The notes under the pieces: model-generated
Seen by the model: the letters and a program-made list of their open reading frames with translations, nothing else
Database searches by the model: none
What the model was told of the DNA's origin: nothing
From: a virus
Lineage: Duplodnaviria > Heunggongvirae > Uroviricota > Caudoviricetes
Strand: one strand, 5' to 3'
IMG/VR virus record: IMGVR_UViG_2706794686_000017
Length of the DNA stretch: 40,805 nucleotides
Translations under genes and position numbers: made by a program
Part shown: positions 1 through 40,805 of the stretch, in pieces
Layout of the letters: each line of letters begins with the position of its first letter
Position numbering within the stretch: position 1 is the stretch's first letter

Positions 1-90
1 GATGGCATCGATCACACTCAGCAGCTGCGTGGACTTCAGGTTGTCCTTCGCTTCGCGCGGGGTATGCCCCTTACTGCTGCCTTTACCCAT
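1..90 (-). CDS. J: Tail tip / central tail fibre protein J, N-terminal 30 codons only (gene continues past window start)
   Basis: Minus-strand ATG at 90..88 followed by MGKGSSKGHTPREAKDNLKSTQLLSVIDAI, recognised as the lambda J N-terminus; sits directly downstream of I. Confidence 0.8.
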   Translation of the reverse strand, partial: MGKGSSKGHTPREAKDNLKSTQLLSVIDAI

Positions 91-150
91 TCCTCACGCT
101 CCATAAACGACAAAACCGCCCGCAGGCGGTTTCTCATAAAACATTTTGCA

Positions 151-798
151 TCAGCGACCAATCACCACAACCTGACCACCATCCCCTTCGTCTGCCGTGC
201 TGATCTCCTGAGAAACCACACGTGACCCCACGCGCATTTCCCCGTACAGAACAGGCAGAACATTACCCTGGGCAACCATGTTATCCAGTGACGAGAAATA
301 CGTGTTCTGTTTGCCGTTATCTGTACTGGCTGCCGTGGGCGTCCTGGCTTTCGGTGCCAGCATCTGCGCCACACCACCCAGGATCATACTGGCCCCTGCT
401 GCATACATACCCGATACAGCCGCGGCCCCCAGCCAGCCCACAGGGTTCCACCATGCCACCGCAATCAGCGCCGCACCCAGCACCGCCTGAAACACACCGC
501 CACTTTTGGCACCCGCCAGACGCGGAACGATGTGGATCACGGCACCATTTGCCAGCGGTTCATTAAGACGGGCAGATAATTCATTTTCGCCTGCATCACG
601 CCCGGCAATGCGCACCTGATACCAGCCGTCGCTCAGTTTCTGACGAAATGCCGGGAGCTGTGTGGCCAGTGCCCGGATGGCTTCGGCCCCCGTTTTCACA
701 CGAAGGTCGATGCGGCGGCCAAATCGCTGCAAATCCCCGTAAAGGCAGATGCGTGCCATGCCCGGTGACGCCAGAGGGAGTGTGTGCGTCGCTGCCAT
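151..798 (-). CDS. I: Tail assembly protein I
   Basis: 215-aa ORF beginning MAATHTLPLASPGMARICLYGD and ending GDGGQVVVIGR, recognised as lambda gpI; GAGAGAGG ribosome-binding site upstream. Confidence 0.9.
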   Translation of the reverse strand: MAATHTLPLASPGMARICLYGDLQRFGRRIDLRVKTGAEAIRALATQLPAFRQKLSDGWYQVRIAGRDAGENELSARLNEPLANGAVIHIVPRLAGAKSGGVFQAVLGAALIAVAWWNPVGWLGAAAVSGMYAAGASMILGGVAQMLAPKARTPTAASTDNGKQNTYFSSLDNMVAQGNVLPVLYGEMRVGSRVVSQEISTADEGDGGQVVVIGR

Positions 799-1323
799 TT
801 GTCGGTGTACCTCTCTCGTTTGCTCAGTTGTTCAGGAATATGGTGCAGCAGCTCGCCGTCACCACAGTAAATGGCGGCATGATTCGGCACCGATGAACCA
901 AAGCAGCACAGCAGCACATCGCCCGGCTGCGCCGTTGACAACGGCACCTGATACAGCCCTGTAGCCTCCAGATTATCCAGATAGANNNNNNNNNNNNNNN
1001 NNNNNNNNNNNNNNNNNNNNNNNNNNNNNNNNNNNNNNNNNNNNNNNNNNNNNNNNNNNNNNNNNNNNNNNNNNNNNNNNNNNNNNNNNNNNNNNNNNNN
1101 NNNNNNNNNNNNNNNNNNNNNNNNNNNNNNNNNNNNNNNNNNNNNNNNNNNNNNNNNNNNNNNNNNNNNNNNNNNNNNNNNNNNNNNNNNNNNNNNNNNN
1201 NNNNNNNNNNNNNNNNNNNNNNNNNNNNNNNNNNNNNNNNNNNNNNNNCACCACGAAGCCGCACGACTCCGCTGGCGCACATCGCCGGGCGTGCGCCAGA
1301 ATCGCTGATTCTGTCTCTGTCAT
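696..1323 (-). CDS. K: Tail assembly protein K (JAB/MPN N-terminus, NlpC/P60-like C-terminus), interrupted by N-run 986..1248
   Basis: N-terminal MTETESAILAHARRCAPAESCGFVV and C-terminal YLDNLEATGLYQVPLSTAQPGDVLLCCFGSSVPNHAAIYCGDGELLHHIPEQ match lambda gpK as recalled. Frame is not preserved across the N-run, so its length is not reliable. Confidence 0.8.
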
Positions 1324-1327
1324 GGGA

Positions 1328-2026
1328 TTACTGCGAAAGTTTGTTAATGGAAAGGAAGCCGCCAAAGTTGCCGACGTTATTGCGGAACTTACAACCGCTC
1401 AGGCATTTGCTGCATTTATCCTTCGTGATATCGGACGTTGGCTGGTCATATTCATCCGCGACAGCCGGACCGTGATAACCGCACTCATCACCGCGATAGG
1501 TCCAGGTGCAGGTATTAGCAAGCATGATGCGCCCCGGAAAAACAGCGCCGTCCGTTTCCGTCGGCGTGGACAGTACAAAGGAGGCACTGACCGCGCTCAG
1601 TTCGCTGCACTGCTCAATACGCCAGCGGCTGATCACCTCCTGCTCCGGATCGGCGTCACTGTTTCCGTTGACGAAGTTCACCGCATCCAGAAAACGGGCG
1701 TAAACCTTACGCCTGACCACCGTTCCGCCGACCAGACTCTGCAGGTCTTCCGCCATCCCGGTGACCATGCCGTGCAGATTAGAGACTTTCAGCGTTGGCC
1801 TTGCACTGGCACCTTTGCCGTTCATCTCAAATCCACTCCCCTGAATGGGATAGGCCTGATACTGCCGACTCTGCCAGGTGACAGACTCTCCTTTCTCGTT
1901 CTGCTCATTGCAGAAAAAGTAGCGATCCCCGCCTACCTCGGTCAGGTCGATTTCCCAGAGCACCACGCTGGCCGACTGCTCCGCACGAATGCATTCATTC
2001 AGCGTTTCCTGTTGTATGTCCTGCAT
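1328..2026 (-). CDS. L: Minor tail protein L
   Basis: 232-aa ORF MQDIQQETLNECIRAEQSASVVLWEIDLTEVGG..., recognised as lambda gpL, including the Cys-rich C-terminus. Confidence 0.9.
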   Translation of the reverse strand: MQDIQQETLNECIRAEQSASVVLWEIDLTEVGGDRYFFCNEQNEKGESVTWQSRQYQAYPIQGSGFEMNGKGASARPTLKVSNLHGMVTGMAEDLQSLVGGTVVRRKVYARFLDAVNFVNGNSDADPEQEVISRWRIEQCSELSAVSASFVLSTPTETDGAVFPGRIMLANTCTWTYRGDECGYHGPAVADEYDQPTSDITKDKCSKCLSGCKFRNNVGNFGGFLSINKLSQ

Positions 2027-2322
2027 CAGATCACCACTTCGTCAAACTGACACGAAAAATCGGTATAGGTGATATGTTCTGTCGCTGACCACGTTCGACA
2101 CACCACTCTGATTTTTCTGTTAATACCCGGCGGGCGCCAAAAAAAAGATTTATAGCCTTCATGCCGGGCTAAAAATTTTTCAAATGAATCACGTTCATTC
2201 GCCTCAACTTTGAAATCACAGGTGAAAACGCGCAGAGAATGATTAAGTCCATTTGGACTTCGTTGCTCATAACCATCACCAAATCTTACAGTTTTTATCG
2301 ATGGTTTATTTTCTGTTTTCAT
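2026..2322 (-). CDS. M: Minor tail protein M
   Basis: ORF containing VRFGDGYEQR...FFWRPP, lambda gpM-like. ATG at 2322 has a GAGGA ribosome-binding site; an upstream GTG at 2364 would overlap the H stop. Confidence 0.8.
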   Translation of the reverse strand: MKTENKPSIKTVRFGDGYEQRSPNGLNHSLRVFTCDFKVEANERDSFEKFLARHEGYKSFFWRPPGINRKIRVVCRTWSATEHITYTDFSCQFDEVVI

Positions 2323-2356
2323 TCCATCCTCTGGTAACCAGTGAAATTCTTCCGTA

Positions 2357-5300
2357 TTAGCCACTTAACATTCCCCCATCACGTCGCATATTTAACAGAT
2401 TGCCCTGCACCCGCTGATCAACCATCCCCATAAGTGCTTTTATTGCCTGAGGGCCAATCTCTCCATTCTGGCCGTCATTTTGAATAGTGATTTGGTATAC
2501 AGGGGCATAGGTAATATCTCCGCCTCCATTACCACTTTTACTATTAATAGCTCTGACACCAAGAGAACCATCGGAAGTTCGTGTTAATGGCATAATGGCT
2601 TCCGGTCCAGCCTCACCAAAAACACCAGCCCCTTTTGCAAAAGCAAAAAATTGCGGGGAATCATAAATACCGTTCGAATACGTGCTCAATGACGGAGACT
2701 CATAAACACCGCCCTTTGCATTCGGAATAAATTTACTAATAGCACTCCCGATAGTTCCTAAAATCCCCCCAGAAGAACTGTTACTAATGCTGTCGAAAAT
2801 CCCAGTAATTGAAGCCTTTAATGCTATTCGACTAAGATCCGAAATCACGGAAGTAGCGAAAGAACGAAAATTTGCCTTGCCTGTCGTGACAAAATCACCC
2901 AGCGCATCGGTCATCCCATCAAACATCTGAGTCGTGGTTGATTTTATCTGCTCACTGATATCCTTAGTGTCATCCAGCCAGTTATTGAATCCCTGGGAGG
3001 CACCACTAACCCAGTCTCCTGCCTGAATATCGAGCTGCTCGTTTTTCTGTCTGACAATTTCTTTTTCCCGTTCCAGAGCATCATTCAGAGCCTGCATTTT
3101 CTCTTGAAAAACATGATCTGACATTCCACGGGATTTATCTGCATAGTCACGTTCAAGTTGCAGACGCTGATTGTTATATCCATGTTCAATCCGCAGTAAT
3201 TCCTGCTGGCGTTGCTGATTTTTATCGCCAACCCCATAACCAGCAATCTGAATATCATACCCCTGCTGACGATTATCAATCGAAGCCTGCAATGAATCAC
3301 GCCATGCTGTTATTTCGGCGGATTCCTTGATTAGCCTGTTATTTTTTTCAATCGCAACATTTTTCTCCATCAACGTGGTTATTTCTTCCCGGTGTAAGAG
3401 AAGCGATTTCTGATCCTGGGTTAATTTCGATGATGGTCGTGACTCTAGGTCGGCAATCCGCTGACGCCACTTAACCAGTTCCTGTTCAGAGGAACTTAAT
3501 TTAACGGTCAACTCAGCTTGTGAACTTAGTAACGCATTCTGTTGATTCAGATGATCAATCATTCGTTGGGCTGCATCATCAGAATAACCTTTCGCCTTTG
3601 GTTGCTTTGGATCTTTATAACGCTCATTTATTTGAGCGATAAGATTATTATATTCTTCCTTTGAATACTGATTCTTTAGCTTTTCCAGTTTTGCAAGTTC
3701 ACTAGCTCTCTGCTGCTCCCGGGTCTGATATTGTTTTGAAAAGGCATCTGCTCTCTGTCTGAGTTCAATTCCTTCCTGTTGTCGCTTGTTGTAATCGTTT
3801 ATTGATGAATTTAGTACGTCCTGAGCAATTTTTTCTGCTTGAAGTACGCCCAATTGCTGCTTTAATCGTGCCAGCCTTTTATTTTGAGCTCCGCCATCTC
3901 CAATGCCACCTAACCCGAAAACTCCGGGTCGGGTATTTTTTTCTATTTCATCAATTTGACGGAGAACATCTGAGATTTTTTGATCAAGGGAGGCCTCACG
4001 GCCAATATCCAGCATGGAATCCCATGCCCATTTTGCGGAGTCTGCGACAGCTTTCCATGCAGTCTCAAGATAACCAAGATTTTCTTTAATCTGGTTGGTG
4101 CGCTGGATCATTGAGGATGAGTATTCTTCTGTCGCAATGCGGGCGGCCTCCTGCTGGTTCCCTTCATCCTGTAGCGCCTTAATCTGGTTATAAGTCGCAA
4201 GTGTCAGAAAATGGTACTGATCATTAAGTTTTGATATGGCACTGACAGGATCCTTTGCAATTTCATTGAAGTCATTAACCAGTTGTTCGGTTGATATTCC
4301 TGTTACTTCGCTCGTTTTTACTATCGCTGTCGTCACTTGCTCCAGCGAACTGCTCGCTACCTTTCCCGAACGCACAAGCTGATTTAATACTGCCGCCGCA
4401 GCACCAGTTGTCGAATCAGCCGCATTCCCGGCACGTTGAGCTATATCGCCCAATTGCCCGCTGGTTGTCCCCAACTGATTTCCGGTAAGAATAAGAGATT
4501 TATTAAATTCGTCCTGCTCCTGAGAGCCTTTATAGTAAGCCAGTCCTAAGACCCCAACGGCTGCTGCGGCCAGGGTAAAAGGATTAATTAATCCCAGCAC
4601 ATAAGAACCTACACCTTTGATCGCCGGGCCAATCCCACCGAACATATCTTTTAGCTGGCCGCCCTGCTGCATTAACACCATAAATGGCGACTGACCAGTG
4701 GACAACCCAACAACAATATCCGTCATTTGTACAGGCAACATGCGCATAGCAAAAGCCGTTTGTTTTGCCGACATTCCGGTTTTGCTTAATTGTGATTGAG
4801 TAACCTCAAGCTCACTCCGCATAGCACGAAGTTTTCCAGAAAGCTCCTCATACATTTCAGGAGAAAGCATCCCCTTAGCTTTTGCTTCATTGAGCTGTTT
4901 CTGTTGTTCTACCAGACGATTAAAAGCAGTTCCGACAGGATCAAGTTGAGCAATCAGACGTTGCAAAGCAACAACCTGTTCATCATGCGCTTTTGCTGCT
5001 TCTCGCTCTGCCTGAGCCTCTCCGGTAAGCTCTCGCCGTGTTTCCTGTATTTTTCGGCTATAATTCTCAAACTGAGAACCATTTATTTTCCCGGATGCAA
5101 ACGCAGCATTAAGTTCATCATGCTGTTGTTCAAGATTTCTTAGCGCCGCAGCCAGAGGGTCGATCTTGTCCAGCATTCTTTGAAAGGCCTGAGCCTGCGC
5201 TTCCTGCTGGGCGGCAGCAAGTTTTCCGGCCTTCTCGGCTTCTCTCTGCGCTTGCGCAACCCCGCTCAATTCCTCTGTGGTTTCATTAAGTTTACGGACA

Positions 5301-5590
5301 AGAAATTCATATTCTTCTTTATCAATAAGCCCTTTATCGAAAAATTTCTTTAATTCAGAATAGCGTCGACCGACAGTATCAATTGCGGCACCAACTGGAT
5401 CAATAGCTGCTTTTAATTTTGCGAGCGCGTTCTTCTCATCTTCTGTTGCCTTAGTCACTTTCCCTGCGCTATTTGCAGCAGTTTCCCCAGCCTGCGTCAT
5501 TTTGACTAATGAGGAGGTCAGATTGTCAGCATTATTTTTCGCTCCAGTGCTATCAATAATTATTGCGAGACGCGAGGTTTGCTCTGCCAT
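2357..5590 (-). CDS. H: Tail tape measure protein (1077 aa)
   Basis: Very long ORF with a coiled-coil-rich N-terminal half and Gly-rich C-terminus, positioned between G/GT and M as in lambda. Confidence 0.85.
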
Positions 5591-5604
5591 TTATTAAAAC
5601 TCCT

Positions 5605-5634
5605 GACAACAAAAAACCCACCGCGAAGTGGGTT
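5605..5634 (-). terminator. Terminator-like hairpin with U-run immediately upstream of the tape measure start
   Basis: Minus strand reads AAACCCAC-ttcgcg-GTGGGTTT followed by TTTTTT, then gttgtcaggag and the H ATG. Confidence 0.35.
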
Positions 5635-5755
5635 TCAGGCGACATAATAGTAGATATAGCGATTACGAGGCCACGCAATGCTTTTCTCCAGGAGCATCAT
5701 CGATTTAATTAAAGACACCATCACATCTCTGTAACAGAGTGTACGTAATTAACAA

Positions 5756-6525
5756 CTACACACACTGCTCCTGAAAATACTGGTCATCCAGTGCAAAGAT
5801 CACTGCTTCAAATTCATCGCGCTCAATCAATACCGGATGAGTGGCTAAATATTCATTTATCTCTGTCAGAGATAAAGGCAAAGGCACCCCAGCCATTCCA
5901 GCATAACGTCGGGCACGGGATATTACCGAATAGGCGTACAACAACTCCTTAAGCACCGGGTCTATTTCTGGTTCCGGTATCGGTGGCAACCTGAGTTTTT
6001 CTCGCTTCCATCTTGCCTTTTCCCCCCTTTCTCCCCCGAACTCCGATAACCACCGCTGGGCAGCTATGGCTTTTTTATCGTATCCTGCTTCTGCTGCTCT
6101 TTACCCTGGGCGATGCTGGCTGCTTCTGCAAGGATCTGCCAGTACAACTCTGGATTCTGCTTAAGCAGCGCGATCCCTCGTTCTGCCGTATATTCCAGTG
6201 CAACCTCAACACCATTAACCAGTTCACCAACCCCTTTCCAGTCTTTCAGCAGATAACGAGCGGCATTATCAATGAGTAAATCATCAACAGAATCCACCTC
6301 GGAAACCTTTGAAATATCAAACTCCTTCGTTCCGACGTGCAAACTGGCATCCATTTTCTCAATGTGGCGACGGATTAATGCATTACGGGAGCGATACTGA
6401 TCGTTATCGCTGCTTGCCACCAACAGTTTTAACCCGTCTACAGGTTTTAAGTCCTTCATTGGCGTAAACCAGCGTTCTCCACCAATGATAATTTTCTGAT
6501 TAAGAATAAACATCCATAACCTCAT
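5756..6525 (-). CDS. GT: Tail assembly chaperone G-T fusion produced by programmed -1 frameshift
   Basis: G ORF ends ...DTIKKP* with codons ATA AAA AAG CCA TAG; the -1 frame from that heptamer continues in frame into the 5756..5989 ORF (LPPIPEPEIDPVL...). Confidence 0.6.
6064..6525 (-). CDS. G: Tail assembly chaperone G
   Basis: 153-aa acidic ORF between major tail gene and tape measure; ends at the slippery site. Confidence 0.75.
   Translation of the reverse strand: MRLWMFILNQKIIIGGERWFTPMKDLKPVDGLKLLVASSDNDQYRSRNALIRRHIEKMDASLHVGTKEFDISKVSEVDSVDDLLIDNAARYLLKDWKGVGELVNGVEVALEYTAERGIALLKQNPELYWQILAEAASIAQGKEQQKQDTIKKP
6070..6076 (-). other. Slippery heptamer A-AAA-AAG for -1 ribosomal frameshifting (G to GT)
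   Basis: Minus-strand AAAAAAG sits directly before the G stop codon and matches the X-XXY-YYZ pattern. Confidence 0.6.
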
Positions 6526-6573
6526 TCAATGCGTCCCCCTGTAGGGCAGTACCACAGGAGGAATAACGGAAAA

Positions 6574-7536
6574 TCAACTAATCGCCTCAGCACTGGCTTT
6601 TGCGATCACGGCAGCCGGGGAATTTTTTTTTCTGGTTATCGTAGGTGCTTCATCTGCTGCGGTAATGCTCAATTGAACCTGGATAATGTCGCTATTACCC
6701 CCATCAGGCCATTCACCTGACACCTGAACCTTCGGGAAACTGAAAGTGTATGCCCCCTCTCCATTCGAAAGCGTGAAGCTGAACGGAACTGTTTCTCCAG
6801 TCAGTGTTTTACTCCAGATTTCCCACGCGGCTTTAGACCATGAAAGCGTCACCGTACCGGACGGTGTAAAAGTAGTCGGAATATTTGCTCCTGCATAAGG
6901 CGAGCCAGTCCCGATACAACGCTGTGTCTGGAGTTTGTTATCGAACTGAATATCAAAACTGTCGATACAAAAACCGTTACCTCCGGCAACACCATTCAGG
7001 CTTACTGCTGAAACCTCCTTAAACGAATAACGTAGCTTTCCTGCACTATCCACAGGTTCGCCTTTGATAAAATTCGTATCATCGGCCTTTGATTCCCAGT
7101 CCAGTCCGGCAAAGGTTACGGTCGCTGTAATATCGCCGTCGTTAGGGATCTGCATTTTCCATGAGCCAACCTGCGCTCCTCTGACGACAGAGGCAATTCC
7201 GACATCGGACGCATAGGTCGCCAGAGAAAATGTTATTCGCTCATTCCCCATTGTCAGAGAATCGCCTGACCATTCCGCGCCGAAACAGGATGCAAGAAAA
7301 TCATCATGTTGACCCCAGCGAAATTTGGTACCAACATCACCGCCGACATCCACAGTGCCAGGCGTCGCCCCCTGAGCCATCCGGGAGCCACCAATCTCAT
7401 TATTTTCGCCTTTATTCTGGGTGGGTTTTACTCCCCAGCTTGTGCGTTTTAATAAACTCCAGTCACCACTTGCTGGCGTAGTGCCTGCAACCGTCTCCCG
7501 GATAAATGCCGAGATAACCTTTGCACCTGAACTCAC
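6574..7536 (-). CDS. V: Major tail protein with C-terminal Ig-like extension
   Basis: 320-aa Ser/Thr/Gly-rich ORF immediately upstream of G/GT, the usual major tail position. Confidence 0.7.
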   Translation of the reverse strand: MSSGAKVISAFIRETVAGTTPASGDWSLLKRTSWGVKPTQNKGENNEIGGSRMAQGATPGTVDVGGDVGTKFRWGQHDDFLASCFGAEWSGDSLTMGNERITFSLATYASDVGIASVVRGAQVGSWKMQIPNDGDITATVTFAGLDWESKADDTNFIKGEPVDSAGKLRYSFKEVSAVSLNGVAGGNGFCIDSFDIQFDNKLQTQRCIGTGSPYAGANIPTTFTPSGTVTLSWSKAAWEIWSKTLTGETVPFSFTLSNGEGAYTFSFPKVQVSGEWPDGGNSDIIQVQLSITAADEAPTITRKKNSPAAVIAKASAEAIS

Positions 7537-7562
7537 AGGAGCCTCCTATGTCATTAATTGCG

Positions 7563-7955
7563 CTAGAGCGCGCGATATGGAATTTGAAGATTAAGCTGGA
7601 ACCAGCCATTCTTTTCGCCAACGGCTATTGAGGAAACAGCCTGGTAACTGAGACGATCGTCATCCTGAAACTCAAACAGTTCCCGCAATTTATCGGCTGT
7701 CTCAGTAATGAGTTTTGAACCAGAACCTGCGGGGACAAATAACTGAATAATGATTATCCCCGTGCGATAAACAACCGGCCCCGCGCCAATTTCATTAACT
7801 CCAGCCTGCCCGGGAATATTACTTAACCGCGCCCAGATTAACTTACCGGAAGGATCGAACGTTGGCCCGTTCGGATACAATACGTCTTTTCCATCAATAA
7901 TCGTCTGTGCCGTCATTCTGGAAATAACCGTATTTCTGATTTCAGTAAACTTCAT
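7563..7955 (-). CDS. Tail completion / tail terminator protein (gpU-like position)
   Basis: 130-aa ORF between the HK97 gp10-like gene and the major tail gene; assigned by position and size. Confidence 0.5.
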   Translation of the reverse strand: MKFTEIRNTVISRMTAQTIIDGKDVLYPNGPTFDPSGKLIWARLSNIPGQAGVNEIGAGPVVYRTGIIIIQLFVPAGSGSKLITETADKLRELFEFQDDDRLSYQAVSSIAVGEKNGWFQLNLQIPYRAL

Positions 7956-8332
7956 TTGTAAGCCTGTAAAACACCATGAAAAGCGTTGGCATACACGCCA
8001 GTTGGCGCTTGTTGTGAATGACCGTTTTCAAGAGCCTCTGCATAAGGAAGGTTATTCTGGATATAAATAACCCCGTAATTTGCAGCTTTCGAAATAACCC
8101 CGATCCCACGCTGAACAGCAATCGTACCGTTCGGATCCACGTTATCAGATATACCAAAATCGGGATGCTGTAACGACACCAGGTTGTTATTTCTGAAACG
8201 TCCGGTATCAACCGGAGCAGCAATATCAATAGCAGTAAGAATCTGCATAGCGATGTAGCGAATCTTCAGCCCTACATCTTCCTCAATCATCCCGGCAAAT
8301 ATTGACGGTTCTATATCCCATGCCTTTGCCAT
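7952..8332 (-). CDS. HK97 gp10-family neck / tail component
   Basis: 126-aa ORF with a PVDTGRFRNNN motif typical of the HK97 gp10 family as recalled. Confidence 0.55.
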   Translation of the reverse strand: MAKAWDIEPSIFAGMIEEDVGLKIRYIAMQILTAIDIAAPVDTGRFRNNNLVSLQHPDFGISDNVDPNGTIAVQRGIGVISKAANYGVIYIQNNLPYAEALENGHSQQAPTGVYANAFHGVLQAYK

Positions 8333-8716
8333 TTACGCTCTCCTTAACTGGATAGAGTAAACTGATGCGGAAGGATCTACACTTGCTGTAATTACCTCGT
8401 ATCGTTGTAACTGCCTTGATACAGGATCATAAATCTCAATAATATGGTCGACAGCTGGTTTATCCGTAACCTCGCATACCAGAGCGGTTAATTTAAGGTC
8501 ACCATGCAAAATATTAATCCCATCAATTCTGCCCAGCTTATAACGTGTCAACACGCCTCGCCCGGTATAGATTGCGGTTGATTCGCCGCCAGTTTCCGTC
8601 ACAGGATCCCAGTGCCGGTGCGTAACGTAAGAACCAGAAAAATCACTCACGGCGTCCGCTAAATCCTCATCAAAAGCAGCGGCAACCTCTGACTGAATCT
8701 CTTCACGAAGCCCCAT
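8333..8716 (-). CDS. Head-tail joining (head closure) protein
   Basis: 127-aa ORF between connector and neck genes; assigned by synteny. Confidence 0.5.
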   Translation of the reverse strand: MGLREEIQSEVAAAFDEDLADAVSDFSGSYVTHRHWDPVTETGGESTAIYTGRGVLTRYKLGRIDGINILHGDLKLTALVCEVTDKPAVDHIIEIYDPVSRQLQRYEVITASVDPSASVYSIQLRRA

Positions 8717-9111
8717 TATCCCCCCCTCACAACCCTGACTTGTGAGCGACTAAGTCCGTACGGTTTCAGCAGTGCTATCGCAAGCTGTAAATCGGGTTCA
8801 AGCAATGCAGTGCTGTTTGCTGGCAACTCAGAAAATGATTTCGATACACTGACCCCGTCAGCCGACACGGCTTTACTGATAACAACGCCAGAATCATTTT
8901 TCTGCTGAAACAACTTACCGAATGAGGCAATTCTGGCTGCATATGCTCCCGCAAGTTTTACCTCTTCCGGAATACGGGATGGGTTAATTTTCAGGTTGAA
9001 GCCATTAAGCCAGGCATTAGCCATTAAAACAGCTTTATTTTTAGCGTTCTCACTCGTCCAGGCGTTCCCAAACGCATTATCAACGTCATCACAGGTCACG
9101 TAAGTGATCAT
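8716..9111 (-). CDS. Head-tail connector / adaptor protein (gp6-like)
   Basis: 131-aa ORF starting MITYVTCDDV, located downstream of the major capsid gene. Confidence 0.55.
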   Translation of the reverse strand: MITYVTCDDVDNAFGNAWTSENAKNKAVLMANAWLNGFNLKINPSRIPEEVKLAGAYAARIASFGKLFQQKNDSGVVISKAVSADGVSVSKSFSELPANSTALLEPDLQLAIALLKPYGLSRSQVRVVRGG

Positions 9112-9114
9112 GTG

Positions 9115-9291
9115 TTACTCCTGAGTTTTCCAGCCCATAGCCTTCCAGTTGTCAACTTCATCAGGATGAACATTAGCGATAGTTGGTGCGCCGGGAAACA
9201 TCTGATAATCGGTCACCATAACCACTAACTCAATTTGCGTTTTTTGTGCGGCTTCACGCTGTGCTCTTTGCTCTTTAGTTAATCCGGCCAT
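9115..9291 (-). CDS. Small hypothetical protein (58 aa) between capsid and connector
   Basis: ATG at 9291 preceded by GGGGGG; translation MAGLTKEQRAQREAAQKTQIELVVMVTDYQMFPGAPTIANVHPDEVDNWKAMGWKTQE. Below the ORF-track size cutoff. Confidence 0.4.
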   Translation of the reverse strand: MAGLTKEQRAQREAAQKTQIELVVMVTDYQMFPGAPTIANVHPDEVDNWKAMGWKTQE

Positions 9292-9300
9292 ATGCCCCCC

Positions 9301-9325
9301 ATTAAAAATGGGGCCGAAGCCCCGT
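9301..9325 (-). terminator. Rho-independent terminator after the major capsid gene
   Basis: Minus strand GGGGC-ttcg-GCCCC hairpin followed by ATTTTTAA, 10 nt after the capsid stop codon. Confidence 0.6.
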
Positions 9326-9333
9326 TTGAATGT

Positions 9334-10473
9334 TTAACCAAGAATCAGACAACCATGTGCCGGCTTCACTGATGAAACACCCCATGCCAGTCCAACTTCA
9401 TAGCGCACCTGGCGATACTGACGATACAGTGCAATCTGGAACGTAATCCCTGAAATCGGGTCCGTAACATTCATTACATCATCAGCATTATCGCCACCTT
9501 CCGGCATTGCCGGAGTACGGGATGCCAGCAGAAACGCGTTGCGATCAAACGCCATATTTGCAGTAAAGGCCCCAACAACTGTGATGGCAGTATCATCGGC
9601 CAGATCCTGACGCAGTCCGGGCGCTGCAAGAGTAATCAGATTGCTGGTCGCTGCTGCCACAACATACTGATTCGGATCACCAGCGAACGTAACAATCTGA
9701 CCTGCAGAAATACTCCCCGAACCAGTATCAATGGAAATAAGAACATCGCCTTCTTTTTTCTCTCCATTCACGAGATAACCAGTTGCAGCAACCTTTGGCG
9801 CTCGTTTCACACCTGCCGAACTGTGAATATTGAATCCCTCCAGACGCCCCAACACGCCCTCACGCAGTAGCTGTTCAGTGCCGGATTCATTCACTTTAAA
9901 CAATACAGACTGTTTTCCGCGCAAATTAGCAATGGCAGTGGAGCCAAGCACCATCTGCAGATCGGTTGTCGGTGCGCCGTTATCCTCCAGAACCTGACGA
10001 GCCAGAGCAGCATCAGAAAGATCATCTTTAACACCAAACGGCGTTGTCCCTGCGGTTCCCACGGCGCGGGAAGCACCGAAATACAACGCACCAAGATCAG
10101 CCTCAACCTCGTTTGCAAGGGCGCGAAAAGCCTGCTTGAACTGATCAGCCAGAATGGTGTTGTAAGTCCCTGAAGGGCCAAGAGCCAGTTGTTCTTCACC
10201 ATTCCATTTAACCGGTGCCATTTTGGATTTAGTAATTTTTACATCAACAGTGCCAATATTTTGATCACCGGTATTCGGAGCTGACGGCCCCGGTACGATA
10301 TCTTCGGTTTTCGCCTCAGGCGCAACTGGCGCGGTTACCGTCTGATCTTTTGCTGCGGCGTCAGCTTTTGCGTTTTTTGCTACCGCAGGGATAAAACCTA
10401 CCTGCTCACGGGATACAACATCCAGGGCGGTATAAATAGTCGGGATCAACCCGGTCAGGGTATTTCCAGCCAT
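9334..10473 (-). CDS. Major capsid protein
   Basis: 379 aa from ATG at 10473 (AAGGAA ribosome-binding site), MAGNTLTGLIPTIY...; located after the scaffold gene and followed by a strong terminator. Confidence 0.75.
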   Translation of the reverse strand: MAGNTLTGLIPTIYTALDVVSREQVGFIPAVAKNAKADAAAKDQTVTAPVAPEAKTEDIVPGPSAPNTGDQNIGTVDVKITKSKMAPVKWNGEEQLALGPSGTYNTILADQFKQAFRALANEVEADLGALYFGASRAVGTAGTTPFGVKDDLSDAALARQVLEDNGAPTTDLQMVLGSTAIANLRGKQSVLFKVNESGTEQLLREGVLGRLEGFNIHSSAGVKRAPKVAATGYLVNGEKKEGDVLISIDTGSGSISAGQIVTFAGDPNQYVVAAATSNLITLAAPGLRQDLADDTAITVVGAFTANMAFDRNAFLLASRTPAMPEGGDNADDVMNVTDPISGITFQIALYRQYRQVRYEVGLAWGVSSVKPAHGCLILG

Positions 10474-10571
10474 AATTAAATATTCCTTAAAAATTTGCGT
10501 AATTGTGAATAGATGGAGTAATGAGCTATCCAGCCCTGACACCAGCTCCCATCCGGAAGCTGACAAATGTG

Positions 10572-11336
10572 TTAATCAACGATTGTGATACCGTCTTTCA
10601 ATGCGTTTTGCTTACCTGCAACATCCAGTGCATCAAAAGCAGAGCGTTTCATCGTTTTCTGACCAATATCATGCTGTGTCGGACGGGAGCCGCCGCCATT
10701 GTTGCCACTGGCTTTCAGGATGTAGTCTTTCTGAGGGTAATTTTCGACAAGGAACTCCAGCGCCTCATCAAACTGCGCCAGTTCGCCAGGCTTCGCGCGG
10801 GAATAAATTTTGTTGCCGGAAGCGTCATAAGCAACGATCCTCCCTTCTTCCACTTTGAATGCCTGCCCGAAGCGGGCTTGTAATAAATCTGCCGGAATCG
10901 CAATTTTATCGGCAATATATTTTGAACCCGCAAAACTACCGCCAATCATAGAATCGTAAAGCTGCTTCTCCAGCATCTGAGAGCGTTGCTTTTCTTCATC
11001 TAATTGCTGCTGAAAATTTTTCGTAATTTCTGCCTTAACCTGGTCAACCTGTCCCGCATCGAGCAGCTTTTTCTGGTCGATTTTTGACAGCATTTCCAGT
11101 GCCTCGATCGCCTTCTTCGGGTCTTCGATAGCGGCAAACTTAGCCAGTTTTTCCTCTGCAGCTTCTTTAGCCAGGCGATGATTTTTTGCCTCGCCATTAA
11201 GCTCTGTAATTTTTTTTGTCGCCAGCGGTGCATCGAAGCCAATTTCTTTACCATCGTCGTGCACATAAACTGGCAGGCCAGCAGTATCAATTTCTGCGTA
11301 TTGTTTTCCGTTAATCTCGACCGTTTTCAGTTTCAT
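10572..11336 (-). CDS. Scaffolding protein
   Basis: Acidic, helix-rich 254-aa ORF from ATG at 11336 (MKLKTVEINGKQ...), between head morphogenesis and capsid genes. Confidence 0.6.
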   Translation of the reverse strand: MKLKTVEINGKQYAEIDTAGLPVYVHDDGKEIGFDAPLATKKITELNGEAKNHRLAKEAAEEKLAKFAAIEDPKKAIEALEMLSKIDQKKLLDAGQVDQVKAEITKNFQQQLDEEKQRSQMLEKQLYDSMIGGSFAGSKYIADKIAIPADLLQARFGQAFKVEEGRIVAYDASGNKIYSRAKPGELAQFDEALEFLVENYPQKDYILKASGNNGGGSRPTQHDIGQKTMKRSAFDALDVAGKQNALKDGITIVD

Positions 11337-11440
11337 ATTAGTACCTGGTTTAAGTCTTCCGACAGTTACGCTGCTCACCATCCGGATCGCAGCAATAAAA
11401 AAGGCCACCCGAAGGTAGCCTGTTGTAATAAATGATTTAT

Positions 11441-12556
11441 TTAAATCCCTGCTTTTCTGAATACCTGTGCATCACGCTCACGGAGCTGCTTCAGCGTCAG
11501 CCATTCGCCTTTATCGGTGTAAAATTCATCTGGCGACATACCACCATCCCGAATCAGCTTTGCTCGGCTTTCCCCCACAATCTGTTTTTGTCTGGTGTAA
11601 GGCTGACGCAAAAACCATTCCCTGTAGGTTGTATCTCCGGCCACCACGCCATCCATGCTGGCCCGCTCAGCCGGGGAAATATCGCGAACATCAATACCCA
11701 GTTCCTTCGCTGATTTCAGAATGAACGTTTCCGTTGAGCGGCAGCAGAAATGAATTTTTCCCGGCCCCTGCAAATAAGGCACGCTGTGACCTACAGGTTT
11801 ATTATTCAGCGTATATTTGAGGCGATCCCTGATTCGACATTGTGGCGTAGTACGATTATCAAGCGTTGATAACCATTGCTTACCCTTAATCAAATCATTA
11901 TTCGCGCTGGCAAAACTCTCACGGGCAGTAGCAGCAAGATGTCCAACCGCTGTTTTTGCAATGCTGGCCGCATTAGCCCGGCTCATCTGCAATGCACCAT
12001 CCTGAAATCCCTTACTGACATGTCCCCGAATTTTTCTTGCGATCTGCTCATTGGTATCCCCCAGCAAAAAACCCTGACGCACTGTATTTGTTATGCGTCT
12101 GAGCCGATCCGCCTCAAGATCTGAGGCCCACTCACTGAGCAGTCGTCCCTGGAATGGTCGCGCCATTGCAGCGGCATAAAGTGCATCAGGAGAGATACCA
12201 ACCAGAGGGTGAACATCAGCAACAAAATCAGGTAGCATAGAATCAAACAGACTTAACTGATAACCAGCCTCATAAATTGCCAGCTCGTTCAGCTCTCCGG
12301 AGAGACTGGTAAACATGCTGTTAATAGCAGTGCGGTTAACCTCTCTGACGCTCGCCAGAAGTGACTCCAGGCGCTTAACGGTAAAACTACCTGGATCGAG
12401 GCTGTCCAGTGCTATCAGCAGGCGAGCAGTAAGTTCCGCATCGCTGTCATTCAGTATTTTCACCATTCTGGCAGCCACGCCAGTGCTATAGCGGGATATC
12501 CAGACTGCATGAGCAATTGATTCATCACGCAGCCGTTCATTCACGGTTTGCATCAT
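11441..12556 (-). CDS. Head morphogenesis protein (Mu F / SPP1 gp7-like minor head protein)
   Basis: 371-aa ORF immediately downstream of portal, the usual position for this family. Confidence 0.65.
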   Translation of the reverse strand: MMQTVNERLRDESIAHAVWISRYSTGVAARMVKILNDSDAELTARLLIALDSLDPGSFTVKRLESLLASVREVNRTAINSMFTSLSGELNELAIYEAGYQLSLFDSMLPDFVADVHPLVGISPDALYAAAMARPFQGRLLSEWASDLEADRLRRITNTVRQGFLLGDTNEQIARKIRGHVSKGFQDGALQMSRANAASIAKTAVGHLAATARESFASANNDLIKGKQWLSTLDNRTTPQCRIRDRLKYTLNNKPVGHSVPYLQGPGKIHFCCRSTETFILKSAKELGIDVRDISPAERASMDGVVAGDTTYREWFLRQPYTRQKQIVGESRAKLIRDGGMSPDEFYTDKGEWLTLKQLRERDAQVFRKAGI

Positions 12557-13943
12557 TGATTTCCATCAGCATTACACTCTGATTTTTTAATTCATCGATC
12601 ACTTCCTCTGGACGGGAATCCTGATCGATAAATTTCAACGCCTGCAACACCCGAACCGCATCAATCTGACGTATATCACCGCCCTGACGCAATGACTGAA
12701 CAGCCAGCGCGGAGGATGAGTCAAACACCTGGGCAGATACATCCAGTTCAGTGCGCACATCCACATTGCCACCGCAACTCTCTCCGATCCATTCCGCCAT
12801 TATCTGGAGAATATTATCGAGGGCATCTTCGAGGGAGTTCGCCATTGTATAAAGCGGCGAGTTTTCCTGCATTCGCTCTTCATTAGTCTGATCAACAGAT
12901 TTGGTGGATGTATTTTCAGCACGCAGAAGTTTAGCGCCGGCATGACGCATCTGATTTTCCAGCTTCTCAAGTGATGTTTCGCCAGATTCTATCGCTGCGC
13001 CACTATGTTCAACATATTCGAGGCCATTTTTTGTTCTGTCCTCAAAAATCGTAGCGGTGGATGCACCAACCGTCAGTTCTTCATTCCTGTCCAGCCCGTA
13101 GGCCACCAGCAATGGAACGCGGGCAACATGAAGAATATTGTCCTGCTCGCTCTGGCTTTGCCAGTGCTTGATATTCAGCAAGCCAAGATTAAGCAATGGC
13201 GGTGTACCACGCATAAATCCTGTTTTCTTCGTGTACAGTGTTACCAGAGGAATATCATCACGGCTGGTATTCCATGACTCATGAAGCGTCCAGACAGATT
13301 CGCCATTAGTGCCTTCGCTACGTCGATAAATTTCAACTCGACGGGGCATAATATGGCGGATCTGCTCCACCTTCTTCTGCCCGAAATCATCACCATCAAT
13401 AATGATGACCTCTTTTATACGCAAATCAGTGAGAACAACTTTCCCTTTTTCAACTTTCGATTTCCATCCAATAACCTGGCGTGGATTCAGCATCGTAACG
13501 TACGGACGACCACCGGTCGCGTTTTCATCGGCTTTTGTCCGAATCTCTTTCATATCCGTTCGTGGATAGTCCACCAGCGCATGTGCCACACCATACTGAA
13601 ATGCGAGGCTGAAAAATTGCTGCGCCCACACATCCAGTCGGCTCCCCTCCATGTCGATATTTTCTGCATATTCCCTGATTTTTGCCGGCGTTTCCTCACT
13701 CAATACTGTCGGCTCTGCAAATATGCGCCCAATATTTTGCTTGATGCTTTCTTCATACACAGGAAGTAGCGTAGCCACAGACAGGCGTTTTTTATAAGCG
13801 TCTTCATCTTCGTTAGGCCATTTTGGGAGATAATTTTCCCCCTGCCTGCGCATTTCAAGCGTACCGCCCATCAGTGCGTCGTTAATATCCCACGCCTCCA
13901 GCATATCGTTATAGTCGAGGTTGGGTGTTGATATATCAGCCAT
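12537..13943 (-). CDS. Portal protein
   Basis: 468-aa ORF directly downstream of terminase large subunit. Confidence 0.75.
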   Translation of the reverse strand: MADISTPNLDYNDMLEAWDINDALMGGTLEMRRQGENYLPKWPNEDEDAYKKRLSVATLLPVYEESIKQNIGRIFAEPTVLSEETPAKIREYAENIDMEGSRLDVWAQQFFSLAFQYGVAHALVDYPRTDMKEIRTKADENATGGRPYVTMLNPRQVIGWKSKVEKGKVVLTDLRIKEVIIIDGDDFGQKKVEQIRHIMPRRVEIYRRSEGTNGESVWTLHESWNTSRDDIPLVTLYTKKTGFMRGTPPLLNLGLLNIKHWQSQSEQDNILHVARVPLLVAYGLDRNEELTVGASTATIFEDRTKNGLEYVEHSGAAIESGETSLEKLENQMRHAGAKLLRAENTSTKSVDQTNEERMQENSPLYTMANSLEDALDNILQIMAEWIGESCGGNVDVRTELDVSAQVFDSSSALAVQSLRQGGDIRQIDAVRVLQALKFIDQDSRPEEVIDELKNQSVMLMEINDANRE

Positions 13944-13945
13944 AA

Positions 13946-15256
13946 TTAAATCCGAAGTGATGTGACTCTTCCGGTCGGTTTGACAATAGGGAATTGCTTA
14001 ACGATGAAATAACCTCCGGCATCATTCGGGTGATCATTGCCAGATTTTTTATCAGGCTCCCCCTTCTCATCCCAGACCTGTTGCTCCAGAGATTCGGCAT
14101 ATAACGGGCAACGCTTCACATTAACTTTATAGCGACGCTCACCATTGGCATTGCAGAACATTGCATTCATTGAGTTAACGCGATCTTTTACTGGCGGGTT
14201 CGAGCTGTTCACCACAACGTTAAAACCAGCCTGCTTAAGCTGGGCTATATCCGTCGTACTTGCGTTACTTGATTTTCTGGAATCCCCGGAAGCATCTGGA
14301 TAAATATAAATTTCCCTCACTTTCCGGTAATCATTCCCATCATACAGCCAGAAGCGTTCTTTAATGATGCGGATCATATCCGGCGTATCGTAGGCATTGA
14401 TGATTTCAGTTACCGCACATGGAAGCCCCAAACGCAGCACATGGACGATTCCCGCCATCTTTCCAACGTTAAAATCCATCCCAATATAAATCGGCTCCCC
14501 TGGCTGCTCCACTTCTTCGCAATTATTCAGTTTCCGGTCAAACTGATGGTAAACAGTACCACTTGTCAGGTTAGTAAACTGTCCTCGAAGATAGGCTTTA
14601 ATCAGCTCTGGAGGGTATGATTCAAGAAGCGAAGGAATGTAATCTGCTGGCAGGTTCTTTTCATTATCGAAAGTAGATGCCTGCACCAGACCATACAGTG
14701 AGGCCAGCTCTGTTTTTTCACGCACGGCTTTAACAAACTGCTCGTAGACAAATTTGAATCCTTCCGGCGTGGTTGTAACGTCAATACCGTTGCGAAGTCC
14801 ATCAATCTTATAACGCATACGTGCAATTATCTTGCGCCACGCCGTTCTGGCTTTTTCCTTCGGCAAAATGTCCAGTTCATCCACCAACGCATTACCAATT
14901 TTGAAACCGACGATCGTTTGTGGCTTCTCCATCGATCTGCAGATAGTGGTTCCCCGATACTGGCGTCCGTAATAAAAGTGAACCTCTTTATTTCCCTCAT
15001 TAATTTTTACGTTCAATCCCCAGTCAGCAGCAACTTCTTCCACTGTAGGGTAAAAAATATCGCGAATTTGGGGATACGTTGGCGCAAAATATCCCTGATT
15101 TATACCTGGATGCTCCCAAATCCCCTTGCATATGCCGCCACACCCAACCCATGTTTTGCCCGAGCCAAAACCAGCAATATAGGCTTTAAATTTATGGGGC
15201 ATTGAAAGAAATCGCGCCTGAGGCACATTAAGCGTCGGAGAGATCATCTTCATCAC
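13946..15256 (-). CDS. Terminase large subunit
   Basis: 436-aa ORF with Walker A-like YIAGFGSGKTW near the N-terminus and acidic nuclease-like motifs in the C-terminal half. Confidence 0.85.
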   Translation of the reverse strand: MMKMISPTLNVPQARFLSMPHKFKAYIAGFGSGKTWVGCGGICKGIWEHPGINQGYFAPTYPQIRDIFYPTVEEVAADWGLNVKINEGNKEVHFYYGRQYRGTTICRSMEKPQTIVGFKIGNALVDELDILPKEKARTAWRKIIARMRYKIDGLRNGIDVTTTPEGFKFVYEQFVKAVREKTELASLYGLVQASTFDNEKNLPADYIPSLLESYPPELIKAYLRGQFTNLTSGTVYHQFDRKLNNCEEVEQPGEPIYIGMDFNVGKMAGIVHVLRLGLPCAVTEIINAYDTPDMIRIIKERFWLYDGNDYRKVREIYIYPDASGDSRKSSNASTTDIAQLKQAGFNVVVNSSNPPVKDRVNSMNAMFCNANGERRYKVNVKRCPLYAESLEQQVWDEKGEPDKKSGNDHPNDAGGYFIVKQFPIVKPTGRVTSLRI

Positions 15257-16322
15257 TCCTTACTCTGGCATCAACCACATTAATATTGATCGCCACAGGC
15301 TGGGGATGTTCATTATCTTCCACCGTTTCGATCTCTTTGCGCAGCTTCTGGTTTTCCATTCTGCGCCGTTCAATTTCCAGTTCCCGTAGCCGCTTATCTG
15401 CACATAAAGCCCCGCCAGCAGAAAACAAACGCAACAATTCACGCCGGGCGGCAGCCTTATCCTCCAGCAGGATCTCAACGCCGAATTTTCCGAATTTTGC
15501 CCCTGCATATAATTGCCGCGCATCCCCATCAAGCAGAGTGGTATCAGCCATATAAAGCTGTCCCGTTCCCTCACCGCAGCACTTCGGGCAGTCCGGATTG
15601 GGTATGGCGTTATCAACAAAGCCGAGGCCTCCATATTCCGGTTCGGGTTTGCCATCTCTGGAAGCCTGCGCCGCTGCCTTGTCGAATTCTGCTATATCGC
15701 GCCACTGGTAGAGATGATTCTCGCCCCAGCAATAACGGCAGTTAACACGGCGAAATTGTGCAAGCTGATTGGGGTCGGCCAGGACAATAGCCATCAACTG
15801 ACTCACTAGTAAATCCAGGTCTGCGGTATAGCGTTTCTGGTACTGATTGCGGAAGTAGCTGATAGCGCGAAAAACCCTGGCATTTCTAAGCATACGACTG
15901 GCGTTGCTGTTAGCTGTCGCACCTTGCCCCTCATAACCGGCTAGTCGGTACGCCTCTGTCGGCTTTTTACCCTGAGCAACAAGCATCGCAAACTTAGCCT
16001 GCTGGTCAGAAATGCCGAATTCATCGGGACAGAACGAAAATTCCTCCGCGTCGCCCTCATTCAGGCCCGCATCGAATACTGGCTTTTTTTCCTGAGATTT
16101 TTCGTTCCGCTTTTGTGCAGTCTGCGCAGATTTTTTCTGCGCACTTTTTTGCGCAGTTTTGCACATTTCTGTCTGCGCATTTTTCGGAGTTTTTTTGATG
16201 TAACGACGGGCTGTTGCGTAATTCAGTCCCCTTGCTTCACACCATGCCACCGGAGATATACCGGAGCGGGTGTATTCAGCAATATACTCCTGCTGCAACG
16301 CCCCCCAGTCCGGTCTGCTCAT
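15228..16322 (-). CDS. Terminase small subunit
   Basis: 364-aa ORF with N-terminal helix-turn-helix-like segment, overlapping the start of the large subunit gene. Confidence 0.65.
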   Translation of the reverse strand: MSRPDWGALQQEYIAEYTRSGISPVAWCEARGLNYATARRYIKKTPKNAQTEMCKTAQKSAQKKSAQTAQKRNEKSQEKKPVFDAGLNEGDAEEFSFCPDEFGISDQQAKFAMLVAQGKKPTEAYRLAGYEGQGATANSNASRMLRNARVFRAISYFRNQYQKRYTADLDLLVSQLMAIVLADPNQLAQFRRVNCRYCWGENHLYQWRDIAEFDKAAAQASRDGKPEPEYGGLGFVDNAIPNPDCPKCCGEGTGQLYMADTTLLDGDARQLYAGAKFGKFGVEILLEDKAAARRELLRLFSAGGALCADKRLRELEIERRRMENQKLRKEIETVEDNEHPQPVAININVVDARVRSDEDDLSDA

Positions 16323-16325
16323 CAG

Positions 16326-16577
16326 TTAGTCCTGATTTTTATCCACCCTGAGTAGTTCGCGCAGAGCAAAGGCATCCCCTTTTCTGGCAAGCTTAAACAA
16401 TGCCGCTCGTAACTCGGCTTCACCTTTCGCTCTGCCCTTACGGATGGCCGCATAAAAATCTGTCATTGCTTCCCGATTTTCTTTCAGTCGGTTCAGATCA
16501 ACATCCAGAACGTCAGCGATTTGTTGTGCAGTCATCCGGCACGCTGCCAGAGACTCGACTTTCGAATACGGAATCAT
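16326..16577 (-). CDS. Small DNA-binding (HTH-like) phage protein upstream of terminase
   Basis: 83-aa ORF (MIPYSKVESLAACRMTAQQIADVLDVDLNRLKENREAM...); start may be an internal Met. Confidence 0.45.
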   Translation of the reverse strand: MIPYSKVESLAACRMTAQQIADVLDVDLNRLKENREAMTDFYAAIRKGRAKGEAELRAALFKLARKGDAFALRELLRVDKNQD

Positions 16578-17445
16578 TTGTCACCCCCATTGATATGCAG
16601 GGTGTCTTCTTCCTGTATTTTTCGTGAAGGATTTTTACTGCAGCGTTGTTCCAGGTGACCTGATGGTGAATGCGTTTATGACTGGCACCCATAAGTGAGA
16701 TTTTTACGCACGACGGCGCATACATGACGGAGTAAAAACTTTTAACGTAGGTTCCGGAATCCAGATACAGCTCGGTCATTCCGCCGCTGTTTTTCTGCGT
16801 CTGTTTCTGCCCTAACTGGACAGCACCGATCGTCATAAACAATTCACCACAGCGACCGAGATTCGTGTACGTATTCACATCCTCGTTAATGCGCCCCATG
16901 AATGAGAACGGTCGATCAACCGAACAGATAAAGCTGTTCATTGCCTTGCGTTTCACCCACGAAGCATGGCCGCCATTGTCACCAAGAAAATCCCCGCCCT
17001 GCGACATAGCGATGGAAAGAGCAGGTATTGATTCGTAGTACGCAAGCATTTCAGAAAGGATCTCATCCAGTTTCCTTATCGGGAAATAGGCCTGGTCATA
17101 GTTGCGATCCACCCGAAACTGGAACTCGTGATAATCATCATCGAGCTGAATGAAGTATTTACACCCGACCAGTTTTGCCTGGTCGAAACAGGCATTACGG
17201 GCGTAAAAAATTGAGCGGCGGTCACTAAAATTATCGGCTTCGTCAAAACGACTAGCAATATCGGCTTTGGAAAATACCAGCACCTGTTCACCAAATTCAG
17301 CCATGTACTGATGCCGTGTCTTATCTTCATCATCAACAACGATAAAAATTTTCCCGGTATAGCCAGCACGACGCAACGTCCGGTAAGTCAGAACTTTGTC
17401 CGGTCGCCCGTGAGTCAGAATAAAGGCGCAAAAATCATCACGCAT
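16513..17445 (-). CDS. GT-A-fold (GT2-like) glycosyltransferase-like protein
   Basis: N-terminal CAFILTHGRPDKVLTYRTLRRAGYTGKIFIVVDDED and downstream FIQLDDDYHEF (DxD) fit the GT2 pattern. GGAGGAGG ribosome-binding site before ATG 17445; alternative ATG at 17463. Confidence 0.5.
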   Translation of the reverse strand: MRDDFCAFILTHGRPDKVLTYRTLRRAGYTGKIFIVVDDEDKTRHQYMAEFGEQVLVFSKADIASRFDEADNFSDRRSIFYARNACFDQAKLVGCKYFIQLDDDYHEFQFRVDRNYDQAYFPIRKLDEILSEMLAYYESIPALSIAMSQGGDFLGDNGGHASWVKRKAMNSFICSVDRPFSFMGRINEDVNTYTNLGRCGELFMTIGAVQLGQKQTQKNSGGMTELYLDSGTYVKSFYSVMYAPSCVKISLMGASHKRIHHQVTWNNAAVKILHEKYRKKTPCISMGVTNDSVFESRVSGSVPDDCTTNR

Positions 17446-18246
17446 ATTCCTCCTCCCCGCCATGCATGATCTCCACCATGCGCTGCGTCATTCGGACAAA
17501 TCCATTTTCAATAGCCTGCTGATAATCAATGATCACCAGCGCCGACTCCTCGAAAAGGCACTGAATTTCAGCGGGGGCATGAGCGTAATAGTCCGCAATT
17601 CTGCTGAAATTAAACACCGTGTGACGTTCTGCTGCACACAGGAGGAATTTCTCAATATCAGGATCAAGGGACGCCGAACGTATCCGGCTGATCAGCTCCT
17701 GAGTTTTCGTATCGTCGTACAGTTCACTGATATCCGGTTTACCGCCTGACGGCTCATAAACAGGCGTATCAATTTTCGTCGTATACGGCTCCTCCTCATT
17801 TCCTGTACCGGGCAAAACATCCGTCAACAGTTCATCAATTTCTGCCGGGATGAAGCCTGTCAGGGAGACATCAAAATCAGCATTGATTAGGTCCGACAGC
17901 TCCATCCGCNNNNNNNNNNNNNNNNNNNNNNNNNNNNNNNNNNNNNNNNNNNNNNNNNNNNNNNNNNNNNNNNNNNNNNNNNNNNNNNNNNNNNNNNNNN
18001 NNNNNNNNNNNNNNNNNNNNNNNNNNNNNNNNNNNNNNNNNNNNNNNNNNNNNNNNNNNNNNNNNNNNNNNNNNNNNNNNNNNNNNNNNNNNNNNNNNNN
18101 NNNNNNNNNNNNNNNNNNNNNNNNNNNNNNNNNNNNNNNNNNNNNNNNNNNNNNNNNNNNNNNNNNNNNNNGTGCGTCCTGGCGTTGTGCGCATACGGTG
18201 ACAATTCTTGTAATGGGCGATAGACTATCTTTAATTTCTCGCTCAT
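17438..18246 (-). CDS. ParB N-terminal domain (ParB-like nuclease) protein, interrupted by N-run 17910..18171
   Basis: N-terminus MSEKLKIVYRPLQELSPYAHNARTH is typical of ParB/Srx-like domains; acidic C-terminal part follows the N-run. Confidence 0.55.
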
Positions 18247-18383
18247 ACAGCCTTGCTTTATGAATAAAACGCACCCCAGCAGCCAGTGCTACTGGGGGCG
18301 GAGGTGTTGCTGGTAAAGTTAGGTATTGGATCAATGAGTGAGTCAACATAATATTAAACTCACAATTATAAATCAGCCATATA

Positions 18384-19841
18384 TTAGGAGCGCCAAAAAA
18401 AACCTGAAAACAATATAATAACAGGATAAATTTCAAGGCGACCAAGAATCATAGCTATGCACATTAAATATTTTGCAATGTCATTAAGCACTCCGAATGA
18501 CGATGCAGTAGCCCCAAAACCTAATCCCATATTATTAATACATGCAGCCACTGTTGCAAATGATGTAAGAAAATCATATCCCATACCATTTAACACCAGT
18601 ATAAAAAACACCGTGAAGAGAGTATAAAGAAAAAAGAAACTCCATACAGACCTCATTACACGATCTGTAACTATCTTCCCTCCTACATTTACACTCAACA
18701 ACGCTCTGGGATGAGAAAGCTGATTTATCTCGTGTTTGCTTTGTTTGAAAAGTATAAGAAATCGAAGTGACTTAATTCCACCACAGGTTGAACCTATACA
18801 TCCCCCAAAGAAACTTGACAACAGCAAAAACACTATCGTGTGCGTGGGCCAGTTTGCATAATCCTGCGTAGCTAAACCATTATCAGTGAGCATGGAGCTG
18901 GCAAGAAAAAACGAATGAATAAAACTTCCATGCAAGTCATACATACCTATATGCCAGACCTGGAAAGAGGTAACAATGATCACCCCTAAGGCTATTAACA
19001 GAAAGAAACGAAGTTCAATATCTCTGATTAAAGGTTTTATCGTTTTTCTGCTAATAACAATATACCAAAGAGTGAAGTTGAAAGCCGATAGCAGGGAAAA
19101 AGAACCAGCCACCAGCTCAACCAAATAGTTATTAAAATATCCGATACTCTCGCTATGAGTTGAGAAACCACCAAGCGAAACTGTGGAAATCCCGTGACAA
19201 ATAGCATCAAACAAAGGCATTCCTGCAAGTCTATAACAGACAATACAAGCAATACCTAATAAAGAATAAGTTATCCACAGTGTCCGTGACGTATCGGCCA
19301 GGCGGGGAGTGAGTTTGTCATCCTTAAATGGCCCCGGCATTTCTGACTGATAAAGCTTTGCACCACCAATACCCAATAATGGCAATACTGCAACCGCCAG
19401 AACAATAACTCCTAAACCACCTATAAAATTTAACTGTGACCGATAGTACAAATATGCCCGAGGTAATGAACTAACATCATCAATTACAGTTGCTCCTGTT
19501 GTTGTTATTCCAGAAACCCCTTCAAACAGAGCATCAATGAACGTTAAATTAAGTTCTGAGTCAATCCATAAAGGGAATGCACTAATAACAGAAAACAAAA
19601 TCCAAAACATTACAATTATAATAAACCCATCACGGGTACGTAATTGAATGCCAGATTTCTTAGTTGTATACCACGCTCCGCCACCAATGCAAAAAAATAT
19701 AACGAAAGTTATAAAGAAAACGAACAGGCTTTTTTCTTTATAAAACAATGCTACAACCATTGGTGGCAACATTGAAAGACTATAGAGCCAAACCAGGAAC
19801 CCACACATATGAGTAACAACTCTTACATGAGATGTATTCAT
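18384..19841 (-). CDS. trkG: Trk-system potassium uptake protein TrkG (TrkH/KtrB family)
   Basis: 485 aa from MNTSHVRVVTHMCGFLVWLY; polytopic membrane protein with repeated pore-loop glycine motifs; matches the Rac-prophage-encoded TrkG as recalled. Confidence 0.85.
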   Translation of the reverse strand: MNTSHVRVVTHMCGFLVWLYSLSMLPPMVVALFYKEKSLFVFFITFVIFFCIGGGAWYTTKKSGIQLRTRDGFIIIVMFWILFSVISAFPLWIDSELNLTFIDALFEGVSGITTTGATVIDDVSSLPRAYLYYRSQLNFIGGLGVIVLAVAVLPLLGIGGAKLYQSEMPGPFKDDKLTPRLADTSRTLWITYSLLGIACIVCYRLAGMPLFDAICHGISTVSLGGFSTHSESIGYFNNYLVELVAGSFSLLSAFNFTLWYIVISRKTIKPLIRDIELRFFLLIALGVIIVTSFQVWHIGMYDLHGSFIHSFFLASSMLTDNGLATQDYANWPTHTIVFLLLSSFFGGCIGSTCGGIKSLRFLILFKQSKHEINQLSHPRALLSVNVGGKIVTDRVMRSVWSFFFLYTLFTVFFILVLNGMGYDFLTSFATVAACINNMGLGFGATASSFGVLNDIAKYLMCIAMILGRLEIYPVIILFSGFFWRS

Positions 19842-19978
19842 ATCTAAATATTCTTTCAATTATAACCACCTTGCTGCAATATTATGATTATACTGTATAA
19901 AATTTAACTCCTCTTAGATCTTACTTCACTGTTCCTTATGAAACAATCATCAAAATGAATCATATTGTAGTTAAGATT

Positions 19979-20443
19979 TTACTTTAAACACTGCTCGGTT
20001 ATGTATTGCTGAGCACCTTCAAGTTGGGCCTGCATCATTACCAGTCGTTCCCGGAGGGTGAAATAATCCCGTTCAGCGGTGTCTGCCAGTCGGGGGGAGG
20101 CTGCATTATCCACGCCGGAGGCGGTGGTGGCTTCACGCACTGACTGACAGACTGCTTTGATGTGCAACCGACGACGACCAGCGGCAACATCATCACGCAG
20201 AGCATCATTTTCAGCTTTCGCATCAGCTAACTCCTTCGTGTATTTTGCATCGAGCGCAGCAACATCACGCTGACGCATCTGCATGTCAGTAATTGCCGCG
20301 TTCGCCAGCTTCAGTTCTCTGGCATTTTTGTCGCGCTGGGCTTTGTAGGTAATGGCGTTATCACGGTAATGATTAACAGCCCATGACAGGCAGACGATGA
20401 TGCAGATAACCAGAGCGGAGATAATCGCGGTTACTCTGTTCAT
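19979..20443 (-). CDS. rz: Inner-membrane spanin Rz
   Basis: ORF with N-terminal transmembrane segment then coiled coil, overlapping the endolysin stop. Confidence 0.8.
20038..20223 (-). CDS. rz1: Outer-membrane lipoprotein spanin Rz1, embedded in Rz in the +1 frame
   Basis: 61-aa [26 protein letters not shown]... with lipobox and proline-rich [15 protein letters not shown] region. Confidence 0.8.
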
Positions 20444-21357
20444 TGCTGACCCCACAAACAGATTTCACGCTCAATCTCACGACGAGTCATGAGACCTTTC
20501 CATTGCTTACCGCCAGCATATGTCCAGCGACGTAGCTGATCACATGCGCCTTTGATATCGCCCTGGTTTATTTTGCGAAGAAGCGTCGATGTTCTGAAAT
20601 TGCCAGCACCCACGTTGTAAACGAATGAGTAAAGAGCGCCGCGCGTTGTTTCCGGTATATCGACTTTGATGTACGGGTTAATTTGTCTGGCGACAGTGGC
20701 AAGGTCTTTATTCAAGAGTGTTTTGCATTCTGCTTTGGTATACGTTTTACCGAGCATGATGTCTTTTCCTGTATGCCCGTGACATACAGTCCATACACCA
20801 ACAATATCTTTGTATGGTATGTAGCTGACACCTTCCAGACCATCGTTACCACTTGGGCCAGTGATTAACACTGATGCTATAGCAATTGCTCCGCCACCAA
20901 TAGCAGCAGCAACNCCTTTCCATTGCTTACCGCCAGCATATGTCCAGCGACGTAGCTGATCACATGCGCCTTTGATATCGCCCTGGTTTATTTTGCGAAG
21001 AAGCGTCGATGTTCTGAAATTGCCAGCGCCCACGTTGTAAACGAACGAGTAAAGAGCGCCGCGCGTTGTTTCCGGTATATCGACTTTGATGTACGGGTTA
21101 ATTTGTCTGGCGACAGTGGCAAGGTCTTTATTCAAGAGTGTTTTGCATTCTGCTTTGGTATACGTTTTACCGAGCATGATGTCTTTTCCTGTATGCCCGT
21201 GACATACAGTCCATACACCAATGATATCTTTGTATGGTATGTAGCTGACACCTTCCAGACCATCGTTACCACTTGGGCCAGTGATTAACACTGATGCTAT
21301 AGCAATTGCTCCGCCACCAATAGCAGCAGCAACGACTTTTCGTAATGATGGAGGCAT
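20440..21357 (-). CDS. Endolysin (lysozyme with N-terminal signal-anchor-release-like segment); ORF carries an in-frame tandem duplication at the single N (20914)
   Basis: [44 protein letters not shown]... followed by a second near-identical 140-codon copy; an unduplicated gene would encode about 165 aa. Confidence 0.75.
20495..21333. repeat. Tandem direct repeat, 2 x about 420 bp (20495..20913 and 20915..21333) joined at N 20914
   Basis: The two copies differ at only three positions seen by eye (gccagcaccc vs gccagcgccc; acgaatgagt vs acgaacgagt; caacaatatc vs caatgatatc). Confidence 0.85.
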
Positions 21358-21572
21358 TATTCACCTCTCGCAGCCTTGCGCTTATCTTCTTTAATCTTGA
21401 AATAAAGGTTTGTCAGGTACGTCAGCAGGCCAAATACCAGACTACCCAGCACACCGATTGCAGCCCACTGTGACGGAGTTACTCTATCGAGCAACTGTAA
21501 AAACCAGTAGCCAGCACTGCCTGCGGAGGTGCCGTAGGCAATGCCTGTTGAAATTTTGTCCATGGATTTCAT
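21357..21572 (-). CDS. Holin (class II, EssD/EssQ-like)
   Basis: 71 aa from [31 protein letters not shown]...; two hydrophobic segments and a charged C-terminus; immediately upstream of the endolysin. Confidence 0.8.
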
Positions 21573-21823
21573 AGCCTCACCTCCGCACGGAACGGATGGC
21601 ATAGTTATTATGTGTAGGCTTTCAGACACATCAATCAGAGCCTTAATTGATATATATGCTGGAGACGATGCAATATAAAAAGCTCGCCGTAGCGAGCTAA
21701 TAAAATGTATTTCTCTGATATTATGTTTATTTGTATTAGCTCAGACTTGACATCACAGGTTTCGTATATAGAACATCATCAAATCTGTCAGTTTGCTATG
21801 AATGAGATATAGTAATTGAAGAG

Positions 21824-22219
21824 CTAACCTCGCATGTCAAAGCCAGATTTCTGAAAATCTCTGTAGACTTCCGGATTGTTGAAGGCCGGAAATTTGGCTT
21901 TATGAGCTGCGGACTTTATCGCTTCGCAATAGGCTTTATCACCGTTACTGGTAGATATTTTTAACGCCGTGCCATCCTGAGAGAATTCCATATGCAACCT
22001 GCATTTTTTCCCTTTCCAGTTATGCGGCTCATCAAGTTTGGCATTAATTGCAGCTCTGATTCCCCGCGCTTGCGCCCCCCATTCATCCTGATCATCCCAG
22101 CGTCCTGAACTGCAACTACCTGTAGCAGTAGTTTTGTGGCAATCTGAAGGGTGTAAAGGTGTGCATCCCGCAACAAAACCGACCCAAAAAGTCAACATAA
22201 CGATTTTCTTTAATCCCAC
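21824..22219 (-). CDS. Lipoprotein with TolA C-terminal (domain III)-like fold, paralogue 1
   Basis: GTG start with GAGGAG ribosome-binding site; signal peptide and lipobox VAGC; C-terminal GKKCRLHMEFSQDGTALKISTSNGDKAYCEAIKSAAHKAKFPAFNNPEVYRDFQ aligns with paralogue 2 and with TolA domain III as recalled. Confidence 0.55.
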   Translation of the reverse strand: MGLKKIVMLTFWVGFVAGCTPLHPSDCHKTTATGSCSSGRWDDQDEWGAQARGIRAAINAKLDEPHNWKGKKCRLHMEFSQDGTALKISTSNGDKAYCEAIKSAAHKAKFPAFNNPEVYRDFQKSGFDMRG

Positions 22220-22369
22220 TTCTTGCTCCTCAATCCATTAAAATCTCAGCAATAGTAGTTGTTACGTCCGCCACTGGCTCAGAGCTGACTATCCGCTAAA
22301 TTTAGCTCAGTGCCGTAGCTGTGTCAGAACAAACCTAAGCCGAAACCGTTTATTACAAAACAATAAATA

Positions 22370-22798
22370 TCAGGGTTTAAAATCCAGCACCCCATTTTGA
22401 AATACTTTATATACTTCCGGCGAAGGGGGGGCAGGTATATCAGCATTCTTTATCGCATTCATCGCTTCACGACATAAATCGAGGTCTCCACTTTCTCTTT
22501 TAACCTCCAGTAGAAGGCCATTCGGGGCCATATGCATTCTCAGTGTACACTCTTTTCCTGAATACTTACTCGCATCCCCGAACTGTTTTTCGATGGCGCT
22601 CTTGATTTGATGGGCATACAGACGGATATCCTCACTAACATCAGAAGTACGTTCAGATGAACTCACATACTGTGTCTCTATTGCTTTATCGGAGTAATAT
22701 GATGTACGGTCATGATAATTTGTCGATACAGCATCAGTGCACCCGATAATAATCCCACTAATAATCAACGTAAGAATTGATGCGCTACGAAAACCCAT
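22370..22798 (-). CDS. Lipoprotein with TolA C-terminal (domain III)-like domain, paralogue 2
   Basis: Signal peptide and lipobox IIGC; C-terminus HQIKSAIEKQFGDASKYSGKECTLRMHMAPNGLLLEVKRESGDLDLCREAMNAIKNADIPAPPSPEVYKVFQNGVLDFKP closely resembles the E. coli TolA C-terminus as recalled. Confidence 0.65.
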   Translation of the reverse strand: MGFRSASILTLIISGIIIGCTDAVSTNYHDRTSYYSDKAIETQYVSSSERTSDVSEDIRLYAHQIKSAIEKQFGDASKYSGKECTLRMHMAPNGLLLEVKRESGDLDLCREAMNAIKNADIPAPPSPEVYKVFQNGVLDFKP

Positions 22799-22827
22799 TT
22801 TTCCTCACATATGTCATATAGTAAAGG

Positions 22828-22857
22828 ATTATATATACCGTTGTTTTGGACGCTCAA
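22828..22857 (-). promoter_or_regulatory. Candidate sigma70 promoter for the TolA-III-like lipoprotein gene
   Basis: Minus strand TTGAGC, 18-nt spacer, TATAAT, about 30 nt upstream of the GAGGAAA ribosome-binding site and ATG. Confidence 0.4.
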
Positions 22858-23431
22858 ACAGCGAATCAGATCAAATAAAACGCACATTTGTTAACATTTA
22901 CACAAAGTCTGCGTGGGATATTCTGAAAGAATATCCATAATGTGGAGAGANNNNNNNNNNNNNNNNNNNNNNNNNNNNNNNNNNNNNNNNNNNNNNNNNN
23001 NNNNNNNNNNNNNNNNNNNNNNNNNNNNNNNNNNNNNNNNNNNNNNNNNNNNNNNNNNNNNNNNNNNNNNNNNNNNNNNNNNNNNNNNNNNNNNNNNNNN
23101 NNNNNGGTCATCATCAGATGACTGGAAAAAAGGAAAACAAAAAATACTCATCATACAGTTTTGATTGCAGGGATGAGCCTGCTATGCACAATATGCAGAA
23201 TATAAGCAAGATAANNNNNNNNNNNNNNNNNNNNNNNNNNNNNNNNNNNNNNNNNATCAGGATAACGCATCATCAGCCCCTGCCAAGAAATATCAAAACT
23301 CCCGCCAGCAATGTGTTATCACAATATTGTAAAAAAAACACAGCACCGAAACTATAACTGGTCTCTGTTATAATTTGGAGCAGAAAGACCAGTTGCCCAA
23401 CTAGCAGCATTCTCCCCTGCTTTCCTGACGT

Positions 23432-23458
23432 AAAAAAACCGCATTAAGCGGTTTTTTT
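23432..23458 (-). terminator. Intrinsic terminator downstream of Q (tR'-like)
   Basis: AAAAAAA-CCGC-attaa-GCGG-TTTTTTT hairpin about 80 bp downstream of the Q-like ORF stop. Confidence 0.55.
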
Positions 23459-23538
23459 ACGATGTCCATGTCTGCAATCCGCCTCGCGATACAGCTTTGC
23501 GAAGCATAGCAAAATTGAAGCAGTTTATACGTAAGAAA

Positions 23539-23857
23539 TCAAGCCATTTTCTCAGCAAATGATTCACGCATGGGAATATATAGGGCATACTCAGCAACAG
23601 CTAACCAATTAGCAATCCGTTTTTCGCATGTGCTAAAACACCACTCTGGGTGTGCATCATTTAGCAATTCAGCCATTTTGCGCTTAGTCATCCCCCGCCC
23701 TTCATAGCGTTGCCGGAGAATGCAAATCAATCCTGGATGCTCTGCCAGCACCTCACTTATGACTCGATCAATACATAACGCCTCTGCATCAGTACAATGC
23801 GCCAGCCAGCTCTTTTGCTTGCCGTTGATCATCTCTCGCAAAAACGCTTCCAGCTCN
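23539..23857 (-). CDS. Late antiterminator Q-like protein, C-terminal part (N-terminus masked by N-run)
   Basis: Visible C-terminal 105 aa (...CTDAEALCIDRVISEVLAEHPGLICILRQRYEGRGMTKRKMAELLNDAHPEWCFSTCEKR...); position immediately upstream of tR'-like terminator and lysis genes. Confidence 0.5.
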
Positions 23858-24456
23858 NNNNNNNNNNNNNNNNNNNNNNNNNNNNNNNNNNNNNNNNNNN
23901 NNNNNNNNNNNNNNNNNNNNNNNNNNNNNNNNNNNNNNNNNNNNNNNNNNNNNNNNNNNNNNNNNNNNNNNNNNNNNNNNNNNNNNNNNNNNNNNNNNNN
24001 NNNNNNNNNNNNNNNNNNNNNNNNNNNNNNNNNNNNNNNNNNNNNNNNNNNNNNNNNNNNNNNNNNNNNNNNNNNNNNNNNNNNNNNNNNNNNNNNNNNN
24101 NNNNNNNNNNNNNNNNNNNNNNNNNNNNNNNNNNNNNNNNNNNNNNNNNNNNNNNNNNNNNNNNNNNNNNNNNNNNNNNNNNNNNNNNNNNNNAGCATGC
24201 ANNNNNNNNNNNNNNNNNNNNNNNNNNNNNNNNNNNNNNNNNNNNNNNNNNNNNNNNNNNNNNNNNNNNNNNNNNNNNNNNNNNNNNNNNNNNNNNNNNN
24301 NNNNNNNNNNNNNNNNNNNNNNNNNNNNNNNNNNNNNNNNNNNNNNNNNNNNNNNNNNNNNNNNNNNNNNNNNNNNNNNNNNNNNNNNNNNNNNNNNNNN
24401 NNNNNNNNNNNNNNNNNNNNNNNNNNNNNNNNNNNNNNNNNNNNNNNNNNNNNNNN

Positions 24457-25036
24457 GTGCGGCCACATTTTCAACTTCCTCCTGAGAGGAGAATTTACGG
24501 AACAGAATCCAGTTCCACAGCACATTCAGTACAGATTTATAAACCTGCTGAAACTCGACTTCGTCCATATTCGCAAAAGCGATGGATTTTGCCCGACGCC
24601 CACGGCTACCGTCCGGATAAATATGCTCGGTGTAAAATCCGGCCTGAATGGTTACCCACTCGCGGAAAGCCTCAAACGACTTTAGCAACGCCGTATCCCG
24701 GGTTCTACGAGTCGCAACGGTGTTAAGGTATTGCTCTGCGGCATCACTCAGGGCTGGCGTGTGTTCCCGACCAACTGATTCGCACAGGTAATCAACGAAA
24801 CCAGACAGCAGTTCTCGTTCGCGAGGCGTGATCGCCCCACCGACCGGAGTCCAGTAATCGAATCCCAGTTGCAGGAGTTTGAAAAAACGCTTGTGGAATG
24901 CGTAGTTACGCACACGCTTAAAGTCTGCGTGTATCCACTCACCTATTTTGATTTGATGCAGAAAATCGCAACTCTCCGGCGTCGCCGGGAGAAGTAAACC
25001 AGAAGAGGTTTGTTTGACCAGTTGTATATGCGCCAT
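24457..25036 (-). CDS. nin-region phage protein of unknown function, N-terminal part (rest masked by N-run)
   Basis: ORF starting MAHIQLVKQTSSGLLLPATPESCDFLHQIKIGEWIHADFKRVRNYAFHKRFF...; runs into the N-run at 24456. Confidence 0.5.
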
Positions 25037-25316
25037 TTCTCAATCTCTCGATGGCGCAGCGCAGCAGATGCCAGTTGTTCAGGCTGACGAATAAAGTATA
25101 AATAAACTGGCTATGGTGTAAAGCCCCACATAGCATGAACAAACACTACATATCAAATAGCTGGTACAAGGATAGAAATACGACACTTATTATTAAAAAC
25201 GATTAGATAAATTACATTTTAATGTTATGCAAAAGTTCTTTTTTATCATAACATTTCAATAAAAGCATTACAGATGCAATCATCCCGTCATCATCAATTA
25301 TTTAAGGTGGTTAAAC

Positions 25317-25403
25317 ATGGAAAATAACAAGTTCGCACATCTCGCTCCTTTTTTATCCGTAATCCTTTTCGCTTGTTGTTTTATATGGGCATTATTTTTA
25401 TAA
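25317..25403 (+). CDS. Hypothetical 28-aa hydrophobic peptide
   Basis: AAGGTGG ribosome-binding site 6 nt before ATG; MENNKFAHLAPFLSVILFACCFIWALFL then TAA; lies in an AT-rich intergenic stretch. Confidence 0.3.
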   Translation: MENNKFAHLAPFLSVILFACCFIWALFL

Positions 25404-25811
25404 AGTAGCCACATGATAAGTTGCTGGAATCATATTTCCCACTCAAGTCATTAACATTTGATAAGATATATCTAAAAGGACGCCTTTACATTATTTATGC
25501 GTATATAATTTATTTATATACACAGTAAAGGTATCCTGGGAAAATATTTATCGTTAAAAAATACATCATAAATAATTAAGCTGAAATTTCAGAACACAAC
25601 TAATACACACAATAAGGTTCAGTAACAGTAATCTATGTGGACTACATCGAGATTTTTTGATTAAACTTTAATAACTTATTCCTAACACACAGAATGCATA
25701 AACTAAAAGTAAAACAAATAGTTATACGAAAAACAACCATATTTATTCTATCTTCTCCTCTAATCAACATATCAATTATGTGTTTCATAACAGCTTGACA
25801 TAACCCTCCAA

Positions 25812-25834
25812 AAGATGCATTTTTAATGCATGTT
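25812..25834 (+). promoter_or_regulatory. NsrR-like operator (11-1-11 inverted repeat) upstream of the YeaR-like gene
   Basis: AAGATGCATTT-t-TAATGCATGTT; the half-sites match each other at 9 of 11 positions and resemble the NsrR consensus as recalled; a TTGACA lies at 25795..25800. Confidence 0.5.
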
Positions 25835-25849
25835 TTGGAGGAGGTGGTT

Positions 25850-26188
25850 ATGACACACAAGAGAATTCCTAAAGATTGGGTAATCAAACGCTCAACTCCG
25901 TTCTTCACAAAAGAGAACGTACCTTCAGCGTTATTAACACATCATAATACAGCAGCAGGTGTTTTTGGGCAGTTGTGCGTAATGGAAGGCACTGTAACAT
26001 ATTATGGTTTTACTGATGAGAATGCTACTGAACCGGAGATAAAAGTAGTCATTAATGCTGGCGCTTTTGCAACAAGCCCACCACAATACTGGCACCGTGT
26101 TGAACTAAGCGATGATGCTCAGTTTAATATTAACTTTTGGGTCGCTCCAGACTTTTCGGGCGAAAAAGTCTATAGCACCAAAAAATAG
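25850..26188 (+). CDS. YeaR-like DUF1971-family protein
   Basis: GGAGGAGG ribosome-binding site then ATG; 112 aa MTHKRIPKDWVIKRSTPFFTKENVPSALLTHHNTAAGVFGQLCVMEGTVTYYGF...; only plus-strand gene in the late/nin region. Confidence 0.5.
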   Translation: MTHKRIPKDWVIKRSTPFFTKENVPSALLTHHNTAAGVFGQLCVMEGTVTYYGFTDENATEPEIKVVINAGAFATSPPQYWHRVELSDDAQFNINFWVAPDFSGEKVYSTKK

Positions 26189-26217
26189 ATGATCATATTA
26201 AAAATGCTTTAACAGTC

Positions 26218-26255
26218 AGACCCGGCAGGGCTATCCCCGACGGGTCTCATTTTTG
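26218..26255 (+). terminator. Rho-independent terminator of the YeaR-like gene
   Basis: AGACCCG...CGGGTCT stem (7 bp) followed by CATTTTTG, about 30 nt after the stop codon. Confidence 0.6.
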
Positions 26256-26808
26256 TAAATATATTGGTTCTACATTGACAGGAGACTTCAACCATAAGAA
26301 GTAATCTGAATACTTGAGCAATAAATTTACTTAAGATTAATGAGCGCACCTTGCCGGACAAAGATAAACCAAGGTAACACCTTTTTTCTAGCCAGTATGT
26401 AATCAATCAGAAAGCCGCTCCATAAGAACAACAGCAAGACAATAAATTGCCATTACAGCCGCAATAGCCAGCGCACATTTGAGAACCAGCACGACAACCC
26501 CCTGTATTAGACGCACACCAGTCCTGATAAATATGAGGCTGTCTCGTCAGTGATTCAATACAACTATTGGGTATAGTTTCTGTGATTTTATTCTGTAGAA
26601 ATGGAACACAACAACCAGTCACCACCAGCACTTCCTTAAATGCTCTAAGTCAGAAACAAGCCAACATTTTAGTCCGCTTTGAGCGATCTGCAGACATTGC
26701 TAGCAGCCTTCTGTGTGAATTCTCAGGGAGCAGGTCGGCATAGCATCACGTTGAGGCTCTTACCCTACTTGTTCACACCAACCCTAACTCCACAGACTGA
26801 TTCATAAA

Positions 26809-27810
26809 TTAGTAATCTGCGTGTTTCGCACTTTTCAGAAATGCTTTCATATTTTCATTAGGTCGCTCAATTTCGAAGTTACTTCCATATAACTCTTGTA
26901 ATTTTGGCCATAACTTACTTAATAACCCTCTCCTGCGATAAAATGGATGTATCCAAACGGTAGATAGGTACGGAGAATTTGCATTTGAATTGTTTATTGT
27001 GACCAGCCCAACTAAACATTGTCGATAACCACTATTATCCATTGATTGTATTTCTTCGACGAATGGATACGCGATTACATCAGTCCAACCATGATCGGTT
27101 GTATCCCATTGCATTCCGTCATGACATTCCTTCGACTGATAGCGGCGTAAAGCTACACACGCGAGCTTTTGCCAATCTGGAGAATTAATTGTGATCTCTT
27201 CATCGTATGACGCGCCTATTGGAGCGGGTATTGGTCTGATTAATCCAGCATGGCATTCATCATAGAACTTCATGTTTCCCTCAGAAACGTTGTGTACGTT
27301 GGGTTGCTCCATGTGTGCGCCATTCAAAAATAGCTCTGATAGTAGTGTATCTACACTGTAATCTTTATTGATTATTGTCGGCTTAGAGTTTTTCTTATTA
27401 AGGCCGCGAGTAACGATTTTTTGATCAATGTTAACAACATGGAATAATCCGTCGGGGAGGCTAGCGAACCACGATGGGGCATCGGACCAGAATAGCATGC
27501 CTTTTGTACTTCTTAAGAGTTTAATTAAGTTAATACAAGCTTCTTCACTAGTCTTGCCGTTGATGCGAAGTATGTTAGGACTAAAGTAATATTCATCCAT
27601 ATCAGGGAATGCAGCTTCGCAAAACTCCTGTACATAATTTAGCACCTGGATTCTACAGAGATCATCATAGCTGGTAATAACTAAGGGGGTATCTTCATTA
27701 CTATTATGATTATCAATAATGCAATCTATAGCGAGACTTACTGCTTTGCGTATCACTTCAGTTGAATCTAACGACTCTAAAAATTTTGTCTTTCGTGTGC
27801 GAATATCCAT
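26809..27810 (-). CDS. Hypothetical protein (333 aa) with C-terminal GNAT-like acyltransferase-fold signature; second gene of AT-rich cargo operon
   Basis: AT-rich ORF 15 nt downstream of the preceding gene; C-terminal LVGLVTINNSNANSPYLSTVWIHPFYRRRGLLSKLW...NENMKAFLKSAKHADY resembles GNAT motifs A and B; N-terminal 230 aa unassigned. Confidence 0.45.
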   Translation of the reverse strand: MDIRTRKTKFLESLDSTEVIRKAVSLAIDCIIDNHNSNEDTPLVITSYDDLCRIQVLNYVQEFCEAAFPDMDEYYFSPNILRINGKTSEEACINLIKLLRSTKGMLFWSDAPSWFASLPDGLFHVVNIDQKIVTRGLNKKNSKPTIINKDYSVDTLLSELFLNGAHMEQPNVHNVSEGNMKFYDECHAGLIRPIPAPIGASYDEEITINSPDWQKLACVALRRYQSKECHDGMQWDTTDHGWTDVIAYPFVEEIQSMDNSGYRQCLVGLVTINNSNANSPYLSTVWIHPFYRRRGLLSKLWPKLQELYGSNFEIERPNENMKAFLKSAKHADY

Positions 27811-27825
27811 GTATGACCTGCGCTA

Positions 27826-28848
27826 TTAAAATTCATGAATGAACGGTTTGTCATCTGGTTGCAAAATGGTGGTTTTATTCGTTGCTACATTTAAACTGTT
27901 GTAGAGCATAATTGCCAGGTTCGATGCATTTTCAATCAGCGTTTCAAGATCCTGGTCTGTAATCACTACGAGGTTCCCTTCTTTATCCTTTCCACCACGA
28001 TGCACTAAGTGATTTCGATTGAGGGTTGCCAATTCAATAGCTTCTATCGGACAGTCTTTTTGTACTTTTATATCGAATGTAGCTTCATAGCGGTCGATTA
28101 CCTTTTTAGTGCTATGCCAGCTTGCACTGATCAAGTGTTCCTTGATTGACCTGATTAGCTCTCCCCTAATTTTCTCGATGGGTTCACCCTTGAAAGGCAA
28201 CGCAGCAATATCTTTGCTTACTTTAAATTCAGTCTTACCTTTTTCTATACAATTGGCTATGTAGACATCATCTTTCTCTATAGAATTAATGAATAGCTCA
28301 ACATAAAGCGTTTCCAAAGCTGTAATAACATTCGTGTAGAGCAAACTAAGCAAGTGGTTTTTTTGCTGTTGTTCAGTTTTATCTTTTGCAAGTTTTTTTA
28401 TTTTATCGATATTATCAATGAATTTTAAATACGGATTACCGGAAGACGTTACAGCGTCGTAGATATCATCATCGTACCAATCATCTATATTATTTGAGTT
28501 TCCAGACCAGTCAAAACATTGTGTTTGTAATTCATCTACTAATTCCTCAATATACTCAGATTTAACATATTGACCGAAGATGGATTGTAGTTCTTCGCTC
28601 GCATCATACGGCCCGCCATATATGTAAGCATAGCCACCTTCTCTACTTTCATACGGACAAGCATTTGCCGGATCTTCAAAGTTTTCAAAGAACCAGTTTT
28701 TCATTACTTCGAGTTGATCTTTTTTGCTTATGTATTTTAAAGATTTTAGTGGAACTTTCTTTCCATTAACCTCGAAAACAATTTTCACGATGTAACGCTC
28801 CCTTGTATCAATTGCGCAACTATTATACCACAGCGAAATACAGGGCAT
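27826..28848 (-). CDS. Hypothetical protein (340 aa) with HEPN-like R-x4-H motif (possible Abi-like RNase); first gene of AT-rich cargo operon
   Basis: ATG at 28848 preceded by AAGGAGG at ideal spacing; AT-rich codon usage; LATLNRNHLVHRGG near the C-terminus fits the HEPN R-[NHQ]-x3-H pattern. Confidence 0.45.
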   Translation of the reverse strand: MPCISLWYNSCAIDTRERYIVKIVFEVNGKKVPLKSLKYISKKDQLEVMKNWFFENFEDPANACPYESREGGYAYIYGGPYDASEELQSIFGQYVKSEYIEELVDELQTQCFDWSGNSNNIDDWYDDDIYDAVTSSGNPYLKFIDNIDKIKKLAKDKTEQQQKNHLLSLLYTNVITALETLYVELFINSIEKDDVYIANCIEKGKTEFKVSKDIAALPFKGEPIEKIRGELIRSIKEHLISASWHSTKKVIDRYEATFDIKVQKDCPIEAIELATLNRNHLVHRGGKDKEGNLVVITDQDLETLIENASNLAIMLYNSLNVATNKTTILQPDDKPFIHEF

Positions 28849-28876
28849 AACCTGCCTCCTTAAACTAACATACCAT

Positions 28877-28902
28877 GAGCCAGCAATGTCCGCTATTGGC
28901 AC
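28877..28902 (-). promoter_or_regulatory. 8-bp inverted repeat (TGTCCGCT / AGCGGACA, 10-nt spacer) in the leader of the cargo operon
   Basis: Perfect inverted repeat between a TTGACA hexamer and the AAGGAGG ribosome-binding site of the 27826..28848 gene. Confidence 0.35.
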
Positions 28903-28986
28903 AAAGCGGACAACCACGCTAGCTCTCCCCTGTGCCAGAAAAATGTCAATTTACATATGAACTAATGCTCTTTGATCTAGTAACGT

Positions 28987-29403
28987 CTATAAATACCGAA
29001 GATTTCCTTGATAAAATGCCAGTACACGTTTCATAACTTCACTCTTCCGGCACTCGCGACAGATTATGTTCTGACGCCTGTCATAGCGGCGTATTTCTCC
29101 GTCTGGTAATGACCAGATAAGGTCAGGATCAACCACAACCGTTTTTTTCACCTTTGCCCTGGATAGTTTTTTGCGGGCGTTTTTCCAATCCTTACGAGCC
29201 TGTTCAGACGGGAATAACCCATAGCCAGAGTTGTATACATCGCCACTGGCAACCAACTCTCTGGCAAGAATGCTCATCAGATATCTTGTCGCACCTGTCT
29301 TGGCCTCCAGTTGCCTTAACGTCTCGCGCCCACTCTGGCGTACCAACTCAACAACCTGCTCCTTAATTTTTTCACGCTCTTCCTGTGTAAAAACTTTTGC
29401 CAT
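28987..29403 (-). CDS. Hypothetical basic protein (138 aa)
   Basis: ATG at 29403 with GGAGG ribosome-binding site; MAKVFTQEEREKIKEQVVELVRQ... with a Lys/Arg-rich segment and one CxxC. Confidence 0.5.
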   Translation of the reverse strand: MAKVFTQEEREKIKEQVVELVRQSGRETLRQLEAKTGATRYLMSILARELVASGDVYNSGYGLFPSEQARKDWKNARKKLSRAKVKKTVVVDPDLIWSLPDGEIRRYDRRQNIICRECRKSEVMKRVLAFYQGNLRYL

Positions 29404-29418
29404 AAGCGCCTCCGGCAA

Positions 29419-30180
29419 TCACTTTTCCGACACAATACGACTGGAGGAATCGACAATCTGTCGGACAATATCCCGGTGCTTGTTCAGCTCCCGCAGCGCG
29501 GCGCAGACTCGCTCCCACTTCTGGACATGATTTTTCGCCCGACGCAGTTCGCGGTTTGCCATATGCAGCGATGGTAAAACTAGGTCATCCGCTTGCGTTT
29601 CAGTAAACGATGGCAGCGACTGCACAATGTCCGCCACAGTTTCTGTTTTAATATCTTCCTGTGTTGCCGCTTCCTGTACTGGTAACGCAACACCGGCTGG
29701 CTGAGGAAAGGCTTTACCATCAGTTTCCGCTACCGATGCAGCTTTCGGCTCTGCTGGTAAATTATCGCCCGGCATGCAGTAACGAAATTTACTGTTCTGG
29801 TTTACGCGAATCAGGCGTCCTTTGCTGATTGCCATTGCCAGCGTTGAAGCAACTTTGCGGGATGTTGTACCGAACAGCGTAGCCAGTTCATCCGCCGTTT
29901 GTGGTCCGCGTTGTTCAATCGTCGCGGTTAAATCGCACTCTGAGATTTTCACTACAGTTGCCGTGGTGGTTTCTTCCGGCAGTTCTGCCTGCATTGGCTG
30001 TTCCTGCTGAACGTTGTTATCAGCCACACGCCAGGTGTACGCGCTTTTATCAACGAAACCAGCTTTTTTCAGTTCCCATAGTTCGTTCAGCACTTCTTCA
30101 CGACTGATATCAAGTCGCGCAGCAAGTTCTATGGATGTGGCTTTTCCCATTGCTTTCAGTGCGTCAAAAACAGTCTCCAT
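29419..30180 (-). CDS. YdaW-like phage protein with N-terminal winged-helix-like segment
   Basis: [46 protein letters not shown]...; sits immediately downstream of the DnaC-like gene, as ydaW does in Rac. Confidence 0.45.
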
Positions 30181-30202
30181 AAAAATTTCCTCCCGGTAAA
30201 AA

Positions 30203-30949
30203 TTACTTCTCAATTCCTGGCTGGACGACATTCGGACGCCAGCTCTCCCAGTTAAAATTCACCCATCGCCCGCCGTTCATGGTCATGCGATCCATAATCC
30301 GCTCGCCGAGCAATGTTTTCATGGCCTCATAGTTCAGGTTTGTCAGCATCCCCACGCTGCGCATCGACGCTGTCCGGCGATCAACAATCTGGTGCAGCAC
30401 CACCTGCTCGTTTTTCGTCTCGCGCTGAATGCCAATTTCATCAAGAACCAGCAGATCCACTTCGCACAGCTCCCGCAAAAATTTTTCGCCTGACTGCCCG
30501 TCGTCATAGCTGGCGTGCAGGGCGCTCATAACATCAGCCACGGTAACCACAATCACTGTCTGACCGTCTTTCAGCAGGCGATTCCCGATAGCTGCCGCTA
30601 AGTGGTTCTTCCCGGTACCAGGTTTTCCGCTGAACGCAAAATTTGTACACCCGGTCATCAGTTCATCAGCGATGGATTTCGCCTGACTCAACGCGTATCG
30701 CTGCGCTTCGTTCTGCACCTGGTAATTCGAAAACGAGCATTTGCGGTGCAATGGCTGGATGCCAGAGCGATTCAGAATTTTTTCCACCCGCAACTGACGA
30801 TTCTGACGGTTGATCTCCTCACAACGTTTCTGGCCTTCGGAAAGTTGCCACTCGCGCCACTCCGCTACCGTCTTGAATGGCGCGGTTACATGTGACGGGG
30901 CCAGTCTGCGGATACGTTCAAGAACGTCGCCTGTCGCAATATTTTTCAT
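30203..30949 (-). CDS. ydaV: DnaC-like helicase loader (replication protein)
   Basis: 248-aa ORF with Walker [10 protein letters not shown] and Walker [10 protein letters not shown]. Confidence 0.8.
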
Positions 30950-30955
30950 GGTCAG

Positions 30956-31813
30956 TTACCCCCTGAAGCCTGGCGGGATCGCACTATCCGGTAACGAGAC
31001 GGTGTTAACCTGTCGGAGTAACGTCTCAGGTCGAACACCTTTCGGCGCGAACAAGCCCTGGTATTCATTGGCGATGCTGTGTCGAATCACCTGCTCAGGT
31101 GAAAAACCCTGCTGGCGGAATTTTTCCAGCTCCCGTATCGCCCCGTTAGCGCCCTGCTCCGTTCGAATCGGTTTTCGCAATGCCTGGCGAAATTCAACCC
31201 ACTCACGCCAAAGCGAGACAGAAATCCAGTTCGGCAAAGCAATATCCAGAGGGTCAAACTTTTTGACACCTCGATTCCCCCGGGGGGGATTTAGGGGGGG
31301 ATCTGTTTTTAGATCTTTATCTGTATCTTTATTAGTTGCCTTTGTGTTGACATCATGTTCAAACACCACTTCAACATCTGTTTGAACACCTGTTAAATTT
31401 CTCTCTTGTTTTGTTTGAACATCTGCTTCCTTTCTGCTTCTTCTGGCCTGAACAGATGCTTTTCCTGCGGCTGATTTTTTGGTTAATTTTTCCCTGACTG
31501 ATGCCAGATCTTCCTCAATCCGAAGATGCACCCATTCCTCGCCGTTATCGCAAAAAAACTCCTGCAAGGATGGTTCAACATCAGCCCATCGCTCGTTAGT
31601 CAGACGGGCAATTTTTGCCAGCCTGTTTTTAGGTATTGGCTTTCCTGTTTGCCAGTAATTGAACATCAGCAACAAATACGCACCATGCTCCTCTGCTGAC
31701 AAATGCATGGTGTCAGCCAGGTAATCAGCTATGTACAGTTGCATGTATGGTAATGCGGCCATAATTGCCCCGTATGATGCTGCCCGGTGGCTTAGAATAA
31801 GCACAAACAGCAT
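30956..31813 (-). CDS. ydaU: Replication initiation-like protein YdaU (DUF1376 family)
   Basis: 285-aa ORF containing PYMQLYIADYLADTMHLSAEEHGAYLLLMFNYW, upstream of the DnaC-like gene. Confidence 0.7.
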   Translation of the reverse strand: MLFVLILSHRAASYGAIMAALPYMQLYIADYLADTMHLSAEEHGAYLLLMFNYWQTGKPIPKNRLAKIARLTNERWADVEPSLQEFFCDNGEEWVHLRIEEDLASVREKLTKKSAAGKASVQARRSRKEADVQTKQERNLTGVQTDVEVVFEHDVNTKATNKDTDKDLKTDPPLNPPRGNRGVKKFDPLDIALPNWISVSLWREWVEFRQALRKPIRTEQGANGAIRELEKFRQQGFSPEQVIRHSIANEYQGLFAPKGVRPETLLRQVNTVSLPDSAIPPGFRG

Positions 31814-31825
31814 GGAAACTTTTGC

Positions 31826-32248
31826 TTAATGAACAATGACAGAATCGTCGGAAGACCCGCCGCCGCTGAAATGCGCTTTCCGGTAAACGGCTTGGACTGC
31901 ATCATCATGCGCATCAATTGCCGTACTTAACGCTTCCTGCGCCGCCAGTAATGCACGGCGTTCCAGGGTATCGAAGATGCAGAGTCGGTGACGCAGCTCG
32001 CGCGGAAGGATTGCCAGAATTGCTGGGATCAGCTTCTGAATTTTTTCTCTTTGCGTTTTCGTTTCACCTTTCAACCAACGGTGATAGATATTCTGCTGAT
32101 TATTCCAGTCCTTGCCTGGTACCAGGGGCAATTCGCCGCCCCCCTGGCGCAGATATTCTTCAGTAATGGCATTGGCTACCCATGCCTGCCCTTTTTCGGC
32201 TGCCAGGGCTAACAACACTGACTCGATGTGCTCATGCTTGATTTTCAT
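31826..32248 (-). CDS. ydaT: YdaT (cII-position protein of the Rac immunity region)
   Basis: 140-aa ORF MKIKHEHIESVLLALAAEKGQAWVANAITEEYLRQ...; start overlaps the ydaS stop. Confidence 0.75.
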   Translation of the reverse strand: MKIKHEHIESVLLALAAEKGQAWVANAITEEYLRQGGGELPLVPGKDWNNQQNIYHRWLKGETKTQREKIQKLIPAILAILPRELRHRLCIFDTLERRALLAAQEALSTAIDAHDDAVQAVYRKAHFSGGGSSDDSVIVH

Positions 32249-32499
32249 GAATCAACTCCCATCAGCTTTTTCGTAGTAGTTTTATTTCTGCCAATAGTTA
32301 AAATTACATCAGCAGAAAATAATCCGTTTGATGCATGAGCGATTTTTTCAGCGTAATTTGTTTCGCCGGTATATTCTGTGCGAGGCAATTTTCCGTTATC
32401 CATCCATTTGTAGATTGCTCTTTGGCTGACACCACAAACGTCGGCCACAACAGAAACGCGAACAGTTTTGATTACATCTTCAAGTGTTTTCTGGTTCAT
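32245..32499 (-). CDS. ydaS: Cro-like HTH regulator YdaS
   Basis: 84 aa from MNQKTLEDVIKTVRVSVVADVCGVSQRAIYKWMDNGKLPRTEY...; divergent from the repressor gene. Confidence 0.75.
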   Translation of the reverse strand: MNQKTLEDVIKTVRVSVVADVCGVSQRAIYKWMDNGKLPRTEYTGETNYAEKIAHASNGLFSADVILTIGRNKTTTKKLMGVDS

Positions 32500-32560
32500 A
32501 TCACCCTCACAATGTGAACTTTGAGTACATGCTATAACAGAACTGACAGTACATTCAAGA
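32500..32560. promoter_or_regulatory. Divergent promoter/operator region between ydaS and the repressor gene
   Basis: 61-bp intergenic region; AGTACAT occurs twice, 24 bp apart (32524 and 32548). Confidence 0.4.
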
Positions 32561-32998
32561 GTGAATATCATTGAACTTATGGTTCATGAAGATAAAGCGC
32601 GTAAAGAGTTCGCCAGTAGGCTTGCGCTAGCCTGTGAAAACGCTGGTTATGAACAACATGGAAGGCAGGCAGAAATTGCCCGTCGAATGAAATTAACACC
32701 AAAAGCGGTTAGCAAATGGTTTAATGGCGAAACAATTCCTCGCCGAGAGAAATTAAGGGAATTAGCAACACTCATTGGAACAACACCAACCTATCTTTTG
32801 GGAGAGGATACAGAAGAAAGTGGACAGGTACGTTTCTATCAGGAGTTAAATCCAAGACAAAAAATCATCATTGACCTTCTGGACGAGCTCCCTGACAGTG
32901 AGACAGATGAACTTTTAAAAACTCTTGAGGAGAAAAAACAGAAGTACAATGCAATTTACGAAGAGCTAGCACGAAAGAAAAAACAAAAAGCCTCTTAA
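32561..32998 (+). CDS. racR: Prophage repressor (RacR-like, XRE-type HTH)
   Basis: N-terminal HTH (QAEIARRMKLTPKAVSKWFNGETIP), acidic C-terminus; GTG at 32561 or ATG at 32579; synteny racR-ydaG-ydaF-sieB-kilR. Confidence 0.6.
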   Translation: MNIIELMVHEDKARKEFASRLALACENAGYEQHGRQAEIARRMKLTPKAVSKWFNGETIPRREKLRELATLIGTTPTYLLGEDTEESGQVRFYQELNPRQKIIIDLLDELPDSETDELLKTLEEKKQKYNAIYEELARKKKQKAS

Positions 32999-33288
32999 AC
33001 CAGCATAAATCCGGTAGCGTCCCCCTCCGGGTTTGTGCTTCACTTTATCCCATCTCATTTTTTTACACACAAAATGTACTTATAGTACTTTACATCAATG
33101 AACACAAAGTACATTATATACCTACCAACCCACCCCGCCCCACAGAACGCAGGGCAATACTTCGAGTTACCAGGCAGTGGTCAGGGGTTAAGTAGCCAGC
33201 CCGAGGCGTATGAACATGACGGCAGGGTTCAGATTTTGCAGTGCAGCAGGTTTCAGTTCCGCCACCCGGCGTTAAGGGGAGAGATAAG

Positions 33289-33423
33289 ATGGTGCATTAC
33301 GAAGTAGTTCAGTATTTGATGGATTGTTGCGGTATCACTTACAACCAGGCTGTGCAGGCTTTACGCAGCAACGACTGGGATCTCTGGCAGGCAGAAGTCG
33401 CTATACACAGCAACAAGATGTGA
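33289..33423 (+). CDS. Small Rac protein (YdaF-like), 44 aa
   Basis: MVHYEVVQYLMDCCGITYNQAVQALRSNDWDLWQAEVAIHSNKM; position between repressor and sieB. Confidence 0.45.
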   Translation: MVHYEVVQYLMDCCGITYNQAVQALRSNDWDLWQAEVAIHSNKM

Positions 33424-33433
33424 GATTCGCAAA

Positions 33434-33589
33434 ATGCAAAAAATCGACCTCGGCAACAACGAATCCCTGGTGTGCGGCGTGTTCCCCAACCAGGATGGAA
33501 CGTTCACTGCCATGACGTATACCAAAAGCAAAACATTTAAAACCGAAACTGGTGCGCGCCGATGGTTGGAGAAGCACACAGTAAGCTAA
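33434..33589 (+). CDS. Small Rac protein (YdaG-like), 51 aa
   Basis: MQKIDLGNNESLVCGVFPNQDGTFTAMTYTKSKTFKTETGARRWLEKHTVS; stop overlaps the sieB stop (convergent). Confidence 0.45.
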   Translation: MQKIDLGNNESLVCGVFPNQDGTFTAMTYTKSKTFKTETGARRWLEKHTVS

Positions 33590-34074
33590 CGATTAAAACG
33601 TCTACTCCTGCTGTTCCAGAATAACTTCATAAAATGGGAGTATTTTTCGGTGACGAGATAATAAGAACAGTTTGCGCTATCACTCTGATGTTGAATGATG
33701 CCCTTCCGTTCTAATTTTTTCATAACCGGGTTACGGCAAGGAGAAGTGATAATAAGATTTCCTGTTTTAAGGAAATCTTTAAATACAGCGATTTCTTTCT
33801 CAGATAAACGAAGCAATACTCGTTGCTCTGGTAGTAATGAATAATGCTTTTGAATATGTGCTCGCAATCTTGAGAAGGAAATGGCGACCACGAAAGAAAA
33901 GGCAAAAACGATAATCTGAAAGAGCCAAGGTATTTCAGTATAAGCATTGAATGCGACAGTAAACTCTTTCGGTATCAGCCAGAGAGTGAGACCAAAAATG
34001 ATAATCGTATACATAAGTATTTCGAGTGGCTCGTTAGCAAAAAGTTTCAACAATGGAGTAAATACATCCAACAT
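33586..34074 (-). CDS. sieB: Superinfection exclusion protein B
   Basis: 162 aa from MLDVFTPLLKLFANEPLEILMYTIIIFGLTLWLIPKEF...; membrane protein recognised as Rac SieB. Confidence 0.85.
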   Translation of the reverse strand: MLDVFTPLLKLFANEPLEILMYTIIIFGLTLWLIPKEFTVAFNAYTEIPWLFQIIVFAFSFVVAISFSRLRAHIQKHYSLLPEQRVLLRLSEKEIAVFKDFLKTGNLIITSPCRNPVMKKLERKGIIQHQSDSANCSYYLVTEKYSHFMKLFWNSRSRRFNR

Positions 34075-34515
34075 ATCAATAACTCTCAACTGTAAGGGTA
34101 TTGAAATGTTAACACAAGCTCTCGCTGTAGGGGTATAGCCGAGACCACCGAAGCCCGGAGGTGGTGAAATAAAACCGGGCACAACACGAAGGCGCATTTC
34201 CGATATCCATAAAGAGTCGGTCTTGTCTGTTAAATTTAAATGGTGGGAGTGCGCCTCCGGTTGTAAATAACGACATTGCTGTGTGTAGTCCTGGCGGCAT
34301 CAGTTTTTTTCTTGAAGTTCGGCTGATGTCCGCCCTTTTTAAAGTGAATTTTGTGATGCGGTGAATGCGGCTAAGCGCACGTGGCACAGTTAAAAGTCAT
34401 GTTAGTCCTTATTGGTTTGGGTGGGAAAGCCGACTGTAATTGTTAACTGGTTGCAGTCACCTGGAGGCACCAGGCACCGCATCAACAAAGTTCATTTGTA
34501 AAAATGGAGATAATT

Positions 34516-34737
34516 ATGATTGCACATCACTTCGGAACTGATGAAATACCACGTCAGTGTGTGACTCCTGGCGATTATGTTCTTCATGAAGGCCGGACAT
34601 ATATTGCCTCGGCAAACAATATTAAAAAGCGAAAACTATATATTCGTAACCTGACCACAAAAACATGCATTACTGACCGCATGATTAAAGTCTTCCTCGG
34701 TCGTGATGGTTTACCTGTAAAGGCGGAGTCATGGTGA
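34516..34737 (+). CDS. kilR: Killing protein KilR (FtsZ inhibitor)
   Basis: 73 aa [73 protein letters not shown], recognised as Rac KilR. Confidence 0.9.
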
Positions 34738-35042
34738 TGACTNNNNNNNNNNNNNNNNNNNNNNNNNNNNNNNNNNNNNNNNNNNNNNNNNNNNNNNNNN
34801 NNNNNNNNNNNNNNNNNNNNNNNNNNNNNNNNNNNNNNNNNNNNNNNNNNNNNNNNNNNNNNNNNNNNNNNNNNNNNNNNNNNNNNNNNNNNNNNNNNNN
34901 NNNNNNNNNNNNNNNNNNNNNNNNNNNNNNNNNNNNNNNNNNNNNNNNNNNNNNNNNNNNNNNNNNNNNNNNNNNNNNNNNNNNNNNNNNNNNNNNNNNN
35001 NNNNNNNNNNNNNNNNNNNNNNNNNNNNNNNNNNNNNNNNNN

Positions 35043-35318
35043 NNGATTACCAATTATGAAGCCACTGTTGTAACTACCGATGACATTGTTCACGAGGTGA
35101 ATCTGGAAGGAAAGCGCATTGGCTACGTAATTAAAACAGAAAATAAAGAAACCCCATTCACTGTGGTTGATATCGATGGTCCATCAGGCAACGTAAAAAC
35201 ACTTGATGAAGGTGTCAAAAAAATGTGCCTGGTGCATATCGGAAAGAATCTGCCCGCAGAAAAAAAAGCCGAATTTCTGGCAACTCTAATTGCAATGAAA
35301 TTAAAAGGTGAAATCTGA
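35043..35318 (+). CDS. racC: RacC (start codon partly inside N-run 34743..35044)
   Basis: (M)ITNYEATVVTTDDIVHEVNLEGKRIGYVIKTENKETPFTVVDIDGPSGNVKTLDEGVKKMCLVHIGKNLPAEKKAEFLATLIAMKLKGEI; the preceding gene (ydaE position, ATGGTGATGACT at 34731) is masked. Confidence 0.8.
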   Translation, partial: XITNYEATVVTTDDIVHEVNLEGKRIGYVIKTENKETPFTVVDIDGPSGNVKTLDEGVKKMCLVHIGKNLPAEKKAEFLATLIAMKLKGEI

Positions 35319-35419
35319 AAGAAATAGCCTGCGTATGGCGCAGGCTATGAACAGTGTGTATCCGGCAAGATCATTCACTGAACAAAACGAATTTTAATCT
35401 GAGTTGAGGTTAAAAAACA

Positions 35420-38020
35420 ATGAGCACAAAACCACTCTTCCTGTTACGGAAAGCGAAAAAATCATCCGGTGAACCTGACGTCGTCCTGTGGGCAAGCAAC
35501 GATTTTGAATCGACCTGTGCCACTCTGGACTACCTGATCGTTAAGTCAGGTAAAAAACTGAGCAGCTATTTTAAAGCTGTTGCCACGAATTTTCCTGTCG
35601 TTAATGACCTGCCCGCTGAAGGTGAGATCGATTTTACCTGGAGTGAACGCTATCAACTCAGCAAAGACTCCATGACATGGGAACTAAAACCGGGAGCAGC
35701 ACCAGACAACGCTCACTATCAAGGCAATACCAACGTCAACGGCGAAGACATGACTGAGATTGAGGAGAATATGCTACTCCCAATTTCTGGCCAGGAACTG
35801 CCCATTCGTTGGCTTGCTCAACACGGCAGCGAAAAACCGGTAACGCACGTTTCACGCGACGGACTCCAGGCATTACACATTGCTCGGGCTGAAGAACTAC
35901 CGGCTGTTACTGCCCTGGCTGTTTCCCACAAAACCAGCCTGCTCGACCCGCTGGAAATTCGCGAACTCCACAAACTGGTTCGTGACACTGACAAAGTTTT
36001 CCCTAATCCTGGTAATTCAAACCTGGGACTGATAACTGCTTTTTTCGAAGCATACCTGAACGCTGACTACACCGATCGAGGACTGCTGACAAAAGAGTGG
36101 ATGAAGGGTAATCGTGTTTCACACATCACTCGCACGGCTTCCGGTGCTAATGCTGGCGGCGGAAACCTCACCGATCGCGGCGAAGGTTTCGTACACGATC
36201 TGACGTCACTGGCGCGGGACGTAGCCACTGGCGTACTGGCCCGTTCAATGGATCTGGACATCTATAACCTTCATCCGGCACACGCTAAACGCATTGAGGA
36301 AATTATCGCTGAAAATAAACCGCCCTTTTCTGTTTTCCGCGACAAATTCATCACCATGCCTGGCGGGCTGGATTATTCCCGCGCCATCGTGGTTGCGTCC
36401 GTAAAAGAAGCACCAATTGGGATCGAGGTCATCCCCGCGCACGTCACTGAATATCTGAACAAAGTACTGACTGAAACCGATCATGCCAACCCTGATCCGG
36501 AAATCGTGGATATTGCCTGCGGTCGCTCCTCTGCCCCGATGCCGCAGCGAGTAACAGAAGAAGGAAAACAGGATGATGAAGAAAAACCGCAACCATCTGG
36601 AACAACGGCAGTTGAACAGGGAGAGGCTGAAACAATGGAACCGGACGCAACTGAACATCATCAGGACACGCAGCCGCTGGATGCTCAGTCACAGGTAAAT
36701 TCTGTTGATGCGAAATATCAGGAACTGCGGGCAGAACTCCATGAAGCCCGGAAAAACATTCCATCAAAAAATCCTGTCGATGCCGATAAATTGCTTGCTG
36801 CATCACGTGGTGAATTTGTTGACGGAATTAGCGACCCGAACGATCCGAAATGGGTAAAGGGGATCCAGACTCGCGATTGTGTGTACCAGAACCAGCCAGA
36901 AACGGAAAAAACCAGCCCGGATATGAATCAACCTGAGCCAGTAGTGCAACAGGAACCGGAAATAGCCTGCAATGCCTGCGGCCAGACTGGCGGGGATAAC
37001 TGCCCTGACTGTGGTGCGGTGATGGGCGACGCAACATACCAGGAAACATTCGATGAAGAGAGTCAGGTTGAAGCTAAGGAAAATGATCCGGAGGAAATGG
37101 AAGGCGCTGAACATCCGCACAATGAGAATGCTGGCAGCGATCCGCATCGCGATTGCAGTGATGAAACTGGCGAAGTCGCAGATCCCGTAATCGTAGAAGA
37201 CATAGAGCCAGGTATTTATTACGGAATTTCGAATGAGAATTACCACGCGGGTCCCGGTGTCAGTAAGTCTCAGCTCGATGACATTGCTGATACTCCGGCA
37301 CTGTATTTGTGGCGTAAAAATGCCCCCGTGGACACCACAAAGACAAAAACGCTCGATTTAGGAACCGCTTTCCACTGCCGGGTACTTGAGCCGGAAGAAT
37401 TCAGTAACCGCTTTATCGTAGCACCTGAATTTAACCGCCGGACAAACTCCGGAAAAGAAGAAGAGAAAGCGTTTCTGAGGGAATGCGCAAGCACAGGAAA
37501 AACGGTTATCACTGCCGAAGAAGGCCGGAAAATTGAACTCATGTATCAGAGCGTTATGGCTTTGCCGCTGGGGCAATGGCTTGTTGAAAGCGCCGGACAC
37601 GCTGAATCATCAATTTACTGGGAAGATCCTGAAACAGCAATTTTGTGTCGGTGCCGTCCGGACAAAATTATCCCTGAATTTCACTGGATCATGGACGTGA
37701 AAACTACGGCGGATATTCAACGATTCAAAACCGCTTATTACGACTACCGCTATCACGTTCAGGATGCATTCTACAGTGACGGTTATGAAGCACAGTTTGG
37801 AGTGCAGCCAACTTTCGTTTTTCTGGTTGCCAGCACAACTATTGAATGCGGACGTTATCCGGTTGAAATTTTCATGATGGGCGAAGAAGCAAAACTGGCA
37901 GGTCAGCTGGAATATCACCGCAATCTGCGAACCCTGGCTGACTGCCTCAATACCGATGAATGGCCAGCTATTAAGACGTTATCACTGCCCCGCTGGGCTA
38001 AGGAATATGCAAATGACTAA
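35420..38020 (+). CDS. recE: Exodeoxyribonuclease VIII (RecE), full length 866 aa
   Basis: [30 protein letters not shown]... to ...[13 protein letters not shown]; recognised as Rac RecE. Confidence 0.95.
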
Positions 38021-38822
38021 GCAACCACCAATCGCAAAAGCCGATCTGCAAAAAACTCAGGGAAACCGTGCACCAGCAGCAATTAAAAATAACGACGTGA
38101 TTAGTTTTATTAACCAGCCATCAATGAAAGAGCAACTGGCAGCAGCTCTTCCACGCCATATGACGGCTGAACGTATGATCCGTATCGCCACCACAGAAAT
38201 TCGTAAAGTTCCGGCGTTAGGAAACTGTGACACTATGAGTTTTGTCAGTGCAATCGTACAGTGTTCACAGCTCGGACTTGAGCCCGGTAGCGCCCTCGGT
38301 CATGCATATTTACTGCCTTTTGGTAATAAAAACGAAAAGAGCGGTAAAAAAAACGTTCAGCTAATCATTGGCTATCGCGGCATGATTGATCTGGCTCGCC
38401 GTTCAGGTCAAATCGCCAGCCTGTCAGCCCGTGTTGTCCGTGAAGGTGACGAGTTTAATTTCGAATTTGGCCTTGATGAAAAGTTAATACACCGCCCAGG
38501 AGAAAACGAAGATGCCCCTGTTACCCACGTCTATGCTGTCGCAAGACTGAAAGACGGAGGTACTCAGTTTGAAGTTATGACGCGCAAACAGATTGAGCTG
38601 GTGCGCAGCCAGAGTAAAGCTGGTAATAACGGGCCGTGGGTAACTCACTGGGAAGAAATGGCAAAGAAAACGGCTATTCGTCGCCTGTTCAAATATCTGC
38701 CCGTATCAATTGAGATCCAGCGTGCAGTATCAATGGATGAAAAGGAACCACTGACAATCGATCCTGCAGATTCCTCTGTATTAACCGGGGAATACAGTGT
38801 AATCGATAATTCAGAGGAATAA
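38013..38822 (+). CDS. recT: Recombinase RecT (single-strand annealing protein)
   Basis: [65 protein letters not shown]...; start overlaps the recE stop (ATGACTAA). Confidence 0.95.
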
Positions 38823-38877
38823 TTCAGCCTGGCGGTGTAATGCACCGCCAACTTGAAATATTTTTATGAGAAAAATT

Positions 38878-39027
38878 ATGAGATATGACAATGTTAAACC
38901 ATGTCCATTTTGTGGTTGTCCATCAGTAACGGTGAAAGCCATTTCAGGATATTACCGAGCGAAGTGTAACGGATGCGAATCCCGAACCGGTTATGGTGGA
39001 AGTGAAAAAGAAGCACTCGAACGATGA
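38878..39027 (+). pseudogene. ralR: Restriction alleviation protein RalR (Lar) with premature TGA after codon 49
   Basis: MRYDNVKPCPFCGCPSVTVKAISGYYRAKCNGCESRTGYGGSEKEALER then TGA; the same frame continues NKRTTGNNNGGVHV to a TAA overlapping the ydaC start, matching the 64-aa K-12 protein as recalled except W50 to stop. Confidence 0.6.
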
Positions 39028-39064
39028 AATAAACGAACCACTGGAAATAATAATGGAGGTGTTC

Positions 39065-39253
39065 ATGTATAAAATTACCGCCACTATTGAAAAGGAAGGT
39101 GGCACTCCTACTAACTGGACAAGATATTCAAAATCTAAACTAACGAAATCAGAATGCGAAAAAATGCTCTCAGGTAAAAAAGAAGCAGGCGTTTCCAGAG
39201 AGCAGAAAGTAAAACTGATAAATTTTAATTGCGAGAAACTTCAGTCCTCGTGA
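39065..39253 (+). CDS. ydaC: Rac protein YdaC
   Basis: MYKITATIEKEGGTPTNWTRYSKSKLTKSECEKMLSGKKEAGVSREQKVKLINFNCEKLQSS; directly downstream of ralR. Confidence 0.7.
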   Translation: MYKITATIEKEGGTPTNWTRYSKSKLTKSECEKMLSGKKEAGVSREQKVKLINFNCEKLQSS

Positions 39254-39352
39254 ATTGCATTGTATTCAAATTAAAACTTCATAGCTGATTATTAATAATC
39301 AACATCGGGCGTCAATTTAAGTCTAACATTGGCGCCTGCCAGAGGTGATGCG

Positions 39353-39568
39353 ATGGCACAAGTAATCTTTAATGAAGAGTGGATGGTTGAATACGGCCTG
39401 ATGCTTCGCACTGGTCTGGGGGCCAGACAAATTGAAGCATACCGCCAGAACTGTTGGGTGGAAGGCTTCCACTTCAAACGAGTATCTCCTTTAGGGAAGC
39501 CAGACAGTAAGCGAGGGATTATCTGGTATAACTATCCAAAGATAAATCAGTTTATCAAAGACTCATGA
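39353..39568 (+). CDS. xisR: Excisionase
   Basis: 71 aa [71 protein letters not shown]; immediately upstream of the integrase. Confidence 0.85.
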
Positions 39569-39569
39569 T

Positions 39570-40805
39570 ATGTCTAAATTACCAACAGGTGTCGAGATTC
39601 GAGGTAAATACATTCGCATCTGGTTCATGTTTCGAGGAAAACGATGTCGGGAAACATTGAAAGGCTGGGAGGTTACTAACAGTAACATTAAAAAAGCCGG
39701 GAATTTAAGAGCGTTGATAGTTCATGAAATCAATTCCGGTGAGTTTGAGTATTTAAGACGTTTTCCCCAGTCCAGCACTGGGGCAAAAATGGTGACAACG
39801 AGGGTCATAAAAACGTTCGGGGAGCTTTGTGATATCTGGACAAAAATTAAAGAAACAGAGTTAACAACAAACACAATGAAGAAAACGAAATCACAATTAA
39901 AAACACTCAGGATAATAATTTGTGAGAGTACTCCGATATCGCATATTCGTTATAGCGATATCTTAAACTACCGGAATGAACTGCTGCATGGAGAAACGCT
40001 TTACCTGGATAATCCAAGATCCAACAAAAAAGGAAGAACCGTGCGCACAGTTGATAACTATATCGCCCTGCTCTGTTCGTTGTTACGTTTTGCGTATCAG
40101 TCGGGATTTATATCAACCAAACCATTTGAAGGAGTAAAGAAATTACAGAGAAACAGAATAAAGCCTGACCCGTTATCTAAAACAGAATTCAATGCATTAA
40201 TGGAAAGTGAAAAAGGACAGAGCCAGAACTTGTGGAAATTTGCCGTATACTCCGGGCTTCGTCACGGGGAACTGGCTGCTCTGGCGTGGGAGGATGTGGA
40301 TTTCGAGAAGGGAGTTGTGAATGTCAGAAGAAACCTGACGATACTGGATATGTTCGGTCCCCCAAAAACAAATGCGGGGATCCGGACGGTAACACTACTG
40401 CAGCCTGCTCTTGAAGCACTGAAGGAGCAATACAAACTGACCGGGCATCATCGCAAAAGCGAAATCACTTTTTATCATCGGGAGTACGGCAGAACCGAAA
40501 AGCAAAAACTGCATTTTGTTTTCATGCCCAGAGTGTGTAACGGAAAACAGAAACCTTATTACTCGGTAAGCAGTTTGGGTGCGAGATGGAATGCAGCAGT
40601 AAAACGTGCTGGTATTCGCCGCCGTAATCCGTACCATACGCGGCATACTTTTGCCTGCTGGCTGTTGACGGCAGGAGCGAACCCGGCGTTTATAGCCAGC
40701 CAGATGGGGCATGAAACTGCGCAGATGGTGTATGAAATTTACGGTATGTGGATTGATGACATGAACGACGAACAGGTAGCCATGTTGAATGCGCGGTTAT
40801 CGTAG
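39570..40805 (+). CDS. intR: Tyrosine integrase
   Basis: 411-aa ORF with C-terminal catalytic region (...NPYHTRHTFACWLLTAGANPAFIASQMGHETAQMVYEIYGMW...); stop codon is the last three bases of the window. Confidence 0.9.
   Translation: MSKLPTGVEIRGKYIRIWFMFRGKRCRETLKGWEVTNSNIKKAGNLRALIVHEINSGEFEYLRRFPQSSTGAKMVTTRVIKTFGELCDIWTKIKETELTTNTMKKTKSQLKTLRIIICESTPISHIRYSDILNYRNELLHGETLYLDNPRSNKKGRTVRTVDNYIALLCSLLRFAYQSGFISTKPFEGVKKLQRNRIKPDPLSKTEFNALMESEKGQSQNLWKFAVYSGLRHGELAALAWEDVDFEKGVVNVRRNLTILDMFGPPKTNAGIRTVTLLQPALEALKEQYKLTGHHRKSEITFYHREYGRTEKQKLHFVFMPRVCNGKQKPYYSVSSLGARWNAAVKRAGIRRRNPYHTRHTFACWLLTAGANPAFIASQMGHETAQMVYEIYGMWIDDMNDEQVAMLNARLS

Follow-up and report, generated by a model that had tools for sequence, protein, structure and literature searches.

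Glycosylation of phage DNA is a classic form of counter-defence, and to our knowledge all DNA glycosyltransferases require a hydroxyl handle, e.g. 5hmC, 5hmU or 5-hydroxycytosine. ParB-methyltransferase fusions of phages and prophages, for their part, are often encoded just before the terminase genes. The glycosyltransferases most similar to the one described here are the TAGT enzymes, namely the T2/T6 beta-glucosyl-HMC-alpha-glucosyltransferase and the TET/5mYOX-associated phage glycosyltransferases, with which it shares Pfam family PF20691, a GT-A fold and the R...DDD...ED motif of phage DNA GT-A enzymes (PMC13216743; 10.1101/2023.12.21.572611). These enzymes use glucosyl-hmC or 5hmC, which is made by a dCMP hydroxymethylase or by a methyltransferase together with TET, whereas no such hydroxymethyl pathway was found in the scanned surroundings of the members of the present subfamily, which are always accompanied by a partner domain. 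"Solitary" TAGTs of undefined function have been counted in 288 of 753 phages (PMC13216743). The alpha-glucosyltransferase of T4 associates with the T4 replisome (PMC13216743) and is brought to newly made DNA via the replication machinery; unlike the enzyme of this study, it has a GT-B fold, employs no adaptor protein and uses 5hmC.

As regards the ParB-like partner, a close parallel is offered by the ParB-dependent thymine dioxygenases (5mYOX with its ParB activator; O'Toole et al., PNAS 2026, PMC13229309). There, too, an NTP-binding domain is followed by a C-terminal domain, with no obvious DNA-binding domain, and the ParB-like gene also stands beside that of an enzyme that modifies DNA after replication; genes for terminase and glycosyltransferase are often close by. 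In the locus described here, however, the neighbour is a glycosyltransferase gene, and no dioxygenase was found among the ORFs of the window that were scanned. The C-domain of the partner, moreover, occurs one-to-one with TAGT and can lack the ParB domain, which sets it apart from the 5mYOX ParBs as these have been described in print. In the ParB-methyltransferase fusions (phrog_498; PADLOC MTase_II; PMC12704722), an N-terminal module consisting of the ParB domain and the helices after it is closely homologous to the partner; the catalytic domain is fused to this module, whereas in the present case a putative coupling domain without catalytic function takes that place and the enzyme is a polypeptide of its own.

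Gene layout and the masked stretch

The window, i.e. the whole 40,805-nucleotide stretch of viral DNA analysed, represents a Rac-type lambdoid prophage of E. coli, the integration site of which adjoins ttcA. Both ORFs singled out in the earlier note are present on the minus strand at the positions given there (Table 1), and the ORF list bears out their placement between trkG, upstream, and the terminase genes, the transferase gene being followed on its 3' side by a small ORF, terS and terL. A terminator-like hairpin, recognised as a consensus match only, appears to separate the trkG insert from the two-gene module. When read from ATG 17445, the transferase comprises 310 aa and begins with MRDDFCAF..., while the longest ORF yields 316 aa. 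Since every homologue begins at the position of ATG 17445, and since a gene starting there overlaps the partner stop by 8 nt, it is likely to be the true start. The two genes, which overlap, are probably coupled in translation.

The ParB-like gene was correctly said to be partly hidden by an N-run, yet the length of that run is not to be taken literally. Past the run, the partner continues as a 156-codon open frame up to a TGA stop at 17438-17440, and the 262 N as written would put the two halves of the gene into different reading frames. In E. coli EC2, in which both flanks are 100% identical, the hidden stretch measures 242 bases, so the run as written differs from the true length. The partner gene is an intact ORF of 262 aa in EC2, the closest genome; in the window itself its integrity is not directly readable.

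Table 1. Position of the two-gene module, its neighbours and its conserved elements in the window.
Feature	Position	Strand	Remarks
trkG	19859..18384		upstream of the partner gene
Terminator-like hairpin followed by a T-run	18274..18297	-	just past trkG; 28 nt upstream of the partner start codon
ParB-like partner (adaptor) gene, full-length form of ynaK	17438..18246	-	ORFs; Pfam ParB_N; PHROG 620
Unmasked beginning of the ParB/Srx domain, MSEKLKIVYRPLQELSPYAHNARTH, with which the partner ORF begins at 18246	18172..18246	-	includes N21 and R23
N-run inside the partner gene	17910..18171		262 N
Conserved peptide YTTKIDTPVYEPSGGKP	17735..17785	-	consensus YTxKIxxPxYEPxGxxP
Small helical C-domain of the partner	17492..17734	-	motifs FLxxAAxRH, YYAHA, SALVIID
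TAGT-family GT-A glycosyltransferase gene	16513..17445	-	310 aa from ATG 17445; longest ORF starts at 17463
Invariant DDD (D102-D104), DxD motif for metal and nucleotide-sugar binding	17134..17142	-	homologue alignment
N187-E188-D189 in the conserved GRINEDVNTY motif	16879..16887	-	candidate catalytic base region, ED of R...DDD...ED

The transferase and its ParB-like partner

The downstream ORF had been proposed to encode a GT-A-type glycosyltransferase on the basis of the strand FIVVDDED and the motif FIQLDDDYHEF. Both are present, the second containing the invariant DDD, and the assignment is well above chance, with a score of 118.8 bits against the Pfam TAGT family (PF20691; cut-off 27.5, E 4e-34) over profile positions 4-205 of 205. 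The homologues likewise carry PF20691, and the alignment and the predicted fold agree with a GT-A glycosyltransferase bearing the R...DDD...ED active-site signature. PHROG 842, named for the T-even beta-glucosyl-HMC-alpha-glucosyltransferase, also matches the protein; this label is not transferable, since the prophage has neither a dCMP hydroxymethylase nor an alpha-glucosyltransferase and the identity to a T4-like TAGT is only 22%. No NCBIfam model was reached by the transferase, and PADLOC assigned it to no defence system. For the gene pair, comparison with the orthologues of Serratia and Superficieibacter gave dN values of 0.13-0.14, indicative of purifying selection; synonymous sites are saturated, so no dN/dS ratio was computed.

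The partner consists of a ParB/Srx-type N-domain, a linker, the conserved peptide and the small helical C-domain. The score of the N-domain against Pfam ParB_N (PF02195) is 29.3 bits (cut-off 26.3), PHROG 620 is matched with an E value of 2e-90, and both the structure model and the fold searches place it in the ParB/Srx fold. In M. xanthus ParB, the counterparts of N21 and R23 are Q52 and R54. Across 89 partner homologues, R23, S36, G41, G57, R60 and N93 are invariant; the first five of these correspond to the QPR, SI..G and GERR motifs of the M. xanthus protein, and N93 aligns to the ENL of Noc. The set of nucleotide-binding residues, whose roles are taken from PMC13229309, is complete (R of box I, GxxR of box II, N of box III and the cytosine-contacting S and G), and the domain would accordingly be of the NTP-binding type, as judged by its residues. 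In comparison with the canonical CTP clamps ParB/Spo0J/Noc/KorB, the partner shows changes of Q to N and of E to H at positions implicated in CTP hydrolysis and comes without a complete HTH DNA-binding domain and without ParA.

A canonical partition ParB (ParABS) was considered and rejected on the latter two grounds and on the score against TIGR00180 (38.1, cut-off 58.45), to which the N-domain alone aligns. The NCBIfam models for Noc and partition ParB gave scores far under their cut-offs, fold searches returned no ParB-like match for residues 140-262, and the annotation of the matching prophage contains no ParA. Meanwhile, residues 10-141, with a homology that covers about 3-141, match the N-terminal module of the ParB-methyltransferase fusions, with E values of 6e-51 for phrog_498 and 2e-38 for PADLOC MTase_II. 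Together with the published dioxygenases (PMC13229309), these matches substantiate the suggestion that phage ParB-like domains are linked to DNA-modifying enzymes.

The conserved peptide is predicted to be disordered (pLDDT <50 over residues 137-155) despite the invariant columns Y148, P155 and Y157 of the alignment, and could be the site at which the transferase docks. The C-domain, for which profile and fold searches of Pfam and PDB gave no match, is the constant part of the partner and always accompanies this TAGT subfamily; grouping at 50% identity yields about 1,200 clusters for this domain alone.

Pairing across viruses and the two classes of adaptor

The alignment-based scans on which the conservation rests (a single-protein scan of viral contigs returned near-identical E. 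coli prophages only) revealed that the two genes travel together. In 87 of the 88 loci anchored on TAGT, the partner C-domain was encoded upstream on the same strand, and in about 82 it adjoined or overlapped TAGT. Conversely, of the 80 viral loci for which the partner C-domain served as the anchor, every one had TAGT, and not a dioxygenase gene, directly downstream, which separates the partner from the 5mYOX activators. No third gene family is common to all loci, the next commonest cluster being terminase (36/166 loci). The partner and TAGT thus constitute an obligate two-gene module across bacterial and archaeal viruses. The viruses concerned include phages of Lactobacillus, Nocardia, Vibrio and Porphyromonas, as well as a haloarchaeal virus; the same gene order is found in the cultured phi jlb1, HHTV-2, NTR1, c5 and a Porphyromonas phage. 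Among 5426 complete E. coli genomes, 795 bear a copy that spans 80% or more of the query region.

A minority of loci add a second TAGT, SAM methyltransferases (inserted or fused), radical SAM, amidoligase or UDP-galactopyranose mutase genes, elaborations that are typical of DNA hypermodification clusters. As for the T4-like TAGT of Aeromonas phage 65, no partner domain was detected within 4 kb of it, and the possibility that the domain is fused into the 108-aa N-terminal extension of this transferase was discarded, as no HMM match was obtained.

The N-terminus of the partner comes in two forms, either as the ParB-type NTP-binding domain or as a short MKQxNLFG motif, the latter being found in the short-partner relatives and not in the E. 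coli protein. The genomic context follows the class of adaptor. Of the ParB-fused partners (n = 96), at least 54 have a terminase cluster in their locus, whereas the short partners (n = 51), devoid of any ParB/Srx domain, are mostly encoded beside DnaB, PolA, DnaN or recombination exonucleases; a DnaN-like gene adjoins the pair in three loci, and in Vibrio phage pv27 the pair sits between primase, exonuclease and helicase genes. The start MKQ[ITVF]N[LM]F[GS], present in 44 of 49 short partners, resembles the beta-clamp motif QLxLF (PMC4549789), a weak consensus. By this motif and the position near DnaN or PolA, the short-partner class suggests the same logic of delivery as that of the T4 alpha-glucosyltransferase.

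These data bear on the view that the two genes have unrelated functions. HNH proteins serve as terminase nuclease cofactors in cos phages, and a ParB-like protein encoded upstream of the terminases, annotated as "partitioning protein" or "ParB-like nuclease", might similarly act in packaging or else in partition, with the transferase merely an operon-mate. Such an arrangement is hard to reconcile with a coupling that holds in both directions (87/88 and 80/80 loci) and in which the C-domain, not the ParB domain, is the constant element. Partition also fits poorly with the scores below the cut-offs of the ParB models, with the lack of an annotated ParA and with a prophage integrated next to ttcA. 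We therefore regard this view as extremely improbable.

Proposed function and the nature of the acceptor

From the family and fold, the conserved residues, the pairing and the adaptor classes described above, we infer that the two proteins associate, that the complex is tethered to DNA and that DNA is its substrate. To this reading, in which a glycosyltransferase held on DNA modifies some acceptor group in the DNA of the phage, we give an even chance. The two overlapping genes would work as a single unit, produced late in infection and encoded immediately before the terminase genes. Its 310-aa catalytic subunit would be an inverting-type TAGT enzyme of the GT-A fold using a nucleotide-sugar donor, and the C-terminal part of the partner (peptide and small helical domain) would couple the adaptor to it. 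The ParB-type NTP-binding domain may hold the complex on double-stranded DNA, a role proposed by analogy, since ParB-like proteins do so for phage DNA methyltransferases and thymine dioxygenases. In the latter case, the enzyme was found to need its ParB-like protein specifically on double-stranded DNA (PMC13229309). A clamp mechanism is nevertheless not established even in that system, as mutations of the NTP-binding residues of its ParB do not abolish the function (PMC13229309). The DNA would be glycosylated after replication and before packaging; in phages with short partners, the same enzyme may ride the replisome clamp via the MKQxNLFG-type motif.

Protein glycosylation is a different reading, in which the sugar would be placed on a protein of the phage or the host, such as the capsid, the portal, the terminase, the beta clamp or the conserved Tyr/Thr-rich peptide of the partner (glycogenin-like priming), the partner being a substrate or targeting subunit and not a tether to DNA. 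The eukaryotic relative GREB1 was reported to glycosylate a protein (PMC7968844), which counts against DNA as the substrate. Glycosylation of the virion, which the earlier note had put forward beside that of DNA, is disfavoured by the occurrence of the pair in replication modules as well and by the clamp-binding-like motif that takes the place of the ParB domain. On balance, we consider a protein substrate unlikely.

The question of the hydroxyl handle was approached through the neighbouring genes. Neither a TET/JBP dioxygenase nor a hydroxymethylase was found among the ORFs scanned in the window, among the genes inserted between the partner and TAGT, or among the annotated genes of the complete genomes of c5 (31.8 kb) and phi jlb1 (38.3 kb). 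The same holds for the 25 families listed out of the 63 recurrent neighbour families of 166 loci; this census covers families present in at least 3 loci, so rare TET/JBP neighbours are possible. The want of an evident acceptor speaks against the favoured reading. Some hypothetical proteins in the pair-bearing phages carry no assignment.

One might suppose that the enzyme, like its TET-associated relatives, acts on 5hmC or 5hmU DNA only and is either idle here or reliant on an unrecognised hydroxylase. The Pfam family is indeed named for its association with TET/JBP, the characterised GT-A relatives use 5hmC, hypothetical proteins that could hide such an enzyme remain in these phages, and many metavirome contigs carry ParB, glycosyltransferase and 5mYOX genes together (PMC13229309). 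Yet the pair is under purifying selection in hundreds of lineages with no recurrent third gene, it persists in the 795 E. coli genomes mentioned above, and neither the two complete phage genomes nor the neighbour families scanned offered a candidate. Hence, dependence on a conventional handle appears very unlikely.

The missing handle would also be compatible with another kind of substrate, such as RNA, free or signalling nucleotides or DNA ends, for instance in anti-defence. ParB/Srx folds include small-substrate kinases, and SerK, SbnI and sulfiredoxin are among the fold matches of the partner N-domain. The short partners, however, lack this domain, which must therefore be unnecessary for the chemistry, and both the genomic settings (replication and packaging) and the motif reminiscent of clamp binding speak for duplex DNA; the data favour no specific substrate of this kind, and we find it quite improbable.

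What can be said of the subfamily is that it is very widespread, with no handle pathway found nearby and always with a dedicated adaptor that seems suited to travelling on DNA. Within the reading of a DNA-tethered enzyme, we tentatively raise the somewhat doubtful option that the sugar is put directly on ordinary DNA, i.e. on a canonical base, a host-methylated base or the backbone, with no hydroxymethyl or hydroxy handle. If so, DNA modification would gain a new chemical class, so far unnoticed, that spans temperate E. coli phages, lactobacillus phages and haloarchaeal viruses. Should DNA be the substrate, the chemistry would be new, and ParB-like or clamp-binding adaptors would emerge as a general means of delivering methyltransferases, dioxygenases and now glycosyltransferases.

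The pair had also been suspected to represent intact versions of genes that survive as remnants in the Rac prophage of E. coli K-12. For the ParB-like gene this proved right, YnaK (87 aa) being its N-terminal remnant: beyond its first 85-87 codons, nothing of the partner is left in K-12. The transferase left no such trace, as an 11.6-kb deletion removed the entire gene; ydaY is a tail-region gene and no remnant of it. K-12 is thus a natural deletion mutant of the module, and its ynaK, highlighted in a screen for antibiotic survival (PMC12924614), can be reinterpreted as a truncated fragment of the adaptor.

Gene order and reliability of the sequence

The window corresponds to a lambdoid prophage of the Rac type, integrated next to ttcA, in which trkG, the ParB-like gene (the partner), the gene of a TAGT-family (PF20691) GT-A glycosyltransferase (the transferase), terS and terL all lie on the minus strand. 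Both ORFs described in the earlier note, together with the ParB/Srx-type N-terminus, the GT2-like strand and the DxD motif quoted there, were found in the sequence. The small ORF preceding terS (annotated as 69 aa, with a maximum length of 83 aa) aligns to positions 145-218 of a terminase small-subunit PHROG (E 8e-23) and may have arisen as a DNA-binding segment split from the small terminase; in other phages it does not accompany the partner-transferase module.

Coordinates of features in the window and of ynaK in K-12
Feature	Position	Strand	Remark
trkG	19859..18384	minus	first in 5'->3' order on that strand
Terminator-like hairpin	18297..18274	minus	between trkG and ParB-like gene
ParB-like (partner) gene	start 18246, TGA stop 17438-17440	minus	
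N-run	17910..18171		262 bases, in partner gene
Transferase gene	ATG 17445 to 16513	minus	310 aa
Small ORF	16577..16326	minus	matches part of terminase small-subunit family; between transferase and terS
terS	16322..15228	minus	
terL	15256..13946	minus	
Phage lysozyme ORF	20440..21357	minus	305 aa
TolA C-terminal domain protein	22370..22798		cargo ORF
DUF1971	25826..26188	plus	cargo ORF
Adjacent ORFs	26809..27810 and 27826..28917	minus	333 and 363 aa; no firm family
K-12 MG1655 ynaK	L004 3378..3641		equivalent to window 18246..about 17990

At the length given for the N-run, the two halves of the partner gene are out of frame. In EC2, the closest E. coli genome, both flanks of the run are 100% identical and enclose 242 bases, resulting in an intact 262-aa ORF which is labelled a truncated ynaK pseudogene by PGAP, yet is open through to the stop. 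The query region is matched in 1610 of the 5426 complete E. coli genomes, and at least 80% of it is covered in 795. The lysozyme ORF harbours a 300-nt direct repeat (20495-20794 and 20915-21214, 99% identical, spacing 420 nt) abutting a single N at 20914; its EC2 counterpart is a single rrrD gene of 498 nt, and the repeat appears to be a duplication introduced during assembly or scaffolding, not a genuine tandem one. This repeat and the wrong length of the N-run suggest that gaps in the window sequence are not length-faithful.

The partner and the transferase form an obligate module

A protein-level search of cultured phages revealed transferases 40-47% identical to that of the window in Lactobacillus phages phi jlb1 and c5, Nocardia phage NTR1, ~190-kb Vibrio phages and haloarchaeal virus HHTV-2, and one of 27% identity in a Porphyromonas phage. 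In every cultured phage examined, the partner gene lies immediately upstream, overlapping or abutting. A TAGT-anchored scan (one genome per species) yielded 80 loci from Bacteroidota, Clostridia, Veillonella, Desulfovibrionaceae, Planctomycetota, Saccharibacteria, an archaeon and others, giving 88 with the 8 loci found earlier. The small helical C-terminal domain of the partner (C-domain) is encoded upstream on the same strand in 87 of these, the sole exception being cut by a contig end. The two genes are adjacent or overlapping in ~82 of the 88, and in the five loci with a gap they are separated by a second TAGT paralogue or a SAM methyltransferase. The converse also holds: a TAGT gene lies directly downstream in each of the 80 viral contigs of a C-domain-anchored search. 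The C-domain family has 1224 representatives at 50% clustering and is nearly always C-terminal in a 250-300-aa protein.

When all 1981 called genes from 166 loci were clustered, TAGT (150) and the partner (135) were followed by the large terminase (36), and no third gene family common to the module was found among these loci. The genes of the pair are under purifying selection (dN 0.13-0.14, synonymous sites saturated), and the pair is very probably a functional unit. No partner domain was found near the T4-like TAGT of Aeromonas phage 65; the partner therefore marks a distinct TAGT subfamily.

In a minority of modules there are additional enzymes of the kinds seen in DNA hypermodification clusters; these may process the sugar further or generate its acceptor, and they could offer the best lead on the chemistry. 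They include a second TAGT, class-I SAM methyltransferases that are either inserted or fused (to the TAGT in L152, to the N-terminus of the ParB partner in L121), a radical SAM protein in 5 loci (directly after TAGT in L147, L149 and others), an amidoligase in 3 (L203/L206 among them) and one UDP-galactopyranose mutase.

Two adaptor classes and the acceptor of the sugar

The constant element of the partner is the C-domain together with a conserved peptide ahead of it (YTxKIxxPxYEPxGxxP). In 96 loci it shares a protein with a ParB-type N-domain, and 13 further loci have a long N-terminus missed by the profile, which on visual inspection is a divergent ParB domain in at least some of them. The ParB-fused class lies ahead of terminases, with a labelled TerL cluster in at least 54 of the 96 loci, and the first large ORF downstream is TerL, from several different Pfam families, in ~43 of 60. 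In the second class (51 loci) the partner is only ~132 aa long and 44 of 49 such proteins have the N-terminal motif MKQ[ITVF]N[LM]F[GS], a candidate beta-clamp motif that fits the bacterial consensus Q-L-x-L-F (PMC4549789). The neighbours of short partners are mostly replication and recombination genes (e.g. PolA, primase-helicase, DnaB, PD-(D/E)XK, YqaJ, ERF), with a DnaN-like clamp gene directly beside in three loci. Neither the obligate partner domain nor the clamp-motif class was found described in the literature searched. Published surveys note many "solitary" TAGT or GT-A genes and, in aggregate, their ParB or terminase neighbours, leaving both unexplained (PMC13216743; 10.1101/2023.12.21.572611).

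The simplest account is that the partner is an adaptor, whose C-terminal part would couple to the transferase while the N-terminal part would keep it on DNA through its own ParB-type nucleotide-dependent domain or, in short partners, by riding the replisome clamp. This is supported by the DNA substrate of characterised TAGT-type enzymes (PMC13216743; 10.1101/2023.12.21.572611), by the ParB module shared with DNA methyltransferases (residues 10-141 of the partner recur as the N-terminal part of phage ParB-methyltransferase fusions), by the activation of a thymine dioxygenase, specifically on dsDNA, by phage ParB-like proteins (PMC13229309), and by the hypermodification enzymes of the minority loci. 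In the window prophage the pair would be expressed as part of the late operon, and modification of the DNA would presumably fall between its replication and its packaging.

Known DNA glycosyltransferases attach sugar to a hydroxyl group on a pyrimidine (e.g. 5hmC, 5hmU or 5-hydroxycytosine). No known enzyme making such a handle, i.e. no TET/JBP dioxygenase or nucleotide hydroxymethylase, was found among the window ORFs scanned, the recurrent neighbour families of related loci or the annotations of the complete c5 and phi jlb1 genomes. Three readings are left: transfer to an acceptor in ordinary DNA, a chemistry that would be new; a substrate other than DNA bases; or a handle supplied by a hydroxylase that has escaped recognition. 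The full mechanism of DNA tethering and DNA glycosylation stands at about an even chance, and it is with middling confidence that we regard the feature as a TAGT DNA-glycosyltransferase system with a dedicated ParB-like or clamp-motif adaptor. The interpretation given in the earlier note is upheld in part.

YnaK of K-12 and cargo genes of the prophage

K-12 and EC2 run collinearly as far as codon 85 of the partner gene, where an 11.6-kb deletion joins the K-12 sequence to ydaY, a gene found in EC2 between those for the tail tube and the tape measure. Thus, K-12 YnaK (87 aa) is what is left of the adaptor's N-terminus, amounting to most of the ParB domain and no more. K-12 Rac has lost the genes for the transferase, the terminase, the portal, the head and the tail tube. 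The suggestion that both genes survive there as remnants therefore holds for the ParB-like gene, the transferase being wholly gone; ydaY, a tail-region gene unrelated to it, was rejected as its remnant. In a 2026 overexpression screen, K-12 ynaK was reported to raise the MIC of six antibiotics and was called the most interesting gene found (PMC12924614); the gene screened codes for no more than the adaptor's truncated ParB/Srx domain, followed by two or three foreign codons at the deletion junction.

Many E. coli-like homologues retrieved in the homologous-protein search (P0027, P0028, P0036, P0041-P0043, P0200, P0237) are chimeras in which the first 60-75% of the transferase or partner is joined to tail-fibre, Lom/Ail or other prophage domains, which suggests recurrent deletions in Rac-type prophages with end points within one or other of the two genes, like that of K-12.

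The late region of the prophage is interrupted by several cargo genes, among them the potassium transporter gene trkG, which separates the lysis cassette from the module and has a terminator-like hairpin of its own behind it. Of the two adjacent ORFs in the early region, which have no PADLOC match, one weakly matches GNAT acetyltransferase (E 9e-4) and the other HEPN/RES N-terminal domain 1 (E 2e-4); one of them is frameshifted in EC2, and together they could be a toxin or defence-like insert.

What the first reader, a model, noticed from the sequence alone, without database searches (positions are those of the whole stretch)
20495..21333. Near-perfect 420-bp tandem duplication inside the endolysin gene, joined at a single N
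Two 419-bp copies differing at three positions are separated by one N at 20914. The result is an in-frame 305-aa ORF in which 140 codons of the endolysin are repeated. A single N at the exact repeat junction is what a scaffolding join produces; the three differences suggest the two ends could come from paralogous lysis cassettes of different prophages. If so, sequence left and right of 20914 might not be contiguous in the genome.
Basis: seen in the sequence. Interest (0 to 1): 0.45.

Follow-up and report, generated by a model that had tools for sequence, protein, structure and literature searches.

The report
Assembly-join artefact duplicating a prophage endolysin
The apparent 420-bp tandem duplication is almost certainly two overlapping sequence ends that a draft-genome scaffolder placed side by side with a one-N placeholder instead of merging them; the real locus is an ordinary single-copy 165-aa endolysin of a Rac-like prophage in Shigella sonnei.

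Summary
Window 20495-20913 and 20915-21333 are 419-nt direct copies separated by one N, and they create a 305-aa ORF. They differ at four nucleotides, not three.

The window is a public Shigella sonnei draft scaffold (CWUD01000015.1) with seven other N runs. It is colinear throughout with the Rac prophage of E. coli.

Deleting one copy and the N gives a sequence 100% identical over 3481 nt to complete E. coli genomes. That sequence encodes a full-length 165-aa phage-21/RrrD-type endolysin. A sister S. sonnei assembly has the same locus gap-free and single-copy. Among 5.8 billion proteins, only this record's own protein has the doubled architecture.

Both flanks are Rac, so the join order is right. 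The error is an unmerged overlap, a "negative gap" of the kind gap-closing tools are reported to produce.

The four differences match alleles of a paralogous endolysin named from S. sonnei. Which copy is this isolate's true allele cannot be settled without reads: copy 1 is the universal Rac allele, and copy 2 is the sister assembly's allele.

This is not a biological feature, and interest is low.

The parts
20495..20913 (.). Copy 1 of the overlap: the last 419 nt of the left sequence block (18172-20913). Haplotype H1, the universal Rac-prophage endolysin allele.
   Evidence: The collapsed sequence keeping this copy is 100% identical over 3481 nt to complete E. coli genomes. Its protein P0122 was found only in Rac context in the 10 places shown.
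20914..20914 (.). Single N: a placeholder for a join with no read-through, i.e. an unmerged overlap or negative gap. It is not an unknown base inside a real junction.
   Evidence: the N is in the public record. Both repeat copies end exactly at it. The reference distance across the join is -425 nt, i.e. an overlap.
20915..21333 (.). Copy 2 of the overlap: the first 419 nt of the right sequence block (20915-22950). Haplotype H2, which is H1 with G21028, C21046, T21222 and G21223.
   Evidence: There is no exact match in 5426 complete E. coli genomes. It is an exact match, as a single copy, in sister S. sonnei assembly CWYT01000014.1. The four alleles co-occur in paralog H3.
20440..21357 (-). Artefactual 305-aa ORF with two SAR segments and two lysozyme domains. 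It is deposited in NCBI as 'bacteriophage lambda lysozyme [Shigella sonnei]'. The real gene is 20440-20913 joined to 21334-21357 (or equivalently 20440-20494 joined to 20915-21357), 165 aa.
   Evidence: ORF. (two PF00959 stretches). (P0001 is a singleton; every other hit covers at most 53% of the query). (the collapsed protein aligns 1-165 to PDB 4zpu RrrD and 3hde, E about 1e-110).
21357..21572 (-). Phage-21-type holin (71 aa, starts MKSMDK), immediately upstream of the endolysin with a 1-nt overlap.
   Evidence: translation. (PF04971 Phage_holin_2_1, E 2e-35). Annotated essD in complete genomes.
19979..20443 (-). Rz-type lysis protein (154 aa, inner-membrane spanin component). The Rz1 lipoprotein (61 aa) is embedded at 20038-20223 in another frame.
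   Evidence: (PF03245, E 3.5e-53; PF06085 Rz1, E 2e-19).
18384..19841 (-). trkG potassium transporter, the Rac-prophage cargo gene that identifies the left flank as Rac.
   Evidence: PF02386 TrkH, 485 aa.
21824..22798 (-). Two TolA C-terminal-domain genes (21824-22219 and 22370-22798) that identify the right flank as the same Rac late region.
   Evidence: PF06519 TolA. They are contiguous with the lysis genes and trkG in 440 complete genomes.

Best explanation
The duplication is an assembly artefact: an unmerged overlap ("negative gap", or duplicated overlapping contig ends) at a scaffold join in a short-read draft of Shigella sonnei.

Two sequence blocks are truly adjacent in the Rac-like prophage. 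One comes in from the trkG/Rz side. The other comes in from the holin side. Both were extended across the same 419 nt of the endolysin gene. The software did not merge them and left the minimum gap of one N, so 140 codons appear twice.

The real locus is the ordinary phage-21-type lysis cassette: holin, a single 165-aa SAR endolysin of the RrrD/R21 type, and Rz/Rz1.

Shown:
- the repeat geometry;
- the perfect single-copy match after collapse;
- the single-copy, gap-free sister assembly;
- the uniqueness of the doubled protein.

Inferred:
- the tool chain (Velvet + SSPACE + GapFiller of the Sanger pipeline);
- the mechanism: both edges are extended base by base, and closure is rejected when the fill size disagrees with the estimated gap, so the two extensions overshoot each other;
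- the reason the ends differ: the endolysin has near-identical paralogs in other prophages, so the two ends were built from different mixtures of templates. Which end is this isolate's true allele is unresolved.
For: 1. Geometry. Both copies end exactly at the N, and identity stops at both outer edges.

2. The scaffold is heavily gapped. It has seven other N runs whose lengths differ from the true sequence by -209 to +69 nt, so gap estimates here were poor.

3. Collapsing gives 3481/3481 identity in one piece to three complete E. coli genomes and at least 80% coverage in 440. There the gene is annotated as a 498-bp rrrD.

4. Sister S. sonnei scaffold CWYT01000014.1 has no N in 20.5 kb and a single copy. 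It is 100% identical over 4359 nt to the window collapsed on copy 2.

5. The 305-aa protein is a singleton from this very record (CWUD01000015.1). The 119 other listed hits cover at most 53% of it. The junction is absent from IMG/VR.

6. The collapsed protein is full-length against RrrD/R21 structures, residues 1-165 of 165.

7. Literature:
- The Sanger pipeline (Velvet, SSPACE, 120 GapFiller iterations) was applied to 299 S. sonnei genomes (PMC5320598).
- GapFiller extends from both edges, uses majority voting at ambiguous bases and rejects closures that differ by more than 50 nt from the estimate (PMC3446322).
- Gap closing "also produced tandem duplications" (PMC4804174).
- "Duplicated overlapping contigs" and "negative gaps" are recognised error classes (PMC2864568; bioRxiv 10.1101/2021.10.21.465348).

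8. All four differing bases are the alleles of a paralogous endolysin (protein P0121). That paralog is named from S. sonnei/Shigella and seen on at least 1000 contigs.
Against: - No reads were available, so depth and junction support are untested.
- The assembly method of GCA_001248425.1 is inferred from the accession series, the species and the annotation style. It was not read from the record.
- An overlap of 419 nt would need the gap estimate to be about 420 nt too large. That is more than the errors seen at the other gaps (up to 209 nt).
- The two ends are not simply "true allele plus noise". Copy 2 switches between Rac-type (C at 21196) and paralog-type (T at 21222) within 26 nt. A k-mer chimera of Rac and paralog reads would need k of 25 or less. 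The same haplotype also recurs exactly in the sister assembly.
- If copy 2 is real, copy 1 cannot be built from copy 2 plus the paralogs seen, because T at 20626 is Rac-specific. Two real templates may therefore exist in the sample.
- In a de Bruijn graph, a real tandem duplication would also break contigs at the unit boundaries. The central position of the N is therefore weaker evidence than it first looks.
Confidence: 0.92

Rival explanations
1. Chimeric join. The two ends belong to lysis cassettes of two different prophages, or to two copies of a Rac-like segment. Sequence left and right of 20914 would then not be adjacent in the genome, or only one end would belong here.
For: The two ends carry different haplotypes. 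Each looks like a real haplotype rather than noise. H1 is the universal Rac allele. H2 recurs exactly in a sister assembly. Under large k, H1 cannot be derived from H2 plus paralog H3, nor H2 from H1 plus H3. E. coli genomes have a median of 3 places matching this lysis region, and S. sonnei carries a paralogous endolysin.
Against: Outside the four sites, both blocks are 100% identical to the sister scaffold, where they are continuous without any N. The same order is continuous in 440 complete E. coli genomes. The whole 40.8-kb window is colinear with Rac. H1 was seen only in Rac context in the 10 places shown. Copy 2 is Rac-type at 15 of 19 paralog-discriminating sites, and its right flank is pure Rac. 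A second locus would have to duplicate at least 2.7 kb of trkG-Rz without a single difference.
Confidence: 0.04
2. Real in-frame 420-bp tandem duplication within the endolysin gene. It would give a 305-aa protein with two SAR segments and two catalytic domains. The N would be one unresolved base. The sister assembly would have collapsed the repeat.
For: The period is 420, a multiple of 3, so the frame is kept. The copies carry two haplotypes that both look real. A short-read assembler would collapse such a repeat. It would prefer the G/C/TG alleles, whose k-mers are shared with the paralog. That could explain why the sister assembly is single-copy with H2.
Against: The junction itself was never sequenced through (N at 20914). 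The base at the junction would be unambiguous from at least one side in a real duplication, yet it is N. No other genome or protein shows the architecture: 440 complete genomes are single-copy, P0001 is a singleton among 5.8 billion proteins and the junction is absent from IMG/VR. A fresh duplication gives identical copies, so four paralog-matching differences would need two further conversion patches. Keeping the frame has a 1 in 3 chance anyway. Gap closers are reported to create exactly such tandem duplications.
Confidence: 0.04

Closest known systems
Duplicated overlapping contigs / negative gaps in scaffolds (Kelley & Salzberg 2010, PMC2864568), and tandem duplications created by gap closers (PMC4804174)
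   Same: Two adjacent sequence blocks in one scaffold align to each other at their facing ends and are separated only by a gap character. The near-identical copies differ at a few sites. Merging them restores the sequence seen in independent assemblies.
   Different: In vertebrate assemblies the differing ends come from two haplotypes of a diploid. Here the genome is haploid, and the candidate source of variation is paralogous prophage endolysin genes. Mate-pair support, the criterion used in that paper, could not be examined.
Phage 21 R / E. coli RrrD SAR endolysin (PDB 3HDE, 3HDF, 4ZPU), within the phage-21-type lysis cassette with holin and Rz/Rz1
   Same: The collapsed gene is 165 aa. It aligns over residues 1-165 with three substitutions to RrrD. 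It has PF00959, the Gly/Ala-rich N-terminal segment, and E35, D44 and T50 at the positions known as catalytic in R21. The role of those residues is from my own knowledge of the R21 literature; their presence is read from the sequence. It is flanked by a P21-type holin and Rz/Rz1.
   Different: Nothing of note. The allele is the common Rac-prophage one (P0122), or its V46I variant (P0123).
Rac prophage of E. coli (trkG, recET, intR next to ttcA)
   Same: The whole window is colinear with Rac of NCTC10444, from the tail gene J to intR.
   Different: The host is Shigella sonnei. The late region is intact, unlike the deleted K-12 Rac (the K-12 state is from my own knowledge).

Membership tests
Unmerged-overlap scaffold artefact (negative gap / duplicated overlapping contig ends) | The two copies lie on either side of a gap character, and each runs right up to it | tested here: met
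   copy 1 ends at 20913, the N is at 20914 and copy 2 starts at 20915. Identity stops at 20494 and 21334.
Unmerged-overlap scaffold artefact (negative gap / duplicated overlapping contig ends) | The sequence is a scaffolded draft with other gaps of estimated size | tested here: met
   seven other N runs; their lengths differ from the true sequence; the window is WGS scaffold CWUD01000015.1.
Unmerged-overlap scaffold artefact (negative gap / duplicated overlapping contig ends) | Merging the ends reproduces the sequence of independent assemblies | tested here: met
   3481/3481 identity to complete genomes; 4359/4359 identity to the sister scaffold when copy 2 is kept.
Unmerged-overlap scaffold artefact (negative gap / duplicated overlapping contig ends) | Read pairs fit better after merging, depth is single-copy and no reads span the junction | not testable with these tools
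Unmerged-overlap scaffold artefact (negative gap / duplicated overlapping contig ends) | Produced by a pipeline known to leave such joins (SSPACE/GapFiller) | tested here: inconclusive
   Searches show that the Sanger S. sonnei pipeline and GapFiller behaviour fit. The method used for GCA_001248425.1 itself was not seen. That GapFiller or SSPACE leave one N is from my own memory.
Genuine tandem gene-internal duplication | The novel junction is sequenced through | tested here: not met
   The junction base is N. The junction pattern is absent from IMG/VR.
Genuine tandem gene-internal duplication | The architecture is found in related genomes or proteins | tested here: not met
   only this record's own protein has it; all relatives examined are single-copy.
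R21/RrrD-type SAR endolysin (GH24 phage lysozyme) | Full-length homology to R21/RrrD, including the N-terminal SAR segment | tested here: met
   residues 1-165 align to 4zpu and 3hde, E about 1e-110. This is for the collapsed gene.
R21/RrrD-type SAR endolysin (GH24 phage lysozyme) | Phage_lysozyme domain with the Glu-Asp-Thr catalytic residues | tested here: met
   PF00959, E 1.8e-45. E35, D44 and T50 are present in the sequence. Their catalytic role is taken from my knowledge of R21, not tested.
Phage-21-type lysis cassette (holin, SAR endolysin, Rz/Rz1) | A P21 S-type holin directly upstream, and Rz with embedded Rz1 downstream | tested here: met
   PF04971, PF03245 and PF06085. Gene order.

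The most novel reading that the evidence does not exclude
The isolate really carries an in-frame 420-bp tandem duplication of its SAR endolysin, giving two signal-arrest-release segments and two catalytic domains in one chain. One copy would have been patched by gene conversion from a paralogous prophage endolysin. The sister assembly would have collapsed the repeat.
Probability: 0.04. Interest if true: 0.3.

Novelty: not a real feature. Interest (0 to 1): 0.06.

Why it matters
Biologically it matters little: the locus is a standard Rac/phage-21-type lysis cassette.

Practically, the artefact has been propagated into public protein databases as a 305-aa "bacteriophage lambda lysozyme [Shigella sonnei]". 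It could be mistaken for a two-domain endolysin in domain-architecture or enzyme-mining surveys.

It is a clean worked example of a signature that can be screened for automatically: a single N flanked by sequence that repeats across it. It also shows that contig-end bases inside paralogous prophage genes in such drafts should not be used as SNPs.

Tried and rejected
1. Chance repeat: rejected. About 1e-232 such pairs are expected.

2. N runs as masking by the data provider: rejected. The same Ns are in the NCBI record, and their lengths differ from the true sequence.

3. Copy 2 as a whole paralogous gene from another prophage: rejected. It has no exact match in 5426 complete E. coli genomes. 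It is Rac-type at 15 of 19 sites that separate Rac from the paralog.

4. Copy 2 as pure assembly noise: I held this view until. Those showed its protein (P0123) and its exact DNA in a gap-free sister assembly, so I now leave it open which copy is the true allele.

5. Search for the junction in IMG/VR: no hit. Search for the H2-specific 48-mer in IMG/VR: no hit.

6. The argument that a central N is 840 times likelier under an artefact: withdrawn as too strong. A de Bruijn graph of a real tandem repeat also branches at the unit boundaries.

7. Literature search for an explicit statement that SSPACE or GapFiller leave exactly one N: not found. That detail rests on my memory.

8. The organism of the other P0123 contig (SSRL01000091.1, L033/L035) could not be determined. 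It ends in IS1 and carries a different DNA haplotype: T at 21222 only.

Full report
**What is in the sequence**

Window 20495-20913 and 20915-21333 are 419-nt direct copies with a 420-nt period, separated by one N at 20914. The identity stops exactly at both outer edges.

There are four nucleotide differences, not three:
- 20608 A / 21028 G
- 20626 T / 21046 C
- 20802-20803 CA / 21222-21223 TG

Chance is excluded: about 1e-232 such pairs are expected.

On the minus strand the region reads as one 305-aa ORF (20440-21357) in which 140 codons are repeated. The codon holding the N is GGN, which is Gly whatever the base.

The window contains seven other N runs, 41 to 337 nt long.

**Where the window comes from**

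A search with the 305-aa ORF found one full-length hit. It is a singleton named "bacteriophage lambda lysozyme [Shigella sonnei]". It is encoded on NCBI WGS scaffold CWUD01000015.1 (52,280 nt) of assembly GCA_001248425.1.

The window is positions 3-40807 of that record, and the Ns are in the record itself.

**Context**

The whole window is colinear with the Rac prophage of E. coli NCTC10444, from tail gene J to integrase intR. Its right two thirds are colinear with Rac of FORC_081.

Around the finding the minus-strand genes are:
- trkG (18384-19841)
- Rz (19979-20443) with embedded Rz1 (20038-20223)
- the endolysin
- a phage-21-type holin (21357-21572)
- two TolA-C-terminal-domain genes (21824-22219 and 22370-22798)

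Pfam confirms PF00959, PF04971, PF03245 and PF06085.

The N runs are estimated gaps. Their lengths differ from the sequence present in complete genomes and in a sister assembly: 262 vs 242, 155 vs 250, 41 vs 250 and 600 vs 531.

**Is the duplication real?**

1. Removing one copy plus the N, keeping copy 1, gives 3481 nt that match three complete E. coli genomes at 100% in a single piece. It matches 440 complete genomes over at least 80% of its length. There the gene is a 498-bp rrrD.
2. The collapsed protein is 165 aa and aligns over residues 1-165 of 165 to the solved RrrD and phage-21 lysozymes, E about 1e-110.
3. Sister S. sonnei scaffold CWYT01000014.1 (GCA_001250955.1) has no N in 20.5 kb and one endolysin copy. 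It is 100% identical over 4359 nt to the window collapsed on copy 2.
4. Among 5.8 billion proteins only this record's own protein has the doubled architecture. Every other listed hit covers at most 53% of it.
5. The junction sequence is absent from IMG/VR.
6. The novel junction was never read through; it is the N.

**Mechanism (inferred)**

The accession series, the species and the annotation style fit the Sanger high-throughput pipeline. That pipeline assembled 299 S. sonnei genomes with Velvet, scaffolded them with SSPACE and ran 120 iterations of GapFiller (PMC5320598).

GapFiller extends both gap edges one base at a time and uses majority voting at ambiguous positions. It accepts a closure only if the fill agrees with the estimated gap within 50 nt (PMC3446322). 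If the estimate is too large, a correct closure is rejected and the two extensions run past each other.

That such joins are left with a single N is from my own memory of the tools; I did not find it stated.

Others have reported that gap closing "also produced tandem duplications" (PMC4804174). Overlapping contig ends inside scaffolds are a described error class, called "duplicated overlapping contigs" (PMC2864568) and "negative gaps".

One weakness is that a 419-nt overshoot needs a larger gap-size error than the other gaps in this scaffold show.

**The four differences**

Copy 1 (H1) is the universal Rac allele. Its protein P0122 is listed in 10,928 index blocks, and it was in Rac context in all 10 places shown.

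Copy 2 (H2) has no exact match in 5426 complete E. coli genomes.

All four of copy 2's distinctive bases occur together in a paralogous endolysin (H3, protein P0121). That paralog is named from S. sonnei/Shigella and seen on at least 1000 contigs. H3 differs from H1 at 19 sites. H2 carries the H3 base at only four of them, in two patches.

I first read H2 as a read-mixing chimera. Two results make that uncertain:
- H2 recurs exactly, as a single copy, in the sister assembly.
- H2 switches from Rac-type (21196 C) to paralog-type (21222 T) within 26 nt, which a k-mer chimera could do only with k of 25 or less.

Conversely, if H2 is the real allele, H1 cannot be made from H2 and the paralogs seen, because T at 20626 is Rac-specific.

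A third, more distant Rac-type contig (SSRL01000091.1) carries T at 21222 alone. Natural variation at this codon (V46I) therefore exists.

Which end is this isolate's true allele, and whether two templates were present in the sample, cannot be settled without the reads.

The artefact diagnosis is right. The worry that left and right of 20914 are not contiguous is not supported:
- both flanks are Rac;
- outside the four sites they are identical to a sister scaffold in which they are continuous;
- the same order is continuous in 440 complete genomes.

**Rivals**

A chimeric join of two loci (about 4%) and a real in-frame duplication collapsed in the sister assembly (about 4%) are not excluded.

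I withdrew the argument that the central position of the N is by itself decisive. A de Bruijn graph of a real tandem repeat also breaks at the unit boundaries.

Decisive tests are reads spanning the junction, depth over the 419 nt, phasing of 21196/21222 within single reads, and a PCR of 581 versus 1001 bp between window 20400 and 21400.

**Verdict**

This is not a biological feature. The underlying gene is a known, ordinary SAR endolysin in a known prophage. The practical value is limited to flagging a mis-assembled public record and its 305-aa protein entry.

Noticed in passing
window 24194-24201: An 8-nt island (AGCATGCA) sits between two N runs (23857-24193 and 24202-24456). The same 8-mer occurs inside the 531 nt that fill this gap in NCTC10444, at offset 272. 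It may be the remnant of a small contig eroded by repeated 10-nt edge trimming during gap filling, which is speculation. A 109-nt island lies at 23106-23214.
   Followed up: partly
window 17910-24456: Five N gaps fall between 17.9 and 24.5 kb. Four of them lie in or beside the AT-rich stretch (GC 0.28-0.40 at 22-25 kb). The sister S. sonnei assembly has this whole stretch without any N. The N-run lengths are off by -209 to +69 nt relative to the true sequence.
   Followed up: partly
window 30467-30524: Four clustered differences lie in ydaV: C, C, G, G in the window versus T, T, A, A in the sister assembly and in NCTC10444. The window's 131-nt version occurs exactly in 154 complete E. coli genomes. 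It is therefore a natural allele patch, either recombination between Rac variants or a second case of patchwise mixing.
   Followed up: partly
window 10896: A single base differs between the window (A) and both the sister S. sonnei scaffold and NCTC10444 (G).
   Followed up: no
window 1-40805: The window is an apparently complete Rac-like prophage in Shigella sonnei: tail gene J, head and terminase genes, trkG, lysis cassette, replication genes, recET, and xisR/intR at the right end. It is about 99.9% identical to Rac of E. coli NCTC10444. The first 985 nt (J gene) are more divergent, at 99.1%.
   Followed up: partly
window 21824-22798: Two small genes encode TolA C-terminal-domain proteins (131 and 142 aa, PF06519). 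They sit between the late-gene regulator region and the holin. Their role in the prophage was not examined.
   Followed up: no
L033/L035 (SSRL01000091.1), endolysin at locus 183-680: An independent, more divergent Rac-type contig encodes the same V46I endolysin protein as copy 2. It does so through a different DNA haplotype, with only T at the site equivalent to 21222. The contig ends in IS1.
   Followed up: partly
P0001 (NCBI protein from CWUD01000015.1): The artefactual 305-aa protein is carried in NCBI nr and metaclust under the name 'bacteriophage lambda lysozyme [Shigella sonnei]'. Other odd-length hits in the same search are fusions with neighbouring genes, not duplications: P0005 (319 aa with an Rz domain), P0017 (300 aa) and P0109 (296 aa with a tail-fibre repeat).
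   Followed up: no

Follow-up and report, generated by a model that had tools for sequence, protein, structure and literature searches.

The question raised by this locus is why a phage genome should carry, directly ahead of its lysis genes, two small genes whose products resemble a periplasmic domain of TolA, a host protein. The window (the whole stretch of 40,805 nucleotides that was analyzed) matches an ECCHD184-type prophage of E. coli, and the part from the holin gene to position 22950 also matches phage mEp460_ev081. An earlier note on this DNA had described two tandem paralogous lipoproteins with C-terminal domains similar to TolA domain III (TolAIII), and had proposed that they could act either as periplasmic decoys or by disturbing the Tol-Pal system at lysis. 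Both open reading frames are present as described, on the minus strand and separated by a spacer of 150 nt; they are called here gene A and gene B, and the features of the region are collected in Table 1.

Table 1. Features between the Q-like gene and the holin gene of the window, in order of descending position.
Feature	Position	Strand	Remarks
Q-like antiterminator gene (DUF1133 / PHROG 753)	23539..24081	-	partly N-masked; PHROG 753 E 2e-79
Hairpin and U-tract, AAAAAAACCGCTTAATGCGGTTTTTTT	23433..23453	-	~90 nt past the Q stop codon; read from the sequence
Rfam STnc100 copy (RF02076)	22909..23099	-	directly upstream of A
Candidate sigma-70-like promoter, TTGAGC-18-TATAAT	22828..22857	-	upstream of A; 10/12 consensus matches
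Gene A, predicted lipoprotein of 142 aa	22370..22798	-	open reading frame present at these coordinates
TolAIII domain of A (residues 55-142)	22373..22636	-	TolA disulfide pair kept as C84/C109
Gene B, predicted lipoprotein of 131 aa	21824..22219	-	GTG start; GAGGAG Shine-Dalgarno sequence upstream
TolAIII domain of B (residues 44-131)	21827..22090	-	disulfide pair kept as C73/C98; beta3 is FDMRG
Intrinsic terminator, AGCTCGCTACGGCGAGCT then TTTTTAT	21681..21698	-	between B and the holin gene
P21-type holin gene S, 71 aa	21357..21572	-	PF04971 E 2e-35; first gene of the lysis cassette

The signal peptides and lipoboxes reported for the two proteins are borne out, each N-terminus showing a basic n-region and a hydrophobic core ahead of a canonical lipobox (pattern used: [LVI][ASTVI][GAS]C), which homologues conserve. 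The translation of A begins MGFRSASILTLIISGIIIGC and continues TDAV (thus ...GIIIGC followed by TDAV); its signal peptide comprises residues 1-19 with R4 in the basic n-region, the lipobox is IIGC followed by TD, and the predicted lipid-bearing residue is Cys20. That of B begins MGLKKIVMLTFWVGFVAGC and continues TPLH (...FVAGC followed by TPLH), with a signal peptide of residues 1-18 containing K4 and K5, the lipobox VAGC followed by TP, and a predicted lipid-bearing Cys19. Each protein has Thr at position +2, from which both are predicted to be outer-membrane lipoproteins under the E. coli Lol rule (inner-membrane retention being equated here with Asp at +2). The lipid-bearing cysteine is followed in A by a disordered tether rich in Ser, Thr and Tyr (residues 21-54), and in B by a tether (residues 20-43) with a conserved C-x7-C-x8-C motif that is absent from TolA.

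The remainder of each protein is a TolA C-terminal domain. Against Pfam PF06519 (TolA C-terminal; gathering cut-off 25) A scores 82.6 bits (E 2.4e-23) and B 54.6 bits (E 1.3e-14). The alignment to the TolA C-terminus that had been suggested as a check is significant for both: the alignment of A with E. coli TolA 334-421 is gapless and reaches the final residue (E 5e-28 against PDB entries 1S62, 3QDP and 1TOL), with 52 of 88 residues identical (59%), in agreement with the TolA motif that the earlier note gave for the protein with the IIGC lipobox, and B aligns to TolA 341-419 in the PDB set with 27 of 81 residues identical (33%, E 5e-9). In the AF2 models the domain has pLDDT >90 in both proteins; residues 1-52 of A (pLDDT <50) and the 39 residues ahead of the domain of B are disordered, and the two domains have the same alpha-beta-beta-alpha-alpha-beta topology. 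Submitted to Foldseek, the model of B superimposes on E. coli TolAIII (3QDP) with an rmsd of 1.1 A, a TM score of 0.89 and a probability of 1.00, and also matches TolAIII complexes with g3p, If1-g3p and ColA (2X9A, 3QDR, 1TOL); for A the fold is supported by the 59% identity to a solved domain together with the AF2 prediction. The cysteines equivalent to the TolA disulfide Cys363-Cys388 are invariant in all 23 aligned homologues. Membership of both proteins in the TolA C-terminal domain family, with the TolAIII fold, is thereby confirmed. Both genes are under purifying selection, with dN/dS of about 0.3 for A and, indicating strong constraint, 0.05-0.12 for B.

The description of the pair as tandem paralogs is a loose one. 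The genes are adjacent and, as had been claimed, the two C-terminal domains align with each other, within an alignment that extends over the whole length of the proteins (E 2e-18). The identity in this alignment is only 29%, and each of the two families also occurs singly elsewhere; A and B are on this sequence evidence separate lineages and not recent duplicates.

Neither protein is TolA. The transmembrane domain I, through which TolA binds TolQ and TolR, is absent from both, the N-termini being cleavable lipoprotein signal peptides, and so is the long helical domain II rich in Ala, Lys and Glu, as the profile matches cover only positions ~265-387. In the absence of domains I and II neither protein can couple to the TolQR motor. 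Consistent with this, A and B (107.8 and 53.7 bits) both miss the cut-off of 213 bits of the full-length TolA model NF007065; with TIGR02794 (cut-off 59.45) B again falls below (47.2 bits), and A rises above it (75.6 bits) by virtue of its C-terminal part alone. Neither gene lies in a tol-pal operon, both being flanked by a Q-like gene of the phage on one side and its holin gene on the other. What A and B have in common with E. coli TolAIII is therefore the fold and the disulfide pair, and in the case of A the beta3 edge strand; the inner-membrane anchor, domain II, the tol-pal operon and the link to TolQR belong to TolA only, and in place of a motor-linked anchor A and B have a predicted lipid tether to the outer membrane.

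The position assigned to the genes, between Q and the holin, is correct, with PHROG 753 upstream and a P21-type holin (PF04971) downstream. The Q-like gene of the window aligns to 8144-8686 of the sequence L002. The hairpin that follows it is where early termination of the late transcript, overridden by Q, would be expected, a role assigned from the organization of lambdoid late operons. Of the STnc100 copy only 22909-22950 can be read in the window, the remainder being masked; at the matching position RF02076 scores 114 bits in the sequence L001 and 86.6 bits in L002. It had further been suggested that A has its own promoter and may thus be expressed in the lysogen. The hexamers in question are present with the reported spacing, but the site is not conserved ahead of a 74%-identical variant of A (O43), and the nine promoter-like sites of the region show no clear enrichment over shuffled sequences (5.2 ± 2.4). 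Between B and the holin gene there is an intrinsic terminator, a seven-pair hairpin with five G-C pairs and a T-run, which is the sole terminator-like site detected within 21300-23700. The holin gene is followed by those for lysozyme, Rz and Rz1 (PF00959, PF03245, PF06085), so that the lysis cassette is complete. In all 80 of 80 IMG/VR loci the order A, B, S21 holin is constant, while the neighbors vary, two different Q types being found upstream and different endolysin types downstream. The strong terminator after B, with the candidate promoter ahead of A, fits the interpretation of A and B as an accessory (moron-type) unit within the Q-dependent late operon, and the presence of such genes is variable, a TolAIII-like gene being found in one of the 50,697 records of the reference phage collection, a set otherwise uninformative here.

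In bacterial genomes the pair is common. At a coverage of at least 80% it is present in 773 of 5426 complete E. coli genomes (~14%), nearly always at identities of at least 99%. The A family (46 clusters, 65-100% identity) occurs in E. coli and Shigella only; the B family (370 clusters) extends through Escherichia, Shigella, Citrobacter, Enterobacter, Serratia, Klebsiella and Raoultella, and is thus spread over the Enterobacterales on both plasmids and chromosomes. One variant of A occurs by itself, in the order Q, methylase, tRNAs, A, with a gene for a SASA-family (nanS-p-like) esterase further downstream, a slot that we take to be the one occupied by stx genes in Stx phages. Single B-like genes are found 68 nt downstream of the relaxase gene on conjugative IncK2/Z plasmids, near toxB on pO157, in a Citrobacter chromosome, and, in a Serratia or Enterobacter chromosome, between nrdDG and genes for GmrSD and HEPN proteins. 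A search of 1.84 billion representatives returned 130 relatives; 72 of these are 100-170 aa long, 50 of the 72 have a lipobox, and in none of these 50 is the +2 residue Asp. By tblastn, TolAIII-like genes are present on 1297 of 72,556 plasmids. Among the carriers are 379 small Klebsiella ColRNAI plasmids in which a TolAIII lipoprotein gene forms an operon with a gene for a signal-peptide-bearing TonB C-terminal domain (TonB_C) protein, adjoining a cluster of cloacin-like bacteriocin, immunity and lysis genes. The Klebsiella lipoprotein resembles A in having a lipobox, 39% identity, the C-terminus PLDFRP and a location on a mobile element; the pair differs from A and B in its TonB C-terminal partner and in the cloacin-like bacteriocin cluster alongside.

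What such proteins might bind can be considered in the light of published work on TolAIII, a periplasmic hub that has the N-terminus of TolB among its ligands (PMC7391070). The N1 domain of g3p and colicin N (ColN) bind TolAIII at the beta3 edge, where D418 and K420 of TolA are required for the binding of g3p, ColN and TolB, and the substitutions D418P and K420P abolish binding of ColN and g3p (PMC4339652). Colicin A (ColA) binds at the opposite, beta2 edge and contacts K368, K379, K396 and L375-P380 of TolA (PMC3365938); the complex of TolAIII with If1 g3p is available as PDB 2X9A. On both faces A is close to TolA. Its beta3 edge strand, LDFKP, is identical to TolA 417-421, and among the ColA contacts it keeps K100, K117 and the LLEVK segment, that is, two of the three cation-pi lysines. 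In B, beta3 retains only the Asp and one basic residue, and the three lysine positions contacted by ColA are E78, S89 and H106. A copies E. coli TolAIII closely and could capture g3p, ColN and ligands of the ColA type; B, with its altered ColA face, probably has a different range of ligands.

The reading preferred here, to which a probability of roughly 0.5 is attached, is that A and B are uncoupled TolAIII decoys, tethered to the outer membrane and directed against Tol-dependent colicins, the g3p of filamentous phages, or both. A flexible tether of 24-34 residues would hold the free domain in the outer periplasm, where group A (Tol-dependent) colicins and g3p would first emerge with their translocation domains and N1 domain, respectively. 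Their TolA-binding epitopes would be captured by beta-strand augmentation without force transduction, import would stall, and the lysogen would gain colicin tolerance, exclusion of filamentous phages, or both. Levengood-Freyermuth, Click and Webster reportedly found in 1993 that periplasmic TolAIII causes colicin tolerance together with leakiness. The affinities are favorable, for TolA binds TolB weakly (Kd 40-200 uM; PMC7391070) and ColN at ~1-3 uM, g3p-N1 having been measured alongside (PMC4339652), so that a modestly expressed decoy could titrate the invaders while Tol-Pal kept running. An engineered counterpart is the exported TolAIII construct of Wan and Baneyx 1998 used in PMC6195910, in which, as would be the case for A and B, a free domain is present beside intact TolA; A and B differ from it in being natural genes of mobile elements, in having a predicted lipid anchor where the construct is soluble, in their divergence from TolA, and presumably in a far lower level of expression.

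The genomic contexts point in the same direction. A protective decoy is favored over a role in lysis only by the places in which relatives occur, namely conjugative plasmids, bacteriocin plasmids that also encode a secreted TonB_C protein, and the vicinity of defense genes. Pili of conjugative plasmids expose their carriers to TolA-dependent filamentous phages, a context that suggests protection as the role of the B-like gene there. That mimics of both Tol and Ton are carried together on bacteriocin plasmids, and that one B-like copy lies in a defense island, likewise fits a decoy, and the completeness of the lysis cassette (holin, endolysin, Rz, Rz1) also suggests that the function of A and B lies elsewhere than in lysis. 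Small accessory outer-membrane lipoproteins that protect their carrier are known in Cor (phi80/mEp167), Llp (T5) and TraT (F), all of which block outer-membrane receptors, e.g., FhuA or OmpA. A and B are unrelated to these in sequence and fold, and the proposed action is periplasmic, by mimicry of the import hub.

The alternative that survives best, although it seems unlikely to be the main function, is sabotage of Tol-Pal at lysis. By this explanation TolAIII produced in bulk under Q control would compete for the N-terminus of TolB, the TolB-Pal complex would no longer be dissociated by force, and the outer membrane would loosen (a tol phenotype), aiding lysis or the release of vesicles. A and B are late-operon genes immediately ahead of the holin, and this position and the unbroken linkage to S21 also fit a lysis role, which counts against the decoy; the beta3 strand that binds TolB is, moreover, conserved. 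In E. coli, the effect of TolAIII fused to a signal sequence on the envelope is dominant, with release of periplasmic protein (PMC6195910), and TolA with D418P or K420P, in which TolB binding is also lost, gives a leaky tol phenotype (PMC4339652). However, close relatives of B are found singly, on plasmids (conjugative and virulence) and in chromosomal islands, in surroundings that lack lysis genes, and the solitary variant of A at the stx position of another prophage is several genes away from the SASA-family esterase gene that follows. The phage is furthermore already equipped with both spanins, B is cut off from the holin gene by a terminator, and the low affinity of TolA for TolB means that very high expression would be needed. 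The decoy and the sabotage readings are not mutually exclusive and can both hold; the leakiness that accompanies over-expressed periplasmic TolAIII also implies that a decoy could bear a cost.

Somewhat more doubtful still is the explanation that the TolAIII domains of A and B bind non-classical partners, their likeness to TolA reflecting the reuse of a binding scaffold. Candidates would be another class of bacteriocin, a contact-dependent or T6SS toxin, a component of conjugation (entry exclusion), or, as for Bor or TraT, a factor derived from the host. The descent of B to 33% identity with a changed ColA face, the cysteine motif of its tether, the plasmid-borne B-like copy within a relaxase operon, and the breadth and diversity of the short TolAIII lipoproteins, most of them with a lipobox, would all be accommodated. 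Against this, the edge strands of A are nearly identical to those of TolA, and the secreted TonB_C partner on the bacteriocin plasmids points to the two import machines exploited by bacteriocins. That A should be a dead tolA fragment, as the PGAP label "tolA, incomplete, missing N-terminus" in strain ECCHD184 would have it, and B a hitch-hiking open reading frame, is highly improbable, since A is an unbroken reading frame provided with a Shine-Dalgarno sequence, a start codon and a lipoprotein signal of its own, is annotated by PGAP as a full CDS elsewhere, is under purifying selection and conserved at 99% identity or more across hundreds of genomes, and by blastn shows no similarity to chromosomal tolA at the DNA level.

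The labels given to A by PGAP vary from genome to genome ("tolA", a tolA pseudogene missing its N-terminus, or a full CDS), and for these same reasons the "tolA" and "tolA pseudogene" labels are a recurrent annotation error, an artefact that the present analysis corrects. Recent capture of the host gene was likewise considered and rejected: blastn matches to the A domain occur in 897 of 5426 genomes, and all of them are prophage copies or variants, never chromosomal tolA. The assignment to the TolA C-terminal domain is itself already in public annotation and the genes are common; PHROG 5772, to which A and B both belong, is listed as of unknown function. What would be new is exclusion by an accessory gene through mimicry of an import hub rather than masking of a receptor. 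A full-text literature search found no paper in which a function for TolAIII lipoproteins of phages or plasmids is tested or put forward; such genes surface in tables and annotations only (PMC6854850, PMC6807383, PMC10269471), the Klebsiella plasmid gene merely as "tolA" (PMC6807383, PMC10269471). PADLOC has no model that covers the family, which, like the PHROG entry, is neutral with respect to a role in defense. An apparent record of expression, EDL933_2012 listed as "TolA" in an EHEC ciprofloxacin transcriptome, was set aside, as the supplement of that paper describes it as a tail fibre protein.

A broader proposal, advanced tentatively and with the odds somewhat against it, is that mobile elements of the Enterobacterales, from prophages and conjugative or bacteriocin plasmids to defense islands, carry a widespread and unrecognized class of TolAIII "import-hub decoys", tethered to the outer membrane and in Klebsiella paired with a secreted TonB_C, that are broadly protective. 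Such proteins would catch translocation epitopes before these reach the energized host protein, with no need for an immunity protein, and if this is true they would cover whole groups of bacteriocins as well as pilus-dependent filamentous phages. Resistance to colicins and other bacteriocins is usually explained by cognate immunity proteins, or by the receptor or the Tol or Ton functions having been lost; an import-hub decoy acquired by horizontal transfer would, if real, be a third and cheap route. It would bear on competition in the gut, on the design of therapeutic bacteriocins and phages that enter through Tol, and on how conjugative plasmids offset the vulnerability to phages that comes with their pili. 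The carriers would then include about one in seven sequenced E. coli, pO157, IncK/Z resistance plasmids and common Klebsiella plasmids.

Copies of the STnc100 sRNA family (RF02076) are located in prophage late regions, namely those of the window, of the ECCHD184 prophage locus (L002), of a further comparison locus (L001) and of an O43 Stx-like prophage (L012). The last of these holds five copies, one immediately 3' of its variant of gene A and four in tandem further downstream, where the quartet lies upstream of a SASA-family (nanS-p-like) esterase gene; in its placement STnc100 resembles a repeat that recurs where modules join. Set against the ECCHD184 locus, which is 99-100% identical, the N runs of the window are shorter than their counterparts there (one, for instance, has 155 N where the locus has ~250 nt), and window coordinates upstream of 22950 do not transfer one-to-one to that locus.

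Coordinates of N runs, STnc100 copies, the cysteine motif and plasmid-borne relatives
Feature	Location	Position	Remark
N runs	window	22951-23105, 23215-23255, 23857-24193, 24202-24456	
STnc100 copy (RF02076)	window	22909-23099	Rfam; mostly N-masked; directly upstream of gene A
STnc100 copy (RF02076)	L001	5444-5634	Rfam
STnc100 copy (RF02076)	L002	7210-7396	Rfam
STnc100 copies (RF02076)	L012	4375-4587 and 6346-7325	Rfam
Cys motif C-x7-C-x8-C, CTPLHPSDCHKTTATGSC	window	22106-22162 (B residues 20-38)	just past lipid cysteine
B-like lipoprotein gene	IncK2/Z plasmids L010 and L011	5001-5432	
Operon of 123-aa TolAIII lipoprotein and 121-aa signal-peptide TonB C-terminal domain	K. pneumoniae plasmid NZ_CP031718.1 (L013)	1512-2245	

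The gene A family is annotated in two ways by PGAP from genome to genome, as a "tolA pseudogene, missing N-terminus" in ECCHD184 (L002, 6671-6931) versus a full CDS, "cell envelope integrity protein TolA", in the O43 prophage (L012, 3839-4267). The S21 holin is named "phage tail fiber protein" in the mEp460 record.

In the tether of B the three-cysteine motif is kept across the B clade, even at 40-60% identity (homologues P0174, P0179, P0188, P0209 and P0255); it lies in a region of low AlphaFold confidence and may form a disulfide-bonded loop. The B-like gene of the IncK2/Z plasmids may be co-expressed with transfer functions, since it lies on the same strand as the relaxase gene and 68 nt downstream of it. 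The Klebsiella TolAIII/TonB operon and a cluster of cloacin-like bacteriocin, immunity and lysis genes are divergently oriented; the operon is present at identity of at least 99% on 379 PLSDB plasmids, mostly Klebsiella ColRNAI plasmids of 10-12 kb.

Two metagenomic proteins, P0205 (804 aa, with 11 separate TolAIII-like stretches) and P0216 (2512 aa, with six), are multi-domain repeats of the TolAIII fold. The SAR-endolysin gene of the window contains a 420-nt tandem duplication (99% identical; 20495-20794 and 20915-21214), within which a single N stands at 20914, and the resulting 305-codon ORF consists of two endolysin copies joined by the duplication, which could be either an assembly artefact or genuine.

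Follow-up and report, generated by a model that had tools for sequence, protein, structure and literature searches.

The plus-strand gene analysed here is probably a moron, a monocistronic DUF1971 cassette with its own promoter that is predicted to be under the control of the host regulator NsrR and to act as a lysogenic-conversion trait. The window, meaning the whole stretch of 40,805 nucleotides that was analysed, belongs to a full-length Rac-type Escherichia coli prophage at ttcA, in which this is the only plus-strand gene amid ~32 kb of minus-strand genes. The unit is self-contained (25795-26254, plus strand), running from a -35 hexamer through an inverted repeat, a Shine-Dalgarno sequence and the DUF1971 open reading frame (ORF) to a terminator composed of a hairpin and a U-run. 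The features of the cassette and its upstream spacer are:

25037-25794, no strand: AT-rich non-coding spacer (27-32% GC) joining the cassette to the DUF1367-DUF1364-DUF1133(Q) module, from the composition profile
25795-25800, plus strand: -35 hexamer TTGACA, read directly from the sequence
25805-25841, no strand: extended 37-bp quasi-palindrome CCTCCAAAAGATGCATT-TTT-AATGCATGTTTTGGAGG, from RNA folding and allele comparison
25812-25834, no strand: NsrR-type operator of 23 bp, an 11-1-11 inverted repeat AAGATGCATTT-T-TAATGCATGTT, from the matrix score
25818-25823, plus strand: candidate -10 CATTTT with a 17-bp spacer, proposed from the spacing to the -35 and from the orthologues
25822-25827, plus strand: candidate -10 TTTAAT with a 21-bp spacer, proposed on the same grounds
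25837-25847, plus strand: Shine-Dalgarno sequence GGAGGAGGTGG, read directly from the sequence
25850-26188, plus strand: coding sequence (CDS) of 112 amino acids plus stop, a DUF1971 protein of the STM1808/3DL3 subfamily (RefSeq WP_000149055.1)
26218-26254, plus strand: intrinsic terminator with stem AGACCCG/CGGGUCU, an inner GGG/CCC helix and CA-UUUUU, from RNA folding

A preliminary description, made from the sequence alone, had pointed to a sole plus-strand gene in a minus-strand run, with an 11-1-11 inverted repeat upstream, a strong ribosome-binding site and an intrinsic terminator of its own, and all of these elements are present at the coordinates given above. The RefSeq annotation of the NCTC10444 prophage (99.9% identical) agrees: from the tail genes to the cI-like repressor, it places no other feature on the plus strand. 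The arms of the repeat are complementary at 9 of 11 positions, and 5-8 nt separate the end of the Shine-Dalgarno core from the ATG at 25850. The program-made ORF list begins instead at an in-frame ATG at 25826, within the inverted repeat, but the orthologues all align from the methionine at 25850; the stop codon is TAG (26186-26188). The terminator lies 30 nt 3' of the stop codon, with no later plus-strand ORF, and consists of the hairpin (26218-26247) followed by CA-UUUUU (26248-26254), with an RNA minimum free energy (MFE) of -17.7 kcal/mol (z = -2.2). It was recovered by folding only, as a consensus terminator scan of the plus strand flagged no terminator because the stem is interrupted by an internal loop. 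The A and B alleles share its sequence, and the D allele departs from it at a single nucleotide.

The NsrR reading of the predicted operator is strongly supported in silico. Scored with a matrix derived from 26 published NsrR sites of E. coli CFT073 (PMC5320621 Table 4), the site reaches 28.1 bits, with half-sites of 15.7 and 12.2 bits, and ranks 2 of 27 once added to the set, below ytfE only, which upholds the resemblance to an NsrR operator previously proposed. The corresponding probability per position is 3e-11 against an E. coli background and 1.6e-9 against a background of 30% GC. The next-best score in the whole window is 14.2 bits, so this is not a repeated phage operator, and when the AT-rich 800 bp around the site were shuffled 1000 times, the score never rose above 18.9 bits. 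Fur co-regulation was also considered, since orthologues of the Kluyvera and Leclercia types have a Fur-box-like element (14-17 of 19 matches) ~75 nt before the start codon; it was rejected for the window gene, as in the prophage the match drops to 11 of 19, a level that shuffles also reach.

An NsrR-type site is present in all 41 aligned prophage copies, at 17.9-28.9 bits. The lower scores reflect degradation of the left half-site, which falls to 8.5 bits in the B allele (the commonest) and 5.4 bits in the D allele, such that the weaker alleles combine one strong and one weak half-site, as does the proven NsrR target hmp. Positions 25842-25849 are nearly invariant among the alleles. The possibility that the operator is hypervariable was rejected, since the core is about as diverse (pi 0.095) as the upstream spacer (pi 0.095). 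The ORF is under purifying selection in the prophage copies, with dN/dS of 0.09-0.20 among alleles and an intact ORF in 8 CDS haplotypes.

More than 10 enterobacterial genera have the same motif, equally placed, before their chromosomal, non-phage orthologues. Of the 80 orthologous loci, 52 carry a site scoring 20 bits or more with its centre 27-55 nt upstream of the start codon (27-39 nt for the enterobacterial loci), as measured against 1739 control windows with a 99th percentile of 12.2 bits. These 52 loci, where NsrR-type sites upstream of the gene have been kept across genera, include all of the enterobacterial loci but one, together with one Photobacterium. The exception, in Leclercia (L011), retains an indel-disrupted copy of the operator at the same position (12.5 bits). 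In most Vibrionaceae orthologues the 300 nt before the gene contain no NsrR-type site, so this regulator does not accompany the gene everywhere. The upstream flanks are unrelated between genera except for the common arrangement of a -35, 11 nt and the operator, and these alignments suggest that the phage took over promoter and operator as a unit from a chromosomal ancestor, instead of evolving them itself.

The -35 context TTGACATAAC is identical in 41 of 41 aligned prophage copies, and the 11-nt gap between the perfect -35 and the start of the operator is shared with the TTTACA and TTGACG elements of the Kluyvera and Klebsiella orthologues, respectively. Both candidate -10 hexamers fall inside the operator, the positions 7-12 of which read TATTTT, TATATT or CATATT in the orthologues. 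From the invariant -35 and this orthologue architecture we infer that the element is an active promoter. The CATTTT -10 is weak by consensus and a strict promoter scan called no canonical sigma-70 promoter on the plus strand, so the promoter may be weak or activator-dependent. In the commonest alleles the hexamer at the 17-bp spacing is CATTTA, while a perfect TATAAT sits 21 bp from the -35, an unworkable spacing. A promoter of the long-spacer MerR type was also considered for the B and C alleles (TTGACA-21-TATAAT) but rejected, since the centre of the palindrome coincides with the -10 and not with the spacer.

The encoded protein is, by alignment, a cupin-type DUF1971 protein of the STM1808/3DL3 subfamily. 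Residues 14-94 cover the whole PF09313 domain (model positions 1-80 of 80) at 92 bits against a cut-off of 23.1 (E = 2.3e-26). Identity is 73-82% across the 80 orthologues, reaching 79-82% for those of Kluyvera, Citrobacter and Klebsiella, and the protein aligns residue for residue over positions 1-111 with PDB 3DL3, the 119-residue 'tellurite resistance protein B' of Vibrio fischeri (~80% identity). The strength of this match (E = 3.5e-59, compared with 1.6e-24 for the YeaR structure 3BB6) means that the fold can be taken from the solved structure. The 'YeaR-like' assignment of the preliminary description therefore stands as regards the full-length DUF1971 domain and fails as regards orthology, as identity to E. 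coli YeaR is 41%, there is no yoaG partner and the operator is positioned differently. Nor is the protein a TehB methyltransferase. The NCBIfam TehB model scores 49 bits against a cut-off of 303 and is matched over positions 11-106 of 289 only, that is, over its DUF1971 part, which makes the RefSeq name 'TehB family protein' misleading; Haemophilus TehB (PDB 3M70) carries DUF1971 as an N-terminal domain, and the window protein is without the SAM-methyltransferase domain. Annotation of the gene and its two neighbours with PADLOC gave no match to an anti-phage defence system.

Given 41% identity to YeaR against 79-82% within the subfamily, the proper chromosomal comparator is STM1808 and not yeaR-yoaG. 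The Salmonella orthologue is found in the gene order fadR-nhaB-dsbB-DUF1971, and as dsbB is STM1807 (PMC4143323), the orthologue that follows it is STM1808. The two proteins share 79% identity over their full length (112 residues in the window, 113 in Salmonella) as well as H32 and H82, residues that are invariant in a 13-sequence alignment which includes YeaR. STM1808 reportedly binds zinc, with H32 and H82 needed both for zinc binding and for resistance to nitric oxide (NO). As Karlinsey et al. 2012 (Mol Microbiol 85:1179) is cited in PMC7527575 and PMC7082413, STM1808 is regulated by NsrR and has a role in virulence. Both genes are monocistronic, with an NsrR-type 11-1-11 site shortly before the ATG; in Salmonella subsp. 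diarizonae this site scores 21.0 bits and is centred 39 nt upstream, compared with 27 nt in the window. The two differ in that STM1808 is a fixed chromosomal gene 3' of dsbB whereas the window gene is prophage cargo, in their nucleotide sequence (~70-75% identity, with a window GC3 of 34%) and in the extension of the palindrome, which reaches the Shine-Dalgarno sequence in the window, unlike at STM1808.

The yeaR-yoaG operon of E. coli is repressed by NsrR and activated by NarL. It resembles the cassette in its DUF1971 domain and in an upstream NsrR site, which scores 24.2 bits with the same matrix, but the operator is centred 78 nt before the ATG rather than 27 nt, and yeaR is co-transcribed with yoaG (DUF1869) whereas the window gene runs straight into its terminator. 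No NarL 7-2-7 site is evident by eye in the window. In CFT073, yeaR-yoaG is strongly induced under nitrate or NO conditions (PMC5320621).

Together these features suggest how the cassette would operate. In a lysogen free of nitrosative stress, the host [Fe-S] repressor NsrR would occupy the 23-bp operator (25812-25834), and since this would cover both the -10 and the predicted transcription start (~25828-25834), RNA polymerase would be excluded from the TTGACA promoter. NO nitrosylates the cluster of NsrR, and the repressor leaves the DNA; its release from 25812-25834 would derepress the gene. An mRNA of ~400 nt would then be translated via the strong Shine-Dalgarno sequence and end at the terminator (26218-26254), which would keep transcription from running antisense into the adjacent cargo genes. 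The protein would be expected, by analogy with STM1808, to improve growth under nitrosative stress. Because a near-perfect NsrR site precedes the gene, lysogens probably gain an NO-inducible stress protein.

The cassette is oriented head-on within the early-right operon, immediately before the DUF1367-DUF1364-DUF1133 (Q antiterminator) module, and lies between replication/cargo genes and the nin/Q module with variable neighbours on one side. The AT-rich spacer (25037-25794), for which near-identical RefSeq records annotate no ORF, accompanies the gene in every context examined. GC content is 41% in the gene, 27-32% in the spacer and ~52% in the adjacent nin genes. The only match to a known RNA family in 24900-26900 was a chance hit of mir-616 to the hairpin (E = 0.13, well short of the gathering threshold). 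Among 5426 complete E. coli genomes, 466 (~9%) carry the cassette on Rac-type or lambdoid prophages, and it is present in 3 of 50,697 GenBank phage records, those of the isolated phages vB_EcoS-666R9, vB_EcoS-673R7 and vB_EcoS-613R10. The NsrR regulon has been defined in E. coli K-12 and CFT073, the latter being, to our knowledge, the one strain with NsrR ChIP-seq data. The Rac prophage of K-12 lacks the cassette, and CFT073 appears to lack the gene, as the site is missing from its published site table (PMC5320621 Table 4). No recent donor emerged, as the chromosomal orthologues reach at most 75% nucleotide identity; with an ameliorated GC3 (34%) and an ancestral promoter-operator architecture that has been kept, the phage lineage of the gene is, on this sequence evidence, old.

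The NsrR model alone does not account for the extension of the palindrome by 7 bp past the core on each side, which on the right runs into the first Shine-Dalgarno GGAGG. One explanation, which we consider rather unlikely, is that the palindrome serves mainly as an RNA fold-back element, instead of or besides a repressor site. In plus-strand transcripts that begin before 25805, folding of CCUCCAAAA...UUUUGGAGG would sequester the ribosome-binding site, leaving only transcripts begun inside the palindrome, from the regulated promoter, to be translated. The same logic underlies the fold-back inhibition of read-through activation in IS10. As RNA the 37-bp palindrome folds at -25.1 kcal/mol (z = -5.3), and a comparison of 12 alleles shows three pairs, at the core's edge or beyond it, that are altered on both sides (e.g., CCTCA/TGAGG to CATCA/TGATG in L093 and L098), with 85.8% paired cells compared with 83.2% in shuffles (reached in 2 of 500). 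The CCTC motif 5' of the operator is also kept in all allele classes but that of L093 and L098, which has CATC. However, the outer stem is broken at 2-3 pairs in the C, D and E alleles, the covariation score is unexceptional (reached by 34 of 500 shuffles), the sequences are closely related, and concerted changes in both arms can arise without selection through quasi-palindrome template-switch mutagenesis. There is, moreover, no upstream plus-strand promoter or gene to supply read-through transcripts, and the extended palindromes of the Citrobacter orthologues exclude the Shine-Dalgarno sequence. We regard as improbable a further proposal, in which the cassette, always placed head-on between the early-right operon and the Q module, would do more than travel as passive cargo: an NsrR-gated convergent promoter, or an NsrR roadblock on the 37-bp palindrome, would make read-through to Q dependent on NO, with in addition an IS10-like fold-back insulator at the ribosome-binding site. 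If true, exposure of the host to NO would feed into the lysis decision of Rac-type phages.

Two further readings leave the palindrome a DNA site or the gene without a function. That the operator belongs to another regulator (a phage repressor, IscR or another Rrf2 protein), with a coincidental likeness to NsrR sites, might be argued from the abundance of palindromic operators in phage genomes, the similarity of sites within the Rrf2 family and the variation of the left half-site between alleles. It is nonetheless very improbable in view of a matrix match second only to ytfE, a motif equally placed at chromosomal orthologues of more than 10 enterobacterial genera, the status of the Salmonella orthologue as a published NsrR target and the rest of the 40.8-kb prophage never exceeding 14.2 bits. 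The cassette could alternatively be silent or decaying cargo, silenced by H-NS, weakly promoted and kept by nin/Q linkage alone. The weak -10 with no canonical promoter called is in keeping with this, as are flanks of 27-32% GC (typical for H-NS targets), the many carriers that are degraded prophages and an IS1 insertion inside the gene in one genome (H72). Such decay is unlikely against the low dN/dS across intact haplotypes, the invariant -35 and retained NsrR-type site of all 41 copies, and an apparently old phage lineage that still has the ancestral promoter-operator architecture.

The preferred reading, of a phage moron wired to a host regulon, would place the cassette within a known kind. 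Prophage morons under host regulation include bor and lom of lambda, the Fur-controlled stx1 and the PhoPQ-controlled sodCI of Gifsy-2. The cassette resembles these in its autonomous promoter-gene-terminator organization and atypical base composition, and, by analogy, in its predicted wiring to a host stress regulon and expression in the lysogen apart from the lytic programme; it differs from them in the predicted regulator, NsrR, and in the DUF1971 cargo. The opposite strand, atypical GC, own terminator and patchy presence all sit well with the self-contained prophage unit that was originally proposed. A search of the literature for a prophage DUF1971-NsrR link or for the RefSeq accessions found no published case.

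The analysis corrects the misleading RefSeq name 'TehB family protein', and the operator alleles, at 17.9-28.9 bits, form a natural series that would be useful for studies of NsrR binding. For E. coli lineages without a chromosomal STM1808-type gene, the prophage supplies an extra predicted member of the NsrR regulon. If the proposed reading is true, a temperate phage enlarges the NO stress regulon of its host with a gene orthologous to one that contributes to Salmonella virulence, and a captured gene has retained its ancestral operator over a long residence in phages. The cassette would then represent a simple, testable case of lysogenic conversion for tolerance of nitrosative stress.

The cassette is a self-contained unit on the plus strand, and reading of 25500-26500 located every element where the preliminary description had placed it.

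Elements of the cassette, by direct sequence reading
25795-25800, plus strand: -35 hexamer TTGACA
25812-25834, plus strand: inverted repeat AAGATGCATTT-T-TAATGCATGTT
25837-25847, plus strand: Shine-Dalgarno GGAGGAGGTGG
25850 (ATG) to 26186-26188 (TAG), plus strand: ORF
26218-26247, plus strand: terminator hairpin, followed by CA-UUUUU

In the mechanical ORF list the gene begins at an in-frame ATG at 25826, within the inverted repeat, and the corresponding 120-aa version is called in some databases. Every orthologue aligns starting with the Met at 25850, the one with a ribosome-binding site, giving a protein of 112 aa. Folding of the terminator yields -17.7 kcal/mol (z = -2.2); a strict consensus scan missed this terminator as a result of an internal loop in its stem. 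By strict consensus scan, no canonical sigma-70 promoter was found on the plus strand; the candidate -10-like hexamer, CATTTT, lies at operator positions 7-12, and this poor -10 is a weak point of the NsrR-promoter model.

The protein matches Pfam DUF1971 over its full length (92 bits; cut-off 23.1), and the designation 'YeaR-like' holds at this family level. It does not hold as a statement of orthology, with 41% identity to E. coli K-12 YeaR compared to 79% for a Salmonella DUF1971 protein. Similarly, PDB 3DL3 is matched at E = 3.5e-59 over residues 1-111, and YeaR itself (3BB6) at 1.6e-24. The NCBIfam TehB model is matched through the DUF1971 part only and far under its cut-off, and a TehB identity was rejected. 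A genome scan returned 329 relatives, the best 80 of which are 75-82% identical and originate from Kluyvera, Leclercia, Citrobacter, Klebsiella, Raoultella, Salmonella, Vibrio, Aliivibrio, Photobacterium, Shewanella, and others. The Salmonella orthologue follows fadR-nhaB-dsbB and, as dsbB is STM1807 (PMC4143323), corresponds to STM1808, which the literature places in the NsrR regulon and links to virulence (Karlinsey et al. 2012, cited via PMC7527575 and PMC7082413). While yeaR has a yoaG partner, the cassette gene has none, and sequence comparison indicates that it is an orthologue of STM1808 and not of yeaR. STM1808 is reportedly a zinc metalloprotein dependent on H32 and H82, and both residues are invariant in the alignment.

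The proposed resemblance of the inverted repeat to an NsrR operator was upheld by a symmetric weight matrix built from 26 distinct NsrR sites (Table 4 of the E. coli CFT073 ChIP-seq study, PMC5320621), on which it scores 28.1 bits. Only ytfE scores higher among the training sites (31.6 bits; 30.9 leave-one-out), with hcp, yeaR, and hmp at 26.2, 24.2, and 20.5 bits, and the runner-up position in the 40.8-kb window reaches 14.2 bits. The exact tail probability per position is 3e-11 with an E. coli background and 1.6e-9 with a 30% GC background, and when the AT-rich 800 bp surrounding the operator was shuffled 1000 times, the top score was 18.9.

Scanning 300 nt upstream at each of the best 80 loci identified a site scoring 20 bits or more at 52, its centre lying 27-55 nt ahead of the start codon (27-39 nt at enterobacterial loci); for 1739 control windows taken at these loci, the 99th percentile was 12.2 bits. 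These 52 comprise one Photobacterium and every enterobacterial locus except a Leclercia one (L011), where an indel disrupts the copy at the corresponding position (12.5 bits). No NsrR-type site was found within the 300 nt at most Vibrionaceae and other marine loci. Between genera the upstream sequence is unrelated apart from a common layout of -35 (TTGACA, TTTACA, or TTGACG), 11 nt, and operator, with a -10-like hexamer (TATTTT, TATATT, or CATATT) at operator positions 7-12, suggesting that the promoter-operator unit is ancestral for this gene in the Enterobacteriaceae and that the phage copy carries this unit. Known NsrR targets likewise have the site over the core promoter, and the hmp site starts within the -10. 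Additionally, a Fur-box-like element, GATAATGAGATTTATTATC (14-17/19 consensus matches), occurs about 75-90 nt before the ATG, immediately 5' of the -35, in loci L005-L026 (Kluyvera, Leclercia, Pseudescherichia, Buttiauxella), L057 and L077 (Photobacterium), which suggests dual Fur and NsrR control of these chromosomal orthologues. In the prophage copy the corresponding match (11/19) is no better than shuffles.

Among 41 prophage copies there are about 13 promoter alleles, each of which retains an NsrR-type site (17.9-28.9 bits), and TTGACATAAC is invariant. The right half-site is almost fixed and the left varies (AAGATG, AACACG, AAGGTG, or AAGGAG). In the weakest alleles a strong half-site is paired with a weak one, as in hmp. 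The degraded left half-site of the commonest allele is a weak point of the NsrR model. The ORF is under purifying selection (dN/dS = 0.09-0.20), and nucleotide identity of at most 75% to any chromosomal orthologue, together with a GC3 of 34%, indicates that the phage lineage is old and has kept the operator nonetheless. In E. coli ET734 (NZ_CP100922.1; genome hit H72) an IS1 insertion leaves the DUF1971 gene in two annotated pieces, an instance of occasional inactivation.

The operator is embedded in a 37-bp palindrome (25805-25841) that extends 7 bp past the NsrR core on each side, contains the predicted transcription start, and has the first GGAGG of the ribosome-binding site as its right arm; as RNA it would fold at -25.1 kcal/mol (z = -5.3). 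The two arms change in concert among prophage alleles (CCTCC/GGAGG, CCTCA/TGAGG, CATCA/TGATG), with modest statistics, and in a Citrobacter/Yokenella chromosomal clade the palindrome is 41 bp long, showing the compensatory variants GGCATTTAT/ATAAATGCC, GGCATCTAT/ATAGATGCC, and GGCACCTAT/ATAGGTGCC. Such extended palindromes with arms changing together were seen in the window and, near locus position 3960, in L027, L030, L050, L061, and L074. Possible explanations are extra NsrR half-site-like elements, a fold-back insulator of the ribosome-binding site, template-switch mutagenesis at quasi-palindromes, or cruciform formation.

The window is a full-length Rac-type prophage (integration site ttcA) that shares 99.9% identity with one in E. 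coli NCTC10444; it has minus-strand structural genes in the left part and integrase, xis, recET, ralR, and the RalA sRNA at the right end. RalA (39071-39249, minus strand; Rfam RF02694, 225 bits) belongs to a RalR/RalA type I toxin-antitoxin, as in K-12 Rac, which is without the cassette. In the RefSeq annotation of near-identical prophages, the cassette gene is the sole gene on the plus strand from the tail genes to the cI-like repressor, in agreement with the preliminary description. Further cargo of non-phage type, trkG (a potassium transporter) and two genes with TolA-like C-terminal domains, is annotated in a near-identical record between the lysis and Q modules (~18384-19859 and 21357-22798, minus strand). 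It should be noted that masked N runs (986-1248, 17910-18171, 22951-23105, 23215-23255, 23857-24193, 24202-24456, and 34743-35044; 1616 bases in total) cover the greater part of the DUF1367/DUF1364/Q-module region immediately left of the cassette, and ORFs listed there are masking artefacts.

The cassette occurs in 466 of 5426 complete E. coli genomes, in Shigella (locus L004), and in 35 IMG/VR viral contigs (97-100% identity). A DUF1971 homologue of any kind was present in 3 of 50,697 GenBank phage records, all three being isolated phages with the cassette, and a literature search found no publication that describes it. The cassette always adjoins the DUF1367-DUF1364-DUF1133 (Q) module via a conserved spacer, which in the window is 760 bp of non-coding sequence (25037-25794; 27-32% GC) and accompanies the cassette and nin/Q module in all contexts seen. 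The spacer had no Rfam family and only weak minus-strand promoter-like matches, and is likely an H-NS target. The opposite flank is variable. In the window it holds two minus-strand cargo genes (26809-27810 and 27826-28917) with sub-threshold matches to a C-terminal GNAT in one and HEPN/RES N-terminal domain 1 in the other, and no PADLOC match for either; they are possibly a two-gene defence or toxin system. In one prophage this slot is occupied by QueH and in another by hok/gef with KilA-N, identifying a variable cargo hot spot. In a remnant (L084; NZ_CP019250.1) the cassette and nin/Q module adjoin, on the right, non-phage genes for an MFS transporter, a gamma-glutamylcyclotransferase, and a LysR regulator, and the presence of such remnants in some genomes indicates that the cassette outlasts prophage decay.

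Holo-NsrR would most likely occupy the -10 and start region and repress the promoter, and inactivation of NsrR by NO would induce the cassette, as previously predicted. A monocistronic mRNA of ~400 nt, terminating at 26254, would then be translated. The preliminary interpretation is largely right after the one correction, from a YeaR-type to an STM1808-type protein. The product may give the lysogen an STM1808-type function, and from its sequence the cassette appears to be a prophage moron wired to a host stress regulon.
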